Below are positions 1-61,403 of a stretch of DNA of 61,403 bases, one piece after another (the first letter of the stretch is position 1; the number at the start of each line of letters is the position of its first letter). A program made the position numbers and the translations under genes. The notes under the pieces are model-generated. The model saw only the letters and a program-made list of their open reading frames with translations. It had not been told where the DNA came from and did not search any database. The stretch spans positions 1 through 61,403 of the forward strand of contig DATNNN010000160.1 of NCBI GenBank assembly GCA_035601815.1. The letters run 5' to 3'. The DNA is from Xanthobacteraceae bacterium. Its GTDB lineage: Bacteria; Pseudomonadota; Alphaproteobacteria; Rhizobiales; Xanthobacteraceae.

Positions 1-1272
1 TCAGGCGGAAAGCCAGGGCGGCAGCCGGTCCAGCGCGATCAGCGCGTCGGCATCGAGGCGCGGCCTTACGATCGCCGCCTCCGCCTCGCGCACGAGAACC
101 TCCGGCACGAGGGGCCGGGTGTTGTAGGTCGAGGCCTCCACCGCGCCGTAGGCGCCGGCGGTCATCACGGCGAGAAGGTCGCCCTCGGCCGCCTTGGGCA
201 GGCGCCGGTCGAGCGCGAGATAATCGCCGGACTCGCACACCGGCCCCACCACGTCGGCGGTGATCCATTCGACGTCGGCGCGCGGCGCGCGCACCGGGCG
301 GATCTCGTGATAGGCGCCGTAGAGGGTCGGGCGGATGAGATCGTTCATGGCGGCGTCCACCACGATGAACGTCTTCTTCTCGCCGCGCTTGACGTAGAGC
401 ACGCGGGTGACGAGCACGCCGGCGTTGCCGGCGATCATGCGGCCGATCTCGAACACGAGCTTGAGGCCAAGCCCGGCGGCGTGCCGCTTGATCACGGCGG
501 CGAAGGCCGACGGCAGCGGCGGCTCGGGATCGTCTACGCGGTAGGGGATGCCGAGGCCGCCGCCGAAGTCCATGTGCTCCAGGCGATGGCCCTCGCGCAG
601 CAAGTCGCGGGCGAGCTCGGCGAGGAGGGCCGCGGCATTGTCGTAAGGATCGAGGTCGGTGATCTGGCTGCCGATGTGCATGTCGACGCCAGTGACGCGG
701 ATGCCGGGCAACTGCCCGGCGCGGGCATAGACCTCGCGGGCGCGCGCGATGGGGATGCCGTGCTTGCTCTCGGCGTGGCCGGTCGAGATCTTGGCGTGGG
801 TCTTGGCGTCGATGTCGGGATTGACGCGCACCGAAACGGGCGCCACGCGCTTCGACGTCGCCGCCACTTCGGAGACGGCGTCGAGCTCCGCCTCGCTCTC
901 GACGTTGAAGCAGAAAATGCCGGCGTCGAGGGCGGCGGAAATCTCGTCGCGCGTCTTGCCGACACCGGAGAACACGATCTTGCCGGGCGGGACGCCGGCG
1001 GCCAGCGCCCGCTTCAGCTCGCCGCCCGAAACGATGTCGGCGCCGGCGCCGAGGCGGGCGAGCGTCGCCACCACCGCCTGGTTGGAATTCGCCTTGAGCG
1101 CGTAGCAGACGAGCGCCGGCGCATCGGCGAACGCCTGGGCGAACACCTTGTAATGGCGCTCGAGCGTCGCCGTCGAATAGCAATAGAACGGCGTGCCGAC
1201 GCGGTCGGCGAGCCGGATAAGGTCGACGTCCTCGGCGAAGAGGATGCCGTCACGGTAGGCAAAGTGGTGCAT
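1..1272 (-). CDS. lysA: Diaminopimelate decarboxylase
   Basis: Complete 423-aa ORF. Full-length resemblance to PLP-dependent group IV decarboxylases (GTPFYCYS, ALKANSN, GGGLGIPY, CESGD). Lies in lysA-lipoprotein-argH synteny. Confidence 0.93.
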   Translation of the reverse strand: MHHFAYRDGILFAEDVDLIRLADRVGTPFYCYSTATLERHYKVFAQAFADAPALVCYALKANSNQAVVATLARLGAGADIVSGGELKRALAAGVPPGKIVFSGVGKTRDEISAALDAGIFCFNVESEAELDAVSEVAATSKRVAPVSVRVNPDIDAKTHAKISTGHAESKHGIPIARAREVYARAGQLPGIRVTGVDMHIGSQITDLDPYDNAAALLAELARDLLREGHRLEHMDFGGGLGIPYRVDDPEPPLPSAFAAVIKRHAAGLGLKLVFEIGRMIAGNAGVLVTRVLYVKRGEKKTFIVVDAAMNDLIRPTLYGAYHEIRPVRAPRADVEWITADVVGPVCESGDYLALDRRLPKAAEGDLLAVMTAGAYGAVEASTYNTRPLVPEVLVREAEAAIVRPRLDADALIALDRLPPWLSA

Positions 1273-1287
1273 GGGACTTCAGTAGCG

Positions 1288-1554
1288 TCAGAGCAGGGGG
1301 TCGAGAGCGAACTCATCGTTCGGTTTGGACGGCGTTCCCAACCCTTTGAGCTCGCGCTGACGGCGCCGGTCGATCGGCCCGGTGGCGACCGGCGGCGGCG
1401 GATTGATCGCCGCCTTCATTTCGCTGGCCACGGCGGCCGTGGCGGGCGGCGGCTCGAGCGGGCCCTTGACGCCGCAACCCGCGAGCAGGAGCGCGGCCGC
1501 GATTGCGCCGACAACGGCGAGGCGGCGACGGATGCGCGCGAAGGAATGAGCCAC
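1288..1554 (-). CDS. Small lipoprotein (function unknown)
   Basis: 88-aa ORF with a signal peptide and lipobox (AALLLAGC). Pro-rich mature part. Conserved position between argH and lysA. Confidence 0.6.
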   Translation of the reverse strand: MAHSFARIRRRLAVVGAIAAALLLAGCGVKGPLEPPPATAAVASEMKAAINPPPPVATGPIDRRRQRELKGLGTPSKPNDEFALDPLL

Positions 1555-1620
1555 GTTGATCTCCCGAGACCGGCTGGCACTATCACGAAAACCTGTGGCG
1601 AGGCGAGGGCGAAAGCGCGC

Positions 1621-3018
1621 CTAGCGTTTGCGGCCCTTGCGACCGAGCCGTTTTAGCCAGCGGCGGGCCTGAGTGCGCACGTTCTTGGGCGCGGTGCCGC
1701 CGAAGCTCGTGCGGCTGCGTACCGAGCGGCCGACGGAGAGTACGGAAAGCACGTCGTCGGTGAGCTTGGGCGCGACCGTCTTCATCTCGGCGATGGGGAG
1801 CCGATGCAGCGGCAGTCCCGCCGTCTCGGCGCGGGACACGAGCTTGCCTGCCGCGGCGTGAGCGTCGCGGAACGGAAGCTTCAGCTTGCGCACCAGATAG
1901 TCGGCGAGATCGGTGGCGGTGGAATAGCCGCCGGCGGCCGCGGCCTTCATGCGTTTCTCGTCGGGCTCGAGGTCGCGCACCATGCCGGCGGTGGCGGCGA
2001 TGACGAGGGAGAGCGTCGACAGCGCGTCGAAGGTCCCCTCCTTGTCCTCCTGCAAGTCCTTGGCGTAGGCAAGCGGCAAGCCTTTCATCACCACGAGCAA
2101 CTGCACCAGCGCGCCGATGATGCGGCCGGCCTTGGCGCGCACGAGCTCGGCGGCGTCGGGGTTGCGCTTCTGCGGCATGATCGATGAGCCGGTGGTGAAG
2201 CGGTCGGAGAGCTTGATGAAGCCGAACGGCGGCGACGCCCAGATCACGATCTCCTCGGCGAGCCGCGACAGGTGCGTGGCGGCGATGGCGGCGGCGGCGA
2301 GCGTCTCCAAGACGAAGTCGCGGTCGGAGACGGCGTCCAGCGAATTCGCCATGGGCCGGTCGAAGCCGAGTGCTTTCGCCGTCATGTCGCGATCGATGGG
2401 GAAAGCGGTGCCGGCGAGTGCCGCGGCGCCGAGCGGCGACTCGTTCAGTCGCTTGCGCGCATCAGCAAGCCGGCTGCGGTCGCGCGCCAGCATCTCGACA
2501 TAGGCCAGAAGATGATGACCGAACGTCACCGGCTGCGCGGTCTGCAGGTGCGTGAAACCCGGCATGACCACGGCGGCGTGGGCGAGCGCCTTCTCGGCGA
2601 GCGCCTGTTGTAGGTCGGCGAGCGCGGCATCGGTGGCGTCGATCTCGTCACGGACATAGAGGCGGAAATCCGTCGCCACCTGGTCGTTGCGCGAGCGCGC
2701 CGTATGCAGCCGTCCGCCCGCCGGGCCGATGAGCGCCTTGAGCCGCGCCTCCACGTGGCTGTGGATGTCCTCGAGCGCCCGGGAAAATTTGAACTTACCG
2801 CCCTCGATCTCGCGCAGGATCGTACCGAGGCCTTGGGCGATTTTCTTCGCGTCGGCCGCCGTGATGATGCCTTGCTTGGCGAGCATGCGGGCGTGCGCCT
2901 GCGAGCCCCGGATATCCTGGGCGTACAGGCGCCGGTCGAAGTCGATCGAGGCGTTGATCGCCTCGAGGAGCGCGTCCGGCTTGCCCTCGAAGTGTCCGCC
3001 CCACATCTTCTTTTCCAT
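1621..3018 (-). CDS. argH: Argininosuccinate lyase
   Basis: 465-aa ORF with the fumarate-lyase family signature [13 protein letters not shown]-terminus [11 protein letters not shown] is typical of ArgH. Confidence 0.95.
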
Positions 3019-3042
3019 GACTTCTTCCTCTAAAGGACCGGT

Positions 3043-3720
3043 ATGACCGATCCCATTCCCGAGCTTCCCCGCGAATCCAAGCGCGGGCCCCGGCGTACCG
3101 GCCTGATCGTGGTGGCGGCGCTGGCAGGCGCGGCCGTCGGGCTCGCGGCGGTATACGGGATCGGCGGCATCAAGCGCAATGGAACGGCGGCGACCGACCC
3201 CGCCTGCGTTGCCGCCGCCGCCATGGCGCGGCGCCTCGCTCCGCTCGCGCGCGGGGAGGTCGCGGCGTTAACGCTGAATCAAAACCCGCAGCGGCTGCCC
3301 GATCTCACGTTCCTCGGCGCCGACGGCAAGCCGGTGAAGCTTTCGGATTTCCGCGGCCGGACGGTGCTCCTGAACCTGTGGGCGACGTGGTGCGTGCCCT
3401 GCCGCAAGGAGATGCCGGCGCTCGATCAGCTCGCGCGCCAAGCAGGCGACAAGTTCGAGGTGGTGGCCATCAACCTCGATACCGGCGACCGGCAGAAGCC
3501 GAAGCGATTCCTCGCGGAGATCGGCGTCAGCAAGCTCGCCTACTACGAGGACCCGTCCACCGGCGTGTTCCAGGAGCTGAAACGCCTCGGCCACGCGCCC
3601 GGTCTGCCCACGTCGATCCTCATCGACGGCGAGGGATGCGAGATCGGCTATCTCGCCGGGCCGGCGGAGTGGGCGTCGGCGGACGCGCTCAAGCTCGTGC
3701 GCGCGGCGGTCGGCGGATGA
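3043..3720 (+). CDS. tlpA: Thiol:disulfide interchange protein TlpA (membrane-anchored thioredoxin-like)
   Basis: 225 aa with an N-terminal TM anchor. Active site [16 protein letters not shown] and C-terminal [21 protein letters not shown] closely match Bradyrhizobium TlpA as I recall it. Divergent from argH. Confidence 0.85.
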
Positions 3721-3768
3721 CCGGCGAAAACGGGTCGCGCCGGCGGACGGCCGCTGGCATATAGAACC

Positions 3769-4683
3769 ATGCCGCGCATCCAGCCCATGAGCGCCCTCGA
3801 CTGGGCCGCCCTCGTGCTCCTGTCACTCATGTGGGGGGCGTCCTTCTTCTTTGCCGGGGTGGCGCTGATGGAAATCCCGCCGTTCACGCTCACCTTCATC
3901 CGCATCTCGGTGGCCGCGGCGATGCTGATCGTGATCCTCGCCGCCTCCGGCAGCTTCGTGCGGGTCGATCTGCGGACGATCGGCGGCTTCTTCATGATGG
4001 GCTTCATCAACAACGTCATCCCCTTCAACCTTCTGTTCTGGGGGCAGACGCACATCGCGAGCGGCCTGGCCTCGATCTTCAACGCGACCATGCCGTTGTT
4101 CACCGTGGTGGTGGCGCACTTCGTCACCCATGACGAGAAGATGACGCCGGGAAGGGTGGCGGGGCTCGTGCTCGGCTTCGCCGGCGTCGTGGTGATGATC
4201 GGCCCGGAGCTCATGCGCGAGCTCGGCACCAACGTGCTGGCGCAGGTCGCCTGTCTCGTCGCCGCGTTCTTCTACGCGATCTCGGCGATCTATGCGCGGC
4301 GGTTTCGCGAGCTGCCGCCGCTCGTGCTCGCCACCGGGCAGCTCTCGGCCTCGACGCTCATGCTGGCTCCGCTCGTGCTGATCGACCGGCCGTGGACGCT
4401 GCCGATGCCGTCGATGCGCGCGCTCTGGGCGGCGCTCGGCATCGCGGTCATCTCCACGGCGCTCGCCTATCTCGTCTACTACCGCATCATCGCCAAGAAC
4501 GGTGCCACCAACGTCTCGCTCGTCACCTTCCTCATCCCGGTGAGCGCGATCCTGCTTGGCGTGACGTTCCTCAAGGAGACGCTGACGCCGAACGAGCTGA
4601 TTGGCTTCGCGCTGATCGGCTTGGGCTTGGCCGCGATCGACGGGCGGCCGGCGGCGCGCCTACAGAAAGCGTTCGTGCGCTAG
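3769..4683 (+). CDS. EamA/DMT family transporter
   Basis: 304-aa polytopic membrane protein with two EamA-like halves. Its stop codon (4681-4683) overlaps the relic hbd stop on the opposite strand. Confidence 0.85.
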   Translation: MPRIQPMSALDWAALVLLSLMWGASFFFAGVALMEIPPFTLTFIRISVAAAMLIVILAASGSFVRVDLRTIGGFFMMGFINNVIPFNLLFWGQTHIASGLASIFNATMPLFTVVVAHFVTHDEKMTPGRVAGLVLGFAGVVVMIGPELMRELGTNVLAQVACLVAAFFYAISAIYARRFRELPPLVLATGQLSASTLMLAPLVLIDRPWTLPMPSMRALWAALGIAVISTALAYLVYYRIIAKNGATNVSLVTFLIPVSAILLGVTFLKETLTPNELIGFALIGLGLAAIDGRPAARLQKAFVR

Positions 4684-4744
4684 CGCGTCGGCACCGGCTT
4701 GTCGCCGCGGTAGTCGTAGAAGCTGCGGCCCGCCTTGCGGCTGA
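4680..4744 (-). pseudogene. Relic 3' end of hbd (last ~20 codons: ...GRSFYDYRGDKPVPTR*); left copy of the direct repeat
   Basis: 4681-4741 matches 5723-5783 with 1 mismatch over 61 nt (2 over 64 nt). The translation equals the C-terminus of the intact Hbd except for G->S. Confidence 0.85.
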
Positions 4745-5786
4745 ATTTTTTGAGTTCAACCATCGACGTTGAATACCGAGCGATAGCTGGCGTCCGCAAA
4801 GATTTTGCTCTTTTGAGCAGCGTCGTATCTCGGCACGGCAGCGGCAGATAGGTCCCTGTCCGAAAACATTCCGTACACGACAAACCAACCTTCGCTCGCG
4901 CGGTAATCCGGCGCGATATGCTCGCGAACCACTTCAAGTAATAGATTCAGCGCTCTTGCGATTTCTGCTGCCCTTTCGCGAGCCTCCTTAATCACGCTCT
5001 CCCACTTTTTTGATAGTCTTTCGTAGCGGTCCTCGTCCCATTCGCTTATTTGGTAAAATTTCGGAATGCAATAAAACTGAGGAAGCATGTCATGGCCGGA
5101 GTGTTGAACAAAAAAATGTATGTAATCATCAATGGCCTTTGTCAGGTTTAGTGCAGAGATTTCTATTTTTGGCATTGAATTCGGCCAAAATTGACGTGCG
5201 ATCCAAGTGGCAAATCCGAAGAGCATGTCCGCGAATTCTTTTTGGATCATTGGATACTCATCACTAGCCATCCAACCAAGCCATCCATCTGCTTTGTCAA
5301 AGCGCAACATTTGCTCGATATTTGCGATGATCGATGCGTATTTTTCTTTGGTCGCTAGGTCGCTCTTTTGTTGCGGAGAGAGTTGCGCCTCGACCCATGC
5401 TTCATGGGTGGCCTTCATTTCGCGAAGTTTGTCCACAGTATAGGTGTCTTCGTGATCATCCACGATCTTGTGATCGATCCGACAAAGTAGAATCAGATTG
5501 TCGTAAGAATCACGAAATTCCTCCGGGTAGGTTGGATCGAAGCGAGGGCCACCTGGGCTCCTAGCCTTAATGTGACAAACATCTCCAGTGATTGATGGAT
5601 CTAGAGAATTGTCGGCACGATAGGTTACTAGCCGACGACAGTCCGGATTGGAGCATCTAGCTCCGGCGCGGCCCCACAAACTTACGCGCGTTACGAGCGA
5701 GACCATCGTTTTGCAAACGAGTTAGCGCGTCGGCACCGGCTTGTCGCCGCGGTAGTCGTAGAAGCCGCGGCCCGCCTTGCGGCCGA
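4745..5786. mobile_element. 1,042-bp low-GC insertion: HNH nuclease gene plus a replacement copy of the hbd 3' end
   Basis: The offset between repeat copies is exactly 1,042 bp. Hand-counted lines inside give about 35-47% G+C versus about 73% just outside. The cargo is a single ORF with 13-nt and 15-nt flanks. No recombinase is present. Confidence 0.45.
4756..5706 (-). CDS. HNH endonuclease with an uncharacterised ~230-aa C-terminal helical domain
   Basis: 316 aa. N-terminal beta-beta-alpha-Me/Zn motif: C18-x4-C23, CHI (H45), DNLILLC (N70, C75), DH (H79). The rest has no motif I recognise. Low GC. Lies 15 nt downstream of the hbd stop on the same strand. Confidence 0.85.
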   Translation of the reverse strand: MVSLVTRVSLWGRAGARCSNPDCRRLVTYRADNSLDPSITGDVCHIKARSPGGPRFDPTYPEEFRDSYDNLILLCRIDHKIVDDHEDTYTVDKLREMKATHEAWVEAQLSPQQKSDLATKEKYASIIANIEQMLRFDKADGWLGWMASDEYPMIQKEFADMLFGFATWIARQFWPNSMPKIEISALNLTKAIDDYIHFFVQHSGHDMLPQFYCIPKFYQISEWDEDRYERLSKKWESVIKEARERAAEIARALNLLLEVVREHIAPDYRASEGWFVVYGMFSDRDLSAAAVPRYDAAQKSKIFADASYRSVFNVDG

Positions 5787-6603
5787 GCCAGCCGGCCTCG
5801 ACGTATTTCACCAGGAGCGGACAGGGGCGGTACTTGGAATCGGCCAGGCCCTCGTGCAGCACCTGCATCACCGAGAGCACCGTATCGAGGCCGATGAAGT
5901 CGGCGAGCTGCAGCGGGCCCATGGGGTGGTGGGCGCCGAGGCGCATGGCGGTATCGATCCCGTCCACCGAGCCCACGCCTTCGTAGAGCGTGTAGATCGC
6001 CTCGTTGATCATGGGCAAAAGGATGCGGTTGACCATGAACGCCGGGAAGTCCTCGGCCACCGCGTAGGTCTTGCCGAGCTTCGTCACGAACGCCTTGGCG
6101 AGCTCGAAGGTCTCCTCGCCGGTGGCGATGCCGCGCACGAGCTCGACCAGCTCCATGACCGGCACCGGGTTCATGAAGTGAATGCCGATGAAGCGCTCGG
6201 GCCGGTTGGTGGAGGCGGCGAGGCGCGTGATCGAGATCGACGAGGTGTTGGTGGCGATCGTCGCGTCGGGCTTCAGGATCGGCGACAGGTCGGTGAAGAT
6301 CTTGCGCTTGACCTCTTCCTTCTCGCTCGCCGATTCAATCACGAGATCGCAGTCGGCGAGATCGCCCATGCGCTCGGCTGGCTGGATGTGGGCGAGCGCC
6401 GCCTTGCGCTCGTCCTCCTTGATCGTGCCCTTCGACACCTGGCGCGCCATGTTGCCGTTGATGGTGGCGAGCGCCGATTTCACCCGCTCCGGGCTCACGT
6501 CGTGGATCAGGATGTCGTAGCCGGCGAGGGCGCCGACGTGGGCGATGCCGTTGCCCATCTGGCCGGCGCCGATTACCCCAATCTTTTTCAGCGGCTTCGC
6601 CAT
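5722..6603 (-). CDS. hbd: 3-hydroxybutyryl-CoA dehydrogenase (NAD-binding 3-hydroxyacyl-CoA dehydrogenase)
   Basis: 293 aa with a Rossmann motif IGVIGAGQMGNGIA. Full-length Hbd/PaaH-like. Follows etfBA. Confidence 0.92.
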   Translation of the reverse strand: MAKPLKKIGVIGAGQMGNGIAHVGALAGYDILIHDVSPERVKSALATINGNMARQVSKGTIKEDERKAALAHIQPAERMGDLADCDLVIESASEKEEVKRKIFTDLSPILKPDATIATNTSSISITRLAASTNRPERFIGIHFMNPVPVMELVELVRGIATGEETFELAKAFVTKLGKTYAVAEDFPAFMVNRILLPMINEAIYTLYEGVGSVDGIDTAMRLGAHHPMGPLQLADFIGLDTVLSVMQVLHEGLADSKYRPCPLLVKYVEAGWLGRKAGRGFYDYRGDKPVPTR

Positions 6604-6608
6604 GGCGG

Positions 6609-7553
6609 TCAGGCCTTGTTCTTGTCGAGCTCTTTCGCGAGCTCGGGCAGCACCTGGAACAGATCGCCGACCAGGCCATAGTCGGCGACCTGGAAGATCG
6701 GCGCCTCCTCGTCCTTGTTGATGGCGACGATGACCTTGGAGTCCTTCATGCCGGCAAGATGCTGGATGGCGCCGGAGATGCCGGCGGCGATGTAGAGCTC
6801 GGGGGCCACCACCTTGCCGGTCTGGCCGACCTGCCAGTCGTTCGGCGCGTAGCCGGCGTCGACGGCGGCGCGCGAGGCGCCGACGGCGGCGCCGAGCTTG
6901 TCGGCCACGGGCTCGATGTATTTGGCGAAGTTCTCCTTGCTCGCGAGCGCGCGGCCGCCGGAGAGGATGATGCGCGCGGCGGTAAGCTCGGGCCGATCCG
7001 ACTTCGACAATTCTTCGCCGACGAAACCGGAAAGACCGGGGTCGGCGGCCGCGGCGACCGGCTCGATCGGCGCGCTGCCGTCTTCGCCCGCCGCCTGAAA
7101 GCCGGCGGTGCGCACGGTGATCACCTTCTTCTTGTCGCCGGACTGCACCGTCTCGATGGCGTTGCCGGCGTAGATCGGCCGCTCGAAGGTGTCGGGGGAG
7201 ACCACCTTGGTGATCTCGGAGACCTGCATCACGTCGAGGAGTGCCGCCACCCGCGGCATGATGTTCTTGCCGGCGGTGGTGGCGGGCGCGACGATCGCAT
7301 CGTAGTTCGCCGCGAGCGACACGATCAGCGCCGCCATGGGCTCGGCGAGGCGATGGGCATAACGCGCGTCGTCGGCGATGAGCACCTTCGATACGCCGCC
7401 GAGCTTGGCGGCGGCCTCGGCCGCGGTTTTCGCGTTCTGGCCGGCGACCAGCACGTGCACGTCGCCGCCGATGGCTTTCGCGGCGGTGAGCGCCTTGGCG
7501 GTGACGCCGTTCAGGGTCTTGTCGTCATGCTCGGCGACGAGGAGGACCGCCAT
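6609..7553 (-). CDS. etfA: Electron transfer flavoprotein subunit alpha
   Basis: 314 aa with the C-terminal FAD-binding region ([19 protein letters not shown]). Overlaps the etfB stop by 1 nt. Confidence 0.93.
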
Positions 7554-8302
7554 CAGAGCACTCCCGCCTCGTTTCGTAGCTTGCTCACCAGCTCCTCGAC
7601 CGACTTCACCTTGACGCCCGCCTTGCGGCCGGCGGGCTCGACCGTCTTCAGCACCTTCAGGCGCGGGGCGGCGTCGACGCCGAGATCGGCGGCGGTCTTC
7701 TCGGCGATCGGCTTCTTCTTCGCCTTCATGATGTTGGGCAGCGAGGCGTAGCGCGGCTCGTTCAGGCGCAGGTCCGTGGTCACCACCGCCGGCATCTTCA
7801 GCTTCACCGTTTGCAGGCCGCCGTCGACCTCGCGGGTGACGCTGATGGCCTCGCCCTCGATCGCGATCTTGGAGGCGAAGGTACCCTGCGCCCAGCCGAG
7901 GAGCGCCGCCAGCATCTGGCCGGTCTGGTTGGAATCGTCGTCGATCGCCTGCTTGCCGAGGATGACGAGGCCGGGTTTCTCCTCGTCGACCACGGCCTTC
8001 AGAATCTTGGCGACCGCAAGCGGCTCGACGGTGCCGTCGATCTTCACGTGGATGCCGCGGTCGGCGCCCATGGCGAGCGCGGTGCGGATGGTCTCGGCCG
8101 CCTGCGCCGGGCCGATGGAGATTGCCACGATCTCGCTCGCCTGACCCTTTTCCTTGAGCCGGATCGCCTCCTCGACGGCGATCTCGTCGAACGGATTCAT
8201 CGACATCTTGACGTTGGCGAGGTCGACCCCGGAGCCGTCGGGTTTCACTCGAACCTTGACGTTGAAATCAACGACCCGCTTGACGGCTACCAACACTTTC
8301 AT
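7553..8302 (-). CDS. etfB: Electron transfer flavoprotein subunit beta
   Basis: Typical start [12 protein letters not shown]. The longest ORF extends two codons further, to 8308. Confidence 0.93.
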
Positions 8303-8383
8303 TCGCATCCCCTCCGCGGCGCATCTTGTCTGGTTATCTGGCCGGCGGCGAGACCGGCAACCTATGGCTCGGGTTTCGGCCTG

Positions 8384-9109
8384 TCAACGCGCGGCCGAGC
8401 CAGGATCGGACGCTACGGGTTCGAGCGCCGGCGGGCAGTCGAACAGTTTCACCCCCGGTCGGCGCAGCACGATCACCAGCAGAGCGCCCGCCAGCACGCC
8501 ACCGATATGCGCCGACCACGAGATGTCGCCTTGTGGGTCGGCCACGATGTTGACGACCTGCATCACCACCCAGAAACCAAGCGCCCAGTAAGCGGAAATC
8601 CTCACCGGCAGGCGGGCGAACAACAACACCCAGACTTTCTGGCAAGGGCGCAGCATCAGGTAGGCGGCGATGATGCCGGCCACCGCGCCGGAGGCGCCGA
8701 TCAACGGCACGTGCGAGGCGGGTCCGGAAACATAATGCCCGAGGCCGCCGGCGACGCCGCACAGAAGATAGAAGCCGAGAAAGCGCAGGTGACCCAGCGC
8801 AAGCTCAATATCGTCGCCGAACACCCAGAGAAAGAGCATGTTGCCGATGAGGTGCACGAAGTTGGCGTGCAGGAACATGTAGGTCACAAGCGTAACCACC
8901 CACGGCAGCGTTTGTGCGGCCACCTCCGCGTCGGGAGCGGACGGGCTCGGTGTGAAGGCGAGCATGCTGGCGAAGACGCCGATCGGGCTCGAGGCCGCCG
9001 CCGCGTAGGTGAGCGCGAAGATCGTGACGTTCATCGCGATCAGCGCCCAGGTCACGTAGGGCGGCGCGCGGAACTTGAACGGATTCTCGTCGTAGAGTGG
9101 AATGACCAT
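8384..9109 (-). CDS. Rhomboid family intramembrane serine protease
   Basis: 241 aa, polytopic. Motifs HANFVHLIGNM, GASGAVAG (catalytic Ser) and AHIGG (catalytic His). Confidence 0.85.
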   Translation of the reverse strand: MVIPLYDENPFKFRAPPYVTWALIAMNVTIFALTYAAAASSPIGVFASMLAFTPSPSAPDAEVAAQTLPWVVTLVTYMFLHANFVHLIGNMLFLWVFGDDIELALGHLRFLGFYLLCGVAGGLGHYVSGPASHVPLIGASGAVAGIIAAYLMLRPCQKVWVLLFARLPVRISAYWALGFWVVMQVVNIVADPQGDISWSAHIGGVLAGALLVIVLRRPGVKLFDCPPALEPVASDPGSAAR

Positions 9110-9115
9110 GGGTGC

Positions 9116-9688
9116 TCAGCGGTTCGCGCCGGGAACCCAGGTGACGTCCTTGGCGCCGCGGTCGTTGACGTAGCGCGCGGCCACGAACAGAAGGTCGGAC
9201 AGCCGGTTGAGATAGCGGATCAGCGGCGCGCCGATGTTCTCGCTCTCGCTCGACGCGAGCTCCACCACCAGGCGCTCGGCGCGGCGACAGATGGTGCGGG
9301 CGAGATGCAGATGCGCCGCCGCCGGCGTGCCGCCGGGTAGCACGAACGATTCGAGCGGCTTGAGCGCGGCGTTGAGCTTGTCGATGTCCGCTTCCAGACG
9401 CTCGACCTGACCGTCGGTCACGCGCAGCCGTTCGCGCTTGCCGTCCGCTTGCGGCACGGCGAGATCGGCGCCGAGGTCGAAGAGATCGTTCTGCACGCGT
9501 GCGAGAATGGCATCGACCTCGGGCTCGGCGGAGAGATGCAAGCGGGCGATGCCGAGAGCCGCGTTGGTCTCGTCGGTCGTGCCGTAGGCGGCGACGCGCA
9601 GGTCGTATTTCGGCCGGCGTGCGCCGGAGCCGAGCGCGGTGGTGCCGTCGTCGCCGGTGCGGGTATAGATGCGGTTGAGGACGACCAT
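9116..9688 (-). CDS. ATP:cob(I)alamin adenosyltransferase, PduO type
   Basis: 190 aa. N-terminus [11 protein letters not shown] is diagnostic of the PduO/MMAB family. Confidence 0.9.
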
Positions 9689-9698
9689 GGCGCGCGCT

Positions 9699-9908
9699 TC
9701 AGCGTCCGAGCGCCCAGATGGTGAACATGACGATGACGATGGCGGCGAACTGCAGGAGCACGCGCAGGCGCATGAGCTTCTGCGAGGTGTTGGGCGAGCC
9801 GCCGCGCTTCATGTTGACGAGCCCGAGCACGAGCACCAGCGCAACGGCGCCGAGCGCGATCGGGAGGAAGAATTGCTGAAGAGTGGAGCCCATGGCTTGG
9901 TTTAGCAC
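9699..9908 (-). CDS. Twin-transmembrane-helix small protein (HIG1 domain)
   Basis: 69 aa with two TM helices around a basic loop (KRGGSPNTSQKLMRLRV), as in HIG1-domain proteins of alphaproteobacteria. The start may instead be the internal Met at 9893. Confidence 0.7.
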   Translation of the reverse strand: MLNQAMGSTLQQFFLPIALGAVALVLVLGLVNMKRGGSPNTSQKLMRLRVLLQFAAIVIVMFTIWALGR

Positions 9909-9932
9909 GCTCGCCTTAGTGAGCCTACCCGC

Positions 9933-11609
9933 TCAGTTGCTGCCGTCCAGCAGCCGCCGCGCGATGACCTGCGCCTGGATTTCCGCGGCGCCCTCGAAGA
10001 TCGACAGGATGCGCGCGTCGGCGAGGAGGCGCGATACCGGATATTCCAGCGCGAAGCCGTTGCCGCCATGAACCTGCACCGCGTTGTCGGCGGCGGTCCA
10101 CGCGGCGCGGGCGGCGTAGAGCTTGGCCATGCCCGCCTCGAGGTCGCAGCGGCGGCCGGAATCCTTCTCGCGCGCGGCGTGATAGGTGAGCTGGCGCGCG
10201 ACCAGAATCTCCACCGCCATCATGGCGATCTTGTCGGCGACGCGCGGGAACGAGAAAATCGCCTTGCCGAACTGCTGGCGCTCGCGCGCGTAGCGCAGCG
10301 CCGCGTCCATCGCCGCTTGCGCCACGCCGATCGAGCGCGCCGCCGTCTGAATGCGCGCCGACTCGAAGGTCTGCATCAGCTGCTTGAAGCCTTCGCCTTC
10401 CATTTCGCCGAGAAGATTTTCGGCGGGCACCGCGAAGCCGTCGAAGGCGATCTCGAATTCCTTCATGCCGCGATAGCCGAGTACGTGAATCTCGCCGCCG
10501 GACATACCCGGCGCGGGAAACGGGTCGGCGTCGCCGCCGCGCGGCTTCTCGGCGATCAGCATGGAGAGACCCTGGTAGCCGGGCTTGGCCGGATCCGTGC
10601 GCACGAGCAGCGTCATCAGGTCGGCGCGGGCGGCGTGGGTGATCCAGGTCTTGTTGCCGTAGACCCGGTAGACGCCGCCGTCGCGCACGGCGCGGGTCTT
10701 CAGCGCGGCAAGGTCGGAGCCGGTGTCGGGCTCGGTGAACACCGCCGTCGGCAGGATCGCGCCCGCGGCGATGCCGGGCAGCCACTTTTTCTTCTGCGCG
10801 TCGGTGCCGCCGGAGAGGATGAGTTCCGCCGCGATCTCGGCGCGGGTGCCGAGGGAGCCCACGCCGATCCAGCCGCGCGACAATTCCTCCGACACGACGC
10901 AGGTCGATTCCTTGCCGAGGCCGAGGCCGCCGTAGGCTTCGGGAACGGTGAGGCCGAACACGCCGAGCTCGGCCATGCGCGCTATCGTTTCGAGCGGCAC
11001 ATAGGCATTGTCGAGATGCCAGCGCTGGGCGTACGGCGCCACTTCCTTCTCGGCGAAACGGCGCATCTCGTCGCGCATGGCGGCGAGCGTCGGGTCGTCG
11101 CCGGCATCACCGATGGTGGCGGCGCCTTCGCTTTCGGCGATGCGCGCGGCGAGCGCCGCGCGCGCCTCGGTCGAAGTGCCGGCGGCGATCAGCGCCTCAG
11201 CCGCGGGCGTGCGCCGGGCGGCGATGCGCTCGTCGGCTAGCCCGAGGTCGGCGAGGCGGGCGATCTCGCCCTGGCTCATGGCGATGCCGCCGAACATCTG
11301 CGCCAGCAGTTCCCCAAGGCCGACGGTAACGAGCGACCGTTCGATGTCGCCGAGCCTGCCCGACTCTTTCATGCGCCCGGCGTAAGCGGCGAGCTGGCGA
11401 ACCGCCTCGGCATAGGTGGCGAGCCAGGCGAGCCCATGCGCGGCGCGTTGCTCGCGCTCCAATGTCGGCGCCAGGAGCGCGCCGTCGGGGGCAATGCGCG
11501 CGCGCAGCGCGAGGGTGGCATCGGCGACAAGCGCCGCGGCGCTCACCGCCGCCTTGGCCGCGAGATCGGTGAGGGCGAAGCCGCCGGGCTTGGCTGCGGC
11601 ACGGGACAT
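9933..11609 (-). CDS. Acyl-CoA dehydrogenase family protein (long form, N-terminal extension)
   Basis: 558 aa. The C-terminal ~380 aa have ACAD N/M/C domains (TEPDTGSD, QFGKAI, IFEGAAEIQ). Confidence 0.9.
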   Translation of the reverse strand: MSRAAAKPGGFALTDLAAKAAVSAAALVADATLALRARIAPDGALLAPTLEREQRAAHGLAWLATYAEAVRQLAAYAGRMKESGRLGDIERSLVTVGLGELLAQMFGGIAMSQGEIARLADLGLADERIAARRTPAAEALIAAGTSTEARAALAARIAESEGAATIGDAGDDPTLAAMRDEMRRFAEKEVAPYAQRWHLDNAYVPLETIARMAELGVFGLTVPEAYGGLGLGKESTCVVSEELSRGWIGVGSLGTRAEIAAELILSGGTDAQKKKWLPGIAAGAILPTAVFTEPDTGSDLAALKTRAVRDGGVYRVYGNKTWITHAARADLMTLLVRTDPAKPGYQGLSMLIAEKPRGGDADPFPAPGMSGGEIHVLGYRGMKEFEIAFDGFAVPAENLLGEMEGEGFKQLMQTFESARIQTAARSIGVAQAAMDAALRYARERQQFGKAIFSFPRVADKIAMMAVEILVARQLTYHAAREKDSGRRCDLEAGMAKLYAARAAWTAADNAVQVHGGNGFALEYPVSRLLADARILSIFEGAAEIQAQVIARRLLDGSN

Positions 11610-11783
11610 GGCTTCCTCGCGTCCTTGCCTATCGAACGGGGTGGCGGTGCAGCAAGGCGCTTAGCACCTTCCCGGCGGACCATCCACGTCTTGTTAACCA
11701 AACCGGCGCATCTCTCGCGCTGGAGCGCGCGGTTCGGGGGAGCCGCGGGCGTCCGCGCGTGACCGCGCTCGGGGGGAGGGCGT

Positions 11784-13790
11784 ATGTCCCAAGTCCAATC
11801 GGGTTCGCTGCTGGAGCGCCTGGCCTCGCGCCTTTCCGTCCGCACGCGCATCGCGCTGATCGCGCTCGCGCCGGTCTGCGGGTTTCTCATCATTGGCGCC
11901 GCCTATGTCTCCGGCGAGAGCGAGGTCGCCGCCGCGTTCGACAGCGTCCGGCAGTCGGCGGCCTTGTCGGCGGCGAGCCGCGACTTCAAGAGCGCGCTCG
12001 CCGAGATGCGGGTCAACGCCAAGGACTACGCCGGCCAGCCGCGCCTCGACTACATGAAGGCGTTCGAGGAGGCGCTCGCGCTCGCCCACGACAAGATCGC
12101 CGGCATCGCCACGCTGAACGGCGTGCAGCGCGACGAGGTCGAGCAGATCACGATGGCGCTCGACAAGCTGAAGACCGATTTTGCCGATCTGGTCAAAGCG
12201 CAGGAGCTGCTCGGCGTCCAGGAATCCGACGGCATTCGCGGCATGTTGCGCGACGCCGCCGCCGGCATCGAGAAGATCATTCGCGAGGATACGTCGTCGA
12301 TGAACGAGCTCGACGCCTATAAGCTGCTCGCCGCGCTGCTGCTCATGCGCAACTTTGAGGTCGAGTACGTCGTCACGCGCGACCAAGGATCGAGCAACAA
12401 GTTTTACGGAGCGTTCGCGACGTTCGAGCGGACTCTGGACGGTGCGGCTGGTTCCGTAGGACTCAAGAACAGCATCGGTGTGGCGGCTAAGAGCTATGCC
12501 GAGACGTTCCGTCACTGGGTGACGGATGCCGGACGCGTGCAAAGCGACCTCGACCTGATCGCGACCAGCACCCGCAAGCTGCATCCGGCCGCCGACGGCA
12601 TCATCGAAGCCGCGCGCGAGCGCGAGAGCGCCGCGACCGAGGCGCTGATGTGGTCCCAGTCGTGGACGCGCAGCGTCATCGCCACGGTGAGCATGCTGCT
12701 CGTCACCTTCGGCTTCGCGCTGAGCTGGTTCATCGGCATCAGCATCAGCCGTCCGCTCACCGGGCTTGCGGCCGTCATGCGCCGCCTCGCCGGCGGCGAT
12801 GTGACCACGCAAATTCCCGCGGTCGACGCGCGCGACGAGATCGGGGCCATGGCGCGCTCCGTGGTGGTGTTCCGCGACAACGCGCGGGAACGCGACCGGC
12901 TTCAGGCCGAGCAATCGCACGCCGCCGGTGAGCGCGAGCATCATTCGCAGAAGGTCGACGTTCTGATCCGCGGCTTTGCCGAGGCGGCCGACCAGGCGCT
13001 CAGCAAGGTGCGCGCCGCCGCCGGCCGGCTCGCCGAGGCTGCCGAGGGCCTCGGCGCCACCGCGGGCCAGGTCGGCACCGAGGCCGAACGGGCCGGGCGC
13101 GCCGCGGGTGCCGCGTCCTCGAACGTGGCGCACGCCGCCGCCGCCGCCGAGCAGCTTTCGAGCTCGGTCGCCGAGGTCGCGCGGCAAACCGCGACCTCCA
13201 CCGATGTCGCGACGCGTGCCGTGGCGGAAGCGCGGCGTTCGGTCGGCATCATGGAGGCTTTGGGCGAAGCCGCCAGCCGCATCGGCGAAGTGGTGGGGCT
13301 GATCCAATCGATCGCCGCTCAGACCAATCTCTTGGCGCTCAACGCCACCATCGAGGCGGCGCGCGCCGGCGAAGCCGGCCGCGGCTTCGCCGTGGTGGCG
13401 CAGGAGGTGAAGTCGCTCGCCGCGCAGACGGCGCGGGCCACCGAGGATATCGGCAAGCAGATTGCGTCGATCCAGGAGGCGTCCGGCGGCGCCGCCGGGG
13501 CCATCGATACGGTAAGCTCGGTCATCGAGGAGATGTCGGCGATCGCCGCGTCGATCGCGTCCGCCATCGAGGAGCAGAACGCCGCGGTGGTGTCGATCGC
13601 GAGCAACGTGGCGCAGGCGTCGGACGACGCCAAAGCCGGCGCCAGCGCCATGCGCTCGGTGGAGGGGGCTGCGGTCGGCTCGCGGGCGACGGCGAGCGAC
13701 GTGGCCGGCCTTGCCGCCGCCCTGGGCGGCGAGGCGGAGCGGCTCGATGCCGCCATCCGCCACTTCCTCGAAGGGGTGCGGGCGGCGTAA
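11784..13790 (+). CDS. Methyl-accepting chemotaxis protein
   Basis: 668 aa: TM, ~270-aa sensor region, TM, HAMP, then the highly conserved MCP signalling hairpin ([37 protein letters not shown]). Confidence 0.92.
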
Positions 13791-13859
13791 GACACGTCCG
13801 GGACCCTTGCCCGCCGGGCGCGCAGCGGTCAGAAATCGCGAGTCAACCGGGGACGGCCC

Positions 13860-14702
13860 GTGCGCAAAGCCTACCGCATCGCCAACGACGCGTTCGAGCG
13901 ACTGAACGAGGACGACGGCTGGGCGATCGCCAGCCACATCGCGCTGTCCGCGCTCATGTCGATGTTTCCGTTCCTGATCTTCGTCACGGCGCTCGCCGCC
14001 GTGTTCGGCACCAAGGAGCTGGTCGACCAGACGGTGCTGCTCCTGCTCGAGACGTGGCCGCGCGAGGTGGCGGCTCCGATCGCGAGCGAGATCCACGACG
14101 TGCTGACCAACTTGCGCACCGATGCGCTTACCTTCGGCATCCTGCTCGCCCTCTACTTCTCCTCGAGCGGCATCGAGAGCCTGCGCATCGGCCTCAACCG
14201 TGCCTACGGCATGAATGAGCCGCGGTCGTGGTGGCTGCTGCGGCTGGAATCGATCGGCTATGTGCTGATCGCGGCCCTTGCGCTGCTCGCGCTCGCCTTT
14301 CTCGTCGTGCTCGGGCCGCTGATCTGGGTGACGGTGACGCGCTACGTACGCTGGCTCGAGCCGCTGACGTGGCTCGTCACCGTCGCGCGCTACTCGACCG
14401 CCTCGGTGGTGATCATCATCGCGCTCGTGGTCGTGCACAAATGGCTGCCGGCAGGCCGGCGCACGATGGCGCAGATCGCCCCGGGCATCCTGGTCACGCT
14501 CGCGCTATGGCTCGCCGCCGGGGCGGCGTTCGGTTTCTATCTCGCCGAGTTCGCCTACACCTACGTCACCTATTATGCCGGGCTCGCATCGGGCATGATC
14601 GCGCTCGTGTTTCTCTACCTGACGTCGCTGATCTTCATCTATGGCGGCGAACTGAACGCGGCGATCCAGCGCGCGCGCCTAAGCCGACACGCGCGCGCCT
14701 GA
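13860..14702 (+). CDS. YihY/virulence factor BrkB family membrane protein
   Basis: 280 aa, polytopic. N-terminal AFERLNEDDGWAIASHIALSALMSMFPFL is typical of the YihY family. Confidence 0.85.
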   Translation: MRKAYRIANDAFERLNEDDGWAIASHIALSALMSMFPFLIFVTALAAVFGTKELVDQTVLLLLETWPREVAAPIASEIHDVLTNLRTDALTFGILLALYFSSSGIESLRIGLNRAYGMNEPRSWWLLRLESIGYVLIAALALLALAFLVVLGPLIWVTVTRYVRWLEPLTWLVTVARYSTASVVIIIALVVVHKWLPAGRRTMAQIAPGILVTLALWLAAGAAFGFYLAEFAYTYVTYYAGLASGMIALVFLYLTSLIFIYGGELNAAIQRARLSRHARA

Positions 14703-14853
14703 GCCGACGCGGCGTACCGCATCGCAACATCGATCGGCGGCGCCCCGGTACCGCAGCGTTTAGCCGGTGGATCAGCCTCTATTTCAGTCGGCAGCGTCCC
14801 GCCCATGGGCTATGATTCGCGCGAGGACGTGTCCAACCAAGGGGAGAGACGCA

Positions 14854-15108
14854 ATGACGCTCGAAAGTCTGATCATCCTGCTCGTCGTCGGTGCAATCGC
14901 GGGCTGGCTCGCCGGAATTATCGTCAAGGGTTACGGGTTCGGCCTCATCGGCAACATCGTGGTCGGCATCGTCGGCGCCGTGGTCGCCGGCTGGCTCTTG
15001 CCAAAACTCGGCATCGTCATCGGCGGGGGCTACATCGCCTGGATCATCAACGCGGTGATCGGCGCGGTAATCCTGCTCGTGATCATTGGGCTCATCCGCC
15101 GCTCATAG
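14854..15108 (+). CDS. GlsB/YeaQ/YmgE family stress-response membrane protein
   Basis: 84 aa starting MTLESLIILLVVGAIAGWLAG, preceded by the SD GGGGAGAG. Gly-rich TM repeats. The longer ORF from 14767 is not supported by an SD. Confidence 0.8.
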   Translation: MTLESLIILLVVGAIAGWLAGIIVKGYGFGLIGNIVVGIVGAVVAGWLLPKLGIVIGGGYIAWIINAVIGAVILLVIIGLIRRS

Positions 15109-15114
15109 CTTCGC

Positions 15115-15151
15115 GACGAAGGCGGCTGGCACGACGTCGGCCGCCTTCGTC
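15115..15151. terminator. Bidirectional stem-loop between convergent genes
   Basis: Perfect 12-bp stem GACGAAGGCGGC / GCCGCCTTCGTC with a 13-nt loop. Lies between the stops of the YeaQ-like gene and gluQ. It has no clear U-tract, so function is inferred. Confidence 0.55.
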
Positions 15152-15169
15152 CTGCTCCCCAATCCTGTT

Positions 15170-16018
15170 TCATAGGCCGACCGCGGCGCGCACGGCGCCG
15201 GCGCTCCAGCCCTGCGCGCGCAGGTCGCTGAGCGTCGTCGACGGGTCGCGCTTGGCGAGCCTGTTGCCGTCGCGATCAAGCACTAGCCGGTGGTGATGGT
15301 AGAGCGGCGCCGGCAGGCCGAGCAGCTCCTGCAGCAGCCGGTGCACCGATGTGGCTTCATAGAGGTCGCGTCCGCGCACCACGTGGGTGACGCCTTGCAG
15401 CGCGTCGTCGAGCACGACCGACAGGTGATAGCTTGTGGGGGTGTCCTTACGGCCGAGGATGACATCGCCCCAGGCCGCGGGATTGGCCGCGATCTCTCGC
15501 GAGGCGCCGTCGCCGGTTTCAACCCACGTAAGTGGGCCGTTTAGGCGGGCGAGCGCCGCTTGCACGTCGAGGCGCAGCGCATGGTCCTCGCTGGCACGGC
15601 GGCGAGCGCGCTCCTCCGGCGAACGGTCATGGGCGCTCCCCGGATAGAGCGGCACGCCGTCGGGATCGCGCGGCCAGGGTTCGCGGGCGGCGACGCGGCG
15701 GGTGATCTCGGCGCGGCTTTCGAATACCGGATAGACAAGGCCGCGCACTTCGAGCCGGTCGAGGGCGGCGCGGTATTCGGTGAGGTGCTCGGACTGGCGG
15801 CGCACCGGCGTTTCCCATTCGACGCCGAGCCAGGCGAGATCCTCGTAAATCGCCGCCTCGAACTCCGGCCGGCAGCGGGTGCGGTCGATGTCCTCGATGC
15901 GCAGAAGCAGGCGGCCGCCCGCGGCCTTAGCCAGGTCATGGTTCAGGAGCGCCGAGAGCGCGTGGCCCAGGTGGAGAAACCCATTGGGGCTCGGGGCGAA
16001 GCGGAACACAGGCGCCAT
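15170..16018 (-). CDS. gluQ: tRNA glutamyl-Q(34) synthetase (GluQRS)
   Basis: 282 aa, a truncated GluRS-like catalytic domain. Motifs RFAPSPNGFLHLGH (HIGH) and HHHRLV. Confidence 0.9.
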   Translation of the reverse strand: MAPVFRFAPSPNGFLHLGHALSALLNHDLAKAAGGRLLLRIEDIDRTRCRPEFEAAIYEDLAWLGVEWETPVRRQSEHLTEYRAALDRLEVRGLVYPVFESRAEITRRVAAREPWPRDPDGVPLYPGSAHDRSPEERARRRASEDHALRLDVQAALARLNGPLTWVETGDGASREIAANPAAWGDVILGRKDTPTSYHLSVVLDDALQGVTHVVRGRDLYEATSVHRLLQELLGLPAPLYHHHRLVLDRDGNRLAKRDPSTTLSDLRAQGWSAGAVRAAVGL

Positions 16019-16052
16019 GGCGGACTTCTACGGCATGCCGTGACCAGGGATA

Positions 16053-16829
16053 ATGGAAAAGATGTCTGCCCGCATCGATACCGAAGCCGATCTCGAGGCC
16101 GCGCTCGCACGGCTGATCGAGGCCGACCCGAGCCTGAAAGCGATTCTCGCCGTCGCCGGACCGCTGCCGCTGCGGCGCCGCGCCGGCGGGTTCCCCGGTC
16201 TTGCCTCCATCGTCTGCAGCCAGCAGCTTTCCACCGCGAGCGCGAGCGCGATCTGGGGGCGGCTGGAGAAGGCATTTTCCCCGTTCGACCACCACAACCT
16301 CCTGCGCGCGCGCACGCCGCAGCTTCAGCGCGCCGGCTTGTCGCGGGCGAAGATCAAGACCTTCCGCACCCTCGCCCGCGCGTTGCGCGACGGGCACCTC
16401 GACCTCGACGCCCTGGCGGAGCTGCCGGCGGACGCGGCGCACGCGGCGCTCGTGGCGCACAAAGGCATCGGGCCGTGGACGGCCGACATCTATCTCCTGT
16501 TCTGCGTCGGCCATGCCGACGCCTTCCCGGCCGGCGACCTCGCGCTGCAGGAGGCGGCGCGGCTCGCGTTGCAGAAAAAGAAGCGTCCTACCGCGAAGGT
16601 GCTCGAGCGCATGGCCGAACGCTGGCGGCCGTGGCGGGGCGTGGCGGCGCGGTTGTTGTGGACGTATTATCGCGCCGTCAAACGGCGCGGTCCCGTGCCG
16701 GTCCAGCCAGAAGAGAAAAGCGGAGGCGGAAATGGCCGCACTCGACGGCCCGCGACTGGAACCGCGCGCGGGCGGCCCCGCGCGCGAGCTCGTCGTCTTC
16801 CTGCACGGCTACGGCGCCGACGGAAATGA
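16053..16829 (+). CDS. DNA-3-methyladenine glycosylase II family protein (HhH-GPD)
   Basis: 258-aa ORF with an HhH-GPD core (GIGPWTADIYLLF...FPAGDLAL). The last ~45 aa are Arg-rich and overlap the next gene by 98 nt, so the C-terminus is probably a read-through extension. Confidence 0.8.
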   Translation: MEKMSARIDTEADLEAALARLIEADPSLKAILAVAGPLPLRRRAGGFPGLASIVCSQQLSTASASAIWGRLEKAFSPFDHHNLLRARTPQLQRAGLSRAKIKTFRTLARALRDGHLDLDALAELPADAAHAALVAHKGIGPWTADIYLLFCVGHADAFPAGDLALQEAARLALQKKKRPTAKVLERMAERWRPWRGVAARLLWTYYRAVKRRGPVPVQPEEKSGGGNGRTRRPATGTARGRPRARARRLPARLRRRRK

Positions 16830-17409
16830 CCTGATCGCCATCGGCCGCGAGTGGCAGGCGCTCCTGCCGGACGCCGCCTTCGTCAGCCCGCATGCGCCGG
16901 AACCCTGCGGCGGCGCGCCCATGGGACGACAATGGTTCGGTCTGACGTTCCGCGATCCGGACGAGCGCTGGCGCGGGGTGACACGTGCGGCGCCCGTGCT
17001 CGATGCCTTCCTCGACGCCGAGCTCGCACGCTGGAAGGGGGCGCCCGAGAACCTGGCGCTCGTCGGCTTCAGCCAGGGCACCATGATGGCGTTGCACGTG
17101 GGGCTGCGCCGCAAGATGGGGCCGGCGGCAATCGTCGGCTACTCCGGCCTGCACGTGCTGCCGGAAAACCCGCAGGAAGCCGAGCGCGCGCTCGCCGAGA
17201 CCACGGCGCGGCCGCCGGTGCTGCTCGCGCACGGCGCGCTCGACGATCTCATCCCGGTGCAGGCGCTGTTTTCGTCGGCGCGCACGCTGGCGGCGGCCGG
17301 CGTGCCGGTGGAGTGGCACGTGTCGCAAGGAATCGGCCACGGAATCGACGGCGAGGGCCTGCGCCTGGGCGGGGCGTTCCTGCTGCGCGCCTTCGCAGCC
17401 AAGCGCTGA
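16732..17409 (+). CDS. Alpha/beta hydrolase, phospholipase/carboxylesterase family
   Basis: 225 aa from MAALDGPRLEP. Motifs LHGYGADGNDL and the nucleophile elbow GFSQG. The upstream part of ORF 16201.. is out-of-frame AlkA shadow. Confidence 0.85.
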   Translation: MAALDGPRLEPRAGGPARELVVFLHGYGADGNDLIAIGREWQALLPDAAFVSPHAPEPCGGAPMGRQWFGLTFRDPDERWRGVTRAAPVLDAFLDAELARWKGAPENLALVGFSQGTMMALHVGLRRKMGPAAIVGYSGLHVLPENPQEAERALAETTARPPVLLAHGALDDLIPVQALFSSARTLAAAGVPVEWHVSQGIGHGIDGEGLRLGGAFLLRAFAAKR

Positions 17410-17507
17410 GCCCTTCTGCCGCGCTTCACAAAGCCGTTGCCTAGCCGATATATTGCCGTCCAACAGAATCCCGGGGAACGGGGAGCGGAGGCAGCAGGAG
17501 CGTTTTC

Positions 17508-18065
17508 GTGAATATCGCGGTATCACCCGGAGCCTGGCCGGCGCTCGTGCTCAACGCGGACTACCGTCCGCTGAGCTACTACCCGCTGTCGGTCTGGGCG
17601 TGGCAGGACACCATCAAGGCGGTGTTCCTCGAGCGCGTGCACACGGTCGCCCACTACGACAAGAGCGTGCGCAGCCCGAGCGTCGAGATTCGGCTGCCCA
17701 GCGTCGTCTCGCTCAAGAAGTTCGTGAAGCCGGCGCGCCACCCCGCCTTCACCCGCTTCAACGTGTTCCTGCGCGACCGCTTCTCCTGCCAGTACTGCGG
17801 CTCGCGCGACGACCTCACCTTCGATCATCTGCTGCCCCGCTCGCGCGGCGGCCACACCACGTGGGAGAACGTGGTCGCGGCTTGCTCGGGCTGCAATCTG
17901 CGCAAGGGCGGCCTCGATCCGCACCAGTCGGGCATGTGGCCGTCGCAGCGGCCCTATCAGCCAAGCGTGCAGGACCTGCACCGCAACGGGCGGCTATTCC
18001 CGCCCAACTACCTGCACCAGAGCTGGCTCGACTATCTCTACTGGGATACCGAGCTCGACCCCTAA
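17508..18065 (+). CDS. HNH endonuclease (conserved ~185-aa family, host-like GC)
   Basis: CQYCGSRDDLTFDHLLPRSRGGHTTWENVVAACSGCNLRKG. Composition matches the host, unlike the HNH gene at 4756-5706. Confidence 0.8.
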   Translation: MNIAVSPGAWPALVLNADYRPLSYYPLSVWAWQDTIKAVFLERVHTVAHYDKSVRSPSVEIRLPSVVSLKKFVKPARHPAFTRFNVFLRDRFSCQYCGSRDDLTFDHLLPRSRGGHTTWENVVAACSGCNLRKGGLDPHQSGMWPSQRPYQPSVQDLHRNGRLFPPNYLHQSWLDYLYWDTELDP

Positions 18066-18574
18066 GCCGGACGGCGCGCGCCGAGGAAGGCGAGCACCGC
18101 CAGCGCGCCCGCGATCAGGGCGTTGTAACCGGCGAGCGAGATCCCGAGAAACGTCCAGGCGGCCCGGTCGCACGGGACGAATTGGGAATTTTGCAGCGAA
18201 GAGAGAATGTCGCCGGGCGGGCGTAGCGTACCGGTGCAGCTCGCCGGCCCCTTCCAGAAGCCCCACTCGATGCCAGCGTGATAGACGCCGAACCCCGAGC
18301 CGTAAACGAGCACGAGGCCCAGCGCGATGAGGCCCCAGCGTGCGAGCCGCGCGTATTTCGGGTCGCGCGCCATAATTCCGAGCATGAGTCCTGCCGGCAC
18401 CGCGATATAGTAGGGCACACGCTGGTCGAGGCAGAGCGGGCAGGGACGATAGCCGAGCACTAGCTCGAAGAACCAGGCGCCAGCGAGGGTCGCAGCGGCA
18501 ATCGCCGCGATGGTGCAACTTATCGTAGTGAGCGGAGTTGTCGTTGCGCGGCCGCGAATTGCATTGAACGTCAT
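18062..18574 (-). CDS. Disulfide bond formation protein B family (DsbB/DsbI-like)
   Basis: Four TM segments with CPLC in the first periplasmic loop (YRPCPLCLDQR) and a second Cys pair (CTG...PC). Start chosen at MTFNAI; the longest ORF (to 18637) would overlap the divergent rlpA-like gene. Confidence 0.75.
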   Translation of the reverse strand: MTFNAIRGRATTTPLTTISCTIAAIAAATLAGAWFFELVLGYRPCPLCLDQRVPYYIAVPAGLMLGIMARDPKYARLARWGLIALGLVLVYGSGFGVYHAGIEWGFWKGPASCTGTLRPPGDILSSLQNSQFVPCDRAAWTFLGISLAGYNALIAGALAVLAFLGARRPA

Positions 18575-18612
18575 GGTGGCTGCCTTTAGCCCGGCCGATC
18601 GCGAGAGTCGAC

Positions 18613-18963
18613 ATGCAATTGCGGCGAAATCCCACATGGGCGGCGATCGTGCTCGCCCTGATCGTCGCCATGGTTGCGAGCGACGCGGCCGGCGCGCCGC
18701 TCATGCGCGGTATCGCCACGTACTATCCCGGCCGTTCGGCCGGGATGCGGGCGGGCGAGTTCTCGGCGGCGCATCGCACCTTGCCGCTCGGCACCCGCGT
18801 GCGCGTGAAGGAGATCGCCAGCGGCCGCTCGGTGGTGGTGCGGATCAATGACCGCGGCCCGTTCGCGCCCGGGCGCATCATCGACATTTCGCACGTTGCG
18901 GCGCGGGCGCTTGGCATCATCAGCAAGGGAATCACCGAGGTCGAGCTCGAGATCGTCCGCTAG
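18613..18963 (+). CDS. Septal ring lytic transglycosylase RlpA family protein (DPBB domain)
   Basis: 116 aa with a signal peptide, then GIATYYPG...AAHRTLPLGTRVRV...GRSVVVRINDRGPF, characteristic of RlpA-like DPBB domains. Confidence 0.8.
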   Translation: MQLRRNPTWAAIVLALIVAMVASDAAGAPLMRGIATYYPGRSAGMRAGEFSAAHRTLPLGTRVRVKEIASGRSVVVRINDRGPFAPGRIIDISHVAARALGIISKGITEVELEIVR

Positions 18964-19007
18964 CCGGTGCTTGCCCGCGCCTTCGCGGTGACTATGATCC
19001 GCGCCAA

Positions 19008-19094
19008 GCCCCCGTGGCGGAATTGGTAGACGCGCCTGACTCAAAATCAGGTTGTCGCAAGGCAGTGCCCGTTCGACTCGGGCCGGGGGCACCA
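19008..19094 (+). tRNA. tRNA-Leu (anticodon CAA)
   Basis: 87 nt. Acceptor stem GCCCCCG/CGGGGGC, D-arm GGAATTGGTAGAC, anticodon stem-loop CCTGA-CTCAAAA-TCAGG, long variable arm, T-arm GCCCG-TTCGACT-CGGGC, encoded CCA. Confidence 0.92.
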
Positions 19095-19110
19095 GCTCTT
19101 ATCGCGGCGG

Positions 19111-19692
19111 TTAGAACAAGAACGTTGCTGCGTAGATGCCGCCGAAGAAGATCACCGCAAACAGGAACGCGAACAATCCAAGCCGCTTTTCGATGAAGAT
19201 ACGGGCCGGCTCGCCCCACACGTAAAGAAGCGCCGCCAGCATGTAGAAGCGCGCGCCGCGGGTGATGATCGAGAGCACGGTGAACCAGAAAAGGTCGTAG
19301 CCGGCGAAGCCCGAGGTGATGGTCACCACCTTGTAGGGAATGGGCGTCAGGCCCTTGAGCAGGATAATCCAGTGGCCGTAATGGGCGTAGGCGGCGCGAA
19401 AGGTCTCGGCCTTGTCGCCGTAGCCGTAAAGATCGATGAGAAACTTGCCGAGTGTGTCGTAGAGCAGTGCGCCGATGGCGTAGCCGAGGAGCCCGCCGAC
19501 GACCGACGTGACGGTGCAGATGCCGGCGTAGAAGAACGCCCGGCGCGGCCGGGCGAGCGACATGGGAATGAGGATCACATCCGGCGGGATCGGGAACACC
19601 GAACTTTCGGCCAACGAGATGGCGCCAAGCGCCCAGAGCGCCGAAGGCCGCGCCGACAGCGCGATCGTCCAGTCGTAGAGGCGGCGCAGCAT
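19111..19692 (-). CDS. YqaA family (DedA/SNARE-associated type) membrane protein
   Basis: 193 aa. Motif AESSVFPIPPDVILIPM is typical of YqaA-like proteins. Confidence 0.8.
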   Translation of the reverse strand: MLRRLYDWTIALSARPSALWALGAISLAESSVFPIPPDVILIPMSLARPRRAFFYAGICTVTSVVGGLLGYAIGALLYDTLGKFLIDLYGYGDKAETFRAAYAHYGHWIILLKGLTPIPYKVVTITSGFAGYDLFWFTVLSIITRGARFYMLAALLYVWGEPARIFIEKRLGLFAFLFAVIFFGGIYAATFLF

Positions 19693-19740
19693 CGGCTCGC
19701 TCTCTAAAGGCGGGAAACGGTCAAGTAAAGGGAAGCGGGC

Positions 19741-20118
19741 TCAGCGCGTGCCGCGGCGGCGGTCGAGCGATTCCGGAGTCTTATCGCGCGGCAGATCGGG
19801 AAATCCGTTCTTCGGCATCTTCTCGGCGATCCCCATGAGTTTCTCGCGGCGGTCCATCTCGGCCCACACGTCCTTGGGCTGCACCTTGGCGTCGGCCCAC
19901 AGCACCACGATGTGATAGAGAAGGTCGGCGCTCTCGCGGATCACGTCCTGGCGCCGTCCGGCTGCCGCTTCGAGCGCCACCTCGGCTGCTTCCTCCGCAA
20001 CCTTCTTGGCGATCTTGCGCTTGCCGGCACGCAAGAGCCGGCCGGTGCGGGAAGCGATCGAATCCTTGCCGCGGATCGTGGTGACCGCCTCGTAGAGGCG
20101 CTGCAGCGAATCACTCAT
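19741..20118 (-). CDS. hisE: Phosphoribosyl-ATP pyrophosphatase
   Basis: 125 aa from MSDSLQRLYEAV. Motifs KKVAEEAAEV and ESADLLYHIVVLW are HisE hallmarks. The longer ORF to 20316 adds a non-homologous N-terminus. Confidence 0.85.
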   Translation of the reverse strand: MSDSLQRLYEAVTTIRGKDSIASRTGRLLRAGKRKIAKKVAEEAAEVALEAAAGRRQDVIRESADLLYHIVVLWADAKVQPKDVWAEMDRREKLMGIAEKMPKNGFPDLPRDKTPESLDRRRGTR

Positions 20119-20314
20119 TGCTTTCAACATACTATGTCGGCAGCGCCGCGCGAATCCTCTCCCTTCGTGCATCAACGTTAACGCGCGCCCTTTCGACCCG
20201 CGGCGCGCGACGAAGCTCGTTGTCGCTTGCTCTTCATGACAGCATGGTCTTTGCTCTGAAATCGAGGCGGCGGCTGGCTTTGTCGTAGTTTCGCAAGGGA
20301 GTGGAAGTCTCTCC

Positions 20315-21364
20315 ATGAATTTCGTCGTTTGCCGCGGATACGCGGCGCGTGTGACGCGTTATGCGTTAGCCGTGGCGGCCGCGATCTCGGTTGCCGCAAC
20401 CGGCATCGCCAGCGCCCAAAACACCGCCGTACGATTCTCGCTTGATTCGAAACTCGAAGGACCCATGGCGCCGTTCGCCGTCGCGATCGATCGCGGCTAC
20501 TACCGTGCCGAAGGCCTCGAGGTCACCATCGACGCCGGGGTGGGCCCGATCGAACCGATCAATCGCGTCGCGTCCGGCAACTACGACTTGGCCTTCACCG
20601 ATATCAACACGCTGATCAAGTTTCGCGACGCCAATCCGCAGACGCCGATCAAGGCGGTGTTCATGGTCTACAACAAGCCGCCCTACGCGGTCGTCGGGCG
20701 CAAGAGCCGCGGCGTCGCCGCACCCAAGGATCTCGAAGGAAAAAAACTCGGCGCGCCGGCCGCCGACGTTGCTTACGCGCAGTGGCCGGTCTTCGTGCAG
20801 GTGAACGGCATCGACGCGTCGAAAGTGACGGTGGAGAATATCGGCTTTCCGGTGCGCGAGCCGATGCTCGCGGCGGGCCAGCTCGACGCCCTCACCGGTA
20901 TCTCGTTCTGGTCCTATATCAATCTCAAGGAGCGCGGGGTGCCCGCCGACGACATCGTCGTGCTGCTTATGGCCGATTACGGCGTCAATCTTTATGGCAA
21001 CGCGATCATCGTCAATCCCAAGTTCGCCGCGGAGAAGCCGGAGGCGGTGAGGGGATTCCTTCGCGCATTCCTCAAGGGGATGAAGGACACGGTCAAGGAT
21101 CCGACGGCCGCCGTCGATTCCGTGATCAAGCGTATCGAGGGGACGAAAAAAGAGGTCGAGCTCGAGCGCCTGCAGATGGCGCTGCGCGACAACATCCTTA
21201 CGCCGGAGGTAAAGGCGAACGGCTTCGGCGGCGTCGACCCGGCGCGCCTCGATAAGTCCATCGACCAGATCGCGCTCACCTATAATTTCAAGGCCAAGCC
21301 CAAGGCCGCCGACCTGTTCGATGCGCAGTTCCTGCCGCCGGCCGCCGACCGCGCCGTTCAGTAA
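20315..21364 (+). CDS. ABC transporter substrate-binding protein (NMT1/THI5-like, NitT/TauT family), orphan
   Basis: 349 aa with a signal peptide and the NMT1-like fold pattern ([13 protein letters not shown]...). There is no adjacent permease or ATPase. Confidence 0.8.
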
Positions 21365-21492
21365 CGCCGGCATGGCGTTCCAGGCGCCGACGCTATTTCC
21401 GCGGCAAACACCCTCCATGGTTAACCGGGCTCGGCAACGAACCGATTGCGGACCGCCGCGTTCTCGCTAGAGTCCGCCGCCGGAAAACGCCC

Positions 21493-23277
21493 ATGTCCTT
21501 CATCCGCCTCTATGCCCGCGTCTTCCTTCTCCTCGGCCCCGAGGCGAAGCTCGGCGTCTTTCTCGCCGGTGCCAATATCCTGTTGGCCATCGCCCAGTTC
21601 GCCGAGCCGGTGCTTTTCGGCCGCATCGTCGACGCGCTGGTGCGGGCGCAAACGGGCGGCCGCACCCCGCAGATGGCGGATCTGGTGCCGCTGCTCGGCG
21701 CCTGGGTGGCGTTCGGCCTGTTCAGCATCGCCTCTGGCGTGACGCTCGCGCTCCACGCCGATCGTCTCGCACACCGGCGGCGGCTCGCCATCATCACCAG
21801 CTACTTCGAGCACGTGCTGCACTTGCCGCTCGCCTACCACGGCGGCACCCATTCCGGCCGCCTCATGAAGGTGATGTTGCAAGGCGCCGACGCGCTGTGG
21901 GGCTTGTGGCTGTCGTTCTTCCGCGATCACTGCGCGGCGTTCGTGGCGCTGATCGCGCTCCTGCCGGTTACGATCTGGATGAACTGGCGGCTCGGGCTCT
22001 TGCTCGTGGCGTTGCTCGTGGTGTTCGCGGCCGTCATTTCGTACGTGATGCGGCAGACCGAGACGATGCAATCGGGCGTGGAGCGGCATCAATCCGATCT
22101 GGCCGAGCGTGCGTCCGATGCGTTCGGCAATATCGCGCTGATCCAGAGCTTTGCGCGGGTCGACGCCGAGGTGGTCGGCTTGAAGGACGTGGCGAGCCGT
22201 GTGCTTGCTGCGCAGATTCCGGTTCTGTCGTGGTGGGCGATCGTTGCGGTGGCGACGCGGGCAGCGACTACGCTGACGATTCTCGCGATCTTCATCGTCG
22301 GCACCTGGCTCTACATTCACGATCTGACCACGGTCGGAGAGATCGTGACCTTCGTCGGCATCGCCGGCCTGTTCGTCGGCAAGCTCGAGCTGACGATGGC
22401 CTTCACCAACCGGCTCCTGCTCGACGCGCCGCGACTCAAGGACTTCATGGAGGTGCTGGACGCCGCACCTTCAGTGCGCGACCGGCCGGGCGCCATTGAC
22501 ATCGGCCGCGTGCGTGGCGAGGTGGAGTTCGACGATGTGTCGCTCTCCTACGACGGCAAGCGGGCCGCCGTTGCCGATCTCTCCTTCAAGGTCGCGCCGG
22601 GCGAGACGGTTGCGGTGGTGGGCGCCACCGGCGCCGGCAAATCCACGGCGCTGTCGCTGCTGCATCGGTCGTTTGACCCCCAGTCGGGCGTGGTGAAGGT
22701 AGACGGCCACGACGTGCGCGACGTGAAGCTCGTGTCGCTTCGCCACAACATCGGCGTGGTGTTCCAGGAGGCGCTCCTATTCAACCGCTCGATCGAGGAA
22801 AACTTGCGCATCGGCAAGCCCGACGCCACGCCCGAAGAGATAGCGGCAGCGATTTCCCGCGCCCAGGCCGACGAGTTCATCGCCCGCACCCCTGGCGGCC
22901 TTGCCGCCAACGTTGGCGAGCGCGGCCGCTCGCTCTCTGGCGGCGAGCGCCAGCGCATCACCATCGCCCGCGTGCTGTTGAAAGACCCGCCGATCCTCAT
23001 CCTCGACGAGGCGACGAGCGCGCTCGACGCCTCCACCGAAGGCAAGGTTCAGGCGGCGATCGAGGAGGTGATGAAGGGGCGCACCACCTTCGTCATCGCG
23101 CACCGGCTCGCCACCGTGCGCAACGCCGACCGCATCCTGGTGTTCCACGAAGGCCACATCGTCGAGACCGGCAACTTCGACGAGCTGGTGCGGCAGAACG
23201 GCCGTTTCGCCGCACTCGCCCGCGCGCAATTTATGGTACGCGACGAGCCCGTGCCCGCCATGCCGGCGGCGCAATAA
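21493..23277 (+). CDS. ndvA: Cyclic beta-1,2-glucan ABC exporter, fused permease/ATPase (NdvA/ChvA-like)
   Basis: 594 aa. Blocks [45 protein letters not shown] and PVLSWWA align to Sinorhizobium NdvA as I recall it. Walker [10 protein letters not shown] and signature LSGGERQR. Confidence 0.78.
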
Positions 23278-23284
23278 GCCGAGA

Positions 23285-24454
23285 TCAGCGTAGCCGTTCC
23301 AGGATGGATACGTAGTTGGCGACGGCGGCGCCGCCCATGTTGAAGATGCCGCCGAGGCGGGCATCCTTGATCTGCATGTCGCCGGCTTCGCCGCGGAGCT
23401 GCATGGCCGTGATCGCGTGCATGGAAACGCCGGTGGCGCCGATGGGGTGCCCCTTGGATTTGAGCCCGCCCGATGGATTGACCGGCAGCCGCCCGCTTTT
23501 CTCGGTGATGCCCTCGGCGATCACGTCGGCGCCGCGGCCGGGCTTGGCGAGACCCATGGCCTCGTACTCGATCAGCTCGGCAATGGTGAAGCAGTCGTGG
23601 GTTTCGATGAAGGAAAGATCGTCGAGCTTCACGCCCGCCTGCTTCAGCGCGCGCGCCCAGGCCTCGGCGCAGCCCTCGAACTTCAAGATATCGCGCTTGG
23701 ACAGCGGCAGGAAATCCTGGGCGTGCGCCGCGGCGCGGAAGGCGATCGCCTTCTTGTCGAGCCGCAGCGCCGTCTCCACGTCGGCGAGGACGATGGCGGC
23801 AGCACCATCGGACACGAGCGAGCAGTCGGTGCGCTTCAGGGGGCCGGCGACGCGCGGGTTCTTCTCGCCCTCGGCGCGGCAGAAGTCGTAGCCGAGGTCC
23901 TTGCGGATCTGCGCGTAGGGATTGGCGACGCCGTTCTTGTGGTTCTTGGCGGCGATCCGTGCCAGTGCGTCGGACTGGTCGCCGTATTTCTGAAAGTAGG
24001 CGTCGGCGATCTTGCCGAAGATGCCGGCAAAGCCCGCGGGCGTGCCGGCGTCCTCGGGGAGGTACGAAGCGCCGAGGAGAATGTCGCCCACCTCGGCGCC
24101 GGGCGTCTTGGTCATCTGCTCGACGCCGACCACGAGCACGATGCGCGCCGAGCGCGCGGCGATCGCCTTCAACCCCTGATGCACGGCGGCGGAACCGGTG
24201 GCGCAGGCGTTCTCCACCCGGGTCGCCGGCTTGAAGCGGAACGCGGGGTCGGCCTGCAGCACGAGCGCTGCCGTGAATTGCTGTGGCGAAAAGCCGCCGT
24301 TGAAATGGCCGAGCACGATCTCGTCCACGTCGGCGGCGGCGATGGCGGCATCGGCGAGGGCGTCGCGCGCGACGCGGACGACGAGGCTTTCGATGCTCTC
24401 AGTGTCGAGCTTGCCGAAGGGCGTATGCGCAACGCCGACGATGCAGGCGGTCAT
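23285..24454 (-). CDS. Thiolase family protein (SCP-x-type acetyl-CoA acetyltransferase-like)
   Basis: 389 aa with thiolase N/C domains (VENACATGSAA nucleophile Cys region; C-terminal NPSGGLKSKGHPIGATG). Confidence 0.85.
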   Translation of the reverse strand: MTACIVGVAHTPFGKLDTESIESLVVRVARDALADAAIAAADVDEIVLGHFNGGFSPQQFTAALVLQADPAFRFKPATRVENACATGSAAVHQGLKAIAARSARIVLVVGVEQMTKTPGAEVGDILLGASYLPEDAGTPAGFAGIFGKIADAYFQKYGDQSDALARIAAKNHKNGVANPYAQIRKDLGYDFCRAEGEKNPRVAGPLKRTDCSLVSDGAAAIVLADVETALRLDKKAIAFRAAAHAQDFLPLSKRDILKFEGCAEAWARALKQAGVKLDDLSFIETHDCFTIAELIEYEAMGLAKPGRGADVIAEGITEKSGRLPVNPSGGLKSKGHPIGATGVSMHAITAMQLRGEAGDMQIKDARLGGIFNMGGAAVANYVSILERLR

Positions 24455-24511
24455 GCTTCTCTCCGTGCTCGCTGAAATATATGCTGTCCGGGCCGGTGGC
24501 GCACGGCCTCT

Positions 24512-25915
24512 TTGCGCGGACGGCGGAACACGCTAGGAGAGGCCGAGGCGCGGCCGAGGGCCGCCGCCGCATTTCCGCCATCCTCGCGCTTGAGCGACGC
24601 CGGCCTGAACAACGGAACGAACGTGCCGATACCCTTTCGTCAGTCGCTCATCGTTGTCGCCGCGGGTGCCGCGCTCGCCGCGCCGGCCGCGGCCGGCCCC
24701 TATCTCCTGATCGACGCGGAGAGCGGCAAGGTTCTGGCCCAGCACGATGCCGGCCAGCCGTGGCATCCGGCCTCGGTCACCAAACTGATGACCGCATACA
24801 TGACGTTCCGCGCCATGCGCGAGGGCCGGCTGCAGCCGACCACGCTGCTCAACGTGTCGGAGCTCGCGACCTCTCAGGCGCCGTCGAAGATGGGCTTCGC
24901 GCCCGGTACCAAGGTCAGCGTCGACAACGCGCTGAAGATGCTCATGGTCAAGTCGGCGAACGACATGGCCGTCGTGCTTGGCGAGGGCGTCGGCGGCACG
25001 CTGCCGGACTTCATCACCGAGATGAACCGGGCGGCGGCGCAGCTTGGCATGACCGGCACCCGCTTCATCAATCCCAACGGCCTGCCCGATGACGGGCAGA
25101 TCACCACCGCGCGCGACATGGCGATTCTCGCCCGCGCCATCATGCACGAGTTCCCCGAGCACGAGATGCTGTTCCGCATCCCGGCCATCCGCTTCGGCCG
25201 CAAGGTGATGCGCAACCCCAACCGGCTCCTCGACCGCTTCCCCGGCGCCGACGGCATGAAGACCGGCTTCATCTGCGCCTCGGGCTTCAACGTGGTGGCG
25301 AGCGCCAAGCGGGGCGACAAGCGGGTGATCGCCGTCGTGTTCGGCGCCTATTCGTCGTCGCAGCGAGCGGAGGACGCGGCGCGCCTGCTCGAGCGCGGGT
25401 TCGAGCCGCGCTTCTCGCTCGCAGCACTATTCTCCAGCGACCGGCGCCTCGTGGAGGCGATCCCCAACGTGGAGGCGGCACCGGCGGATCTGCGCAACGT
25501 GATGTGCAATCCCAAGCGCAGGCGGCCGGCGGCGGAAACCGATCAGGACGACGACGAAGATAACGCCGAGGATCCGGCCGCCACCAACACCGGGGCCAAG
25601 GGCGCCAAGGAAAAGAAGAACCTGCTTATCGATCTGCCGCGCTCTATGGCGCCGGTGCATGTTTATGCCGGCGCGAGCGAGCCGCCGCTGCAGAAGGAGG
25701 CGGTCGAGCGGCGCAAGAAGAAGGGCAAGCGGATCGCGAAGAAGACCGAGGCCAAGGCGAGCGAGGTCAAGGCCGATGGCGCCGCGAAAGCGGAGCCCGC
25801 CAAGAAAAAGGCAGTGAAGAAGCAGGCCGAAGAAAAGAAAGCGGCGCCGGAAAAGAAGAGCGCGGAGAAGCAGAAGACCGAGAAGAAACAGAGCAAGGAA
25901 AAGGCGAAAGAGTAA
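24512..25915 (+). CDS. Serine-type D-Ala-D-Ala carboxypeptidase (peptidase S11, PBP5/6 family) with a long charged C-terminal tail
   Basis: Motifs SVTK (SxxK), SAND (SxN) and KTGF (KTG). The likely true start is GTG at 24623 (VPIPFRQSLIVVAAGAALAAPAAA signal peptide). The last ~130 aa are an acidic then Lys/Ala/Glu-rich low-complexity tail. Confidence 0.85.
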   Translation: MRGRRNTLGEAEARPRAAAAFPPSSRLSDAGLNNGTNVPIPFRQSLIVVAAGAALAAPAAAGPYLLIDAESGKVLAQHDAGQPWHPASVTKLMTAYMTFRAMREGRLQPTTLLNVSELATSQAPSKMGFAPGTKVSVDNALKMLMVKSANDMAVVLGEGVGGTLPDFITEMNRAAAQLGMTGTRFINPNGLPDDGQITTARDMAILARAIMHEFPEHEMLFRIPAIRFGRKVMRNPNRLLDRFPGADGMKTGFICASGFNVVASAKRGDKRVIAVVFGAYSSSQRAEDAARLLERGFEPRFSLAALFSSDRRLVEAIPNVEAAPADLRNVMCNPKRRRPAAETDQDDDEDNAEDPAATNTGAKGAKEKKNLLIDLPRSMAPVHVYAGASEPPLQKEAVERRKKKGKRIAKKTEAKASEVKADGAAKAEPAKKKAVKKQAEEKKAAPEKKSAEKQKTEKKQSKEKAKE

Positions 25916-25926
25916 GCACGCGGGCC

Positions 25927-27030
25927 ATGAGCGCGAACGCCAACAAGAAGGGCCCACAGGAGCCGATCCCGCTCACGGTCCTCACCGGGTTCCTCGGCGC
26001 CGGCAAGACCACGCTGCTCAACCGCCTCCTGCGCGATCCGGCGCTCGCCGACACCGCCGTTCTGGTGAACGAGGTGGGTGAGATCGGCCTCGACCACATT
26101 CTCTATCAAATTCTCGACGAGGACATCGTGCTCTTGGCGAGCGGCTGCCTGTGCTGCTCGGTGCGCGGCGATCTGGTGTCGGCGCTGGAGAACCTGTTGC
26201 GCGGGCGCGACGCCGGCGAGATGACGCAATTCCGCCGGGTGGTGATCGAGACCACGGGCCTCGCCGATCCCGCCTCGGTGCTGCACGTGATCATGACCCA
26301 CCCGTATCTGGCGCTGCGCTACCGGCTCGACGGCGTAGTTACCGTGGTCGACGCGATGAACGGCGCGGGCACGCTCGATGCGCATGTGGAAGCGGTGAAA
26401 CAGGCGGCAGTCGCCGACCGTATCGTGCTGACAAAATCAGACCTTGCCGCAGCTGCGGGCGTGGCCGCCCTGAAGGAACGGCTCGCCCGCCTCAATCCCG
26501 CGGCGCCGGTGCTCGACGCGGCCAAGGGCGAGGCGGGCGCCGCGGCGCTCCTCAACGCCGGCCTGTTCGATCCGGCGCGCAAGGTTCCGGACGTGGCGCG
26601 CTGGCTCGCCGACGCGGCCGTGCACGCGGCGGAGCACGCCCATCACGGGCATGACCACCATCATCACGACGAGCGCATCCGTGTCTTCACCATCGCCACC
26701 GAGACGCCGATCCCGGCGGCGACGCTCGATCTCTTCCTCGATTTGCTGCGCTCGGTGCACGGCGCGAAGCTCCTGCGCCTCAAGGGTATCGTGCAACTCG
26801 CCGAGGAGCCGGAGCAGCCGATAGTGCTGCACGCGGTGCAGCACGTCCTCCACCCGCCGGCGCGGCTTCCGGCCTGGCCCGACGAGGACCGCCGCTCGCG
26901 GCTCGTTTGCGTCACCTACGACCTCGATCCCGCGATCGTTCGGCGGCTGTTCGACGCCTTCCTCGGCGTGCCGCGGGTGGACGCCCCAGACGCCGCGGCG
27001 TTGACCGATAATCCGCTGGCGATCCGCTGA
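25927..27030 (+). CDS. COG0523/CobW-family G3E GTPase (putative metallochaperone)
   Basis: Walker A GFLGAGKTTLLN, CxCC motif GCLCCSV, His-rich stretch HAAEHAHHGHDHHHHDE, CobW C-terminal domain. Confidence 0.88.
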   Translation: MSANANKKGPQEPIPLTVLTGFLGAGKTTLLNRLLRDPALADTAVLVNEVGEIGLDHILYQILDEDIVLLASGCLCCSVRGDLVSALENLLRGRDAGEMTQFRRVVIETTGLADPASVLHVIMTHPYLALRYRLDGVVTVVDAMNGAGTLDAHVEAVKQAAVADRIVLTKSDLAAAAGVAALKERLARLNPAAPVLDAAKGEAGAAALLNAGLFDPARKVPDVARWLADAAVHAAEHAHHGHDHHHHDERIRVFTIATETPIPAATLDLFLDLLRSVHGAKLLRLKGIVQLAEEPEQPIVLHAVQHVLHPPARLPAWPDEDRRSRLVCVTYDLDPAIVRRLFDAFLGVPRVDAPDAAALTDNPLAIR

Positions 27031-27137
27031 CTTAGCACCCCTTCATTCGACCCAAGGCCCTTGCCACGACTGGGCTTCCTACGGGATGCTTCGGTCAGGA
27101 CGCCTTACAAGAAGCCGAGAACGCGAGGGGGAGGGGA

Positions 27138-28931
27138 ATGTTCGAGCGGGTGAAGTCGGAATTTCGATTCCTGCGGGGCATACTCGCCACGCTCAAGATG
27201 ACGACGCATATCGCCAAGAATCCGAACCGGGTTTTCCCCTGGGTGGTGGAGGAACTCGCCAAGAAATTCGGGCCGAACGAGGCGCTCGTTTCCGACCGCG
27301 AGCGCTTCACCTACGCCGAGCTTGACGCCCGCGCCAACCGCTACGCGCGCTGGGCGCTCGCCCAGGGCCTGAAGAAGGGCGACGTGGTCTGCCTGATGAT
27401 GCTGAGCCGGCCGGAATATATCGCGATCTGGCTTGGCATTACGCGGATCGGCGGGGTTGTGGCGCTAATCAACACCAATCTCACCGGCACGGCGCTCACG
27501 CACTCGGTGTCGATCGTCCAGCCGAAACACGTGATTGTCGTCAACGAGCTCATGCCCGCGTTCAGGACCGCGGAGACCAATCTCACCGTCAAGCCCAAGG
27601 TGTGGGTGCACGGCGCCAATGTCGCCGGCCACGACCGCATCGACACGGTGGTGTCCGGGCTCGACGGCGGCGAGCTGCCGGCCGAGCAGCGGCCGGTGCT
27701 GTCGATCAACGACTATGCCCTGTTCATCTACACGAGCGGCACCACCGGGCTGCCGAAGGCGGCCAACATCAATCACTACCGGTTGATGCTGGCGTCGCAC
27801 GCCTTTGCCGGCGTCATGGGTACGAAGTCGACCGACCGCATGTACGACTGCCTGCCCATGTACCATTCCAACGGCGGCATCGTGGCGACGGGCGCCACGC
27901 TGCTCGCCGGTGGCACGGTGATAATCCGCGAGAGGTTCTCCGCGCGCGAGTTCTGGGACGACGTCGTGCGCTGGAACTGCACCATGTTCTTCTACATCGG
28001 CGAGCTCTGCCGCTATCTCGTCACCGCGCCGCCATCGGAGGCGGAGAAGCGCCACAGGATTCGCCTGTGCTGCGGCAACGGCATGCGGCCGGACGTGTGG
28101 GGGCCGTTCCAGGCGCGCTACCACATCCCGCAAGTTATCGAGTTCTACGCCGCCACCGAGGGCAACGTCGGGGTGTTCAACTTCGACGGCAAGGCGGGCG
28201 CCGTCGGCCGCCTGCCATGGTACATGGCCCACCGCTTTCCCATCGCCGTGGTCAAGTTCGACATCGAGCGCGAGGAGCCGGTGCGCGGCCCGGACGGCTT
28301 CTGCATCCGCTGCAAGCCGGGCGAAGTGGGCGAGGTGGTCGGACGCATCCTCAACGACCCGAGCAAGCCGTCGGCCCGCTTCGAGGGCTACGCCGACAAG
28401 TCGGCGACCGAGAAGAAGATCCTGCGCAACGTGTTCGAGAAGGGCGACTCCTACTTTCGCACCGGCGACCTGATGAAGCAGGACGAGAATGGCTACTTCT
28501 ATTTCATCGATCGTATCGGCGACACCTACCGCTGGAAGGGCGAGAACGTCGCGACGTCGGAGGTGTCCGAGGCGATCACGGTATTCCCCGGCGTCGCCGA
28601 AGCGAACGTCTACGGCGTGCAGGTGCAGGGCCGCGACGGCCGCGCCGGCATGGCGGAGATCGTGTCGAAGGACAGGCTCGACCTGAAGACTCTCGGCCAG
28701 CACCTGGAGAAATCGCTGCCCGTCTATGCGCGGCCGCTATTCCTGCGGCTCAGCAGCAACATCGAAGTCACCGGCACCTTCAAGCAGAAGAAGGTCGATC
28801 TGGTGAAGGAAGGCTTCGACCCGGCGGTGATCAAGGACGATCTTTACTTCTTCGATTCGGAGAAGAGCGCGTTTGTCCACCTCGACAAGCCGCTGTACGA
28901 GCGCATCCAGTCGGGCGGGGTGCGTCTCTGA
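27138..28931 (+). CDS. Long-chain acyl-CoA synthetase (FATP/very-long-chain type)
   Basis: 597 aa. AMP-binding motif YTSGTTGLPKAA, FATP-type block TGDLMKQDENGYFYFIDRIGDTYRWKGENV. Confidence 0.85.
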   Translation: MFERVKSEFRFLRGILATLKMTTHIAKNPNRVFPWVVEELAKKFGPNEALVSDRERFTYAELDARANRYARWALAQGLKKGDVVCLMMLSRPEYIAIWLGITRIGGVVALINTNLTGTALTHSVSIVQPKHVIVVNELMPAFRTAETNLTVKPKVWVHGANVAGHDRIDTVVSGLDGGELPAEQRPVLSINDYALFIYTSGTTGLPKAANINHYRLMLASHAFAGVMGTKSTDRMYDCLPMYHSNGGIVATGATLLAGGTVIIRERFSAREFWDDVVRWNCTMFFYIGELCRYLVTAPPSEAEKRHRIRLCCGNGMRPDVWGPFQARYHIPQVIEFYAATEGNVGVFNFDGKAGAVGRLPWYMAHRFPIAVVKFDIEREEPVRGPDGFCIRCKPGEVGEVVGRILNDPSKPSARFEGYADKSATEKKILRNVFEKGDSYFRTGDLMKQDENGYFYFIDRIGDTYRWKGENVATSEVSEAITVFPGVAEANVYGVQVQGRDGRAGMAEIVSKDRLDLKTLGQHLEKSLPVYARPLFLRLSSNIEVTGTFKQKKVDLVKEGFDPAVIKDDLYFFDSEKSAFVHLDKPLYERIQSGGVRL

Positions 28932-28934
28932 TCG

Positions 28935-29486
28935 ATGGCGAGCGAGATTGCGACGCCGGAGGAAGTGCGGAGCTTCTGGCGCGAGGCCGGGCCCAAGCGC
29001 TGGTACAAGGTCGATCCCAGCTTCGACGAAGAGATCCGCGAGCGTTTCCTCGCCACCTGGGAAGCGGCGCGGGCGGGCGGCCTCGCGGCATGGGAGCAGA
29101 CGCCCGAGGGCGCGCTCGCGCTTCTCCTCGTGGTCGACCAGTTCCCGCGCAACATGTTTCGCGGCGACGCGCGGTCCTTTGTCACGGACGCTCTAGCGCG
29201 GGCGGTCGCCGGGCGGGCGATCGAGCGCAAGTTCGATCAGACGGTCGCGTCGCCCGAGCGGAACTTCTTCTACTTGCCGTATATGCATAGCGAAGCGCTC
29301 GCCGATCAGGAGCACGCGGTCGCCCTGATACGGGTGATCGGCGACGCCGACGGCATCAAGCACGCGGAAGCCCACCGCGACCTCATCCGGCGTTTCGGCC
29401 GGTTCCCGTTCCGCAACCAGGCGCTGGGCCGTACCTCGACCCCGGCGGAGGCCGAATACCTCGCCGCCGGCGGTTATCGCGCGTAG
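28935..29486 (+). CDS. DUF924 family protein
   Basis: 183 aa. Motifs FWREAGPKRWY, VVDQFPRNMFRG, FFYLPYMHSE and GRFPFRN match the DUF924 pattern. Confidence 0.8.
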   Translation: MASEIATPEEVRSFWREAGPKRWYKVDPSFDEEIRERFLATWEAARAGGLAAWEQTPEGALALLLVVDQFPRNMFRGDARSFVTDALARAVAGRAIERKFDQTVASPERNFFYLPYMHSEALADQEHAVALIRVIGDADGIKHAEAHRDLIRRFGRFPFRNQALGRTSTPAEAEYLAAGGYRA

Positions 29487-29577
29487 TCGGCCCGACGTGA
29501 CCTATTTCCCTAACGCTTTCTTAAAGTTGGCCCGGTAGGTCGGTAGCGAACGCGAACCGAGATCGGGGAGTTTCACC

Positions 29578-30957
29578 TTGTCCATCGCCGGATCCGGCGA
29601 GACCAGACCGGGAATCCTGCGCGCCAGCGCAAGCGCGGTGGTCGCGCGGCTGAAAGAGCTGATCGCGTCCGACAATCATCACACCGTGGCGCAGCGCCAG
29701 GCGGGGATCGCGTTCGTCATCCGCGTGGTGGCCGCGGGTCTCGTCTTCATCTCCCAGATCGTGCTTGCGCGGTGGATGGGGCGCTTGGAGTTCGGCATCT
29801 ACGTCTACGTCTGGACCTGGCTCGTGCTGCTCGGCGGGTTGATGCCGCTCGGCATCTCGGTCGCCGCGCAGCGCTTCATCCCGGAATACACCGAACGCGG
29901 CGACCTCGACCGGCTGCGCGGGTTTCTCGCCGGCAGCCGGTGGCTTTGCTTCGGGCTTGGCACCGCGGGCGCGCTCGTGGGCGTCGCCTTGATCTGGCTG
30001 CTGCAGAACCAGCTCGCGCCCTATTACATTTTTCCGTTCGCGCTCGCCTGTGCCTGCCTGCCGGCGTACGCGACGAGCGACTGCCAGGACGGCATAGCGC
30101 GCTCCTACAATTGGATCGATCTCGCGATCGGACCCGTCTTCCTCGCCCGCCCGCTGCTCGTGCTCGGCATCATGGCGACCGTCCATGGGCTCGGCTGGCC
30201 GATGAACGCGAACACGACCATGGCGGCAGCGACCGTCGCCATCTGGGCGACGTGCGCGATCCAGTTTTTGCTGCTGGAGCGGCGCCTGCGCACCAAGGTC
30301 GAGCCCGGTTTGCGCCACTACGAGCCCGGCGTGTGGCTGAAGACCGGGCTTCCGATCTTCATGGTCGAGAGCTTCTACTTCCTGCTCACCTACACCGACA
30401 TCCTGGTGCTTGAGCTCTATGCCGGCCCCGGCGAGGTCGCGGTCTATTACGCGGCGACGAAGACGCTCTCCCTCGTCGCCTTCGTCTACTACGCCGTGTC
30501 GGCGGCGACGGCGCACCGCTTCTCCGAGTATCACGTGGCCGGCGATCGGCAGAAGCTCGAGGCGTTTCTTGCCGGCGCCATCCGCTGGACCTTCTGGCCG
30601 TCGCTGATCGCCACCATCGGCTTGCTCGCGCTCGGCAAGTTCATCCTCCAGCTGTTCGGACCGGGATTCGACCAGGGCTATTCGCTCTTGTTCGTGCTCT
30701 CGGTCGGGCTGCTCGCGCGCGCCGCGGTGGGTCCGGTCGAGCGGCTGCTCATGATGGTGGGCGAGCAGCGCATCTGCGCCGCTGCCTACGGCTGCTCCTT
30801 CGCCTTGAACTTGTCGCTCTGCACGCTCCTGATCCCGCGCTTCGGTGGGCTCGGCGCCGCAATGTCGACTGCGACCGCGCTCATCGTGGAATCGATCCTT
30901 CTGTTTCTTGCGACCAGGCGGCGGCTCGGCCTGCACGTCTTCGTCTGGCGCGGATAG
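29578..30957 (+). CDS. Polysaccharide/oligosaccharide flippase family protein (MOP/Wzx-like)
   Basis: 459 aa (TTG start in the ORF track) with ~12-14 predicted TM helices and typical Wzx-like topology. The assignment is by general pattern only. Confidence 0.65.
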   Translation: MSIAGSGETRPGILRASASAVVARLKELIASDNHHTVAQRQAGIAFVIRVVAAGLVFISQIVLARWMGRLEFGIYVYVWTWLVLLGGLMPLGISVAAQRFIPEYTERGDLDRLRGFLAGSRWLCFGLGTAGALVGVALIWLLQNQLAPYYIFPFALACACLPAYATSDCQDGIARSYNWIDLAIGPVFLARPLLVLGIMATVHGLGWPMNANTTMAAATVAIWATCAIQFLLLERRLRTKVEPGLRHYEPGVWLKTGLPIFMVESFYFLLTYTDILVLELYAGPGEVAVYYAATKTLSLVAFVYYAVSAATAHRFSEYHVAGDRQKLEAFLAGAIRWTFWPSLIATIGLLALGKFILQLFGPGFDQGYSLLFVLSVGLLARAAVGPVERLLMMVGEQRICAAAYGCSFALNLSLCTLLIPRFGGLGAAMSTATALIVESILLFLATRRRLGLHVFVWRG

Positions 30958-30964
30958 GTCTGCC

Positions 30965-32167
30965 ATGGCCGCCGCCGCGCCGAACATCGTTCCCGCGCGC
31001 CGTGTCGACCGCACGCCGTCGCGCATGGTGCGGGCGGCGCGGCTGAAAGCCGACTGGAAGCCGCTCGCCGCACTCGACGCCACCGACATCGCCCGCTGGT
31101 GCGAGCTCGCCGGCCGTGCGCTCGAGCCCAATGTATTTCTGGAGCCTGCCCTCGCCACGGCGGCGCTTGGCCTGCCGGCGGCGCAGGGGATCGGCGCCAT
31201 GATGGTCCGTTCCGGCGCCCGTCTGCTCGGGTTCCTGCCCGGCCGTATCGAAAGTCTCGCCGACGGGCGGCCGGTGCCGACCTTTGTCGCCTGGACCCAT
31301 CCCTATGCGCCTCTTTCAACGCCGCTCGTGGACCGCGAGAGGGCCGACGACGCGCTCGAAGCGCTCGCCGGCGGACTCGTGCGGCTGCCGCAACGGCCGC
31401 GAGTGGCACTGCTGCCGCTCTTTCCCGAGGAGGGCGCGGTGGCGCGGCGCGTCACCGATCTCCTCTATCGCCGGGGCCAGACGGCGCGGCGGCTCGATCC
31501 GCACCGGCGGGCGGCGCTGATCCCGCAACCGGGCGGCGATCCGCTCGCGGCGGTTTCCGCCGGCCGGCTCAAGGAATTGCGCCGCCAGCACCGCCGCCTC
31601 GGCGAAAGCGGCGCGCTCGAGCACAAGACGATCGCCGACGTGGCCGCGATCGGCGACGCGGTCGCGGCCTATCTCGCGCTCGAAGCCACCGGCTGGAAAG
31701 GCCGGGCGGGGAGCGCCGCGAATCTCGACGATGCAGCGCGCATCTTTCTCTCTACCGCCGTCATCGGCCTGGCCCGGGAGAACAAGGCGCGCGTTGAGTT
31801 GCTCACCCTCGACGGCGACGCCATCGCGGCGGCGATTGTGCTGTTCTCCGGCACGCGTGCCTGGTTCTGGAAGATCGCCTACGACGAAGCCCACGCGCGC
31901 TTCTCGCCCGGCGCGCAGCTGGCGCTCGCGCTCACGCGCTCGCTCGGGGCGGACGGCCGCCTCGATCTCGTCGATTCCTGTGCCGTCGCCAGCCATCCCA
32001 TGATCGATTCATTGTGGAGCGGACGGCTCGCGGTCGCCGATTGGCTCGTGGCATTGCCCGGCGCCGCCGGCCGCTTCGACCTGCAGGCCGCCTGCGCCGC
32101 GGAAAGCCTTCGCCGCGCCGCGATCAGGCCGCTCAAGCGCCTGCGCGAACGGCTGCAGACCCTCTGA
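30965..32167 (+). CDS. GNAT family N-acetyltransferase (CelD/BcsL-like)
   Basis: 400 aa from MAAAAPNIVP. The C-terminal region (EATGWKGRAGSA...FWKIAYDEAHARFSPGAQL) resembles CelD-type acetyltransferase domains. Confidence 0.65.
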   Translation: MAAAAPNIVPARRVDRTPSRMVRAARLKADWKPLAALDATDIARWCELAGRALEPNVFLEPALATAALGLPAAQGIGAMMVRSGARLLGFLPGRIESLADGRPVPTFVAWTHPYAPLSTPLVDRERADDALEALAGGLVRLPQRPRVALLPLFPEEGAVARRVTDLLYRRGQTARRLDPHRRAALIPQPGGDPLAAVSAGRLKELRRQHRRLGESGALEHKTIADVAAIGDAVAAYLALEATGWKGRAGSAANLDDAARIFLSTAVIGLARENKARVELLTLDGDAIAAAIVLFSGTRAWFWKIAYDEAHARFSPGAQLALALTRSLGADGRLDLVDSCAVASHPMIDSLWSGRLAVADWLVALPGAAGRFDLQAACAAESLRRAAIRPLKRLRERLQTL

Positions 32168-32168
32168 T

Positions 32169-33776
32169 TCACGCCTGCTCGCGCAACAGCCGGCGGATGA
32201 CCTTGCCGGTGGTGGTCATAGGCATCGATTCCACGAACGCCACCTCGCGCGGATACTCGTGCGCCGAGAGCCGCGTGCGCACGAATGCCTGGATTTCAGA
32301 TGCCAATGCGGCGGACGGGGCAAAGCCCGGCTTCAACTGCACGAAGGCCTTGACGATCTCGGTGCGCAGCGCGTCGGGTTTGCCGACCGCGGCGGCGAGC
32401 GCCACCGCCGGATGGCGGATCAGGCAGTCCTCGATCTCGCCGGGGCCGATGCGGTAGCCGGCGGACGTGATGACGTCGTCGTCGCGGCCGACGAAGCGCA
32501 CGTAGCCGTCTTCGTCGGCGATGCCCTGGTCGCCCGTGGTCATCCAGTCGCCGATGAACTTTTCGCGGGTGGCGTCGGGCCTGCCCCAGTACTCGAGAAA
32601 CATCACCGGGTCCGGCCGCTTCACCGCGATCTGGCCCAGCTCGCCTACCGCGCACACGCCGCCGTCGTCGCGGATGACCGCGACCTCGTGGCCGGGCACC
32701 GCCTTGCCGATGGCGCCCGGCTTCGACACGCCGATCGCCGCGCAGGACGACAGCACGATGTTGCATTCGGTCTGGCCGTAGAACTCGTTGATGGTGAGGC
32801 CCAGCGCCGCGCGGCCCCACTCGTAGGTCTCGACGCCGAGCGCCTCGCCGCCCGATCCGACGGTGCGGAGCGTGAGCGGCGCTTTTGGATTGCCCGCCGA
32901 GCGCAGCATGCGCAGGGCCGTGGGCGGGATGAAGCAATTGCGCACCTCGGCCTCCGCCATCAGCGCGAAGGCTTCCTCGGGATCGAACTTGTCGGTCTTC
33001 TTCGCCACCACCGGCACGCCGAGCGCGAGGCCGGGCAGGAGAATGTTGAGAAGCCCGCCGGCCCACGCCCAGTCCGCCGGCGTCCACATGCGGTCGCCGG
33101 GCTTGGGCAGGAACTCGTGGTGATACTGCACGCCGGGAAAATGGCCGAGCAGCACGCGGTGGCCGTGCAGCGCGCCCTTGGGCGGCCCGGTGGTGCCGGA
33201 GGTATAAACCATGAGCGCGGGATCGTCGGGCGAGGTGTCGAGCGGCATGAAAGCGTCGGACGCGCGCGCGAGCGTCTCGGAAAATCCTGCGGCGCCGTCG
33301 GCCGCACCGTCGATCGACAGCACGAGCGTCAGGTCGGGAAGCTCCTCGCGGATTTGCGCGAGCTTCGCGAGGCCGGCGGTATTGGTGACCACGGCGCGCG
33401 CGCCGGAATTTCCCAACCGATAGGATAGGGCCTCGACGCCGAACAGTGCCGCGAGCGGCAACGCGACGCCACCGAGCTTGTAGATGGCGAGGTGCGCGAT
33501 CGCCGTTTCCGGCGTCTGCGGCAGGATGATCGCGACCCGGTCGCGAGGCTTGATGCCATGGGCGGCGAGGGCGTTGGCGAGGCGGTTGGAGTCCGCGCGC
33601 AGCCGACCATAGGTGACGGTTTCGAGGCCGCGCTCGCGTTTCACCAACAGCGCCGGCCGGTCCGGCTCGCGTGCCGCCCATTTGTCGCAGGCGTCGACGC
33701 CGATGTTGTAGCGGGCGGGAATCTGCCAGCGGAAGGCGGCGCGCAGCCTTTCGTAATCGCGCACCTCCGGCAGCAT
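32169..33776 (-). CDS. AMP-dependent acyl-CoA synthetase/ligase
   Basis: 535 aa from MLPEVRDYERL. Motifs YTSGTTGPPKGA and TGDQG...GYVRFVGRDDDVITSAGYRIGPGEIE. The longer ORF to 33986 is Arg/Pro-rich shadow. Confidence 0.88.
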   Translation of the reverse strand: MLPEVRDYERLRAAFRWQIPARYNIGVDACDKWAAREPDRPALLVKRERGLETVTYGRLRADSNRLANALAAHGIKPRDRVAIILPQTPETAIAHLAIYKLGGVALPLAALFGVEALSYRLGNSGARAVVTNTAGLAKLAQIREELPDLTLVLSIDGAADGAAGFSETLARASDAFMPLDTSPDDPALMVYTSGTTGPPKGALHGHRVLLGHFPGVQYHHEFLPKPGDRMWTPADWAWAGGLLNILLPGLALGVPVVAKKTDKFDPEEAFALMAEAEVRNCFIPPTALRMLRSAGNPKAPLTLRTVGSGGEALGVETYEWGRAALGLTINEFYGQTECNIVLSSCAAIGVSKPGAIGKAVPGHEVAVIRDDGGVCAVGELGQIAVKRPDPVMFLEYWGRPDATREKFIGDWMTTGDQGIADEDGYVRFVGRDDDVITSAGYRIGPGEIEDCLIRHPAVALAAAVGKPDALRTEIVKAFVQLKPGFAPSAALASEIQAFVRTRLSAHEYPREVAFVESMPMTTTGKVIRRLLREQA

Positions 33777-33780
33777 GGCG

Positions 33781-34311
33781 CTAGCGCCGCGCCGGCTCCG
33801 CCAGCACGAACGCCCAGAACACCTTGTATTTCGAGCCGGGGGCGTAAGCGGTGGCGATGCCCATCTTGGTCGCGCCGGGAAGCAGCATGTTCGCGTTGTG
33901 CGAGGGCGAGTCGCGCCAGCCGGAGAACGCCTCGGCGAGCGTGCGGTAGCCGGCGCCGACGTTCTCCGCCGCGCGGGCGGCGTCATAATTCGCGGCCTTG
34001 AGACGCTGGGTGAAGCCGCGGCCGCCGGGATCGTGGGTCAGCTTGTCGATGGCAGCCATGCGGCGCGCCTGGTCCTGGGCGATCTGAAGCAGCGTGGGAT
34101 CGAGTTCGAGTGTAGGCAAGCCATTGGCGCGCCGATAGTCGGAGATGAGCGAGGCTGCGGCCGCGGCGTTCACCTCGGCGCCGCTACGGCCGAGGTTCTC
34201 GTAGAACGCGGGCGATTTGTCCGACTCCACGGTGCCGCAGGCGGCGAGAGCGAGGACCGCGAGAAGGAACGCCGCCGCGCGGCAGCGACGCTGAAATTTG
34301 GCGGTGTCCAC
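33781..34311 (-). CDS. CAP (SCP/PR-1-like) domain lipoprotein
   Basis: 176 aa with lipobox LALAACG. CAP-domain pattern YRRANGLP...GENVGAGY...WRDSPSHNANML. Confidence 0.8.
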   Translation of the reverse strand: MDTAKFQRRCRAAAFLLAVLALAACGTVESDKSPAFYENLGRSGAEVNAAAAASLISDYRRANGLPTLELDPTLLQIAQDQARRMAAIDKLTHDPGGRGFTQRLKAANYDAARAAENVGAGYRTLAEAFSGWRDSPSHNANMLLPGATKMGIATAYAPGSKYKVFWAFVLAEPARR

Positions 34312-34408
34312 AGGACTTCCTTCTGGTGGGCGGGAATCGGCGTATATTGCCTGAGCGAACTCCCGGCGTCACGCCGATGTGCAGAGTGGCGCGAACTAGG
34401 GCGGCGCC

Positions 34409-37468
<3,060 letters not shown>

Positions 37469-37488
37469 TCCTTTGATTTTACGCGCTG

Positions 37489-37878
37489 CTACTTAGCCGG
37501 CGTGAACATGGGCAGCGGCGGACCGCCGTCGCTCGGCTTGAACGTGACCCGCACAGCCTGGCCGATCTTCACCGCGTTGGGGTCGCAGTCGACGATGTTG
37601 GTGATCATGGTCGGCCCTTCGGCGAGCGTCACGTAGGCGACCACGTAGGGCACCGGCGCGCGGCGCATGACGCTGTAGCTGTAGATCGTTCCCTTGCCGG
37701 AAGCCTCGACCCAGGTGGTGTCGTCGCTGAAGCAGAACGGGCAGATCGAGCGCGGGTAGAAGTGCGGCTCGCCGCAGGCATTGCACTTCTTGATGAGCAG
37801 CCGGCCTTTGGCCGCCGCGGCCCAGTAGGGCTTGGTCTCCGGACTCTGATCGGGCGCCTCGAGCTTTCGTTCGGCCAT
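37489..37878 (-). CDS. Zn-ribbon OB-fold protein (DUF35 family)
   Basis: 129 aa with rubredoxin-like CNACGEPHFYPRSICPFC followed by an OB-fold. Lies immediately downstream of a thiolase-like gene, the canonical pairing. Confidence 0.85.
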   Translation of the reverse strand: MAERKLEAPDQSPETKPYWAAAAKGRLLIKKCNACGEPHFYPRSICPFCFSDDTTWVEASGKGTIYSYSVMRRAPVPYVVAYVTLAEGPTMITNIVDCDPNAVKIGQAVRVTFKPSDGGPPLPMFTPAK

Positions 37879-37881
37879 GCT

Positions 37882-39045
37882 CTACTCCCGCTCCATGATG
37901 ACGGTGCCGCTGCCATGGCGCGTGGCGAGCGCGCCGCCGGTGCCGTGGGCGAGCACCAGATCGCAGTTCTTCACCTGCACCTTGGGATGCGCTTCGCCGC
38001 GCGCCTGGCGCACCGCCTCCAGGATCTTGGTCATGCCGCCGCGGTTGCCGGGATGATTGTTGCAGAGCCCGCCGCCGTCGGTGTTGAACGGCAGCTTGCC
38101 GACGCCGGAGATCAGGTTGCCGTCGGCGACGAAGCGGCCGCCCTGGCCTTTGGCGCAGAAGCCCACGTCCTCGATCTGCATCAGCACGGTGATGGTGAAG
38201 GAGTCGTAGAACGACGCGTACTTGATGTCGGCGTGCTTGACGCCGGCTTCGGCGAACGCGGCGGGACCGGACCACACACCGGCCGAATAGGTGATGTCGA
38301 TCTTGCCGCCGTTCTGGTGCTTCACCGCTTCGCCGGCGCCGCGCACCGTCACTAGCGGGCGCTTCAGGCTTTTCGCGATCTCCGGCCGCGTCACCACTAC
38401 GGCGCCGCCGCCGTCGCTGATGACGCAGCAGTCGAGCCGGTGCAGGGGGTCGGCCACCAGCGGGGAGTTCACCACCTGCTCCACGGTGACTACGTCGCGC
38501 AGCATGGCGTGCGGATTGTATTGGGCGTGGTGGGAGGCGGCGACCTTGATCCAGGCGAGCTGCTCGCTGGTGGTGCCGAACTCGTGCATGTGGCGCATGG
38601 CCACCATGCCGTAAAGATTGAGGATGGCGGCGCCGTAGGGCACCTCGAACGGCTTGTCGGGCATCGGGCCGAAGCTGCGGCCGAGGTGCGAACCGATGCC
38701 TTCGGCACGCGGCCGGCCGGCAAGCGTGATCAACGCCACGTCGCATTTTTCCGCGGCGATGGCCCGCGCAGCGTGGCCGAGATGAATGATGTAGGAGGAG
38801 CCGCCGGTGTCGGTGCCGTCCACGTAGCGGAGCTTCAAGCCCAGATAGTCGGCCATGGAGAGCGGGCCGATCCCCGGCGCGTCGCCGGCGCAGAAATAGG
38901 CGTCGACGTCCGATTTGGAGAGCCCGGCGTCCGCGAGCGCGCCCTTGGCAACCTCGGCGTGGAGCTGCGCCAGCGATTTGTCGTCGGCCTTGCGCGTCGG
39001 GTGCTCGTAGATGCCGGCGACGTAGGCCTTTCCCTTGAGGCTCAT
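37882..39045 (-). CDS. Thiolase-like protein (SCP2-type, DUF35 partner)
   Basis: 387 aa with the thiolase fold pattern (GGSSYIIHLGHAARAI; C-terminal GGGLCNNHPG...HGTGG). Confidence 0.85.
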   Translation of the reverse strand: MSLKGKAYVAGIYEHPTRKADDKSLAQLHAEVAKGALADAGLSKSDVDAYFCAGDAPGIGPLSMADYLGLKLRYVDGTDTGGSSYIIHLGHAARAIAAEKCDVALITLAGRPRAEGIGSHLGRSFGPMPDKPFEVPYGAAILNLYGMVAMRHMHEFGTTSEQLAWIKVAASHHAQYNPHAMLRDVVTVEQVVNSPLVADPLHRLDCCVISDGGGAVVVTRPEIAKSLKRPLVTVRGAGEAVKHQNGGKIDITYSAGVWSGPAAFAEAGVKHADIKYASFYDSFTITVLMQIEDVGFCAKGQGGRFVADGNLISGVGKLPFNTDGGGLCNNHPGNRGGMTKILEAVRQARGEAHPKVQVKNCDLVLAHGTGGALATRHGSGTVIMERE

Positions 39046-39123
39046 TTCGGTTCGACCCCTGACCTGTTAATTTCCTTATCCACGCGCGGCACAAACAGCG
39101 CAACCGTGACAGGAGGAAGCAGG

Positions 39124-39591
39124 ATGGGCGAAACGCTGGCGGTGCCCGCGCTCGAATATCTGGTCGCGATCAATGCCGACGTCGGCAAGGTCGTCTCCCT
39201 CGGGCCGGGTCCGCTCGGCGAGCGTCGCGTCGTCGATATTCTCGGGGGCCACTTCGAGGGCCCGCGGCTGCGCGGCAAGGTGCTCGGCGGCCAGGACTGG
39301 CAGATCGCGCGTAGCGACGGGGTGCTCGATATCGATGCCCGCTACACGATCGAAGCTGATAGCGGAGCCAAGGTTCGGGTGGTGAGCCAGGGCTACCGGC
39401 ACGGGCCGCCGGGGGTGATGGCGCGTCTCGCGCGCGGGGAGGACGTGGACCCCGCCGACTATTTCTTCCGTACCGTGATTCGCTTCGAGACCGGCGATGC
39501 CGGGCTCGCCTGGCTGAACAAGACGCTTGCGGTCGCTACCGCAGTGCGAAAAGCCCGGCGGGTGGAGATTCGCGCCTGGCGCCTGCTCTAG
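39124..39591 (+). CDS. DUF3237 family protein
   Basis: 155 aa from MGETLAVPALEYL. The pattern GPGPLGERRVVDILGGHFEGPRLRGKVL..GQDW resembles DUF3237. The upstream part of ORF 38440.. is antisense shadow of the thiolase. Confidence 0.65.
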   Translation: MGETLAVPALEYLVAINADVGKVVSLGPGPLGERRVVDILGGHFEGPRLRGKVLGGQDWQIARSDGVLDIDARYTIEADSGAKVRVVSQGYRHGPPGVMARLARGEDVDPADYFFRTVIRFETGDAGLAWLNKTLAVATAVRKARRVEIRAWRLL

Positions 39592-39651
39592 GCGCCCGTC
39601 TACGCTGCGACATCGGACTTGGTCATCGTGGCGGCGAATTAATTTGACGCC

Positions 39652-42093
39652 TTGGCCCAAAGACGATTCTTGTGGCCTGCCCGATGTCTCAGAGGTGAGC
39701 GAGTGTCGAAAAAGCGCGATCGGCCGACGGAAGACGCGGTCGAGGCGCGCGAGGAGCGCCTCGCCTGGCACCAGCGCGAGCCCAAGCATCTCGCGCTCGG
39801 CCTTGAGCGCATCGGCCTCATCGCGTTGCGCTACCGCTTCGCTACTGTGGTCGCGCTTGTTGTATTCACGATTCTCGCCGTTTTCGGAATCGAGCGCATC
39901 AAGGTCGACGATTCGCTGAGCCAACTCTTTCGCTCCAACTCCGTCGAGTTCAGGCAATACGAAGAAGTATCGCGGCGTTTCCCCTCCAGCGAGTTCGACG
40001 TTCTGGTCGTCATCGAAGGCAAGGAGCTGCTTGCCCGCAAATCGCTCGAGGCCATCCGCGAGCTCGTCACCGACCTGCAATTGATCGACGGCACGCGGGG
40101 CATCATCTCGCTGTTCTCGGCGCGTCAGCCCCCGGAGGCCGGGCAACTGCCGGCGCCGCTGTTCCCGGAAAAGCTTCCGGAAGGCGCCGAGTACCAGAAG
40201 CTGATCGAGCGGGTGCTGTCGAACGAGCTGATACGCGGCAAGCTGTTGTCGGAGGACGGCGAGCTCGCGCTGATCGTGCTCTCGCTCGACCCGTTGATGG
40301 TGGAAAGCAAGGGGCTGTCCACCACCGTCGACGAGGTGCGCAAGACCATGGTCGAGAACCTTGCCGGCACCAACCTCAGAGCCCAGCTCTCAGGCGTGCC
40401 CGTGATGCAGCTCGAGATTCGCAATGCGGTCGAGCGCGACCGGCTCATCTACAACGCGCTCGGCTTCATTGCTGGCTGCGTGGTGGCGATCCTGTTCTTC
40501 CGCCGCGTGTCGTTCATGATCATCGCGGCGGGGCCGCCGTTGATCGCGATCCTGCTCGCGCTCGGCACGCTCGGCTGGCTCGACTTCCGCCTCAACATGT
40601 TTCTCAACGTGATGACGCCGCTCATCATGGTGATCAGCTTCTCCGACTCGATGCAGCTCACGTTCTTCGCTCGCGACCGGCTGCTGCACGGCGACAGCAA
40701 GTTCGAGGCGATGCGCAAGGCGATCCTGGTGGTGGGGCCGGCGTGCGTGCTGACCCACGCCACCGCCGGTATCTCCTTCGTCGCGCTGCTGTTTTCCGAT
40801 TCCAACCTGATCCGCACCTTTGGCGAGGCGGGGCTGACCGCGACGATCATCGCCTTCGTCGCGGTGCTGATGCTGGTGCCGCTGTTCGGCGTGCTGTTCA
40901 TCCGCAAGGAGGATCAGTTCGCCGCCCAGGTGAAGGGCGCGGACCGGGCGGTGGACGCGTTGCGCCAGGTATGCGGATGGATCGCGGCGCGGATGGTGCG
41001 CCGGCCCGGGCTCAACAGCCTGATCAGCGTGCTCGTCGTCGCCGGCCTGGTCGCGCTCTACATGAACCTCGAGCCGCGCTATCGCCTCGCCGACCAGGTG
41101 CCCAACCGCGAGCAGGCGGTGGAAGCGAGCAGCCGTCTCGACGCCAAGCTCACCGGCGCCAATCCGGTCGATATCTTGATCGAATTCCCGGGCGGCGCCG
41201 ACCTCTATTCCGACGTGACGTTGAAAACCATCGCCGATGTGCACGCCATCCTCGAGAAGCAGGCGGGCGTCGGCAACGTGTGGTCGCTAGAAACGCTCCG
41301 CCGTTGGCTCGCCGAAAAGGCGGGAAAATCGGACGTCGCGAGCCTCAAGGAGTACGTTGATCTTCTGCCCGAGCATCTCACCCGCCGGTTCGTGTCGCCG
41401 GAGAGGAACGCGGTGGTCGTGTCGGGCCGCATTCCGGATATTGACGCGAGCGACCTCCTGCCGGTGATCGAACAGCTCGACAAAACGCTCGACACGGTGC
41501 GCAAGGCGCATTCCGGTTACAAGATCTCGGTCACCGGCCTGTCGGCGATTGCCGCGCGCAATAGCGCGAGCATGATCGGAAAATTGAACAAGGCGCTCAC
41601 GGTGGAGATCGTGTTCGTCGCCGCCTTCATCGGCCTCGCGTTCCGCTCGTTCTTCGTGATGGCGGTGAGCATCCTGCCGGGCGTCTTCCCGATCGTGGTT
41701 TCCGGCGCGGTGTTGTGGGCGATGGGGGAGGGGCTGCAGTTCGCGAGCGTCGTGGCGCTGACGGTGTCGTTCGGCCTCGCGCTGTCGGCGACGATCCACT
41801 ACCTCAACCGGCTGCGCCTCGAGTACAAGGAAGGCGAGGACCCGGCGCAGGGCGTGATCCGGCCGACGGTGCTGGTGGGGCCGGCGCTGATCCTGACGTC
41901 GCTCGTGCTTGCCTGCGGGCTCGCGGTGACGATCTTCTCCGACCTGCCGTCGCTGCGCCTGTTCGGCTGGCTCAGCGCGTTCGCCATGATCGCCGCGCTG
42001 ATCGGCGATCTGCTTATCCTGCCGGCGACGGTGATGTTCCTGCGCCAGATGATCCGGCGCGTGCGCAGCGCGCGCCTGCGCGCGGCGGAGTAG
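39652..42093 (+). CDS. RND superfamily / MMPL-domain transporter
   Basis: 813-aa ORF with two 6-TM bundles and large periplasmic loops, MMPL/SSD-like. The likely true start is GTG at 39703, preceded by GAGGTGA. Confidence 0.85.
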   Translation: MAQRRFLWPARCLRGERVSKKRDRPTEDAVEAREERLAWHQREPKHLALGLERIGLIALRYRFATVVALVVFTILAVFGIERIKVDDSLSQLFRSNSVEFRQYEEVSRRFPSSEFDVLVVIEGKELLARKSLEAIRELVTDLQLIDGTRGIISLFSARQPPEAGQLPAPLFPEKLPEGAEYQKLIERVLSNELIRGKLLSEDGELALIVLSLDPLMVESKGLSTTVDEVRKTMVENLAGTNLRAQLSGVPVMQLEIRNAVERDRLIYNALGFIAGCVVAILFFRRVSFMIIAAGPPLIAILLALGTLGWLDFRLNMFLNVMTPLIMVISFSDSMQLTFFARDRLLHGDSKFEAMRKAILVVGPACVLTHATAGISFVALLFSDSNLIRTFGEAGLTATIIAFVAVLMLVPLFGVLFIRKEDQFAAQVKGADRAVDALRQVCGWIAARMVRRPGLNSLISVLVVAGLVALYMNLEPRYRLADQVPNREQAVEASSRLDAKLTGANPVDILIEFPGGADLYSDVTLKTIADVHAILEKQAGVGNVWSLETLRRWLAEKAGKSDVASLKEYVDLLPEHLTRRFVSPERNAVVVSGRIPDIDASDLLPVIEQLDKTLDTVRKAHSGYKISVTGLSAIAARNSASMIGKLNKALTVEIVFVAAFIGLAFRSFFVMAVSILPGVFPIVVSGAVLWAMGEGLQFASVVALTVSFGLALSATIHYLNRLRLEYKEGEDPAQGVIRPTVLVGPALILTSLVLACGLAVTIFSDLPSLRLFGWLSAFAMIAALIGDLLILPATVMFLRQMIRRVRSARLRAAE

Positions 42094-42099
42094 ACCCGA

Positions 42100-42603
42100 T
42101 TATCGCTTGGCGAGACTGATCGTGACCGACGAAACGTCGGTGCCGGTCGGTCGAATGGCCACCGATTGGGTATTGCCGCGGGTGCTGACGGTCAGGGTCG
42201 CGAGAAAACCGATGCCCTGGATGTTTGCCTGCAGATTGCCGCCGCTGGCGCGGCCGGACACGCTGCCGGTGGCGCCGCGGCTCAACTCGGTCCAGGTGCC
42301 GAAGACATTTCCGTTGTCATAGCCGACGCTGCTGGTCACGTCGAACTTGTAGCTGTCGCTGGCGCAGCGAAGATCCTGCTGCATGTTCATGCCCTGATTG
42401 GTGACGGTATAGCCGGCACGGCAGCGAATGCGTTCGCTCGCGCCGTTCGACATCGTGATCGTGCCGGCCCCGTGCCATGACCCGGCGAGGCCGGCGAAAG
42501 GCGCCTCGCGCTGCGCGAGCCCCGGGGAGGCGAACAGCAAGATGGCGACCGCGAGCGCCGCTGTCTTCGGCGCACGGACGGGCAAGTCTAGCGGAGATGA
42601 CAT
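42100..42603 (-). CDS. Secreted hypothetical protein
   Basis: 167 aa from MSSPLDLPV with a signal peptide (AILLFASPGLAQ). The mature part is beta-rich with two Cys. I do not recognise a family. Confidence 0.5.
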   Translation of the reverse strand: MSSPLDLPVRAPKTAALAVAILLFASPGLAQREAPFAGLAGSWHGAGTITMSNGASERIRCRAGYTVTNQGMNMQQDLRCASDSYKFDVTSSVGYDNGNVFGTWTELSRGATGSVSGRASGGNLQANIQGIGFLATLTVSTRGNTQSVAIRPTGTDVSSVTISLAKR

Positions 42604-42803
42604 GTGTTGCGTTCCCCCGGCTTTTTGGCCACTGAAAGCTAGCGCGATTCGCGTGCGAAGGGCAGCGTACACATTTCGCGCACGACGATTTTTTGGGCGT
42701 CGGGTCATCCCCCGGATCAAGGCACTCGTACCGCGCCCCCACATACACTAGGCTTCCTCCGAGCCGGATGACCGGCATGGGACAAGGATCGCGGGAGTAG
42801 CCA

Positions 42804-44003
42804 ATGGCAAGCGTTCGTTCCGTTATATTGGGAATTGCGGCAGTAGCGGCTTCCGCGGCGGTGCCGGCGGGCGCGCCGGCCGCCGACCTCAAGATCGCGC
42901 TCATCGCCGGCAAGACCGGCGCGCTCGAGGCTTACGCCAAGCAGACCGAAACCGGCTTCATGCTCGGGTTGGAATATCTCACCAAGGGCACCATGAATTG
43001 GGAAGGGCGCAAGATCGTCGTCAGCGTCAAGGACGACCAGCTCAAGCCAGATCTCGCCCGCTCGCTCTTGGAGCAGGCCTACAATGACGAGAAGGTAGAC
43101 ATCGCCGTCGGCACCACGTCGTCGGCCGCCGCGCTCGCCATGCTGGCAATCGCCCAGGACTACAAGAAAGTGTTGCTGGTGGAGCCCGCCGTCGCCGACG
43201 CCATCACGGGCGAACGGTGGAACCGCTACATCTTCCGCACTGGCCGCAACTCGACCCAGGACGCCTTCGCTGCCGCGGCGGCGTTCCCAAAGACGGGCGA
43301 GGTGAATGTGGCGACGCTGGCGCAGGACTACGCCTTCGGCCGCGATGGCGTCGCGGCGCTGAAAGCGGCGCTCGCCGCCATCCGGCCGAACGTGAAGGTG
43401 GTGTCGGAGGAATACGCGCCGCAGAACACCACCGATTTCACCGCCTACGCGCAGCGGCTATTCGACGCGCTCAAGGACAAGTCGGGCAAGAAGGTGATCT
43501 CGATCATCTGGGCGGGGCCGCATCCGCTGCCGAAGATCGCGGCACTCGATCCCAAACGTTACGGCATCGAGATCGCACCGGGCGGCAACATCCTGCCGGT
43601 GATGCAGCTCTACAAGGAATATCCAGGCGTCGAGGGCGCCATCTACTACTACTGGAACTTCCCCAAGAACGAGATGAACCAGTGGCTGGTGGCCGAGCAC
43701 CAGAAGCGCTTCGGCACACCGCCCGACTTCTTCACCGCCGGCGGCTTCGCAGCGGCCGCCGCCGTGCTCGCCGCGGTCAAGGCCGCGGGCTCGACCGACA
43801 CCGAGGCGCTGATCAAGGCCATGGAGGGTCTCTCCTTCGACACGCCCAAGGGCAAGATGACCTTCCGCAAGGAGGATCATCAGGCGCTGCAGGAGATGTA
43901 TCACTTCAAGGTCAAGGCGAACGCCCAGGGCAACGATCTCCTCGATCTCGTCGCGGTGATCCCGCCCGCCGACATGCCGATTCCGGTCCGCGTCAAGCCG
44001 TGA
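42804..44003 (+). CDS. ABC transporter substrate-binding protein (LivK/Leu-Ile-Val-binding family, type I PBP)
   Basis: 399 aa with a signal peptide. First gene of an SBP-ATPase-ATPase-permease-permease operon. Confidence 0.88.
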   Translation: MASVRSVILGIAAVAASAAVPAGAPAADLKIALIAGKTGALEAYAKQTETGFMLGLEYLTKGTMNWEGRKIVVSVKDDQLKPDLARSLLEQAYNDEKVDIAVGTTSSAAALAMLAIAQDYKKVLLVEPAVADAITGERWNRYIFRTGRNSTQDAFAAAAAFPKTGEVNVATLAQDYAFGRDGVAALKAALAAIRPNVKVVSEEYAPQNTTDFTAYAQRLFDALKDKSGKKVISIIWAGPHPLPKIAALDPKRYGIEIAPGGNILPVMQLYKEYPGVEGAIYYYWNFPKNEMNQWLVAEHQKRFGTPPDFFTAGGFAAAAAVLAAVKAAGSTDTEALIKAMEGLSFDTPKGKMTFRKEDHQALQEMYHFKVKANAQGNDLLDLVAVIPPADMPIPVRVKP

Positions 44004-44011
44004 GCCAACGG

Positions 44012-44036
44012 CGGCCGGGTGGAAATCGCCCGGCCG
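44012..44036 (+). promoter_or_regulatory. Intercistronic stem-loop after the binding-protein gene
   Basis: 8-bp GC stem CGGCCGGG/CCCGGCCG with a 9-nt loop, 9 nt after the SBP stop. Such hairpins often stabilise or attenuate SBP transcripts in ABC operons. The function is inferred. Confidence 0.35.
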
Positions 44037-44052
44037 TCAGGCCCTCCGACGG

Positions 44053-44820
44053 ATGAGTCCCGCCCCCGTCCTCGAAACGCGCGATCTCACCATCCGCTTC
44101 GGCGGTCACGTGGCGGTGAACCGAGTTAGCTGCGCGTTCCGGCCGGGGAGCCTCACCGCCATCGTCGGACCGAACGGCGCCGGCAAGACCACGTACTTCA
44201 ATTTGATCTCAGGCCAGCTCGCGGCCAGCGCCGGCAGCGTTCTCGTCAAGGGCGAGGACGTGACGCGGCTCTCGGCTTCGGCGCGCACCCGGCGCGGCCT
44301 CGGGCGTGCGTTCCAGCTCACCAATCTCTTTCCCAATCTGACGGTGTTCGAGAACGTGCGGCTCGCGGTGCAGGCCCGCGCCCGCGCCGGCCTCGACCTC
44401 CTCACGCTATGGAACGACCGGCGCGATCTCATGGACGCCGCCGACGCAATTCTCGATCGCGTTCGCCTCGGGGACAAGCGCGAGGCCGCGGCGAGCGCGC
44501 TCTCTCACGGCGACCAACGCAAGCTCGAGGTGGCGTTATTGATCGCGCTCGAGCCCGACGTGTTCATGTTCGACGAGCCCACCGCTGGCATGTCGGTGGA
44601 CGAGGTGCCGACTATCCTCGAGATCATCGCGGAGCTGAAACGTGACGCCAGCAAGACGATCTTGTTGGTGGAGCACAAGATGGACGTGGTGCGCTCGCTC
44701 GCCGAGCGCATCATCGTGCTGCACAACGGCACGCTCGTCGCCGACGGCAAACCGGTGGAGGTGATGGCCTCCGACATCGTGCGCGAGGCCTATCTCGGCC
44801 AGGAGCTCGCCGATGCCTGA
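44053..44820 (+). CDS. ABC transporter ATP-binding protein (LivG-like)
   Basis: 255 aa. Walker A GPNGAGKTT, signature SHGDQRKLE, Walker B FMFDEP. Confidence 0.9.
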   Translation: MSPAPVLETRDLTIRFGGHVAVNRVSCAFRPGSLTAIVGPNGAGKTTYFNLISGQLAASAGSVLVKGEDVTRLSASARTRRGLGRAFQLTNLFPNLTVFENVRLAVQARARAGLDLLTLWNDRRDLMDAADAILDRVRLGDKREAAASALSHGDQRKLEVALLIALEPDVFMFDEPTAGMSVDEVPTILEIIAELKRDASKTILLVEHKMDVVRSLAERIIVLHNGTLVADGKPVEVMASDIVREAYLGQELADA

Positions 44821-45538
44821 GCCCATGCTCGCGCTCGAAGGCGTGCACACCCACATCGGCCGTTACCACATCCTGCAGGGCGTCGATCTCGTGGTGCCGC
44901 GCGGCGGCTTCACGATCCTGTTGGGACGCAACGGCGTGGGAAAAACCACGACGCTGCGCACGATCATGGGGCTTTGGAAGACGTCGCAAGGGCACGTCCG
45001 GTTCGCCGGCGAAGATGTGACCACGCGGGCGACGCCCGATATCGCCAGCGCCGGCATCGCCTATGTGCCGGAAAATATGAGCATTTTTTCGGGTCTGACA
45101 GTGAAGGAGAACCTGTTGCTGGCGACGCGGAGCGGTGAGCTCGATCCTGGCCGGCTTGCCTGGATCTTCTCCCTCTTCCCGGCGCTCGAGCGCTTCTACA
45201 GCCTCGCCGGCGGCGCGCTCTCCGGCGGGCAGAAGCAGATGTTGTCCATTGCCCGCGCGCTAATCGAGCCGCGCGAGCTCCTGCTCGTCGACGAGCCGAC
45301 GAAGGGGCTTGCGCCCGCGATCGTCACCAACATGATCCGCGCCTTTCGCGAGGTGAAGAAGGCGGGCGCGACCGTGCTCCTGGTCGAACAGAATTTCCTC
45401 GCGGCGCGCGCGCTCGGCGACACGGTGGCGGTGATGGACGACGGCCGCGTCACCCATCGCGGGACGATGGCGGAGCTCGCCGCCGATCGCTTGCTGCAGC
45501 AGCGCCTGCTCGGGCTGCATCTGGACGTGCATCAATGA
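44813..45538 (+). CDS. ABC transporter ATP-binding protein (LivF-like)
   Basis: 241 aa. Walker A GRNGVGKTT, signature LSGGQKQML, Walker B LLVDEP. Confidence 0.9.
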   Translation: MPEPMLALEGVHTHIGRYHILQGVDLVVPRGGFTILLGRNGVGKTTTLRTIMGLWKTSQGHVRFAGEDVTTRATPDIASAGIAYVPENMSIFSGLTVKENLLLATRSGELDPGRLAWIFSLFPALERFYSLAGGALSGGQKQMLSIARALIEPRELLLVDEPTKGLAPAIVTNMIRAFREVKKAGATVLLVEQNFLAARALGDTVAVMDDGRVTHRGTMAELAADRLLQQRLLGLHLDVHQ

Positions 45539-46560
45539 GCGACGCGACGATTCCCGTGAAAGAGGAGGCGGCGCTCGCCGTCGCCCGCATCGATTGGATT
45601 CCGATCGCGCTCACGGTCGGCATCGCGCTCGCGGCACTTCCGCTCGTCGGCAGCTTCCCGACCTGGGTGACGCTCACGGTGGCGGGGCTCGCCATGGGCA
45701 TGATGATCTTCATCATGGCGTCGGGACTGACCCTGGTGTTCGGATTGATGGACGTGATCAACTTCGGCCACGGCGTATTCATCTCGGTCGGCGCCTACGT
45801 GAGTCTCTTGGTGCTGTGGCCGCTCGCTGGCTGGGTAGCGGCGCCGTCGGTAGTACTCAACGTAAGCGTCCTGCTCCTTTGCATCCTGGTCGCGATGGCG
45901 ACGACGGGCCTGTTCGGCTGGGCGTTCGAGCGGGTGATCGTGCGCCCGGTCTATGGCCAGCACCTGAAGCAGATCCTTGTCACTATGGGCGGCCTCATCG
46001 TGGTCGAGCAGCTCATCCACGTATTCTGGGGCGCGAGCCCGATCACCATCGCCTTGCCGGAAACCTTTCGCGGCGCCTTCGCCTTCGGGCCGGACGTGGT
46101 GGTGGAGCGCTATCGCGTCATCGTGGTGGCGGTGGGGCTCGTGGTGCTTGCGGGGATGCTGCTGGTGCTCGGCCGCACCCGCATCGGGCTGCTCGTGCGC
46201 GCCGGGGTGGAGAATCCGGAGATGGTGGAGGCGCTCGGCTATCACATCCGCCGGCTGTTCATCGGCGTGTTCGTGATGGGCTCGGCGCTCGCCGGCCTCG
46301 GCGGGGTGATGTGGGGCTTCTACCAGCAAACGCTCACCGCCGGCATGGGCATGCAGGTGTTGGTGCTGATCTTCATCGTCGTCATCATCGGCGGGCTCGG
46401 CTCGATCGGCGGCTGCTTCATCGGGTCGCTCATCGTGGCGCTGGTCGCGAACTATGCCGCGTTCCTCGAGCCGAAGATCGCGCTCGTCTCCAACATCGCG
46501 CTCATGCTGATCGTGCTCCTGTGGCGGCCGCAGGGGCTTTATCCCGTGAACAAGCACTGA
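45535..46560 (+). CDS. Branched-chain amino acid ABC transporter permease (LivH-like)
   Basis: 341 aa, polytopic. Motif LTLVFGLMDVINFGHG is typical of LivH. Confidence 0.9.
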   Translation: MSDATIPVKEEAALAVARIDWIPIALTVGIALAALPLVGSFPTWVTLTVAGLAMGMMIFIMASGLTLVFGLMDVINFGHGVFISVGAYVSLLVLWPLAGWVAAPSVVLNVSVLLLCILVAMATTGLFGWAFERVIVRPVYGQHLKQILVTMGGLIVVEQLIHVFWGASPITIALPETFRGAFAFGPDVVVERYRVIVVAVGLVVLAGMLLVLGRTRIGLLVRAGVENPEMVEALGYHIRRLFIGVFVMGSALAGLGGVMWGFYQQTLTAGMGMQVLVLIFIVVIIGGLGSIGGCFIGSLIVALVANYAAFLEPKIALVSNIALMLIVLLWRPQGLYPVNKH

Positions 46561-46565
46561 CGCCG

Positions 46566-47636
46566 ATGCTCGCCCGTCTCCTCTCCCGGGATCTTCCGCG
46601 CTCCGGTGCGCTTTCGGCAGCGCTGCTCGTCATCCTAATCGGCCTTGCGTTCGCGCCGTTTCTGTTCGCCGGCGCACAGCCGCTGAACGTGGCGGCCAAG
46701 ATCTGCGTGTTCGTGCTCTTGGTCGCGGCCTACGATCTGCTACTTGGCTACACCGGCATCGTCTCCTTCGCCCACACCATGTTCTTCGGCATCGGCGGCT
46801 ATGGCGTCGCCATCGCGCTCGCCCGCTTCGACGCAGGCTGGGGCGCGCTGGCGCTCGGGATCGTCGCCGCCTGCGCCCTCGCGGGCGCGCTCGCTCTCGT
46901 CATCGGGCTCTTCTCGCTCCGGGTGCGCGCGATCTTCTTCGCCATGATCACGCTGGCGGTGGCGTCGGTGTTTGCGGTGCTCGCGTCGCAGCTCTCCGGC
47001 ATCACCGGCGGAGAGGACGGGCTGAACTACCGCGTGCCCGAGCTTCTGCGGCCGTCGTTCCGCCTGTTCGAGAACCCGGTCTTCGGCACCGTGGTGAACG
47101 GCCGGATCGTCACCTATTACGTCGTGTTCGCCGTGGCGCTCGCGGGCTTCCTGGTGCTGCTTCGCATCGTTAACTCGCTGTTCGGCCGCGTGCTCCAGGC
47201 GATCCGCGAGAATGACTTCCGCGCCGAGGCGCTGGGCTATCCGGTGGTGGTCTATCGGTCGATCGCGAGCGTCATCTCGGCGGTGGCGGCGGCGCTCGCC
47301 GGCATACTCTTGGCGCTGTGGCTGCGCTACACCGGGCCGGACACGACGCTCTCCTTCACCATAATGATCGACGTGCTGCTCATGGTGGTGATCGGCGGCA
47401 TGGGCACGCTCTATGGCGCGGTCATCGGCGCCACCTTAATGATCATGGCGGAGAACTATCTGCAGGTGCTCATGGGCCGCCTCAGCGAGGCCACGGCCGG
47501 GCTGCCACTGTTGCCCGCGCTGTTCTCGCCGGACCGCTGGCTGTTGTGGCTCGGCATTCTGTTCGTGCTGAGCGTCTATTTTTTCCCTGCAGGCATTGTT
47601 GGCCGGCTGCGCGCGGGCGCGGCGCGGAACTCGTAG
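46566..47636 (+). CDS. Branched-chain amino acid ABC transporter permease (LivM-like)
   Basis: 356 aa from MLARLLSRDL. Motif LLLGYTGIVSFAHTMFFGIGGY is typical of LivM. Confidence 0.9.
   Translation: MLARLLSRDLPRSGALSAALLVILIGLAFAPFLFAGAQPLNVAAKICVFVLLVAAYDLLLGYTGIVSFAHTMFFGIGGYGVAIALARFDAGWGALALGIVAACALAGALALVIGLFSLRVRAIFFAMITLAVASVFAVLASQLSGITGGEDGLNYRVPELLRPSFRLFENPVFGTVVNGRIVTYYVVFAVALAGFLVLLRIVNSLFGRVLQAIRENDFRAEALGYPVVVYRSIASVISAVAAALAGILLALWLRYTGPDTTLSFTIMIDVLLMVVIGGMGTLYGAVIGATLMIMAENYLQVLMGRLSEATAGLPLLPALFSPDRWLLWLGILFVLSVYFFPAGIVGRLRAGAARNS
47481..47636 (+). repeat. Intact livM 3' end (last 51 codons plus stop), homologous to the relic at 55347-55502
   Basis: Manual codon alignment gives 136/156 nt identical. 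17 of 52 codons differ, but only 2 amino acids change. Confidence 0.85.
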
Positions 47637-47781
47637 GGCTCAAGCCTCCCGGGCGACCCCGAAGGCCCCTGAAACGCATTGTGAATGTGCGGGCGCTTGT
47701 GCTTTCCTTGCCATCGAACGGCTCAAGCGCCACGGCGGTCGCATCGCGGCCGGGCAAGGGGCGCGCATGGGGGAGCAAAAT

Positions 47782-48750
47782 ATGCGTATTTGGCTGACCG
47801 CGGTATCGGCGGTGGTGCTCTCGGCTTCGCTCAACACTGCAGGCGCCCAGGAAGTCACGCTCAAGGGCATCACGTCGTTCGCCGAGAAGACGTTCTACTC
47901 GCGCGGCTTTGAGAAGTTCATCGACAAGGTCAATGCCGACGGCAAGGGCGTGATCCAGATCAACTACATCGGCGGGCCGAAGGCGATGCCGCCGTTCGAG
48001 GTCGGCAACGCGCTCAAAGGCGGCGTCGTCGACATCGCCAACGTCACCGGGGCCTTCTACACCAACCTCATGCCCGAGGCCGACGCCTGGAAGCTCACCG
48101 AGCGGCCGATGTCGGAGCTGCGCAAGAACGGCGGCTACGACTACATGGCGAAGATCTACGACCAGAAGCTCAACGCCATCCTGCTCGCGCGCCACATCGA
48201 CAACAATCCGTTCCACCTCTACCTGAACAAGCCGATCGACAAGATCGACCTCACGGGCCTCAAGCTGCGCATCACGCCGGTCTATCGCGACTTCTTCCAA
48301 TCGCTCGGCGCCACCGTCGTGCAGACCGCACCGGGCGAGGTCTACACCGCGCTCGAGCGCGGCGTGGTCGACGGCTACGGCTGGCCGATCACCGGCATCT
48401 TCGATCTCGGCTGGCACGAGAAGACCAAGTACCGTGTCGATCCCGGCTTCTACTCGGCCGAGGTCAGCATCCTGATCAACAAGGCGACGTGGGACCGGCT
48501 CAACGACGCGCAGAAGAAGGTCGTCACCGACGCCGCCGTGTGGCTCGAAGGCCAGGCCCAGGACACGGTCAAGGAGAACGAGGCCGACATCGCCAAGCAG
48601 AAAGCTGCCGGCATCCAGGTGATCGAGTTCAAGGGCGCCGATGGCGCCGCCTTCCGCGCTAAGGCGTACGAGGCGGGCTGGGCCGGCGTCATCCGGCAGA
48701 GTCCCGAGCACGGCCCGAAGCTCCGGGAGTTCTTCTCCAAGGCCAAGTAG
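47782..48750 (+). CDS. TRAP transporter substrate-binding protein (DctP family)
   Basis: Starts MRIWLTAVSAVVLSASLNTAGAQ (signal peptide). DctP-family length. Followed by Q and M subunits. Confidence 0.88.
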   Translation: MRIWLTAVSAVVLSASLNTAGAQEVTLKGITSFAEKTFYSRGFEKFIDKVNADGKGVIQINYIGGPKAMPPFEVGNALKGGVVDIANVTGAFYTNLMPEADAWKLTERPMSELRKNGGYDYMAKIYDQKLNAILLARHIDNNPFHLYLNKPIDKIDLTGLKLRITPVYRDFFQSLGATVVQTAPGEVYTALERGVVDGYGWPITGIFDLGWHEKTKYRVDPGFYSAEVSILINKATWDRLNDAQKKVVTDAAVWLEGQAQDTVKENEADIAKQKAAGIQVIEFKGADGAAFRAKAYEAGWAGVIRQSPEHGPKLREFFSKAK

Positions 48751-48783
48751 CGGGTCGAGCATCACGCCGGCGAGGAGCGCGAC

Positions 48784-49299
48784 ATGGATCGCTTGTCCGG
48801 GGCGTTCGGCCGCTTTCTCGATTGGCTGATGGGCTTGGCCTGCCTGCTGCTGTTCGCCATGACGCTGTTGATCGGCGGCGACGTGTTCACGCGCAACGCC
48901 GGTGTCGGCGGCATCGCGTGGAGCAACGAGGTGTCCGAGAACATCCTCTATCTCATCACGCTGTTCTCGGCGCCGTGGCTGCTGCGCCAAGGCCAGCATA
49001 TCCGCGTGGACATCCTGCTGCGCGCGATTCCTGCCGGCGTCGGATGGGTGCTGGAGTGGATCGGCGACCTCTTGGGTTTCGCCTGCTCGGTCTACTTCGT
49101 CTGGTACGGCTTCAAGGTGCTGGCTGCCAGCTACCAGGCGGGCGCGATCAACATCAAAACCCTGGTTACGCCGGAATGGTGGCTGCTCGCGCCCCTGCCG
49201 ATCGCGTTCCTGCTGGTGGCGATCGAGTTCATCTTCCGCATGCGCCGCCTCGCCCACGGCGAACGGGCGCCGCGTACCGACGCGGTGTCGGTGTCATGA
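48784..49299 (+). CDS. TRAP transporter small permease (DctQ family)
   Basis: 171 aa with four TM helices. Overlaps the dctM-like start by 4 nt (ATGA). Confidence 0.85.
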   Translation: MDRLSGAFGRFLDWLMGLACLLLFAMTLLIGGDVFTRNAGVGGIAWSNEVSENILYLITLFSAPWLLRQGQHIRVDILLRAIPAGVGWVLEWIGDLLGFACSVYFVWYGFKVLAASYQAGAINIKTLVTPEWWLLAPLPIAFLLVAIEFIFRMRRLAHGERAPRTDAVSVS

Positions 49300-50612
49300 C
49301 CTGGCAGCTCGCCGCGCTGCTCCTGCTCGGTGGATCGACGGTGTTGCTGCTGCTCGGCATGCCGGTGGCGCTTTCCTTCGTCGCCATCAACATCGTCGGC
49401 GCGTTCCTCTATCTCAGCGGCGAGGCCGGACTCTCCCAGGTGGTGCGCAACAGCGTCGTCTCGGTCATGAGCTTCTCGCTCACGCCGATCCCGCTCTTCA
49501 TCCTGATGGGCGAGGTCCTGTTCCACACGGGCCTTGCCGTCCGCGTCATCGACGGCGTCGAGCGGCTCATCCGCCAGGTGCCGGGCCGGCTCGCCGTGGT
49601 CGCCGTGGTCGCCGGCACCGTGTTCTCGGCGATCTCGGGCTCCACCATCGCCACCACCGCCATGCTCGGCTCGCTGATGTTGCCGATCATGCTCGCCCGC
49701 GGCTATCACCCCACCATGGCGACCGGACCCATCATGGCGATCGGCGCCGTGGACATGCTGATTCCACCCTCGGCGCTGACCGTGCTGCTAGGCTCGCTTT
49801 CGGGAATCTCGATCTCCAAGCTTTTGATCGGCGGCGTGGTGCCGGGCTTGATGCTGTCCGTTGCTTTCGTCGTCTACATCATCGTGCGCGCGAAGATCTC
49901 GCCCCGGCTCGCGCCGCCGACGCCCATCGCTAAGGCGGCAGGCTGGGAGAACTGGCGCCTGCTCATCCTCTATGTCGTGCCGCTGATCACGATCTTCGCC
50001 GTGGTGGTCGGCGCCATGTCGGCGGGGTTCGCGACACCCACGGAATCCGCAGCACTCGGCGCCATCGCCACTATGGCGCTCGCCGCGCTCTACCGCGTCT
50101 TGACCGTCGACGCCCTGGTGAGGTCGCTCCGGGGCACGGTGGCGATCACCGGCATGATCCTGTTCATCATCCTCGGCGCCACCACCTTCTCCCAGATCCT
50201 GAGTTTTTCCGGCGCCACCGACGGAATCGTCTCCCTCATCCTCGGCCAGGGCTTCTCGGAGCTCGCGCTCGTGGCCCTGATGATGGCGACGCTGGTGTTC
50301 CTCGGCATCTTCGTCGACCAGGTCAGCATGATGCTGATCACGCTGCCCGTCTTCATGCCGCTGGTGACGAGGCTCGGCGTCGATCCCATCTGGTTCGGCG
50401 TCCTATTTCTTATCTGCATGCAGCTCGGCCTCTTGCTGCCGCCGCACGGGCTTCTGCTCATGACCATGCGCGGCGTGGCGCCGCCGGAAGTGACGTTCGC
50501 CCACATCTTTCAGGCGGTCGTTCCCTATGTGATCATGAGCCTGTTGCTGCTCGGCCTTCTGTTGCTCGTGCCGCAAATCGCCACCTGGCTGCCCAACCTC
50601 TTGATCGGTTGA
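49296..50612 (+). CDS. TRAP transporter large permease (DctM family)
   Basis: 438 aa from MTWQLAALLLLGG, polytopic. Typical DctM blocks (GSTIATTAMLGSLMLP, GVAPPEV). Confidence 0.9.
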   Translation: MTWQLAALLLLGGSTVLLLLGMPVALSFVAINIVGAFLYLSGEAGLSQVVRNSVVSVMSFSLTPIPLFILMGEVLFHTGLAVRVIDGVERLIRQVPGRLAVVAVVAGTVFSAISGSTIATTAMLGSLMLPIMLARGYHPTMATGPIMAIGAVDMLIPPSALTVLLGSLSGISISKLLIGGVVPGLMLSVAFVVYIIVRAKISPRLAPPTPIAKAAGWENWRLLILYVVPLITIFAVVVGAMSAGFATPTESAALGAIATMALAALYRVLTVDALVRSLRGTVAITGMILFIILGATTFSQILSFSGATDGIVSLILGQGFSELALVALMMATLVFLGIFVDQVSMMLITLPVFMPLVTRLGVDPIWFGVLFLICMQLGLLLPPHGLLLMTMRGVAPPEVTFAHIFQAVVPYVIMSLLLLGLLLLVPQIATWLPNLLIG

Positions 50613-50632
50613 ATGCGGAATTGAGGAGTCCG

Positions 50633-52291
50633 ATGAAAGGCAATTCCACGGTCGCCGCCGTCATCGCGCGCGATCTCGCCGCGCTCGGCGCGCGGCGCTG
50701 CTTCGGCCTGCTCGGCACCGCGAACTTCAAGATCACGCATGCGCTGGTGGAGGCGGGCGTCGAGCTGATCTCGGCCCGCCATGAAGGCAACGCCGCTACC
50801 ATGGCCGACGCCTATGCCAAGGCCACCGGCGAGCTCACGCTCGTCAGCGTCCACTCGGGGCCCGGCCTCACCAACGCCATCACCGGCATCGGCGAGGCCG
50901 CGAAGAGCCGCACGCCCCTCGTGGTGCTGGCGGGCGACGTGCCCACCGGCGCGGTGCGATCGAACTTCTACATCGAGCAGGCCGAGCTCGCGCGCTCCGT
51001 CGGTGCGGTGTCCGAGCGCATCCACACGCCGCAGACGGCGCGCGCCGATACGTTGCGCGCCGTCACCCGCGCGTTGCGCGACCGCCAGACCGTGGTGCTG
51101 TCGCTCCCCACCGACGTGCAGGACGCGGAGCTCCCCGCGAGCAACGCGCCGCTCGCGTTGCCGCCCGATCCCGGCCGACTGCAGCCGGATCCCGCCGCCG
51201 TGCGCCGTCTCGCCGAAGCGCTCGCGTGCGCCGAACGTCCGCTCATTCTCGGCGGGCGCGGCGCCGTGTTGTCCGACGCGGAGGAGGCGCTCGTCGCGCT
51301 TGCCGACCGCACCGGCGCGCTGCTCGCCACGTCCGCGTGCGGGCACGGGCTGTTTGCCGGAAATTTCTGGTCGCTCGGCATCTGCGGCGGCTTCTCGTCG
51401 CCCATCGCCGACGCGTTGATCCCCGAGAGCGACCTCATCGTCGGCTTCGGCGCGAGCTTCACCCAGTGGACCACCAAGAAGGGCAAGCTCACCGCCGGCG
51501 CTACCATCGCTCAGGTCGATGTGGAGGCCGCGAAGCTCGGCAGCCACACGCCGATTGGGCTCGCGGTCCACGGCGACGCCAAGGCGACCGCCGAGGCGCT
51601 GCTCGCCGAGCTCGGCCGGCAAGGCCTCACGAGCCCGCGGCCGGGTCGCCGCAGCGACCGCATGCGCGAGCGCATCCATTCCGGTGACAACCATCACAGC
51701 CCGCAGCGGGACGAGTCCACCGCGCACGTCATCGATCCCCGCACGTTGAGCAAGGCGGTGGACGAGATCCTGCCCAAGGATCGCGTGGTAGCGTCGGACT
51801 CCGGCCATTTCTGCGGATGGGTGCCGCGCTATCTGCGCGTGCTGAATCCACGCGCCTCATGTCTGAGCCATTCCTTCCAGTCGGTGGGCCTCGGGCTCGC
51901 GTCGGCGATCGGCCTGGCCATCGCCAACCCGGGCAAGCTCGCGGTCCTCGGCGCCGGCGACGCCGGATTTCTCATGTCGATTTCCGATCTTGAGACCGCG
52001 CTCCGCCTGAAGCTGCGGATGTGCATCCTGATCTACAACGATGCTTCCTTGGCCGCGGAAGTCCACTACTTCCAGCGCAAGGGCTATTCCACTGACATCG
52101 TGCAATTCCCCGACACGGATTTCGCCGCCATCGCGCGAGGATATGGCGCGCAAGCGGCGACCGTGCGCACACTCGCCGATCTCGAGCCGTTGCGGAAATG
52201 GGTGAAGGACGGCGCCCCCGGTGTGTTCGTGATCGACGGCAAGATCAATCCGGAGCTTGAGGCCGACTGGCACGCAGAGCACTTCCCGTAG
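50633..52291 (+). CDS. Thiamine diphosphate-dependent enzyme (acetolactate synthase/benzoylformate decarboxylase-like)
   Basis: 552 aa from MKGNSTVAAV. N-terminal PYR domain (HEGNAATMADAYAK, GPGLTNA). ThDP-binding motif GAGDAGFLMSISDLETA...IYNDAS. Confidence 0.85.
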   Translation: MKGNSTVAAVIARDLAALGARRCFGLLGTANFKITHALVEAGVELISARHEGNAATMADAYAKATGELTLVSVHSGPGLTNAITGIGEAAKSRTPLVVLAGDVPTGAVRSNFYIEQAELARSVGAVSERIHTPQTARADTLRAVTRALRDRQTVVLSLPTDVQDAELPASNAPLALPPDPGRLQPDPAAVRRLAEALACAERPLILGGRGAVLSDAEEALVALADRTGALLATSACGHGLFAGNFWSLGICGGFSSPIADALIPESDLIVGFGASFTQWTTKKGKLTAGATIAQVDVEAAKLGSHTPIGLAVHGDAKATAEALLAELGRQGLTSPRPGRRSDRMRERIHSGDNHHSPQRDESTAHVIDPRTLSKAVDEILPKDRVVASDSGHFCGWVPRYLRVLNPRASCLSHSFQSVGLGLASAIGLAIANPGKLAVLGAGDAGFLMSISDLETALRLKLRMCILIYNDASLAAEVHYFQRKGYSTDIVQFPDTDFAAIARGYGAQAATVRTLADLEPLRKWVKDGAPGVFVIDGKINPELEADWHAEHFP

Positions 52292-52353
52292 TCGCACGCA
52301 GGGACTTCATTCACCACGATCATAAGCTGTCAGCGTCTATTGCTGCCTCTTGC

Positions 52354-53571
52354 CTATAGAACTTCGACCGCTGTCTGCGACCCAATCCCCCATACTGAGT
52401 CTTTGCGCTTGACCCAGACGAACCCTTCACCCTTGGAGAGGACGGCGATGTCGATCGGTCCTCCGACGGTCTCCTTTTGCGTCACCGACATCCGTGCCCG
52501 AAATGCAGTGAGGTTGACTAGCGCCTCGGCCATCGCTGCAAGATCGTGGCGGGGCAGCGCCGCCACCGCAGCCATAAATGGTTGTGCGTATCGTCTCTGG
52601 ACCTCTTGTTCCATTTTTTCGTGAAGATCGTTTGCGGCCTTCTCGACCCGCGCGCGCGATCGCCTCTTGCTGCTTTTGCTGGCTTGTACCGGCCGGCGTC
52701 TAGCAATCATCTCCACAAATTTCTCTTCGAGCTCCGGAAAAATCCCGCGAATGATCATGTCGATCGTCTCTCTCTGCGCGAACGGAACGATCATTGCGTC
52801 GTCATCGCGGGTCACGCGTATGTCGCGTACTTTTGCGTACCTCAGTCTTCCTACCGCAATACTCCCAACGCGATAATGCAGCAGGATGGGAAAAAGATCG
52901 GATTCGCCCATGCCGGCGATGACGACCCCGCTTCCGGCGCTTGGCACTGTGGTGTGCATCAAGCGGACGGTCGTCCTAAGAGCCGGCCCGACATGTCGTG
53001 ACAATTTGAGCGAGCCGAACATTTCCTGCTGCAGCTCGTCGAGAATGTCGCCGTACGCGGCCACAACGTGATCTCCATATGCCGGCCCCAACTCCTCAAC
53101 GATCGGATGTTTGTTCCACAATTTATGGTCTTCGTGGATCAGTTCTTCCAGAATCCCGCTTGCATTGCTCGCTGCGCTTTTTGTCCGATCTACCAATTTC
53201 TTCTTCAATGGGTCCAGATAGAGATCCTGCCATACGTCTTTCACAAACGAGCGGATTTCTGCACGCTGGGCCGATTGTGGGAATAGGGACTCGGTTCCCT
53301 CGACGAAGCGAAGGAAGTCATGAGCGTATTGTTCGAGCGTCTCGAATCTACGACCATCGAGCTTCTGGCCATAAATCTTGATGATGATCTCCCAGGGCAC
53401 GCCCATGAAATCGGCTGACCCATGCGTCATAATGCCGACGGCTGCTGGCGGCGAGAGAGGAAAAAGCTTCTCGGCGCTGTGATAAATTTTCTCGCCTTCA
53501 CCCAAGGTAACAGCGCTGTCGGCAGCGAGGGCGATTCCGCGCCTATTCATCACGGCGACCTCACAGGTCAT
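52354..53571 (-). CDS. Ntn-hydrolase, HslV/proteasome-beta-like, 405 aa with large inserts (uncharacterised)
   Basis: Begins M-TCEVAVMNRRGIALAADSAVTLGEGEKIYHSAEKLFPL..GSADF, alignable to the HslV N-terminus (Thr1, Asp17, TLG21-23, Lys33/34). SD AAGGGGA. An in-frame TGA lies one codon upstream of the ATG. C-terminus GGPIDIAVLSKGEGFVWV. Lower GC than the flanks. Confidence 0.7.
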   Translation of the reverse strand: MTCEVAVMNRRGIALAADSAVTLGEGEKIYHSAEKLFPLSPPAAVGIMTHGSADFMGVPWEIIIKIYGQKLDGRRFETLEQYAHDFLRFVEGTESLFPQSAQRAEIRSFVKDVWQDLYLDPLKKKLVDRTKSAASNASGILEELIHEDHKLWNKHPIVEELGPAYGDHVVAAYGDILDELQQEMFGSLKLSRHVGPALRTTVRLMHTTVPSAGSGVVIAGMGESDLFPILLHYRVGSIAVGRLRYAKVRDIRVTRDDDAMIVPFAQRETIDMIIRGIFPELEEKFVEMIARRRPVQASKSSKRRSRARVEKAANDLHEKMEQEVQRRYAQPFMAAVAALPRHDLAAMAEALVNLTAFRARMSVTQKETVGGPIDIAVLSKGEGFVWVKRKDSVWGIGSQTAVEVL

Positions 53572-53703
53572 GGTTCATCCCCTTCTTGCAAATCCCCGCC
53601 ATTGAACAGATCCGATCGGTTCTCAAGATCAGAACGGTCTTTTGAGCCAATCGTGCCCAAGCACCAAAGTCTCTAGTTGGCGTCTGCGTCAAAATCGGAC
53701 GTA

Positions 53704-53889
53704 CTATTCGTATGGAAGCGACGCCAGAACCTGTAACCACGAGGTAACCACGGCGTTCTTGCAGCGTTCCAAAACCCCGAAAACGCCGGCGGTCTTGCGG
53801 CAGATTGTGCAGTAGCAGCAAGGCTGCGGCGCGTGAGAATCCACTGAGAATTTCACTGCGCCGCACCGACAGGAACCCTCCAGTCGCAT
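53704..53889 (-). pseudogene. Truncated GFA (glutathione-dependent formaldehyde-activating/CENP-V-like) family gene
   Basis: The 61-aa ORF begins GSCRCGAVKF...CCYCTICRKTAG (GFA Zn-Cys motifs) but stops at about half the family length. Downstream DNA to ~53572 has no intact continuation in any frame. Confidence 0.65.
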
Positions 53890-54225
53890 CGGTATGTTCA
53901 GCCTCCCTTGCTTCGACGTTCAGCCATAGTGGGCCTATGATGCAACACCCCGCATTGATCGCTGGTTGATTCCGGCGGCGTCTAGGGGATCTCGTAGACC
54001 TTCAATTCTTCGGTGACCCCGCGAAGCGTAGCGCAAGACGATCGGCGACGCGGTGATGGCCACGTTGCCGCGCCCGCGTCGGCCGCCTGCCGCAATGCGG
54101 CGAAGGGGGCTTGAGCTTGGTTCACGCGAAAAAGCTTACGCCAAAACCGGCGGCGAGAAAGGGGCTGTGCTCTGCTTGTGGCCGCCGTGCTAATATTATC
54201 TTGTTTGCAACCCGCGGAGACCCGC

Positions 54226-55170
54226 ATGTCTGTCAAAGTTGCCGTGGTGCAGGCGCCCCCCGTTTTACTCGACCGTGCAGCGACCATTTCGCGGATGCTT
54301 CAACATATGGCCGACGTGGCTGCGGCCGGGGCCAAGTTGGTTGTCTTTCCGGAAGCTTATATCCCCGGTTATCCAAGCTGGGTGTGGCGGCTCAAACCGG
54401 GTGGCGACATGGTGCTCGCCGGTGAAATCCACGCGCGGCTGCGCGAGCAGGCAGTTGATCTCGCGCGTGGCGACCTGAAGCCGCTCACCGAAGCCGCTGC
54501 GCATTACGGCCTCACTATGGTCTGCGGTCTACACGAAATAGACTCTGAGTTCAGCGGCACGACGCTCTTCAATAGTGTGGTCGTCATCGGTCCCGACGGC
54601 GCAATTCTCAATCGCCATCGCAAGCTCTTGCCCACTAATCCCGAACGCATGGTATGGGGACGCGGCGATGCGCGTGGCCTGCGCGTCGTGGAAACACCGG
54701 CCGGCCGCATCGGGACCCTGATCTGTTGGGAAAATTATATGCCGCTTGCACGCTATGCTCTGTATGCGCAGAATCTGGAGGTTCTCGTCGCACCGACGTG
54801 GGACTGCGGCGAGGAGTGGATCGCCAGCATGCGGCACATCGCGCGAGAAGGTGGCTGCTGGGTCATTGCCACGGGCACTGCCATTCAAGCGAGCGACGTG
54901 CCCAAGGATTTTCCAGGTCGAGATCGTCTCTTCAGCGACAACGACGAATGGCTATGTGATGGAGGCGCCTTGATCGTGCGGCCATTTGGCAAAGTAGAAT
55001 CAGGACCGCTCAACCGGGACAAGACGGTGCTCTTCTCTGATATCGACCCTTCACTGGCTCCGCGATCCCGCCGTTCTCTCGATGTGACGGGTCACTACGC
55101 ACGTCCTGATATTTTTCACCTCCAGGTTAACCGTGCCCCCTTGCCGCCTGTTGAGTTCCGGGATGGCTGA
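54226..55170 (+). CDS. Nitrilase/cyanide hydratase family carbon-nitrogen hydrolase
   Basis: 314 aa from MSVKVAVVQAPP. Catalytic triad context VVFPEAYIPGY (Glu), NRHRKLLPT (Lys), LICWENYMP (Cys). Confidence 0.88.
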   Translation: MSVKVAVVQAPPVLLDRAATISRMLQHMADVAAAGAKLVVFPEAYIPGYPSWVWRLKPGGDMVLAGEIHARLREQAVDLARGDLKPLTEAAAHYGLTMVCGLHEIDSEFSGTTLFNSVVVIGPDGAILNRHRKLLPTNPERMVWGRGDARGLRVVETPAGRIGTLICWENYMPLARYALYAQNLEVLVAPTWDCGEEWIASMRHIAREGGCWVIATGTAIQASDVPKDFPGRDRLFSDNDEWLCDGGALIVRPFGKVESGPLNRDKTVLFSDIDPSLAPRSRRSLDVTGHYARPDIFHLQVNRAPLPPVEFRDG

Positions 55171-55218
55171 TATTGCCCGCTTTGGGTTTCAGACAATCTC
55201 TTGAAAATATTCGGGCGC

Positions 55219-55256
55219 GCCCTCCATACTGATTCAGTTCGGAGGGCTTGTTATTC
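55219..55256 (+). terminator. Putative intrinsic terminator downstream of the nitrilase gene
   Basis: Stem GCCCTCC...GGAGGGC with an inner CTG/CAG extension, followed by the T-rich run TTGTTATTCT. Lies 49 nt after the stop. Confidence 0.5.
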
Positions 55257-55346
55257 TAATGGGCGTAATGAGCTTGGCTTTAAAACAATAGGCGCGGGCC
55301 GACTTCGCGGTCACGGTCGCGGCTAACCCGTCGCCGCCTGCAGAAG

Positions 55347-55502
55347 CTCAGCGAGGCCACCGCCGGGCTGCCGCTTTTGCCGGCGCTGTTCTCGTCCGAT
55401 CGCTGGCTCTTGTGGCTCGGCATCCTGTTCGTGCTGAGCGTTTATTTCTTTCCGGCGGGCATTGTCGGCAGGCTGCGCGCGGGCGCGGCGCGGCGATCGT
55501 AA
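55347..55502 (+). pseudogene. Relic 3' end of a LivM-type permease gene (last 51 codons plus stop)
   Basis: Translates to LSEATAGLPLLPALFSSDRWLLWLGILFVLSVYFFPAGIVGRLRAGAARRS*. This is near-identical to the C-terminus of the livM-like gene ending at 47636. No upstream coding continuation; weak similarity may extend to 55338. Confidence 0.85.
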
Positions 55503-55728
55503 GCTGGCGGTCCCGGCAGGTGATCGGCGTCCCAATTTCCTATCGATCCTTGATGCCGCCTGGCCTACGTCCGGTCCTCCTAAAGTCGAGGAGCAGATAC
55601 TGTTTTCGCCCCTTTGTCGCGCTATAGCAACGCGCGCGGGCTGACATCTCGACCTCGAAGCCAAGCTCCTCTAACGTTGCCGTTCCGCAAATTGAAGCCG
55701 CGCGAAGCGGCCAACAGGAGGAAAACCC

Positions 55729-56961
55729 ATGGTCGACGTTGCCGCCAGATTTCTTCGAGCCGGCCTGTTTGCGTTCGCCGCCGGTCTTTTCGCCTTTGTA
55801 GGCGCTGCCGGTGCGGCCGATCCGATTAAAATCGGCGTCACCATTGCCCAATCACCGCCCGGCTCGGTCTCTCAGGGCGTGCAGGTGAAGGACGGGGTCG
55901 AAATCGCGGCCGCGATCATCAACGCCGCCGGCGGCGTGAACGGCCGGCTGATCGAGCTCATCTTTGAGGACACCCAGGGCATTCCGGAAAAAGCGCGCGC
56001 CGCGGTGGAGAAACTCATTACCCGCGACAAGGTCATCGCCATCGTCGGCGAGCACCAGAGTTCGGCCGCGCTCGTGGGAATGGAAGTCGCGCGCCGCTAC
56101 CACGTGCTCTACGTCAATACCAACGCGTGGTCGGATGCGGTCCGCGAGAAGGGCTATGCCGAGGTGTTCAATCCCGGCAACTACAACAGCCGCGTCGCCA
56201 TCGCCATGGCCGACACGATGAAGTCGCTCGGCGTCAAGCGCGTGGTGGCGTTCTGCGAGAACACCGACTACGGCGTCGGTCTCGCCAAGCTGCTCGGCGT
56301 TCAGCTCGCCGAGCGCGCACCCGGCATCGAATACAAGTACGAGACGCTCGACCGCGCCGGAAAGGACTTCTTGCCGGCGCTCTTGCCGCTGAAATCCAAT
56401 CCGCCCGACGCGGTCGTCGAGATCATGCTGCCGCCGGCGGCCTACATCCTGCTCAATCAGTTGAACGAGCAGGGGATCGTGCCGACCTCGAAGACCTGGC
56501 TCTACGACGCTTCCGGCATCGCCGACTATCCCGACTTCTGGCAGAACGTCGGCGACGCCGCGAAGAACATGCTCGTCTTCGGCCTCTATCACCCGAAGAT
56601 GACGCTGCCCGATCTCGGCAAGAAAGTCGCCGCCGACTACACCGCCAAGACAAAGTTCCAGCCGAACCGTCTGTTGTTCCAGGCGGCCGACAGCGTGTTC
56701 ATCGTGGCCGAGGCGGTCAGGGCCGCGAATTCCACGGAAACGGACGCCCTCATCAAGGCACTGGAGGCGATGAAGTGGACCGGCTCGCGCGGTACAATCA
56801 CCTTCTCGGCCGAGAAGGCGGGCTACAAATACCATCAGTGGCTCGACGTGCCCTACGTCACGTTCCAGATCACGGCGGTCAAGCAGCCGATCGCGGACAC
56901 CAAGCTTGTGCAGGATCCGGGTCAGCCGCTCGACGTCTCGCGGCTCGAAAAGACGAAGTAG
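55729..56961 (+). CDS. ABC transporter substrate-binding protein (Leu/Ile/Val-binding family)
   Basis: 410 aa with a signal peptide (FAFVGAAGAADPIKIGV). Type I PBP pattern. Heads a second Liv-type operon. Confidence 0.88.
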   Translation: MVDVAARFLRAGLFAFAAGLFAFVGAAGAADPIKIGVTIAQSPPGSVSQGVQVKDGVEIAAAIINAAGGVNGRLIELIFEDTQGIPEKARAAVEKLITRDKVIAIVGEHQSSAALVGMEVARRYHVLYVNTNAWSDAVREKGYAEVFNPGNYNSRVAIAMADTMKSLGVKRVVAFCENTDYGVGLAKLLGVQLAERAPGIEYKYETLDRAGKDFLPALLPLKSNPPDAVVEIMLPPAAYILLNQLNEQGIVPTSKTWLYDASGIADYPDFWQNVGDAAKNMLVFGLYHPKMTLPDLGKKVAADYTAKTKFQPNRLLFQAADSVFIVAEAVRAANSTETDALIKALEAMKWTGSRGTITFSAEKAGYKYHQWLDVPYVTFQITAVKQPIADTKLVQDPGQPLDVSRLEKTK

Positions 56962-57021
56962 CTCGCGGCGCATGACAGGAGCGGGAGGCGCCCGGCGTCT
57001 CCCGCTCCATGTCTCTCCTCC

Positions 57022-57912
57022 ATGCTCGCGCTGGACCTCACCATCAACGGCTTGATCATCGGCGTATTCTACGCGCTGATGGCGATCGGGCTGTCGCTGA
57101 TTTTCGGCGTGCTCAAGATCGTGAACTTCGCCCACGGCGAGTTCTACATGGTGGGCGCCTACGCCTATACGCTCGGCGCGCTCATGCTCGGCATCCCGCC
57201 CTGGGCGGCGCTCCCCTTTGCGTTTCTGGCGGGCGTGATCGTCGGGCTTATCGTGGAACGGACGCTGATGCGGCCGCTCTACGCGGGATACACTTCCTGG
57301 TCGGTGATGCGCGACGAATACGCCGTCATTGTCACCTTCGGCCTCTCGCTTCTTCTGATCAACCTCGTCGACAAGGTCATCGGTCCTTACGCCTACAAGG
57401 GACCGGCGCTCGCGCAGGCGTCACGCATCGCGATCGGCCCGATTCTGATCAGTGGCCACCGGCTGGTAGCGGCGCTGCTCGCCGCCGCCGTCATCGTCGC
57501 CGTCCTGCTCGTGGTCCGCTATTCCTACTGGGGCCGTCAGATCCAGGCCGTGGCGCAGAACCGTCTCGGCGCATCGCTTGCCGGCATCGACCCCGCCAAG
57601 GCGAGCGCCATCGTGTTTGCGCTTGCCGGCGGGCTCGCGGCGATTTCCGGCGCGCTGCTCGCCAACATCTTCAACCCCACGCCCGACGTCGGCGTGTTCC
57701 CGGCGATCAAGTCCTACGTGATCGTGGTGCTCGGCGGCATGGGATCGGTGCCGGGCAGCATCATCGCGAGCCTCATCCTCGGCGTCTTCGAGAGCTTCGG
57801 CGGCGTCTACATCTCCTACCAGTACCGCGACACCTTCGGGCTCATGATTCTGATCGCCATTCTTCTGTTCCGCCCGCAAGGGCTGTTCGGCGAACGGTCG
57901 CGGGACGTGTGA
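57022..57912 (+). CDS. Branched-chain amino acid ABC transporter permease (LivH-like)
   Basis: 296 aa. Motif LSLIFGVLKIVNFAHGEFYM. Confidence 0.9.
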   Translation: MLALDLTINGLIIGVFYALMAIGLSLIFGVLKIVNFAHGEFYMVGAYAYTLGALMLGIPPWAALPFAFLAGVIVGLIVERTLMRPLYAGYTSWSVMRDEYAVIVTFGLSLLLINLVDKVIGPYAYKGPALAQASRIAIGPILISGHRLVAALLAAAVIVAVLLVVRYSYWGRQIQAVAQNRLGASLAGIDPAKASAIVFALAGGLAAISGALLANIFNPTPDVGVFPAIKSYVIVVLGGMGSVPGSIIASLILGVFESFGGVYISYQYRDTFGLMILIAILLFRPQGLFGERSRDV

Positions 57913-57914
57913 CG

Positions 57915-58883
57915 ATGCTACGATTCGGCAACCGCGATCCCAACGGCGGCGACCTTGTGGTGTCGCTGGGCATTCTCGCGTTAGTCGCGGTCGCGCCGGC
58001 CTACGTGACCAACGATTACTGGCGTGGCGTTTTGGTCGTGTCGATGTACTTCGCCATGCTCGCCGCCGCCTGGAATCTACTGGCGGGCTATACCGGGCAG
58101 TTCTCGCTTGCGCCCGCCGCCTTTGGCATGATCGGCGCCTACGTCACCGGGATGCTGGCCTATTACTACGGAGTCCCGCCACTCATCGGGATCGCCGCCG
58201 CCATCGTCGTCGCCGCAGCCATCGGCTTCCTGCTCGGCCGGATCGTGCTGCGCCTGCGCGGGCCGTATCTGGCGCTGACCACGCTATCGTTCGCCGAGAT
58301 CGTCCGCCTCGTCATCAGCAACTCCATCGATATCACCCGCGGCGACCTCGGACTGAACGTGCCCGGCATCGTCAACCAGCGCATCGTTTACTACTACCTG
58401 ATGCTAGTCGTGCTGCTCGCGGTCCAGCTCGGGCTCTACTTCCTACTGCGCTCGCGCGCCGGATTGTATTTGCGGGCGATCCGCGACGACGAAACCGCCG
58501 CGGCGAGTCGGGGCGTGAAGGTCGTCGTCTGGAAGACCAACGCGTTCACGCTGAGTGCCGCAATCTCCGGCCTTGCCGGTGCGCTTTACGCCCATTTCGC
58601 CCAGTTCATCAGCCCGGAGCTGGGGCTCCTGTCGCAGACCGGCATCATCATCTCTATGGCGGTGATCGGCGGCCTCGGCACGCTGCCGGGCCCGATCGGT
58701 GCCGCGTTCCTGGTCTATGTCGCTTCGGAGTTCCTGCGCGATTTCGGCGGCTATCAGCTCATCATTTTCGCGCTGCTCGTGATCATCTTCGGCCGCTTCT
58801 TCCGCGACGGGCTGTGGGGGATGGTGCGCAAGCTCGTGGCCGGCGCGAAGCGCCGCGCCGCGCCGCCGGCGCCCGCGGAGTAG
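57915..58883 (+). CDS. Branched-chain amino acid ABC transporter permease (LivM-like)
   Basis: 322 aa from MLRFGNRDPN. Motif LLAGYTGQFSLAPAAFGMIGAY. Confidence 0.9.
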   Translation: MLRFGNRDPNGGDLVVSLGILALVAVAPAYVTNDYWRGVLVVSMYFAMLAAAWNLLAGYTGQFSLAPAAFGMIGAYVTGMLAYYYGVPPLIGIAAAIVVAAAIGFLLGRIVLRLRGPYLALTTLSFAEIVRLVISNSIDITRGDLGLNVPGIVNQRIVYYYLMLVVLLAVQLGLYFLLRSRAGLYLRAIRDDETAAASRGVKVVVWKTNAFTLSAAISGLAGALYAHFAQFISPELGLLSQTGIIISMAVIGGLGTLPGPIGAAFLVYVASEFLRDFGGYQLIIFALLVIIFGRFFRDGLWGMVRKLVAGAKRRAAPPAPAE

Positions 58884-58886
58884 CCG

Positions 58887-59606
58887 ATGACGCTCCTCGC
58901 CATCGCTCAAGTCTCCAAGTCGTTCGGCGGCATCAGGGCGCTCGCGGGGGCCACGTTTTCCGTCGAGCCCAGTGAGCTTGTCGGCCTCATCGGCCCGAAC
59001 GGCTCCGGCAAGACAACGCTCATCAACATCCTGAGCGGGCATCTCGCGGCCGAGGGGGGGAGTGTGACGCTCGACGGCCGGGCGATCGCCGGAATGCGGC
59101 CCGAGGCGCTGGCGCGGCGCGGAATCCAGCGCACCTTCCAGATCACCCGAGCCTTTCCGCGCATGAGCGTGCTCGACAACCTCATGGTTGTCGGCTGCGC
59201 GCTGGGGCTCACACAGGACGCCGCCGAGCAACGGGCCCGCGCGCTTGTCCACGAGCTGTCGCTGACGCGCGTGATCGATCTCGACGCCGGCCACCTGTCC
59301 GGCGGGCAACTCAAGCTTCTCGAGTTCGGCTCCTGCTTCATGGTGCCGCCCCGCATCGCGCTGCTCGACGAGCCGTTCGCCTCCGTCCATCCCACTATGA
59401 AGGAGATCATGGCCGGGTTTATTCGCGCGCGGCATAAGGAAGGGCAGACTTTCCTGGTGGTCAGCCACGACATGCCAGTGGTGGTCGAGCTTTGTCCGCG
59501 CACCGTATGCATGAACGCCGGCGTGGTCATCGCTGACGAGAGCACACGGGCGGTGCTCACCGATCCGGTGGTGATCGAGGCCTATCTCGGACAGGCAGCA
59601 GCATGA
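58887..59606 (+). CDS. ABC transporter ATP-binding protein (LivG-like)
   Basis: 239 aa. Walker A GPNGSGKTT, signature LSGGQLKLLE, Walker B LLDEP. Confidence 0.9.
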   Translation: MTLLAIAQVSKSFGGIRALAGATFSVEPSELVGLIGPNGSGKTTLINILSGHLAAEGGSVTLDGRAIAGMRPEALARRGIQRTFQITRAFPRMSVLDNLMVVGCALGLTQDAAEQRARALVHELSLTRVIDLDAGHLSGGQLKLLEFGSCFMVPPRIALLDEPFASVHPTMKEIMAGFIRARHKEGQTFLVVSHDMPVVVELCPRTVCMNAGVVIADESTRAVLTDPVVIEAYLGQAAA

Positions 59607-60346
59607 CGGCGCTCCTCGCCATCAAGGACCTGAGCGCCGGCTATGTGGCCGATATCGATATTCTGCGCGGCGTCAGCCTGTCGGTGGAGGCCGCGTCGAT
59701 CACTGGCCTCATCGGACTCAATGGCGCCGGCAAGTCGACCATCATGAAGACGATCTGCGGCTTCCTGCGGCCGCGAGCGGGCACGATCGAGTTCGACGGC
59801 GCCGATGTCACCGGCGTGCCGGCGCATACAGTGATCGACCGGGGCATCAGCTACATCCCGCAGGAATCGAGCCTGTTCAACTACATGAGCGTCGAGGAAA
59901 ACCTGCGGCTTCCGCTCGAGCATCTCGCCCGCATTCCGGGTGGCCCGAGCCGCGAGGAGATTGGCGCCCGCTTCGACGACATGTTCGGGAAATTCCCCGT
60001 GCTTAAGGAACGCCGTCGCGCCAAGGCGGGGGACCTCTCGGGCGGACAGCAGAAGATGGTCGAGTTCGCCAAAGCCTATCTGGTGCGGCCGCGCATATGC
60101 CTCATCGACGAGCCCGGCATCGGGCTCGCTCCGAAGGTCGCGGAGGAGGTATATGGATGGATCGACCTCTTCGCAGCCGAGCGTATGGCGATCCTTCTCG
60201 TCGATCACAATGTTCGGCGTGTCGTTAAAATGTCCCGCTACATTTACGTAATGAGTCTGGGCACGATCACCGCTGAAGGCCCTCGGGAGTCATTCGAGAG
60301 TAATCTACATGAGCAAGTAAGGGGCTGGCTCGGAATTAATTTCTGA
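59603..60346 (+). CDS. ABC transporter ATP-binding protein (LivF-like)
   Basis: 247 aa. Walker A GLNGAGKST, signature LSGGQQKMVE, Walker B CLIDEP. Confidence 0.9.
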   Translation: MTALLAIKDLSAGYVADIDILRGVSLSVEAASITGLIGLNGAGKSTIMKTICGFLRPRAGTIEFDGADVTGVPAHTVIDRGISYIPQESSLFNYMSVEENLRLPLEHLARIPGGPSREEIGARFDDMFGKFPVLKERRRAKAGDLSGGQQKMVEFAKAYLVRPRICLIDEPGIGLAPKVAEEVYGWIDLFAAERMAILLVDHNVRRVVKMSRYIYVMSLGTITAEGPRESFESNLHEQVRGWLGINF

Positions 60347-60364
60347 TCCGATGTTTCGGTCCAT

Positions 60365-60378
60365 TTGATTTGGATCAA
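60365..60378. promoter_or_regulatory. Perfect FNR/FixK-type box TTGAT-N4-ATCAA
   Basis: TTGATTTGGATCAA is read directly. It is centred ~66 nt upstream of the ATG at 60438, in an AT-rich spacer. A Crp/Fnr-family regulator gene lies 45 nt beyond the downstream gene. Confidence 0.6.
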
Positions 60379-60437
60379 TGCGCCGAGGCGGCATTCTTCA
60401 TCATTATCATTGCGCACAGCTATCAGAGGAGGGTTCG

Positions 60438-60878
60438 ATGCCAGCCTTGCTCCCTCGAAATGACCGCTCGATCGTCGGCGCTGTTGCAGAATGGTGGCGG
60501 CGCTGGACCAGAGCCAGGTCTGACTTATTCGAACTGCAATCCTGTGGCCCAGATCAAGTAGAGCGTATCGCACAAGACCTGGATATGTCCGTCTCTGAGC
60601 TGCGCGTGGTCGTGGCTCATGGGCGCGACGGGGCCGATCTGTTGCGACGCCGCATGGCGGCGCTTCACCTCGACCCTGACGAGCTAGGCCGCTCCGACCC
60701 TGCCACGCTTCGCGACCTTCAAAAGCTTTGCACAATGTGCAGAAGCCGTGGACGCTGCGCGCGGGATCTCGCGCAGGAGTCCGCCGACCCAGATTGGCAG
60801 GGTTGGCGGGAATATTGTCCGAACGCCGCGACGCTCGACATGTTGAGCACGCTCAAGGGGTGTTCAGACGCTCGATAG
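60438..60878 (+). CDS. Small Cys-motif protein of unknown function (possibly DUF6455-like)
   Basis: 146 aa from MPALLPRNDR, preceded by the SD GAGGAGGG. C-terminal CTMCRSRGRC...YCPN cysteine cluster. The family assignment is from memory and uncertain. Confidence 0.55.
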   Translation: MPALLPRNDRSIVGAVAEWWRRWTRARSDLFELQSCGPDQVERIAQDLDMSVSELRVVVAHGRDGADLLRRRMAALHLDPDELGRSDPATLRDLQKLCTMCRSRGRCARDLAQESADPDWQGWREYCPNAATLDMLSTLKGCSDAR

Positions 60879-60922
60879 GAATCACATTCGGCAGAGTCCG
60901 CGACCGAATGACTGCGGTGCTG

Positions 60923-61403
60923 TCAGGCTGCGGCGAGCTGCTCCAGGCGTTGAGAATCGAGCAATCGTACGCCGTCCGGCACGACAAGAATCGCTCTTTC
61001 CCGTGCGAAGCGGGTCAGGGTTCGGCTTACCGTCTCGATTGTTAGGCCGAGGAAGTCGGCGATGTCCTGCCGACTCATCGGCAGCGGAACCGTGACCGAG
61101 ACTTTGCTAAAGCGCGCCCATCGATCACGCAACCCGACTAGGAACGAAGCAACTTTCTCTTCCGCTGTGCGGCGACCCAGCACTACCATCTGATCCTGTG
61201 CAATGCTGAGCTCGTGGGTCGCGAGCTCGTGCAGCCGACGCAAAAGGTGCGGCTTTTCATCAAGCAAATCTGAAAAAGCCCCCCGCGAAAAACGACATGC
61301 CTTCACGGGTCCAATCGCATCGGCCGAGAAGGTGTAGCGGTCGGCCATGGAAAGGCCGAGGAAGTCGCCCGGCAACGCGAAGCCGATAATCTGTCGGCGG
61401 CCG
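60923..61403 (-). CDS. Crp/Fnr family transcriptional regulator (partial; N-terminus lies beyond the window end)
   Basis: C-terminal HTH SRQDIADFLGLTIETVSRTLTRF is preceded by part of the cNMP-binding-like barrel. The reading frame stays open to the window edge. Confidence 0.85.
   Translation of the reverse strand, partial: GRRQIIGFALPGDFLGLSMADRYTFSADAIGPVKACRFSRGAFSDLLDEKPHLLRRLHELATHELSIAQDQMVVLGRRTAEEKVASFLVGLRDRWARFSKVSVTVPLPMSRQDIADFLGLTIETVSRTLTRFARERAILVVPDGVRLLDSQRLEQLAAA

Follow-up and report, generated by a model that had tools for sequence, protein, structure and literature searches.

A Cap5-like HNH nuclease gene behind hbd, bracketed by a direct repeat of the hbd 3' end

Tn7 inserts at attTn7 at a point that is set by the conserved 3' coding end of glmS, and the gene is not disrupted. 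Mobile ORFs (mORFs) of fungal mitochondria are endonuclease ORFs that lie in the 3' part of a conserved gene and leave it intact. A replacement C-terminal segment precedes the ORF, and the native C-terminus is retained downstream as an untranslated orphan. These mORFs, which are found in atp6 of Allomyces macrogynus and in atp6, atp9, cox2 and nad3 of Glomus, are patchy among close relatives and spread horizontally, and the endonuclease is reported to drive their mobility (PMC3630166). The T4 mobE-type HNH genes are small intergenic nuclease genes that adjoin a conserved gene in a host operon, have neither a recombinase nor terminal repeats, and are polymorphic for presence and absence (PMC2790892). 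One-ended integration is an established process; in homology-facilitated illegitimate recombination, one homologous anchor is combined with one illegitimate joint (PMC3240628). In T6SS effector/immunity arrays, displaced gene ends are kept as orphans beside new cargo (PMC5361080). Compact defence nucleases encoded by single genes are reported to abound in the cassettes of chromosomal integrons (bioRxiv 10.1101/2024.07.02.601686). Single foreign genes without a recombinase, repeats or an island are common in bacteria, and their arrival is seldom traceable.

Apart from the role of the endonuclease in mobility, the features listed above for the mORFs and the mobE-type genes recur at the locus described here, which lies in a 61,403-nt stretch of contig DATNNN010000160.1 from a Xanthobacteraceae bacterium (the window). 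The combination of a homologous anchor with an illegitimate joint is proposed for this locus as well, and a displaced gene end is likewise kept beside the cargo.

Structure of the hbd locus

The gene hbd is the last gene of an etfB-etfA-hbd operon, and its product shows 81% amino acid identity to Xanthobacteraceae-type Hbd. The features of the locus are as follows.

3769..4683, + strand: eamA-family transporter gene, convergent with hbd (ORF; Pfam EamA, E 7.4e-41)
4681..4744, − strand: repeat copy B, orphan hbd tail, contiguous with native downstream DNA (62/64 to copy A; tblastn)
4721..4752, + strand: terminator-like GC hairpin with T-run, 38 nt after the eamA stop (2 sites found against 1.7±1.5 by chance)
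4745..4755, − strand: distal end of the foreign DNA, 11 nt past the HNH stop (sequence)
4756..5706, − strand: 316-aa nuclease gene, the sole cargo (ORF, PADLOC, AF2, Foldseek)
5707..5721, − strand: 15-nt spacer from the hbd stop to the HNH start (sequence)
5722..6603, − strand: hbd (3-hydroxybutyryl-CoA dehydrogenase), intact (ORF; Pfam 3HCDH_N, E 3.6e-60, and 3HCDH, E 3e-33)
5723..5786, − strand: repeat copy A, working hbd 3' end (…LGRKAGRGFYDYRGDKPVPTR plus the first two stop bases; 62/64 to copy B)

The two copies of the hbd 3' end (4681-4744 and 5723-5786) share 62 of 64 bases and differ at 4724/5766 and 4742/5784; the first 61 nt contain one mismatch. Local alignment of the hbd tail with the DNA past the HNH stop gives a score of 60, against a shuffled null with a mean of 11.3, an sd of 1.7 and a maximum of 19. 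No further copy of the hbd tail is present in the 61-kb window. In the initial annotation, the repeat was placed at 4681-4741 and 5723-5783 with one mismatch and a second one by 4744/5786, and the alignment agrees with this. The right copy was taken there for the real end of hbd, as is borne out by the intact ORF with both Pfam domains. The left copy was taken for an orphan tail with a stop that overlaps the eamA stop, and the orphan TAG (CTA at 4680-4682 of the forward strand) indeed overlaps the eamA TAG at 4681-4683. What the initial annotation missed is that the repeat terminates inside the stop codon, which is TAA in the working hbd (5722-5724, its third base lying outside the repeat) and TAG in the orphan. 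Because the eamA stop falls in copy B, the duplication left both hbd and eamA intact. Two Gly codons of copy A, which are invariant across all 91 Hbd tails examined, are changed to Ser codons in copy B by two G-to-A changes (…FSRKAGRSFYDY…). A tblastn search in the window finds hbd residues 262-293 at 4790-4683.

The repeat copies bracket 978 bp of low-GC DNA with one supported ORF. As had been proposed, the insert consists almost entirely of this HNH ORF, with 15 nt to the hbd stop and 11-13 nt to the orphan; the distal flank is 13 nt when a 2-nt TC microhomology at 4743-4744 is counted. The border between 4745..4755 and the orphan tail is a non-homologous junction. The insert contains no integrase or transposase and its boundaries no inverted repeats, as also noted before, and an IS or transposon is rejected on these grounds and by the length of the duplication (61-64 nt). 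An RNA element is rejected as well, since no Rfam match is found across 3700-6700. The hairpin at 4721..4752 is made of the orphan tail and the A/T-run at the cargo end, and both mismatches between copies A and B lie in its stem. Its fold is not exceptional, and it is possibly, on weak grounds, a co-opted terminator-like element on the eamA side.

The GC content is 0.40-0.55 in 200-nt windows of the insert and 0.63-0.72 outside, and the insert is the deepest GC dip of the window. The drop in GC content claimed in the initial annotation is therefore real, but the value of ~73% given for the surrounding DNA is overstated, because the whole-window mean is 0.66. The HNH ORF has a GC of 0.49 and a GC3 of 0.50, and hbd has a GC3 of 0.94.

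Mis-joined contigs can yield short direct repeats, and the repeat and insert would then be false. The probability of such an assembly or chimera artefact is negligible, because the same structure is present in an independent metagenome (ENA) assembly (L082; 99.88% identity over 9,986 nt, with 12 SNPs elsewhere), an analogous structure is present in two loci from separate JGI samples (L256 and L257), and the hbd, HNH and eamA reading frames are all intact.

The nuclease and its distant relatives

Residues 1-112 of the 316-aa protein form a Cap5-type HNH (ββα-Me) domain, in which C18, C23, H45, N70, C75 and H79 are invariant in the alignment. The remainder of the protein, residues ~113-316, is a helical domain without known relatives. 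The AF2 model has a pLDDT of 90. Foldseek matches it to Cap5 (7rwk_A, E 9e-4, 32% identity over 112 columns), gives no match for the C-terminal domain, and finds no structural match in BFVD. The PADLOC matches are confined to residues 5-158 and concern the HNH domain only (PDC-M68A, 9.5e-31; SAVED_HNH, 7e-26; CBASS effector, 6e-25; SduA, 3e-11). The match to PDC-M68A covers residues 8-110 against profile positions 11-113 of 253 and is not full-length; a search of the literature for the name PDC-M68 returned nothing. The 316-aa protein has no Pfam match, including HNH_3 and NUMOD-type domains, and its matches to PHROG 'HNH endonuclease' families are weak (E 0.003-0.13); in subtype, it is like Cap5 and HNH_2. 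The nuclease consists of a Cap5-like HNH head and a novel helical domain, which is probably a sensor or regulatory domain. A defence-type function is suggested because the fold is Cap5-like, the PADLOC models matched are those of effector HNH domains, and relatives are present in integron cassettes and islets. The product is most likely a stand-alone defence or abortive-infection effector.

The family comprises about 900 clusters at 50% identity. Two distant members (L141 and L142, about 30-35% identity) are compact, promoterless, single-ORF units in genuine integron cassettes, in which attC overlaps the stop codon. Other distant members are solitary low-GC 1-kb islets at varied sites. The nearest outgroup (P0017) lies on contigs that are too short for gene context. 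A phage vector is rejected, because IMG/VR contains only distant relatives (≤35% identity) and a structural match in BFVD is absent. The newly defined family, with its Cap5-like nuclease head and new helical domain in integron cassettes and solitary islets, stands out as a candidate for defence by one compact protein, and its helical domain, probably a new regulatory domain, lends itself to structural study.

Occupied and empty sites

The site behind hbd is occupied by variants of this family in at least eleven soil-bacterial lineages. Eleven diverged variants (50-76% amino acid identity) from different Hyphomicrobiales all begin 6-16 nt past the hbd stop on the same strand, usually with GAGG within this spacer. 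The gene is probably co-transcribed with etfBA-hbd. The hbd-linked HNH genes form a monophyletic clade with a long stem and have a homologous spacer in common. This result indicates a single origin of the hbd-HNH junction, so that fidelity to the site can be explained by homology-dependent transfer.

Empty sites, which the initial annotation had predicted, are found in close relatives. In the nearest of these (L003 and L004), hbd faces eamA directly without an HNH gene, and the two stops overlap or are 7 nt apart, in agreement with the predicted tightly convergent ancestral arrangement. The gene is absent from all 80 of the nearest species-representative hbd loci, and a search with the protein and the family alignment finds no hbd-linked member in species-representative genomes. 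Empty loci exist with 94-96% identical hbd or Hbd; for example, the Hbd of an empty locus (L022) is 96% identical to those of the occupied loci L250 and L252. In the occupied locus L088, similarity to empty Bradyrhizobium loci ends exactly at the hbd stop.

Further occupied sites had been predicted too, and the same gene family is found behind hbd elsewhere, in one case with a duplicated hbd end of its own. This second orphan tail (L256/L257) is ~47-50 nt long, and its copies are identical at 36 of 37 positions. No duplicated tail is present in L083, L085-L088, L250, L252, L258 and L261, which leaves nine lineages without an orphan. The two orphan-tail lineages share the stop codon as proximal boundary but not the distal joint. 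Both orphan tails are contiguous with native downstream DNA, and their stop codon differs from that of the working copy. The different repeat lengths and the common proximal edge are predicted by one homologous and one illegitimate joint, but not by a fixed att site.

At the nucleotide level, the hbd tail shows high conservation whether the site is occupied or empty, and it is therefore a workable anchor for recombination. The DNA downstream of the hbd stop is not conserved among hosts. The Asp of YRG-D-KPVPTR is present in 8 of 11 occupied tails and in only 3 of 36 comparable empty tails; from host to host, its occurrence follows the HNH subclade. Judged from these sequences, the last ~25 nt of hbd may travel with the cargo. 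No foreign cargo is found at the hbd stop among 76 empty loci; a low-GC gene in L046 lies beyond yjfB and not at this stop. A general integration hotspot is rejected, because the hbd-tlpA interval varies from 80 to 3,700 nt in 41 empty genomes, yet its GC is host-like. Some elements bear an extra 136-aa passenger gene on the opposite strand, which is intact in L088/89 and L256/57 and is present as remnants in L252-254 and L258. It is rejected as a conserved partner, because it occurs only in part of the hbd clade and at no distant locus, and it has no Pfam or PADLOC match.

The dN of the HNH gene is 0.11-0.17 within Bradyrhizobium-like hosts and 0.16-0.19 between these hosts and L087, whereas the dN values of hbd and etfA differ 4-7 fold between the same comparisons. 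Whether two hosts have 95% or 73% identical Hbd makes no difference to the divergence of the HNH gene between them. Between L250 and L252, dS is 1.55 for the HNH gene, as compared with 0.26 for hbd and 0.49 for etfA. These comparisons reject simple vertical descent and indicate that the history of the gene is uncoupled from that of its hosts. The dN/dS of the HNH gene (0.07-0.10) indicates purifying selection for a protein function. The insert is thus a site-locked mobile gene without a recombinase of its own, a horizontally exchanged single-gene accessory element.

Routes of capture and spread

The explanation favoured here, with about as much doubt as belief, is that an accessory, probably defence-type nuclease gene was captured once behind hbd and has spread by recombination in the hbd tail, and that one-ended integration leaves an orphan. 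The gene would have been captured directly after the hbd stop in an ancestor within Hyphomicrobiales. Homologous recombination, with the last ~75 nt of hbd as its anchor, would then have carried it from one lineage to another, and the gene would always lie at one position and in one orientation because the anchor is the conserved hbd end. When the donor and the recipient share downstream DNA, a clean two-sided replacement would result, without a repeat. In the lineage of the window, the recipient would have had eamA downstream and the donor would not, and integration would have been one-ended. On the hbd side, homology would have guided the exchange as far as the stop codon. On the far side, the 2-nt TC microhomology would mark a non-homologous joint to the recipient DNA, at a point 61-64 nt upstream of the recipient's own hbd stop. 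Candidate routes are homology-facilitated illegitimate recombination or a Campbell-type single crossover of a tail-carrying circle. The outcome would be an intact hbd with a new TAA, followed by the cargo and then by the displaced native tail, whose old TAG overlaps the end of eamA. With this pathway, the nuclease would not be needed for its own mobility. A co-conversion tract in hbd is not demonstrable, because the sliding-window identity of the 3' region is equally high in control pairs, and the homologous joint is therefore deduced rather than seen. Genomes whose flanks are ~75-80% identical recombine very inefficiently, and repeated spread may need a helper, such as a break made by the nuclease. 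Long residence in genomes of 60-67% GC would ordinarily push GC3 up. The GC3 of the HNH gene near 0.50 in every host, at synonymous sites that are saturated between alleles, counts against capture followed by recombination in the hbd tail and makes an extra assumption necessary, such as a lower-GC reservoir outside the sampled genomes, selection that keeps expression low, or biased gene conversion that acts only weakly on rare accessory genes. The two independent junction scars and the eleven diverged occupants make the proposed route readable, namely recombination anchored in the end of a housekeeping gene.

The nuclease could instead drive the process itself by homing, a possibility that the initial annotation raised; it is possible, though rather to be doubted. 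In genomes that lack the gene, the HNH enzyme would recognise and cut the conserved 3' region of hbd, and an incoming hbd-HNH copy would serve as template for repair. With homology on the hbd side only, repair would be one-ended: the new strand would be joined to the other broken end, and the stretch from the cut, at least 61-64 nt before the stop, to the insertion point would be duplicated. This mechanism fits a cargo that is a nuclease with an intact HNH active site, the occurrence of one gene family at a single exact position in at least 11 lineages whose close relatives have empty sites, the 76 empty loci free of other foreign cargo at the hbd stop, a gene history that is uncoupled from that of the hosts, and purifying selection on the gene. 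The order of gene, replacement C-terminus, endonuclease ORF and orphan is exactly that of the mORFs (PMC3630166), phages have free-standing genes for HNH homing enzymes (T4 mobE, PMC2790892), and the enrichment of the Asp allele in occupied tails would be expected if the surviving empty alleles are resistant variants. However, no immunity is visible. Copy A holds the full native tail to the stop. Copy B shows no change between −43 and the stop or onward into the native downstream DNA. A target of ≤40 bp that lies within the tail or spans the stop would therefore persist in the occupied genome, and the insertion would disrupt the target only if this were unusually long or distant. The lack of conservation downstream of the stop also argues against homing, as does the inserted end, which is 97% identical to the orphan and not a diverged cleavage-resistant version (64-81% in the mORFs). 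In subtype, the HNH domain matches non-specific defence effectors (Cap5, SduA), and it lacks a Pfam HNH_3 or NUMOD-type match; the distant relatives are integron cassettes or lie at varied sites, some elements carry the 136-aa passenger gene, and monophyly with the shared spacer explains site fidelity without target recognition. The view that the clade is a bacterial chromosomal homing element, a prokaryotic counterpart of the mORFs for which a defence-type HNH enzyme was recruited, is a minority possibility. If it is true, homing occurs outside phages, introns and inteins in a form so far known from fungal mitochondria, the chromosomes of cellular bacteria can retain free-standing homing endonuclease genes behind housekeeping operons and let them spread, and defence and homing nucleases interconvert.

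It is improbable that a site-specific recombinase acted in trans, either an integron integrase at a secondary site or an att-using integrase, with the repeat as the att core. The distant members L141 and L142 are genuine cassettes with attC overlapping the stop, the unit is cassette-sized (about 1 kb with one promoterless ORF), and direct repeats of gene 3' ends are typical of integrase-mediated islands. Yet the insert holds no integrase, and only 11-13 nt lie past the HNH stop, where no attC-like sequence or fold is found (the fold of the orphan has a z of about +1 against shuffles). The junctions have no GTTRRRY core and no RYYYAAC…GTTRRRY palindrome, and repeats of 61-64 and ~47-50 nt, together with nine lineages without a repeat, are unlike a fixed att core. 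The attC version is largely refuted already; the RYYYAAC/GTTRRRY-like heptamers near the HNH and 136-aa stops at some loci are probably due to chance, their spacing being too short for attC. Still less probable, and indeed very unlikely, is an ancient resident gene that lay behind hbd before the genera diverged and was lost in most of them, the repeat being a later, unrelated local duplication. The monophyletic clade with its long stem and deeply diverged alleles, the strong purifying selection, and the unrooted quartet topologies of HNH gene and hosts, which are not in conflict, are all compatible with long residence. But the HNH divergence does not scale with that of the hosts (95% versus 73% Hbd), GC3 is near 0.50 in all hosts despite saturated synonymous sites, and dozens of independent precise losses would be needed, with none of the 80 nearest species representatives carrying the gene. 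The two orphan tails, moreover, lie exactly at the distal cargo boundary, as expected for insertion events and not for random duplications.

The hbd locus resembles several described systems and differs from each of them. The cases of homology-facilitated illegitimate recombination and of the T6SS arrays are experimental or concern polymorphic toxin loci (PMC3240628, PMC5361080), whereas the pathway proposed here is read from two junction structures. Tn7 encodes a transposase and a target selector of its own and generates duplications of 5 bp, features that have no counterpart in the insert. The integron-cassette defence nucleases are like L141 and L142, whereas the hbd-linked clade, without attC or integron context, is alphaproteobacterial and occupies one fixed housekeeping site. 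The N-terminal 112 residues share the fold of the CBASS effector Cap5 (PDB 7rwk, 8fmh, 9dih) with 23-32% identity and conserved metal/zinc ligands. Cap5 has a SAVED sensor and a CD-NTase gene, whereas the protein described here has no SAVED domain and no adjacent cyclase (the neighbours are hbd and eamA), and its C-terminal 200 residues are the helical domain without a structural match. The T4 mobE-type genes reside in phage genomes, in which co-infection supplies donors, and belong to other HNH subtypes with other DNA-binding modules; co-conversion of flanking markers has been shown for them and is not detectable here (PMC2790892). The mORF enzymes are LAGLIDADG or GIY-YIG proteins, often fused in frame, and their replacement ends are foreign (64-81% nucleotide identity) (PMC3630166). 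At the hbd site, by comparison, an orphan is present in only 2 of 11 lineages, the duplicated ends are identical at 62 of 64 and 36 of 37 positions, including variable synonymous sites, and the enzyme is a Cap5-type HNH nuclease encoded past the stop codon and a 15-nt spacer in a bacterial chromosome.

The repeat, the insert and the nuclease it carries

The initial annotation described a repeat of the hbd 3' end around the insert, the right copy being the genuine end of hbd and the left copy an orphan tail whose stop overlaps that of the eamA-type gene, and a repeat search bears out this arrangement. The two copies are identical at 62 of 64 positions and lie 1,042 nt apart as a direct repeat. 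The alignment of the hbd tail to the DNA past the stop of the HNH gene gives a score of 60, against 11.3 ± 1.7 for the shuffled null, and a third copy is absent from the whole 61-kb window. The features of this region are as follows.

4680-4682, complement: stop codon of the orphan hbd tail
4681-4683: eamA stop codon, overlapping the orphan stop in the palindrome CTAG
4681-4744: left repeat copy (copy B), the orphan
4721-4752, plus strand: terminator-like hairpin
4756..5706, minus strand: HNH gene, the sole supported ORF of the insert, 316 aa
5722..6603, minus strand: hbd
5723-5786: right repeat copy (copy A), the working hbd end

The repeat terminates within the stop codon, which is TAA in the working hbd, with its last base coming from the insert, and TAG in the orphan. 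Both mismatches between the copies are G-to-A in the orphan and convert two invariant Gly codons to Ser. An independent ENA assembly of the locus (L082) is 99.88% identical to the window across 9,986 nt and has the same structure, none of the 12 differences falling within 4564-6378. It is extremely improbable that the arrangement is an artefact. The hairpin is formed by the orphan tail and the T-run of the cargo end 38 nt past the eamA stop, and its stem holds both differences between the copies, one of which adds an A-T pair. The orphan tail may have been co-opted as a terminator of eamA; the count of terminator-like sites is not above chance.

The GC content in 200-nt windows is 0.40-0.55 between the repeat copies and 0.63-0.72 outside, and the insert is the deepest GC dip of the window, which has a mean of 0.66. 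The reported drop in GC therefore stands, but the value of ~73% given for the surroundings is too high. A second reduced-GC stretch at ~52.6-53.9 kb (down to 0.50) contains a 405-aa ORF (52354-53571, minus strand), which may be another acquired gene, and further dips are seen at 54.9-55.3 kb and 60.0-60.6 kb.

The HNH gene runs in the same direction as hbd and starts 15 nt past its stop codon. Neither Pfam nor NCBIfam gives a useful match to the HNH gene product. PADLOC aligns residues ~5-158 with HNH modules found in Shedu SduA, PDC-M68A and CBASS SAVED-HNH effectors, and one PHROG family of unknown function matches most of the protein's length. The HNH site (C18, C23, H45, N70, C75 and H79) is intact across an alignment of 34 sequences, in which W174, P175, E248, A252, N254 and R261 of the C-terminal domain are also conserved. 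In a confident AlphaFold model (pLDDT 90, pTM 0.87), residues 1-112 fit onto the nuclease domain of Cap5 (7rwk_A) at 32% identity, and the helical C-terminal ~200 residues have no structural match in PDB or BFVD. A profile search at E ≤ 1e-30 detects 911 clusters at the 50% identity level. The HNH-helical family is sizeable and, as far as could be found, uncharacterised.

Occupied and empty hbd loci

At 50-60% identity there are few full-length relatives, nearly all of them from metagenomes. Eleven distinct variants with contigs are distinguished (the window/L082, L083-85, L086, L087, L088/89, L250/51, L252-55, L256/57, L258, L259/60, which is cut by an IS, and L261). The search for further sites with this HNH gene, as proposed initially, thus has a positive outcome, with a duplicated hbd end of its own in L256 and L257. 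In all eleven variants the gene follows hbd in the same orientation, starting 6-16 nt past the stop codon, in the context etfB-etfA-hbd-HNH-…-tlpA-argH. These hbd-linked copies form a monophyletic clade on a long stem, and a homologous spacer …TGAGGC…ATG is common to most of its members. The HNH gene has a GC of 0.46-0.49 and a GC3 of 0.46-0.50 in all occupied loci, and the GC3 of the host hbd is 0.71-0.94. Clade members are found neither in 185,579 species-representative genomes nor in IMG/VR, and the 160 more distant relatives, which span many phyla at 26-41% identity, all lie away from hbd. Individual features of the retrieved loci are listed below.

L256 and L257, 2150-2186 and 3741-3777: hbd tail and its repeat, 36/37 identical
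L088, 1325-1735, minus strand: 136-aa gene, tail-to-tail with the HNH gene
L256, 3164-3574, minus strand: the same 136-aa gene, likewise tail-to-tail
L252, ~3197-3256, and L258, ~2707-2757: 136-aa gene worn down to its final ~20 codons
L259, 276-986 and 983-2047: HNH gene cut to 236 aa by an IS with a DDE_3 (IS630-like) transposase, the sole disrupted copy seen
L046 (Hansschlegelia), 5221-5829: a different low-GC gene of 202 aa, downstream of yjfB
L007, ~4890-4990, and L012, ~4885-4930 (empty Bradyrhizobium loci): palindromic repeat (…GCCGTAGGGTGGGCAAAGGCGCA…) right after the hbd stop, probably a genus-specific REP-like element

In L256 and L257, which come from separate JGI samples, the working hbd stop (TGA) is followed by the spacer of the element. 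The orphan, with its own stop TAA, is placed past the cargo, which consists of the HNH gene and the opposite-strand 136-aa gene, and is followed by the native yjfB upstream region with the motif CATTCGTTAACGC common to empty loci. This orphan measures ~47-50 nt as compared with 61-64 nt in the window, indicating that the proximal boundary is constant at the stop codon and the distal joint is variable. The remaining nine lineages have no orphan tail. At synonymous sites that vary from genome to genome (TAC/TAT, GTG/GTA), the two tail copies of each orphan-bearing genome agree, and therefore the "replacement end" is not a diverged foreign segment. The 136-aa gene, which has no Pfam or PADLOC match, is present in part of the hbd-linked clade and absent from the window and all distant family loci.

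The HNH gene is absent from all 80 hbd loci that, among species representatives, come closest to that of the window. In the nearest two (L003 and L004; Hbd 81% identical), hbd faces eamA directly with stops overlapping or 7 nt apart, so that the predicted empty sites with convergent, overlapping stops do exist, and their layout fits the ancestral arrangement kept at the orphan. The hbd 3' end of occupied L088 is 94.5% identical in nucleotide sequence to empty Bradyrhizobium loci; this similarity ends exactly at the stop and returns ~1.6 kb on, at yjfB. Empty L022 is a neighbour of occupied L250 and L252, with 96% identical Hbd. The hbd-tlpA interval is variable in length and host-like in GC in 41 empty genomes, and foreign cargo is absent from the hbd stop codon in 76 empty loci. 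The position of the L046 gene beyond yjfB indicates that this interval can take other foreign genes, not at the hbd stop.

Distant members of the HNH-helical family

Around ten of the distant family genes lie between repeats that show the hallmarks of integron attC sites; among them are L197, L201, L100, L102, L178, L123, L198 and the following two loci.

L141, 4926-4988 and 5969-6031: cassette repeats
L142, 4705-4810 and 5969-6077: cassette repeats

In these two loci the stop codon lies within the inverse core GTCTAAC and is followed by an imperfect palindrome ending in GTTAGGC, and the attC hairpins are stable (fold z-scores of -3.7 to -5). Members of the family at about 30-35% identity, in Lysobacterales and Vibrio, are genuine integron gene cassettes. 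The orphan region of the window is not attC-like (fold z about +1). Compact single-gene defence nucleases are reported to be abundant in chromosomal integron cassettes (bioRxiv 10.1101/2024.07.02.601686). In L117 (Pseudolabrys, 4995-5984) and L133 (Methylocystis, 4980-5984), the gene stands alone as a low-GC islet of ~1 kb, flanked by housekeeping genes at non-hbd sites and free of repeats and recombinase; genes nearby are thiC-like and ahcY-like as judged from N-terminal sequence only. Single-gene islets seem typical of the family.

Descent and mode of spread

Between L250 and L252, the dS of the HNH gene is 1.55 as compared with 0.26 for hbd, a value lowered by strong codon bias, and 0.49 for etfA. 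The HNH dN is 0.11-0.17 among Bradyrhizobium-like hosts and 0.16-0.19 from those hosts to L087; the dN of hbd and etfA differs 4-7 fold between these comparisons. The dN/dS of the HNH gene is 0.07-0.10 wherever dS is estimable, indicating strong purifying selection on the protein. The gene shows neither simple vertical descent nor decay. Unrooted quartet topologies of the HNH and host genes do not conflict, and because their incongruence is only in proportions, horizontal exchange and very old allelic lineages are both compatible with it. No sign of a co-conversion tract can be made out in hbd, since control pairs show the same conservation in the 3' third of the gene. The Asp in YRG-D-KPVPTR is present in 8 of 11 occupied tails versus 3 of 36 comparable empty tails, and its codon tracks the HNH subclade across unrelated hosts. 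This skew fits either the last ~25 nt of hbd moving with the HNH gene or a target preference.

The data indicate that the hbd-HNH junction originated once and that the HNH gene has moved horizontally repeatedly, always retaining it. The hbd-side joint is probably homologous; in two lineages the far-side joint is non-homologous and the recipient's own tail is left behind. Three pathways would yield the occupied structure: homology-facilitated illegitimate recombination, which is an established process (PMC3240628), a Campbell-type single crossover with a circle bearing the hbd tail, in which case the 61-64-nt repeats would also permit re-excision of a 1,042-bp circle, or one-ended repair after a break in hbd.

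Passive spread anchored by homology, with a nuclease gene of probable defence type as the cargo, ranks first, at roughly even probability. Nuclease-driven homing, in which the HNH protein itself makes the break in hbd, ranks second and is possible but doubtful. Its topology matches that of fungal mitochondrial mobile ORFs (mORFs) exactly (PMC3630166), a single site is occupied and the Asp allele is skewed to occupied tails. However, the native tail is unbroken in copy A of the occupied genome, and in copy B the native sequence runs undisturbed from -43 through the stop into the downstream DNA. The sequence past the stop is not conserved between hosts, the HNH domain is of the subtype seen in non-specific defence effectors and the rest of the family is cassette or islet cargo. 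These points place passive spread above homing. A recombinase acting in trans ranks third and is unlikely, and ancient residence of the HNH gene behind hbd is slightly less probable still. The steady GC3 of ~0.50 is not what long residence would ordinarily give; rare accessory genes being little affected by biased gene conversion, low-expression selection or an unsampled reservoir may account for it.

The gene/nuclease/orphan topology is already known from fungal mitochondrial mORFs and the nuclease head from CBASS Cap5. No description was found in the literature of a single-gene nuclease element that lacks a recombinase and is tied to the stop codon of a bacterial housekeeping gene, with gene ends left as orphans, or of the HNH-helical family.

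Follow-up and report, generated by a model that had tools for sequence, protein, structure and literature searches.

The window, which is the whole 61,403-nucleotide stretch of DNA analyzed here, carries a 405-residue open reading frame (ORF) on its minus strand with a Shine-Dalgarno sequence, an upstream in-frame TGA and a threonine codon immediately after the initiator methionine (Table 1), as an earlier note made from the sequence had described. The order of elements on the coding strand is 5'-AAGGGGA-TGA-ACC-ATG-ACC(Thr)-TGT(Cys)-3'. A TGA one codon 5' of the ATG makes an N-terminal extension or propeptide impossible for this ORF, and the contention that there is no room for a propeptide was therefore correct. 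In-frame stop codons are located no more than 10 codons 5' of the start at many of 80 homologous loci. A scan of the coding strand gave no convincing promoter or terminator.

Table 1. Positions of the PMI-type gene, its start-site elements and the structural segments of its product in the window.
Feature	Position	Strand	Basis or remark
CDS, PMI-type proteasome-beta homologue, 405 aa	52354..53571	minus	stop codon included; ORF, homologues, AF2 model
Shine-Dalgarno AAGGGGA	53578..53584	minus	6 nt 5' of ATG; read from sequence
In-frame TGA	53575..53577	minus	one codon before ATG; read from sequence
Thr2 codon, predicted N-terminal nucleophile after Met removal	53566..53568	minus	aligns with beta Thr1 (hmmsearch, hhalign)
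N-terminal core, residues 1-98: S1-S5 with Asp18 and Lys35, then H1 (60-71) and H2 (79-92)	53278..53571	minus	AF2 secondary structure, hhalign
Insertion 1, residues ~99-208, helical domain at the H2-S5 'pore loop' site	52948..53277	minus	AF2 model, hhalign splice point
Central core, residues 209-291: four beta strands, GMGE (220-223), PFAQ (263-266), H3	52699..52947	minus	AF2 model, conservation
Insertion 2, residues ~292-338, flexible basic linker KSSKRRSRAR and long helix, between H3 and H4	52558..52698	minus	AF2 model
C-terminal core, residues 339-392: H4 (341-361), ETVGGPIDIAV, terminal strands	52396..52557	minus	hmmsearch, hhalign
Disordered C-terminal tail, residues 393-405, and stop codon	52354..52395	minus	pLDDT, alignment variability

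Base composition and codon-level divergence were used to characterize the gene in its setting. The lower-GC islet noted earlier was confirmed, with a GC content of 0.52-0.58 over 52.25-54.0 kb compared to 0.63-0.73 in the flanks, and the GC3 of the ORF is 64% against 86-88% for the flanking core genes. The dN/dS calculated between the window gene and its nearest relatives was 0.12-0.16 (about 0.15), and all residues conserved in at least 90% of the family are retained in the window copy except for P44A and the conservative V375I. By these sequence measures, the window copy is a lone ORF whose composition is foreign and which is evidently maintained by purifying selection.

Within 6 kb on either side, all that flanks the gene are coding regions for transporters, a TPP enzyme and a nitrilase. 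The claim that partner genes are missing held up: no WYL gene, small partner gene or second proteasome-like gene was found in the 61-kb window, and no AAA+ neighbor within 6 kb of the gene. Searches by tblastn and blastn revealed no remnant of a small membrane gene 5' of the window ORF. A 101-residue ORF at 53561-53866 is unrelated; the 11-nt overlap it shares is a by-product of conserved TGT-GAx codons. An identical protein is encoded on two other contigs that derive from different samples, one of them a soil metagenome, and it is likewise solitary there.

Fold and insertions of the 405-residue protein

An AF2 model was used for structural comparison of the 405-residue protein (pLDDT 82, pTM 0.81). 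The model has the alpha-beta-beta-alpha sandwich of proteasome subunits. Foldseek returned 75 PDB matches at E<=1e-3, and the 50 matches listed are all 20S beta or Anbu subunits, nearly all with a probability of 1.00. The top match in BFVD is annotated as 'Proteasome beta type-2 subunit'.

Pfam Proteasome (PF00227) matches residues 3-46 with a score of 11.9 bits, which is below the gathering cutoff of 22.4, and sub-threshold matches to the same model occur in 21 of 49 family members (best E=0.0027). An NCBIfam search with the window protein gave no match. Full-length phmmer and full-length profile searches of PDB sequences yielded only chance matches (BamA POTRA, CspZ and coiled coils). Proteasome homology became detectable by profile search only once the inserts were removed, using a family profile with the inserts spliced out (A2). 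The top three PDB sequences retrieved by hmmsearch with A2 were the Thermoplasma acidophilum beta subunit, matched over two collinear segments with E ~1e-3. The hhalign comparison of A2 with a beta profile begins exactly at Thr2/Thr1 and extends over 106 columns with E=1.5e-4, at a probability of only 51% between low-diversity profiles, and a separate C-terminal segment aligns with E=9.8e-4. Both hmmsearch and hhalign pair VGGPIDIAVLSKGEGF with beta SGGMIDVAVITKKDGY, residues 169-184. Fold, profile and the catalytic triad considered below identify the window protein as an intact homologue of the proteasome-beta-type N-terminal-threonine hydrolases. This result bears out the general assignment in the earlier note but not its specific likeness to HslV, because in both sequence and structure the protein is most similar to archaeal and eukaryotic 20S beta subunits and to Anbu.

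The roughly doubled size of the protein is accounted for by two helical insertions, of ~110 residues at the H2-S5 pore-loop site and ~47 residues between H3 and H4, for a total of ~160 residues. The first insertion consists of helices at residues 99-128, 137-152, 165-185 and 194-207, mostly with pLDDT >88, and hhalign locates its splice point between beta 'KYM' and 'PYM' in the H2-S5 loop. This insert had been placed behind the first helix; the AF2 model and hhalign put it behind the second core helix. The central core follows with strands within residues 214-263 and helices within 267-291. The second insertion, recognized earlier by its basic linker, lies between H3 (residues 267-291) and H4 (residues 341-361), and the chain then proceeds directly to the segment that matches beta residues 166-185. 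The pLDDT falls to 57-67 at residues 290-310, which include the basic linker, and a helix spans residues 302-338. There is no insertion in the S3/S4 region, just a short variable loop at residues 23-29. Residues 390-405 form a tail with pLDDT <50 in a region that is variable in the alignment.

Active-site residues and relation to known proteasome homologues

Conservation of the predicted active site was counted in an alignment of 350 relatives (332 for position 2). Thr2 is present in 327 of 332 aligned members and is replaced by serine in 3, whereas Asp18 is retained in 349 of 350 and Lys35 in all 350. Translation from the tblastn start places threonine after the start codon at 80/80 bacterial and archaeal loci; the strict motif M-[TS]-C... 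misses the major clade. HMMER, with the Thermoplasma beta subunit, and hhalign, with the beta profile, both align Thr2/Asp18/Lys35 with Thr1/Glu17/Lys33. The catalytic constellation proposed earlier thus coincides with the beta triad and is nearly invariant in the family, and its nucleophile sits directly behind the initiator methionine, where exposure by methionine removal alone is predicted.

The remaining active-site positions diverge from the beta subunit. In the hhalign alignment, beta Gly47 falls at a gap between Met48 and Thr49, and the near-invariant Gly51 (327/350) pairs with beta Gly50. Because the backbone forms the oxyanion hole, the identity of the residue at the Gly47 position is not decisive. 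The supporting active-site residues Ser129, Asp166 and Ser169 are replaced in the window protein, which at the aligned positions has PFAQ in place of GSG, Lys366 at Asp166 and Val369 at Ser169; we therefore only infer its catalytic competence. The near-invariant Glu367 and Thr368 lie beside the Asp166 and Ser169 positions and might act as substitutes. Location of PFAQ at the GSG site, as first proposed, agrees with the secondary-structure register (strand 259-263, helix 267-275), although residue-level alignment does not reach this segment. Pro263, Ala265 and Gln266 are near-invariant in the family alignment, as are Gly220 and Gly222 of the central core and Glu367, Thr368, Val369, Asp374, Lys380 and Trp386 of the C-terminal core. 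Judged from its sequence, the window protein is very probably an active PMI-type threonine hydrolase.

Comparison with characterized enzymes distinguishes the window protein from each of them. It shares with the 20S beta subunit (T. acidophilum PsmB, PDB 1PMA) the fold, the N-terminal threonine, an acidic residue 17, Lys33 and a collinear C-terminal GG-x-ID-VAV-(I/L)-(T/S)-K-x-G-(F/Y) motif. Unlike 20S beta, it has no propeptide or autoprocessing, carries two insertions, has no alpha subunit or ATPase, reads PFAQ for GSG (Ser129) and valine at Ser169, and scores below the PF00227 threshold. HslV (ClpQ) is also a bacterial member of the proteasome family with threonine directly behind the initiator methionine and a similar N-terminal strand pattern. 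However, HslV is a compact protein of ~175 residues without insertions, which assembles into a double hexamer and whose gene accompanies hslU, whereas the window protein has 405 residues and no hslU within 6 kb of its gene. Anbu is bacterial, has Thr1 and no propeptide, and is among the top structural matches, but it is a protein of ~235-250 residues with a long C-terminal helix. The Anbu operon is conserved and contains ATP-grasp, alpha-E and transglutaminase-like genes; no Anbu-type neighbors were detected in a Pfam census of 149 proteins flanking members of the window family.

Distribution, classification and gene neighborhoods of the family

Database searches yielded >2,158 homologues of ~400 residues and 5,878 clusters at 50% identity with E<=1e-3 (at least 5,800). 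The loci come from Proteobacteria, Bacillota, Actinomycetota, Bacteroidota, PVC, Chloroflexota, CPR and archaea. Homologues are encoded in 13 phage or satellite records, 10 plasmids and 57 IMG/VR contigs; among 45 copies on the latter, 29 fall within the outermost 20% of their contig (p ~8e-4). One homologue is at the end of a PICI-like satellite, another is behind the lysin at a prophage end, and a third is between Q/dam and holin in a lambdoid phage; the viral neighbors are chiefly CI-like repressors and endolysins. These positions show that the family is transferred horizontally as a single gene into accessory slots of prophages, phage satellites (including those of streptococci) and plasmids. 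The window protein matches phrog_5990 over its full length (residues 1-391 against profile positions 1-413 of 427, E=4.1e-84), the phage and satellite homologues likewise match this profile, and its PHROG category is 'unknown function'. Truncated copies of the gene were seen at loci L013, L018, L037 and L063.

The earlier note knew of no described family with this architecture. PMI (Proteasome homologue with Multiple Insertions) proteins were defined by Fuchs, Alva and Lupas in 2021 (Bioinformatics, PMC8665760), who describe homologues that carry insertions at exactly these two sites, lack both a propeptide and a genomic context, and are widely distributed, phages included. The H2-S5 and H3/H4 sites are the third and fourth insertion sites of that study, and an insertion at S3/S4 would mark PMI-5/6 or connectase (PMC8665760). 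PMI-4 is the most abundant of the new families and ranges over Proteobacteria, Firmicutes, Actinobacteria, Bacteroidetes, PVC, other bacteria, Euryarchaeota and phages (PMC8665760, Table 1 of that paper). The window protein has an insertion behind H1/H2, an insertion between H3 and H4, none at S3/S4 and no propeptide, which is the PMI-3/PMI-4 arrangement, and its family loci have the breadth of PMI-4 with many phyla, archaea and phages. Compared by description, not with the sequences HDY66466.1 (PMI-4) and OGZ26396.1 (PMI-3), no defining feature differs, and both share with the window protein a core with the Thr1/Asp17/Lys33 triad, no AAA+ partner and no conserved context. The distribution is like that of PMI-4 except for Cyanobacteria, which are not represented among the loci listed. 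The window protein is a PMI member that by architecture and distribution matches PMI-3/PMI-4, most likely PMI-4. The agreement in insertion sites, missing propeptide, missing partners and phage-inclusive distribution means that the claim of novelty fails, and the family, cataloged in silico in 2021, is not new. What is new here is the size of the family, its prophage and satellite slots, and a clade-specific module with a small transmembrane protein and a WYL regulator.

Gene neighborhoods were compared by BLAST clustering at 84 loci, which detected no conserved partner genes and no recurrent AAA+/HslU. Most of the recurrent neighbor 'families' in this analysis were antisense shadows of the target gene, and the WYL regulator in the close clade was the sole real one. 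No Pfam family occurred in more than 2 of the 149 flanking proteins in the census. The module of the nearest relatives consists of a small transmembrane protein (about 120 residues), then the PMI gene, then a WYL/WCX regulator. Both partners are present in relatives with 72-79% identity, and the window has neither. The WYL/WCX gene adjoins the PMI gene in most nearest relatives with flanking sequence; the closest relative, L093, is an exception.

On one alternative reading, the window gene no longer functions, or its product is a catalytically inactive pseudoenzyme, left stranded once the membrane protein and the WYL regulator were lost. The absence of both module partners and of Ser129 and Ser169 equivalents would fit such a remnant, as would the truncation of copies at some other loci. 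The intact frame with its Shine-Dalgarno sequence, the dN/dS of 0.12-0.16 and the presence of every family-invariant residue all argue against it. The solitary state is moreover usual in the family, phage and satellite copies included, and recurs on the two additional contigs with the identical protein. Decay of the window copy is thus extremely improbable.

Regulators also adjoin the gene outside the window clade. An HTH_3 gene is directly upstream in streptococcal satellites and an XRE-type HTH gene is directly upstream in one prophage group; jackhmmer started from one satellite HTH retrieved 5 regulators only, a number too small for mapping positions. ImmA/ImmR and IrrE/DdrO provide the model logic for an anti-repressor protease. 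By analogy with these pairs, the PMI protein might respond to a stress or infection cue by cutting the neighboring WYL/WCX or XRE-type regulator and thereby switch a mobile element or a DNA-damage/defense regulon. Adjacency to a regulator in several unrelated contexts (the WYL/WCX clade, satellite HTH_3 and prophage XRE-type HTH) is consistent with this role, and CI-like repressors are the commonest viral neighbors. However, not every copy has a regulator beside it, the census of 149 genomic neighbors showed no enriched regulator family, and no regulator adjoins the gene in the window. Regulators are common beside any accessory or defense gene, and the PMI gene is often beside a lysis cassette. 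We consider an anti-repressor role quite unlikely.

PADLOC v2.0 was used to search for links to defense. The window protein had no match even at E<=10. Approximately 7-9 of the 149 immediate neighbors match defense models, a raw count without a background rate, and the matches are scattered singles (Type III MTase, PD-T4-6, PDC-S32, mad6, UzuA, Type IIG RM and WYL). This scatter is suggestive of defense, and the defense link is weak. A literature search on phage defense with a proteasome-like or Ntn protein found nothing relevant. WYL/WCX regulators are described as sensors of ssDNA that control defense or DNA-damage regulons (PMC11662680, PMC9122601, PMC12041258).

Proposed mechanism and alternatives

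The proteasome family is a textbook case of chambered, ATPase-fed proteolysis. The reading we narrowly favor is that the window protein is an active PMI-4-like threonine protease that is lid-gated, unfoldase-independent and site-specific, and is carried as mobile cargo. Translation starts at the ATG at 53571 without a propeptide. Removal of the initiator methionine conforms to the established specificity of methionine aminopeptidase (MetAP), and cleavage of Met1 by MetAP would leave Thr2 as the free N-terminal nucleophile. Alignment and conservation indicate that Asp18 and Lys35 complete a proteasome-type Thr1/Asp17/Lys33 triad. The two helical insertions occupy the ring-pore and ring-ring contact positions, and insertions at these positions would preclude a canonical stacked-ring chamber and dispense with an unfoldase. 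The insertions would instead form a lid or a substrate-recognition module, and the enzyme may act on specific sites, as a peptidase comparable to the monomeric connectase, rather than degrade proteins in bulk. For the lid geometry and its compatibility with rings we rely on Fuchs et al. (PMC8665760), not on the coordinates of the present model, and we regard the non-ring, lid-gated mechanism as an even proposition.

The alternative is a ring-forming, self-compartmentalizing protease in which the insertions swing outward as a built-in cap or gate that replaces a dedicated unfoldase or lets the enzyme cooperate with housekeeping chaperones in removing unfolded or damaged proteins. All characterized close relatives (20S, HslV, BPH and Anbu) oligomerize, the core retains the dimerization helices H3 and H4, and the inserts do not contact the core in the models of Fuchs et al., which makes an outward regulatory 'cap' possible (PMC8665760). 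The insertions nevertheless fall exactly at the pore-loop and ring-ring interfaces, and a pTM of 0.81 suggests fixed packing of the inserts on a single-chain core. A patchy distribution as mobile cargo is also ill-suited to housekeeping quality control. A ring-forming enzyme is therefore unlikely.

The biological role of a lid-gated, site-specific protease is the weakest step of the scheme. A specific protein may be cleaved during phage/host conflict or in the control of mobile elements; defense or element regulation is plausible, and the nearest relatives would co-express the protease with the small membrane protein under the WYL/WCX regulator. A conflict or regulatory role is offered tentatively. 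A broader and still more doubtful proposal is that the PMI-type homologues make up a very large class of lid-gated threonine proteases, each encoded by a single mobile gene, that act in phage/satellite/host conflict or element control. Such a class might comprise either Lit-like abortive-infection proteases or ImmA/IrrE-like anti-repressors that cleave neighboring WYL/XRE regulators or the small membrane effector. The ancestral unit of the window clade would then be a cassette, inducible by damage or infection, in which the protease was combined with a WYL regulator and a membrane protein; the window keeps the protease only. If true, this would be the first prokaryotic proteasome-family enzyme in immunity or mobile-element regulation, and it would operate without rings. 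The PMI branch looks to be among the largest of the experimentally uncharacterized branches of the proteasome family. It retains the catalytic triad, but its insertions and lack of partners argue that it works differently and in a self-contained manner. The mobile cargo position, the cassette with WYL/WCX and a small membrane protein, and the solitary copy under purifying selection offer handles for experiments on hypotheses of defense, anti-repressor activity and membrane-effector processing.

Connectase, an archaeal protein ligase, is a precedent for a stand-alone proteasome homologue without a propeptide or ATPase, features that it has in common with the window protein. Its helical insertion is believed to control access to the active site and to provide specificity (PMC8665760). 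Connectase is confined to methanogens and its substrate is MtrA (PMC8665760, PMC7980362). As with connectase, a useful sequence-specific protease or ligase might result from study of the PMI proteins. By the same analogy, the window protein itself could be a sequence-specific transpeptidase or protein ligase and no hydrolase, since connectase is a proteasome homologue that exists as a monomer, has a helical element over the active site and lacks a propeptide. This activity is highly improbable for the window protein: its gene has no conserved neighboring substrate gene, and connectase is without H1/H2 and has its insertion at S3/S4, whereas the window protein has H1/H2 and no S3/S4 insertion.

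Homology and architecture of the protease

The coding-strand start region, AAGGGGA-TGA-ACC-ATG-ACC-TGT-GAG, has a good SD at a distance of 6 nt from the ATG; an in-frame stop precedes the ATG by one codon, and residue 2 is Thr, as the earlier note had read it. A propeptide is therefore impossible. A word-indexed search returned more than 2,158 homologues of ~400 aa, and 1.84 billion cluster representatives, searched exhaustively with a family profile, yielded 5,878 clusters at E<=1e-3 (3,045 at E<=1e-30). Together with a dN/dS of 0.12-0.16 against the five nearest relatives, these numbers show that the gene is not a chance ORF.

The only Pfam match to the protease is a sub-threshold one to Proteasome (PF00227; residues 3-46, E=0.18, 11.9 bits, cutoff 22.4). 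NCBIfam and PADLOC gave no match, and full-length sequence searches against the PDB returned noise only. The weak Proteasome match recurs in 21/49 family members (best E=0.0027), and no other Pfam family occurs in more than two of the 49. An AlphaFold2 model built from the 49-sequence alignment was confident (mean pLDDT 82, pTM 0.81). Foldseek gave 75 PDB matches at E<=1e-3; the best 50 of these are all 20S beta or Anbu, nearly all with probability 1.00, and the best match in a viral structure library is annotated 'Proteasome beta type-2 subunit'. A profile from 34 diverse members with both insertions spliced out was searched against the whole PDB, and Thermoplasma acidophilum beta occupied ranks 1-3 (1PMA, 1YA7, 3C91; E ~1e-3). 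The match comprises two collinear segments: the first begins exactly at protease Thr2, equivalent to mature beta Thr1, and the second matches KETVGGPIDVAVISKGDGFV to DSASGGMIDVAVITRKDGYV (beta residues 166-185). Against a beta-subunit alignment made from retrieved database sequences, profile-profile comparison gave E=1.5e-4 over 106 columns, beginning at Thr2/Thr1, pairing Asp18 with Glu17 and Lys35 with Lys33, and spanning H1, H2 and on into the VVIAGMGE strand, with the splice junction in the H2-S5 loop. The C-terminal segment matched beta separately (E=9.8e-4). These four independent lines, namely the recurrent Pfam match, the model with its Foldseek matches, the spliced profile and the profile-profile comparison, establish the protease as a homologue of the proteasome beta subunit and support the proteasome-type fold proposed from the sequence.

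Features of the window, of the module in relatives (numbered loci carrying homologues) and of the protease
Feature	Location	Position	Strand	Description
Protease CDS	window	52354..53571	-	405 aa, ORF read from sequence
101-aa ORF	window	53561-53866	-	11-nt overlap with protease start
61-aa ORF	window	53704-53889	-	GFA PF04828, E=5.8e-7, profile positions 2-37 of 115
CN_hydrolase (nitrilase-family) gene	window	54178-55170	+	GC ~0.57-0.60, GC3 64%
Flanking genes	window	47596-52291 and 55729-59606		ordinary metabolic and transport genes
Module	L088	5610-8470		
Module	L089	5601-8406		
Module	L094	4633-9169		
Module	L097	2-2690		
Module	L002	6592-9197		
N-terminal core	protease	residues 1-98		strands S1-S5, H1 (60-71), H2 (79-92)
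Insertion 1	protease	residues ~99-208		four or five helices, mostly pLDDT >88; H2-S5 'pore loop' site
Central core	protease	residues 209-291		four strands with GMGE motif, PFAQ, H3
Insertion 2	protease	residues ~292-338		flexible basic linker KSSKRRSRAR (pLDDT 57-67) and long helix; between H3/H4
C-terminal core	protease	residues 339-392		H4 (341-361), ETVGG, two terminal strands
Tail	protease	residues 393-405		disordered

The architecture, which the earlier note took to be undescribed, has a published counterpart: the insertion sites and absent propeptide are those of the group called PMI, for Proteasome homolog with Multiple Insertions (PMC8665760). That group is defined by its insertion sites, and the propeptide is absent from all the new families (PMC8665760). 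PMI-2 to PMI-6 share an insertion between H3 and H4; one between S3 and S4 is confined to PMI-5, PMI-6 and connectase (PMC8665760). The protease has the pore-loop and H3/H4 insertions without the S3/S4 insertion and so belongs to PMI-3 or PMI-4. PMI-3 comprises 28 sequences, none of them from a phage; PMI-4, the most abundant new family (501 nr90 sequences), is marked in Proteobacteria, Firmicutes, Actinobacteria, Bacteroidetes, PVC, Cyanobacteria, other bacteria, Euryarchaeota and phages (PMC8665760). The distribution found here is that of PMI-4 except for Cyanobacteria, which are absent among the loci listed. On architecture and distribution, membership in PMI-4 (representative HDY66466.1; that of PMI-3 is OGZ26396.1) is thus the most likely assignment. 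In PHROG the protease matches phrog_5990 over its full length (E=4e-84; category 'unknown function'), and a literature search found no later paper characterising the family. The kind is already known and experimentally untouched; what the present analysis adds is how large the family is, where it sits as cargo on mobile elements, and a cassette specific to one clade (WYL regulator, membrane protein and protease), and together these make its function testable.

Catalytic residues and proposed mechanism

The proposed Thr2/Asp18/Lys35 constellation withstood a conservation check across 350 diverse members: of 332 non-gap sequences, 327 have T2 and 3 have Ser instead, while D18 is kept in 349/350 and K35 in all 350. 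Also near-invariant are N9, S19, K28, G51, P59-W60-E61, G220 and G222, and in the C-terminal half P263, A265, Q266, E367-T368-V369, D374, K380 and W386. Thr directly follows the initiator codon in 80/80 bacterial and archaeal genome loci translated from the tblastn start, many with an in-frame stop at most 10 codons upstream. Cys3 is clade-specific, most of the family having Ala there. The family does not keep the proteasome's supporting residues at the positions that align with them: the GSG (Ser129) site is PFAQ by secondary-structure register and Ser169 aligns with Val369, immediately beside the near-invariant E367 and T368. Catalytic activity is consequently likely, not assured, and the caution first voiced on this point is upheld. 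A dead remnant would fit PFAQ and Val369; with an intact gene maintained by purifying selection, this reading is very improbable. The protease is very probably an active PMI-type Thr hydrolase.

MetAP would expose Thr2, giving activation without autoprocessing and without assembly. The insertions occupy the pore-loop and ring-ring positions and may replace the chamber and unfoldase by an intramolecular lid/recognition module; the enzyme would then act as a site-specific peptidase, a mode for which connectase is the precedent. We regard such a non-ring, lid-gated mechanism as an evenly balanced proposition. The PMI authors suggest that the insertions would either interfere with the assembly of rings and double rings or form a cap (PMC8665760). 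A ring-forming, capped degradative protease would follow the second suggestion and is unlikely. The same authors state that they found no genomic context, co-occurring genes or AAA+ partner (PMC8665760). A ligase of the connectase type is improbable, the S3/S4 insertion that connectase carries being absent here.

Mobility and neighbours of the family

BLAST clustering of neighbour ORFs at 84 loci found no conserved partner, and no Pfam family occurs in more than two of 149 immediately flanking proteins. Orphan status, first noted for the window, is therefore the rule for the family. The recurrent neighbour clusters proved to be antisense shadows of the protease gene itself.

The family is mobile. 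Homologues occur in 13 phage records (seven are Streptococcus PICI-like 'Javan' satellites; Streptococcus, Porphyromonas, Providencia and Stenotrophomonas phages carry it as well), on 10 plasmids (Rhizobium, Mesorhizobium, Ruegeria, Pantoea and E. faecium) and on 57 IMG/VR contigs. Their slots in annotated elements are classic accessory ones: the distal end of the satellite, preceded by a small HTH_3 regulator; the extreme end of a prophage, preceded by holin and lysin; and between Q antiterminator/Dam and holin in a lambdoid phage. The homologue lies in the outer 20% of 29/45 viral contigs >=25 kb (40% expected, p ~8e-4), a test weakened by the non-independence of related prophages. About 7-9 of the 149 genomic neighbours match defence models (Type III and Type IIG RM, PD-T4-6, PDC-S32, mad6, UzuA and WYL), a raw count without a background rate that is suggestive. 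A role in phage/satellite/host conflict or in element regulation is tentatively proposed. CI-like/XRE repressors and endolysins dominate the viral neighbours, a setting that would suit an ImmA/IrrE-like anti-repressor directed at adjacent WYL or XRE regulators; with no regulator family enriched among the 149 genomic neighbours, this reading is doubtful.

In the Streptococcus satellite phage Javan103 (L085 8956-10479), as in other PICI-like satellites, the homologue is last but one in gene order; the HTH_3/XRE regulator lies 22 nt upstream and has a weak 'addiction module antidote' match. Decay sometimes removes the gene: the copies in L013, L018, L037 and L063 are interrupted after 42-154 codons and represent pseudogenes, assembly errors or frameshifts.

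The module of the nearest relatives and the window

Most nearest relatives (72-79% identity: L088, L089/90, L094-96 and L097), as well as L002-4 and L006, carry a compact module ordered as a small ~120-aa protein, the protease gene and a wHTH-WYL-WCX regulator. The small protein is conserved, has one strong hydrophobic helix and the motif ...WKGWLTGSLPM...LWxWALLIFVAGLLxAMFRVYRELR...GPFMLVPL..., and gave no Pfam match; the stop of its gene overlaps the protease start. The regulator gene is on the same strand downstream or divergent upstream. PDDEXK_1 (AddB-like) and UvrD-type genes follow the module in several loci, and Shedu (SduA_C) and GIY-YIG genes adjoin it in L088. WYL/WCX regulators are described as sensing ssDNA and controlling defence systems or DNA-damage regulons (PMC11662680, PMC9122601, PMC12041258).

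In L094 (6255-8067), two conserved-looking proteins (184 and 368 aa; no Pfam match) lie between protease and WYL gene. In L001 (1-5829), ~4 kb separates a homologue of 51% identity from a WYL/WCX gene that has a PDDEXK_1 gene and two AAA genes beside it; prophage genes (terminase, ParB-methylase) are also close to the homologue, as is an Apyc1-like metallo-beta-lactamase.

The window carries the bare protease ORF: HMM searches found neither the small partner nor the WYL gene anywhere in its 61 kb, and nucleotide similarity to relatives reaches no further than 13-24 nt before the ATG and 20-50 nt past the stop. The closest relative, L093 (82% identity), likewise lacks both partners. A PSK_trans_fac/PIN (VapBC-like) toxin-antitoxin pair (1646-2292) directly follows its homologue, which hints again at a mobile or variable region. 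The 101-aa ORF was rejected as a module partner, having no similarity to the partner protein. Its overlap equals that of the genuine partner gene in several relatives because the conserved TGT-GAx (Cys-Glu) codons make TGA in that frame.

The protease gene lies between a truncated GFA-family fragment and a TPP-enzyme gene, and an identical protein in the same arrangement occurs on two further contigs, which come from two different samples, one of them a soil metagenome. The flanks include genes for a TRAP transporter (DctP/Q/M), for the TPP-dependent enzyme, whose gene converges with that of the protease, and for an ABC transporter of the branched-chain-amino-acid type (binding protein, two permeases, ATPases). 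The 61-aa ORF immediately upstream resembles the GFA (glutathione-dependent formaldehyde-activating enzyme) family over no more than the first third of its profile, and it may mark a boundary of an acquired segment. The lower-GC islet reported earlier is evident: GC is 0.52-0.58 over 52.25-54.0 kb against 0.63-0.73 in both flanks, and GC3 is 64% in the protease gene but 86-88% in the genes that flank it, for the TPP enzyme and a solute-binding protein. The CN_hydrolase gene resembles the protease gene in composition, so the foreign-composition islet may reach ~55.2 kb.
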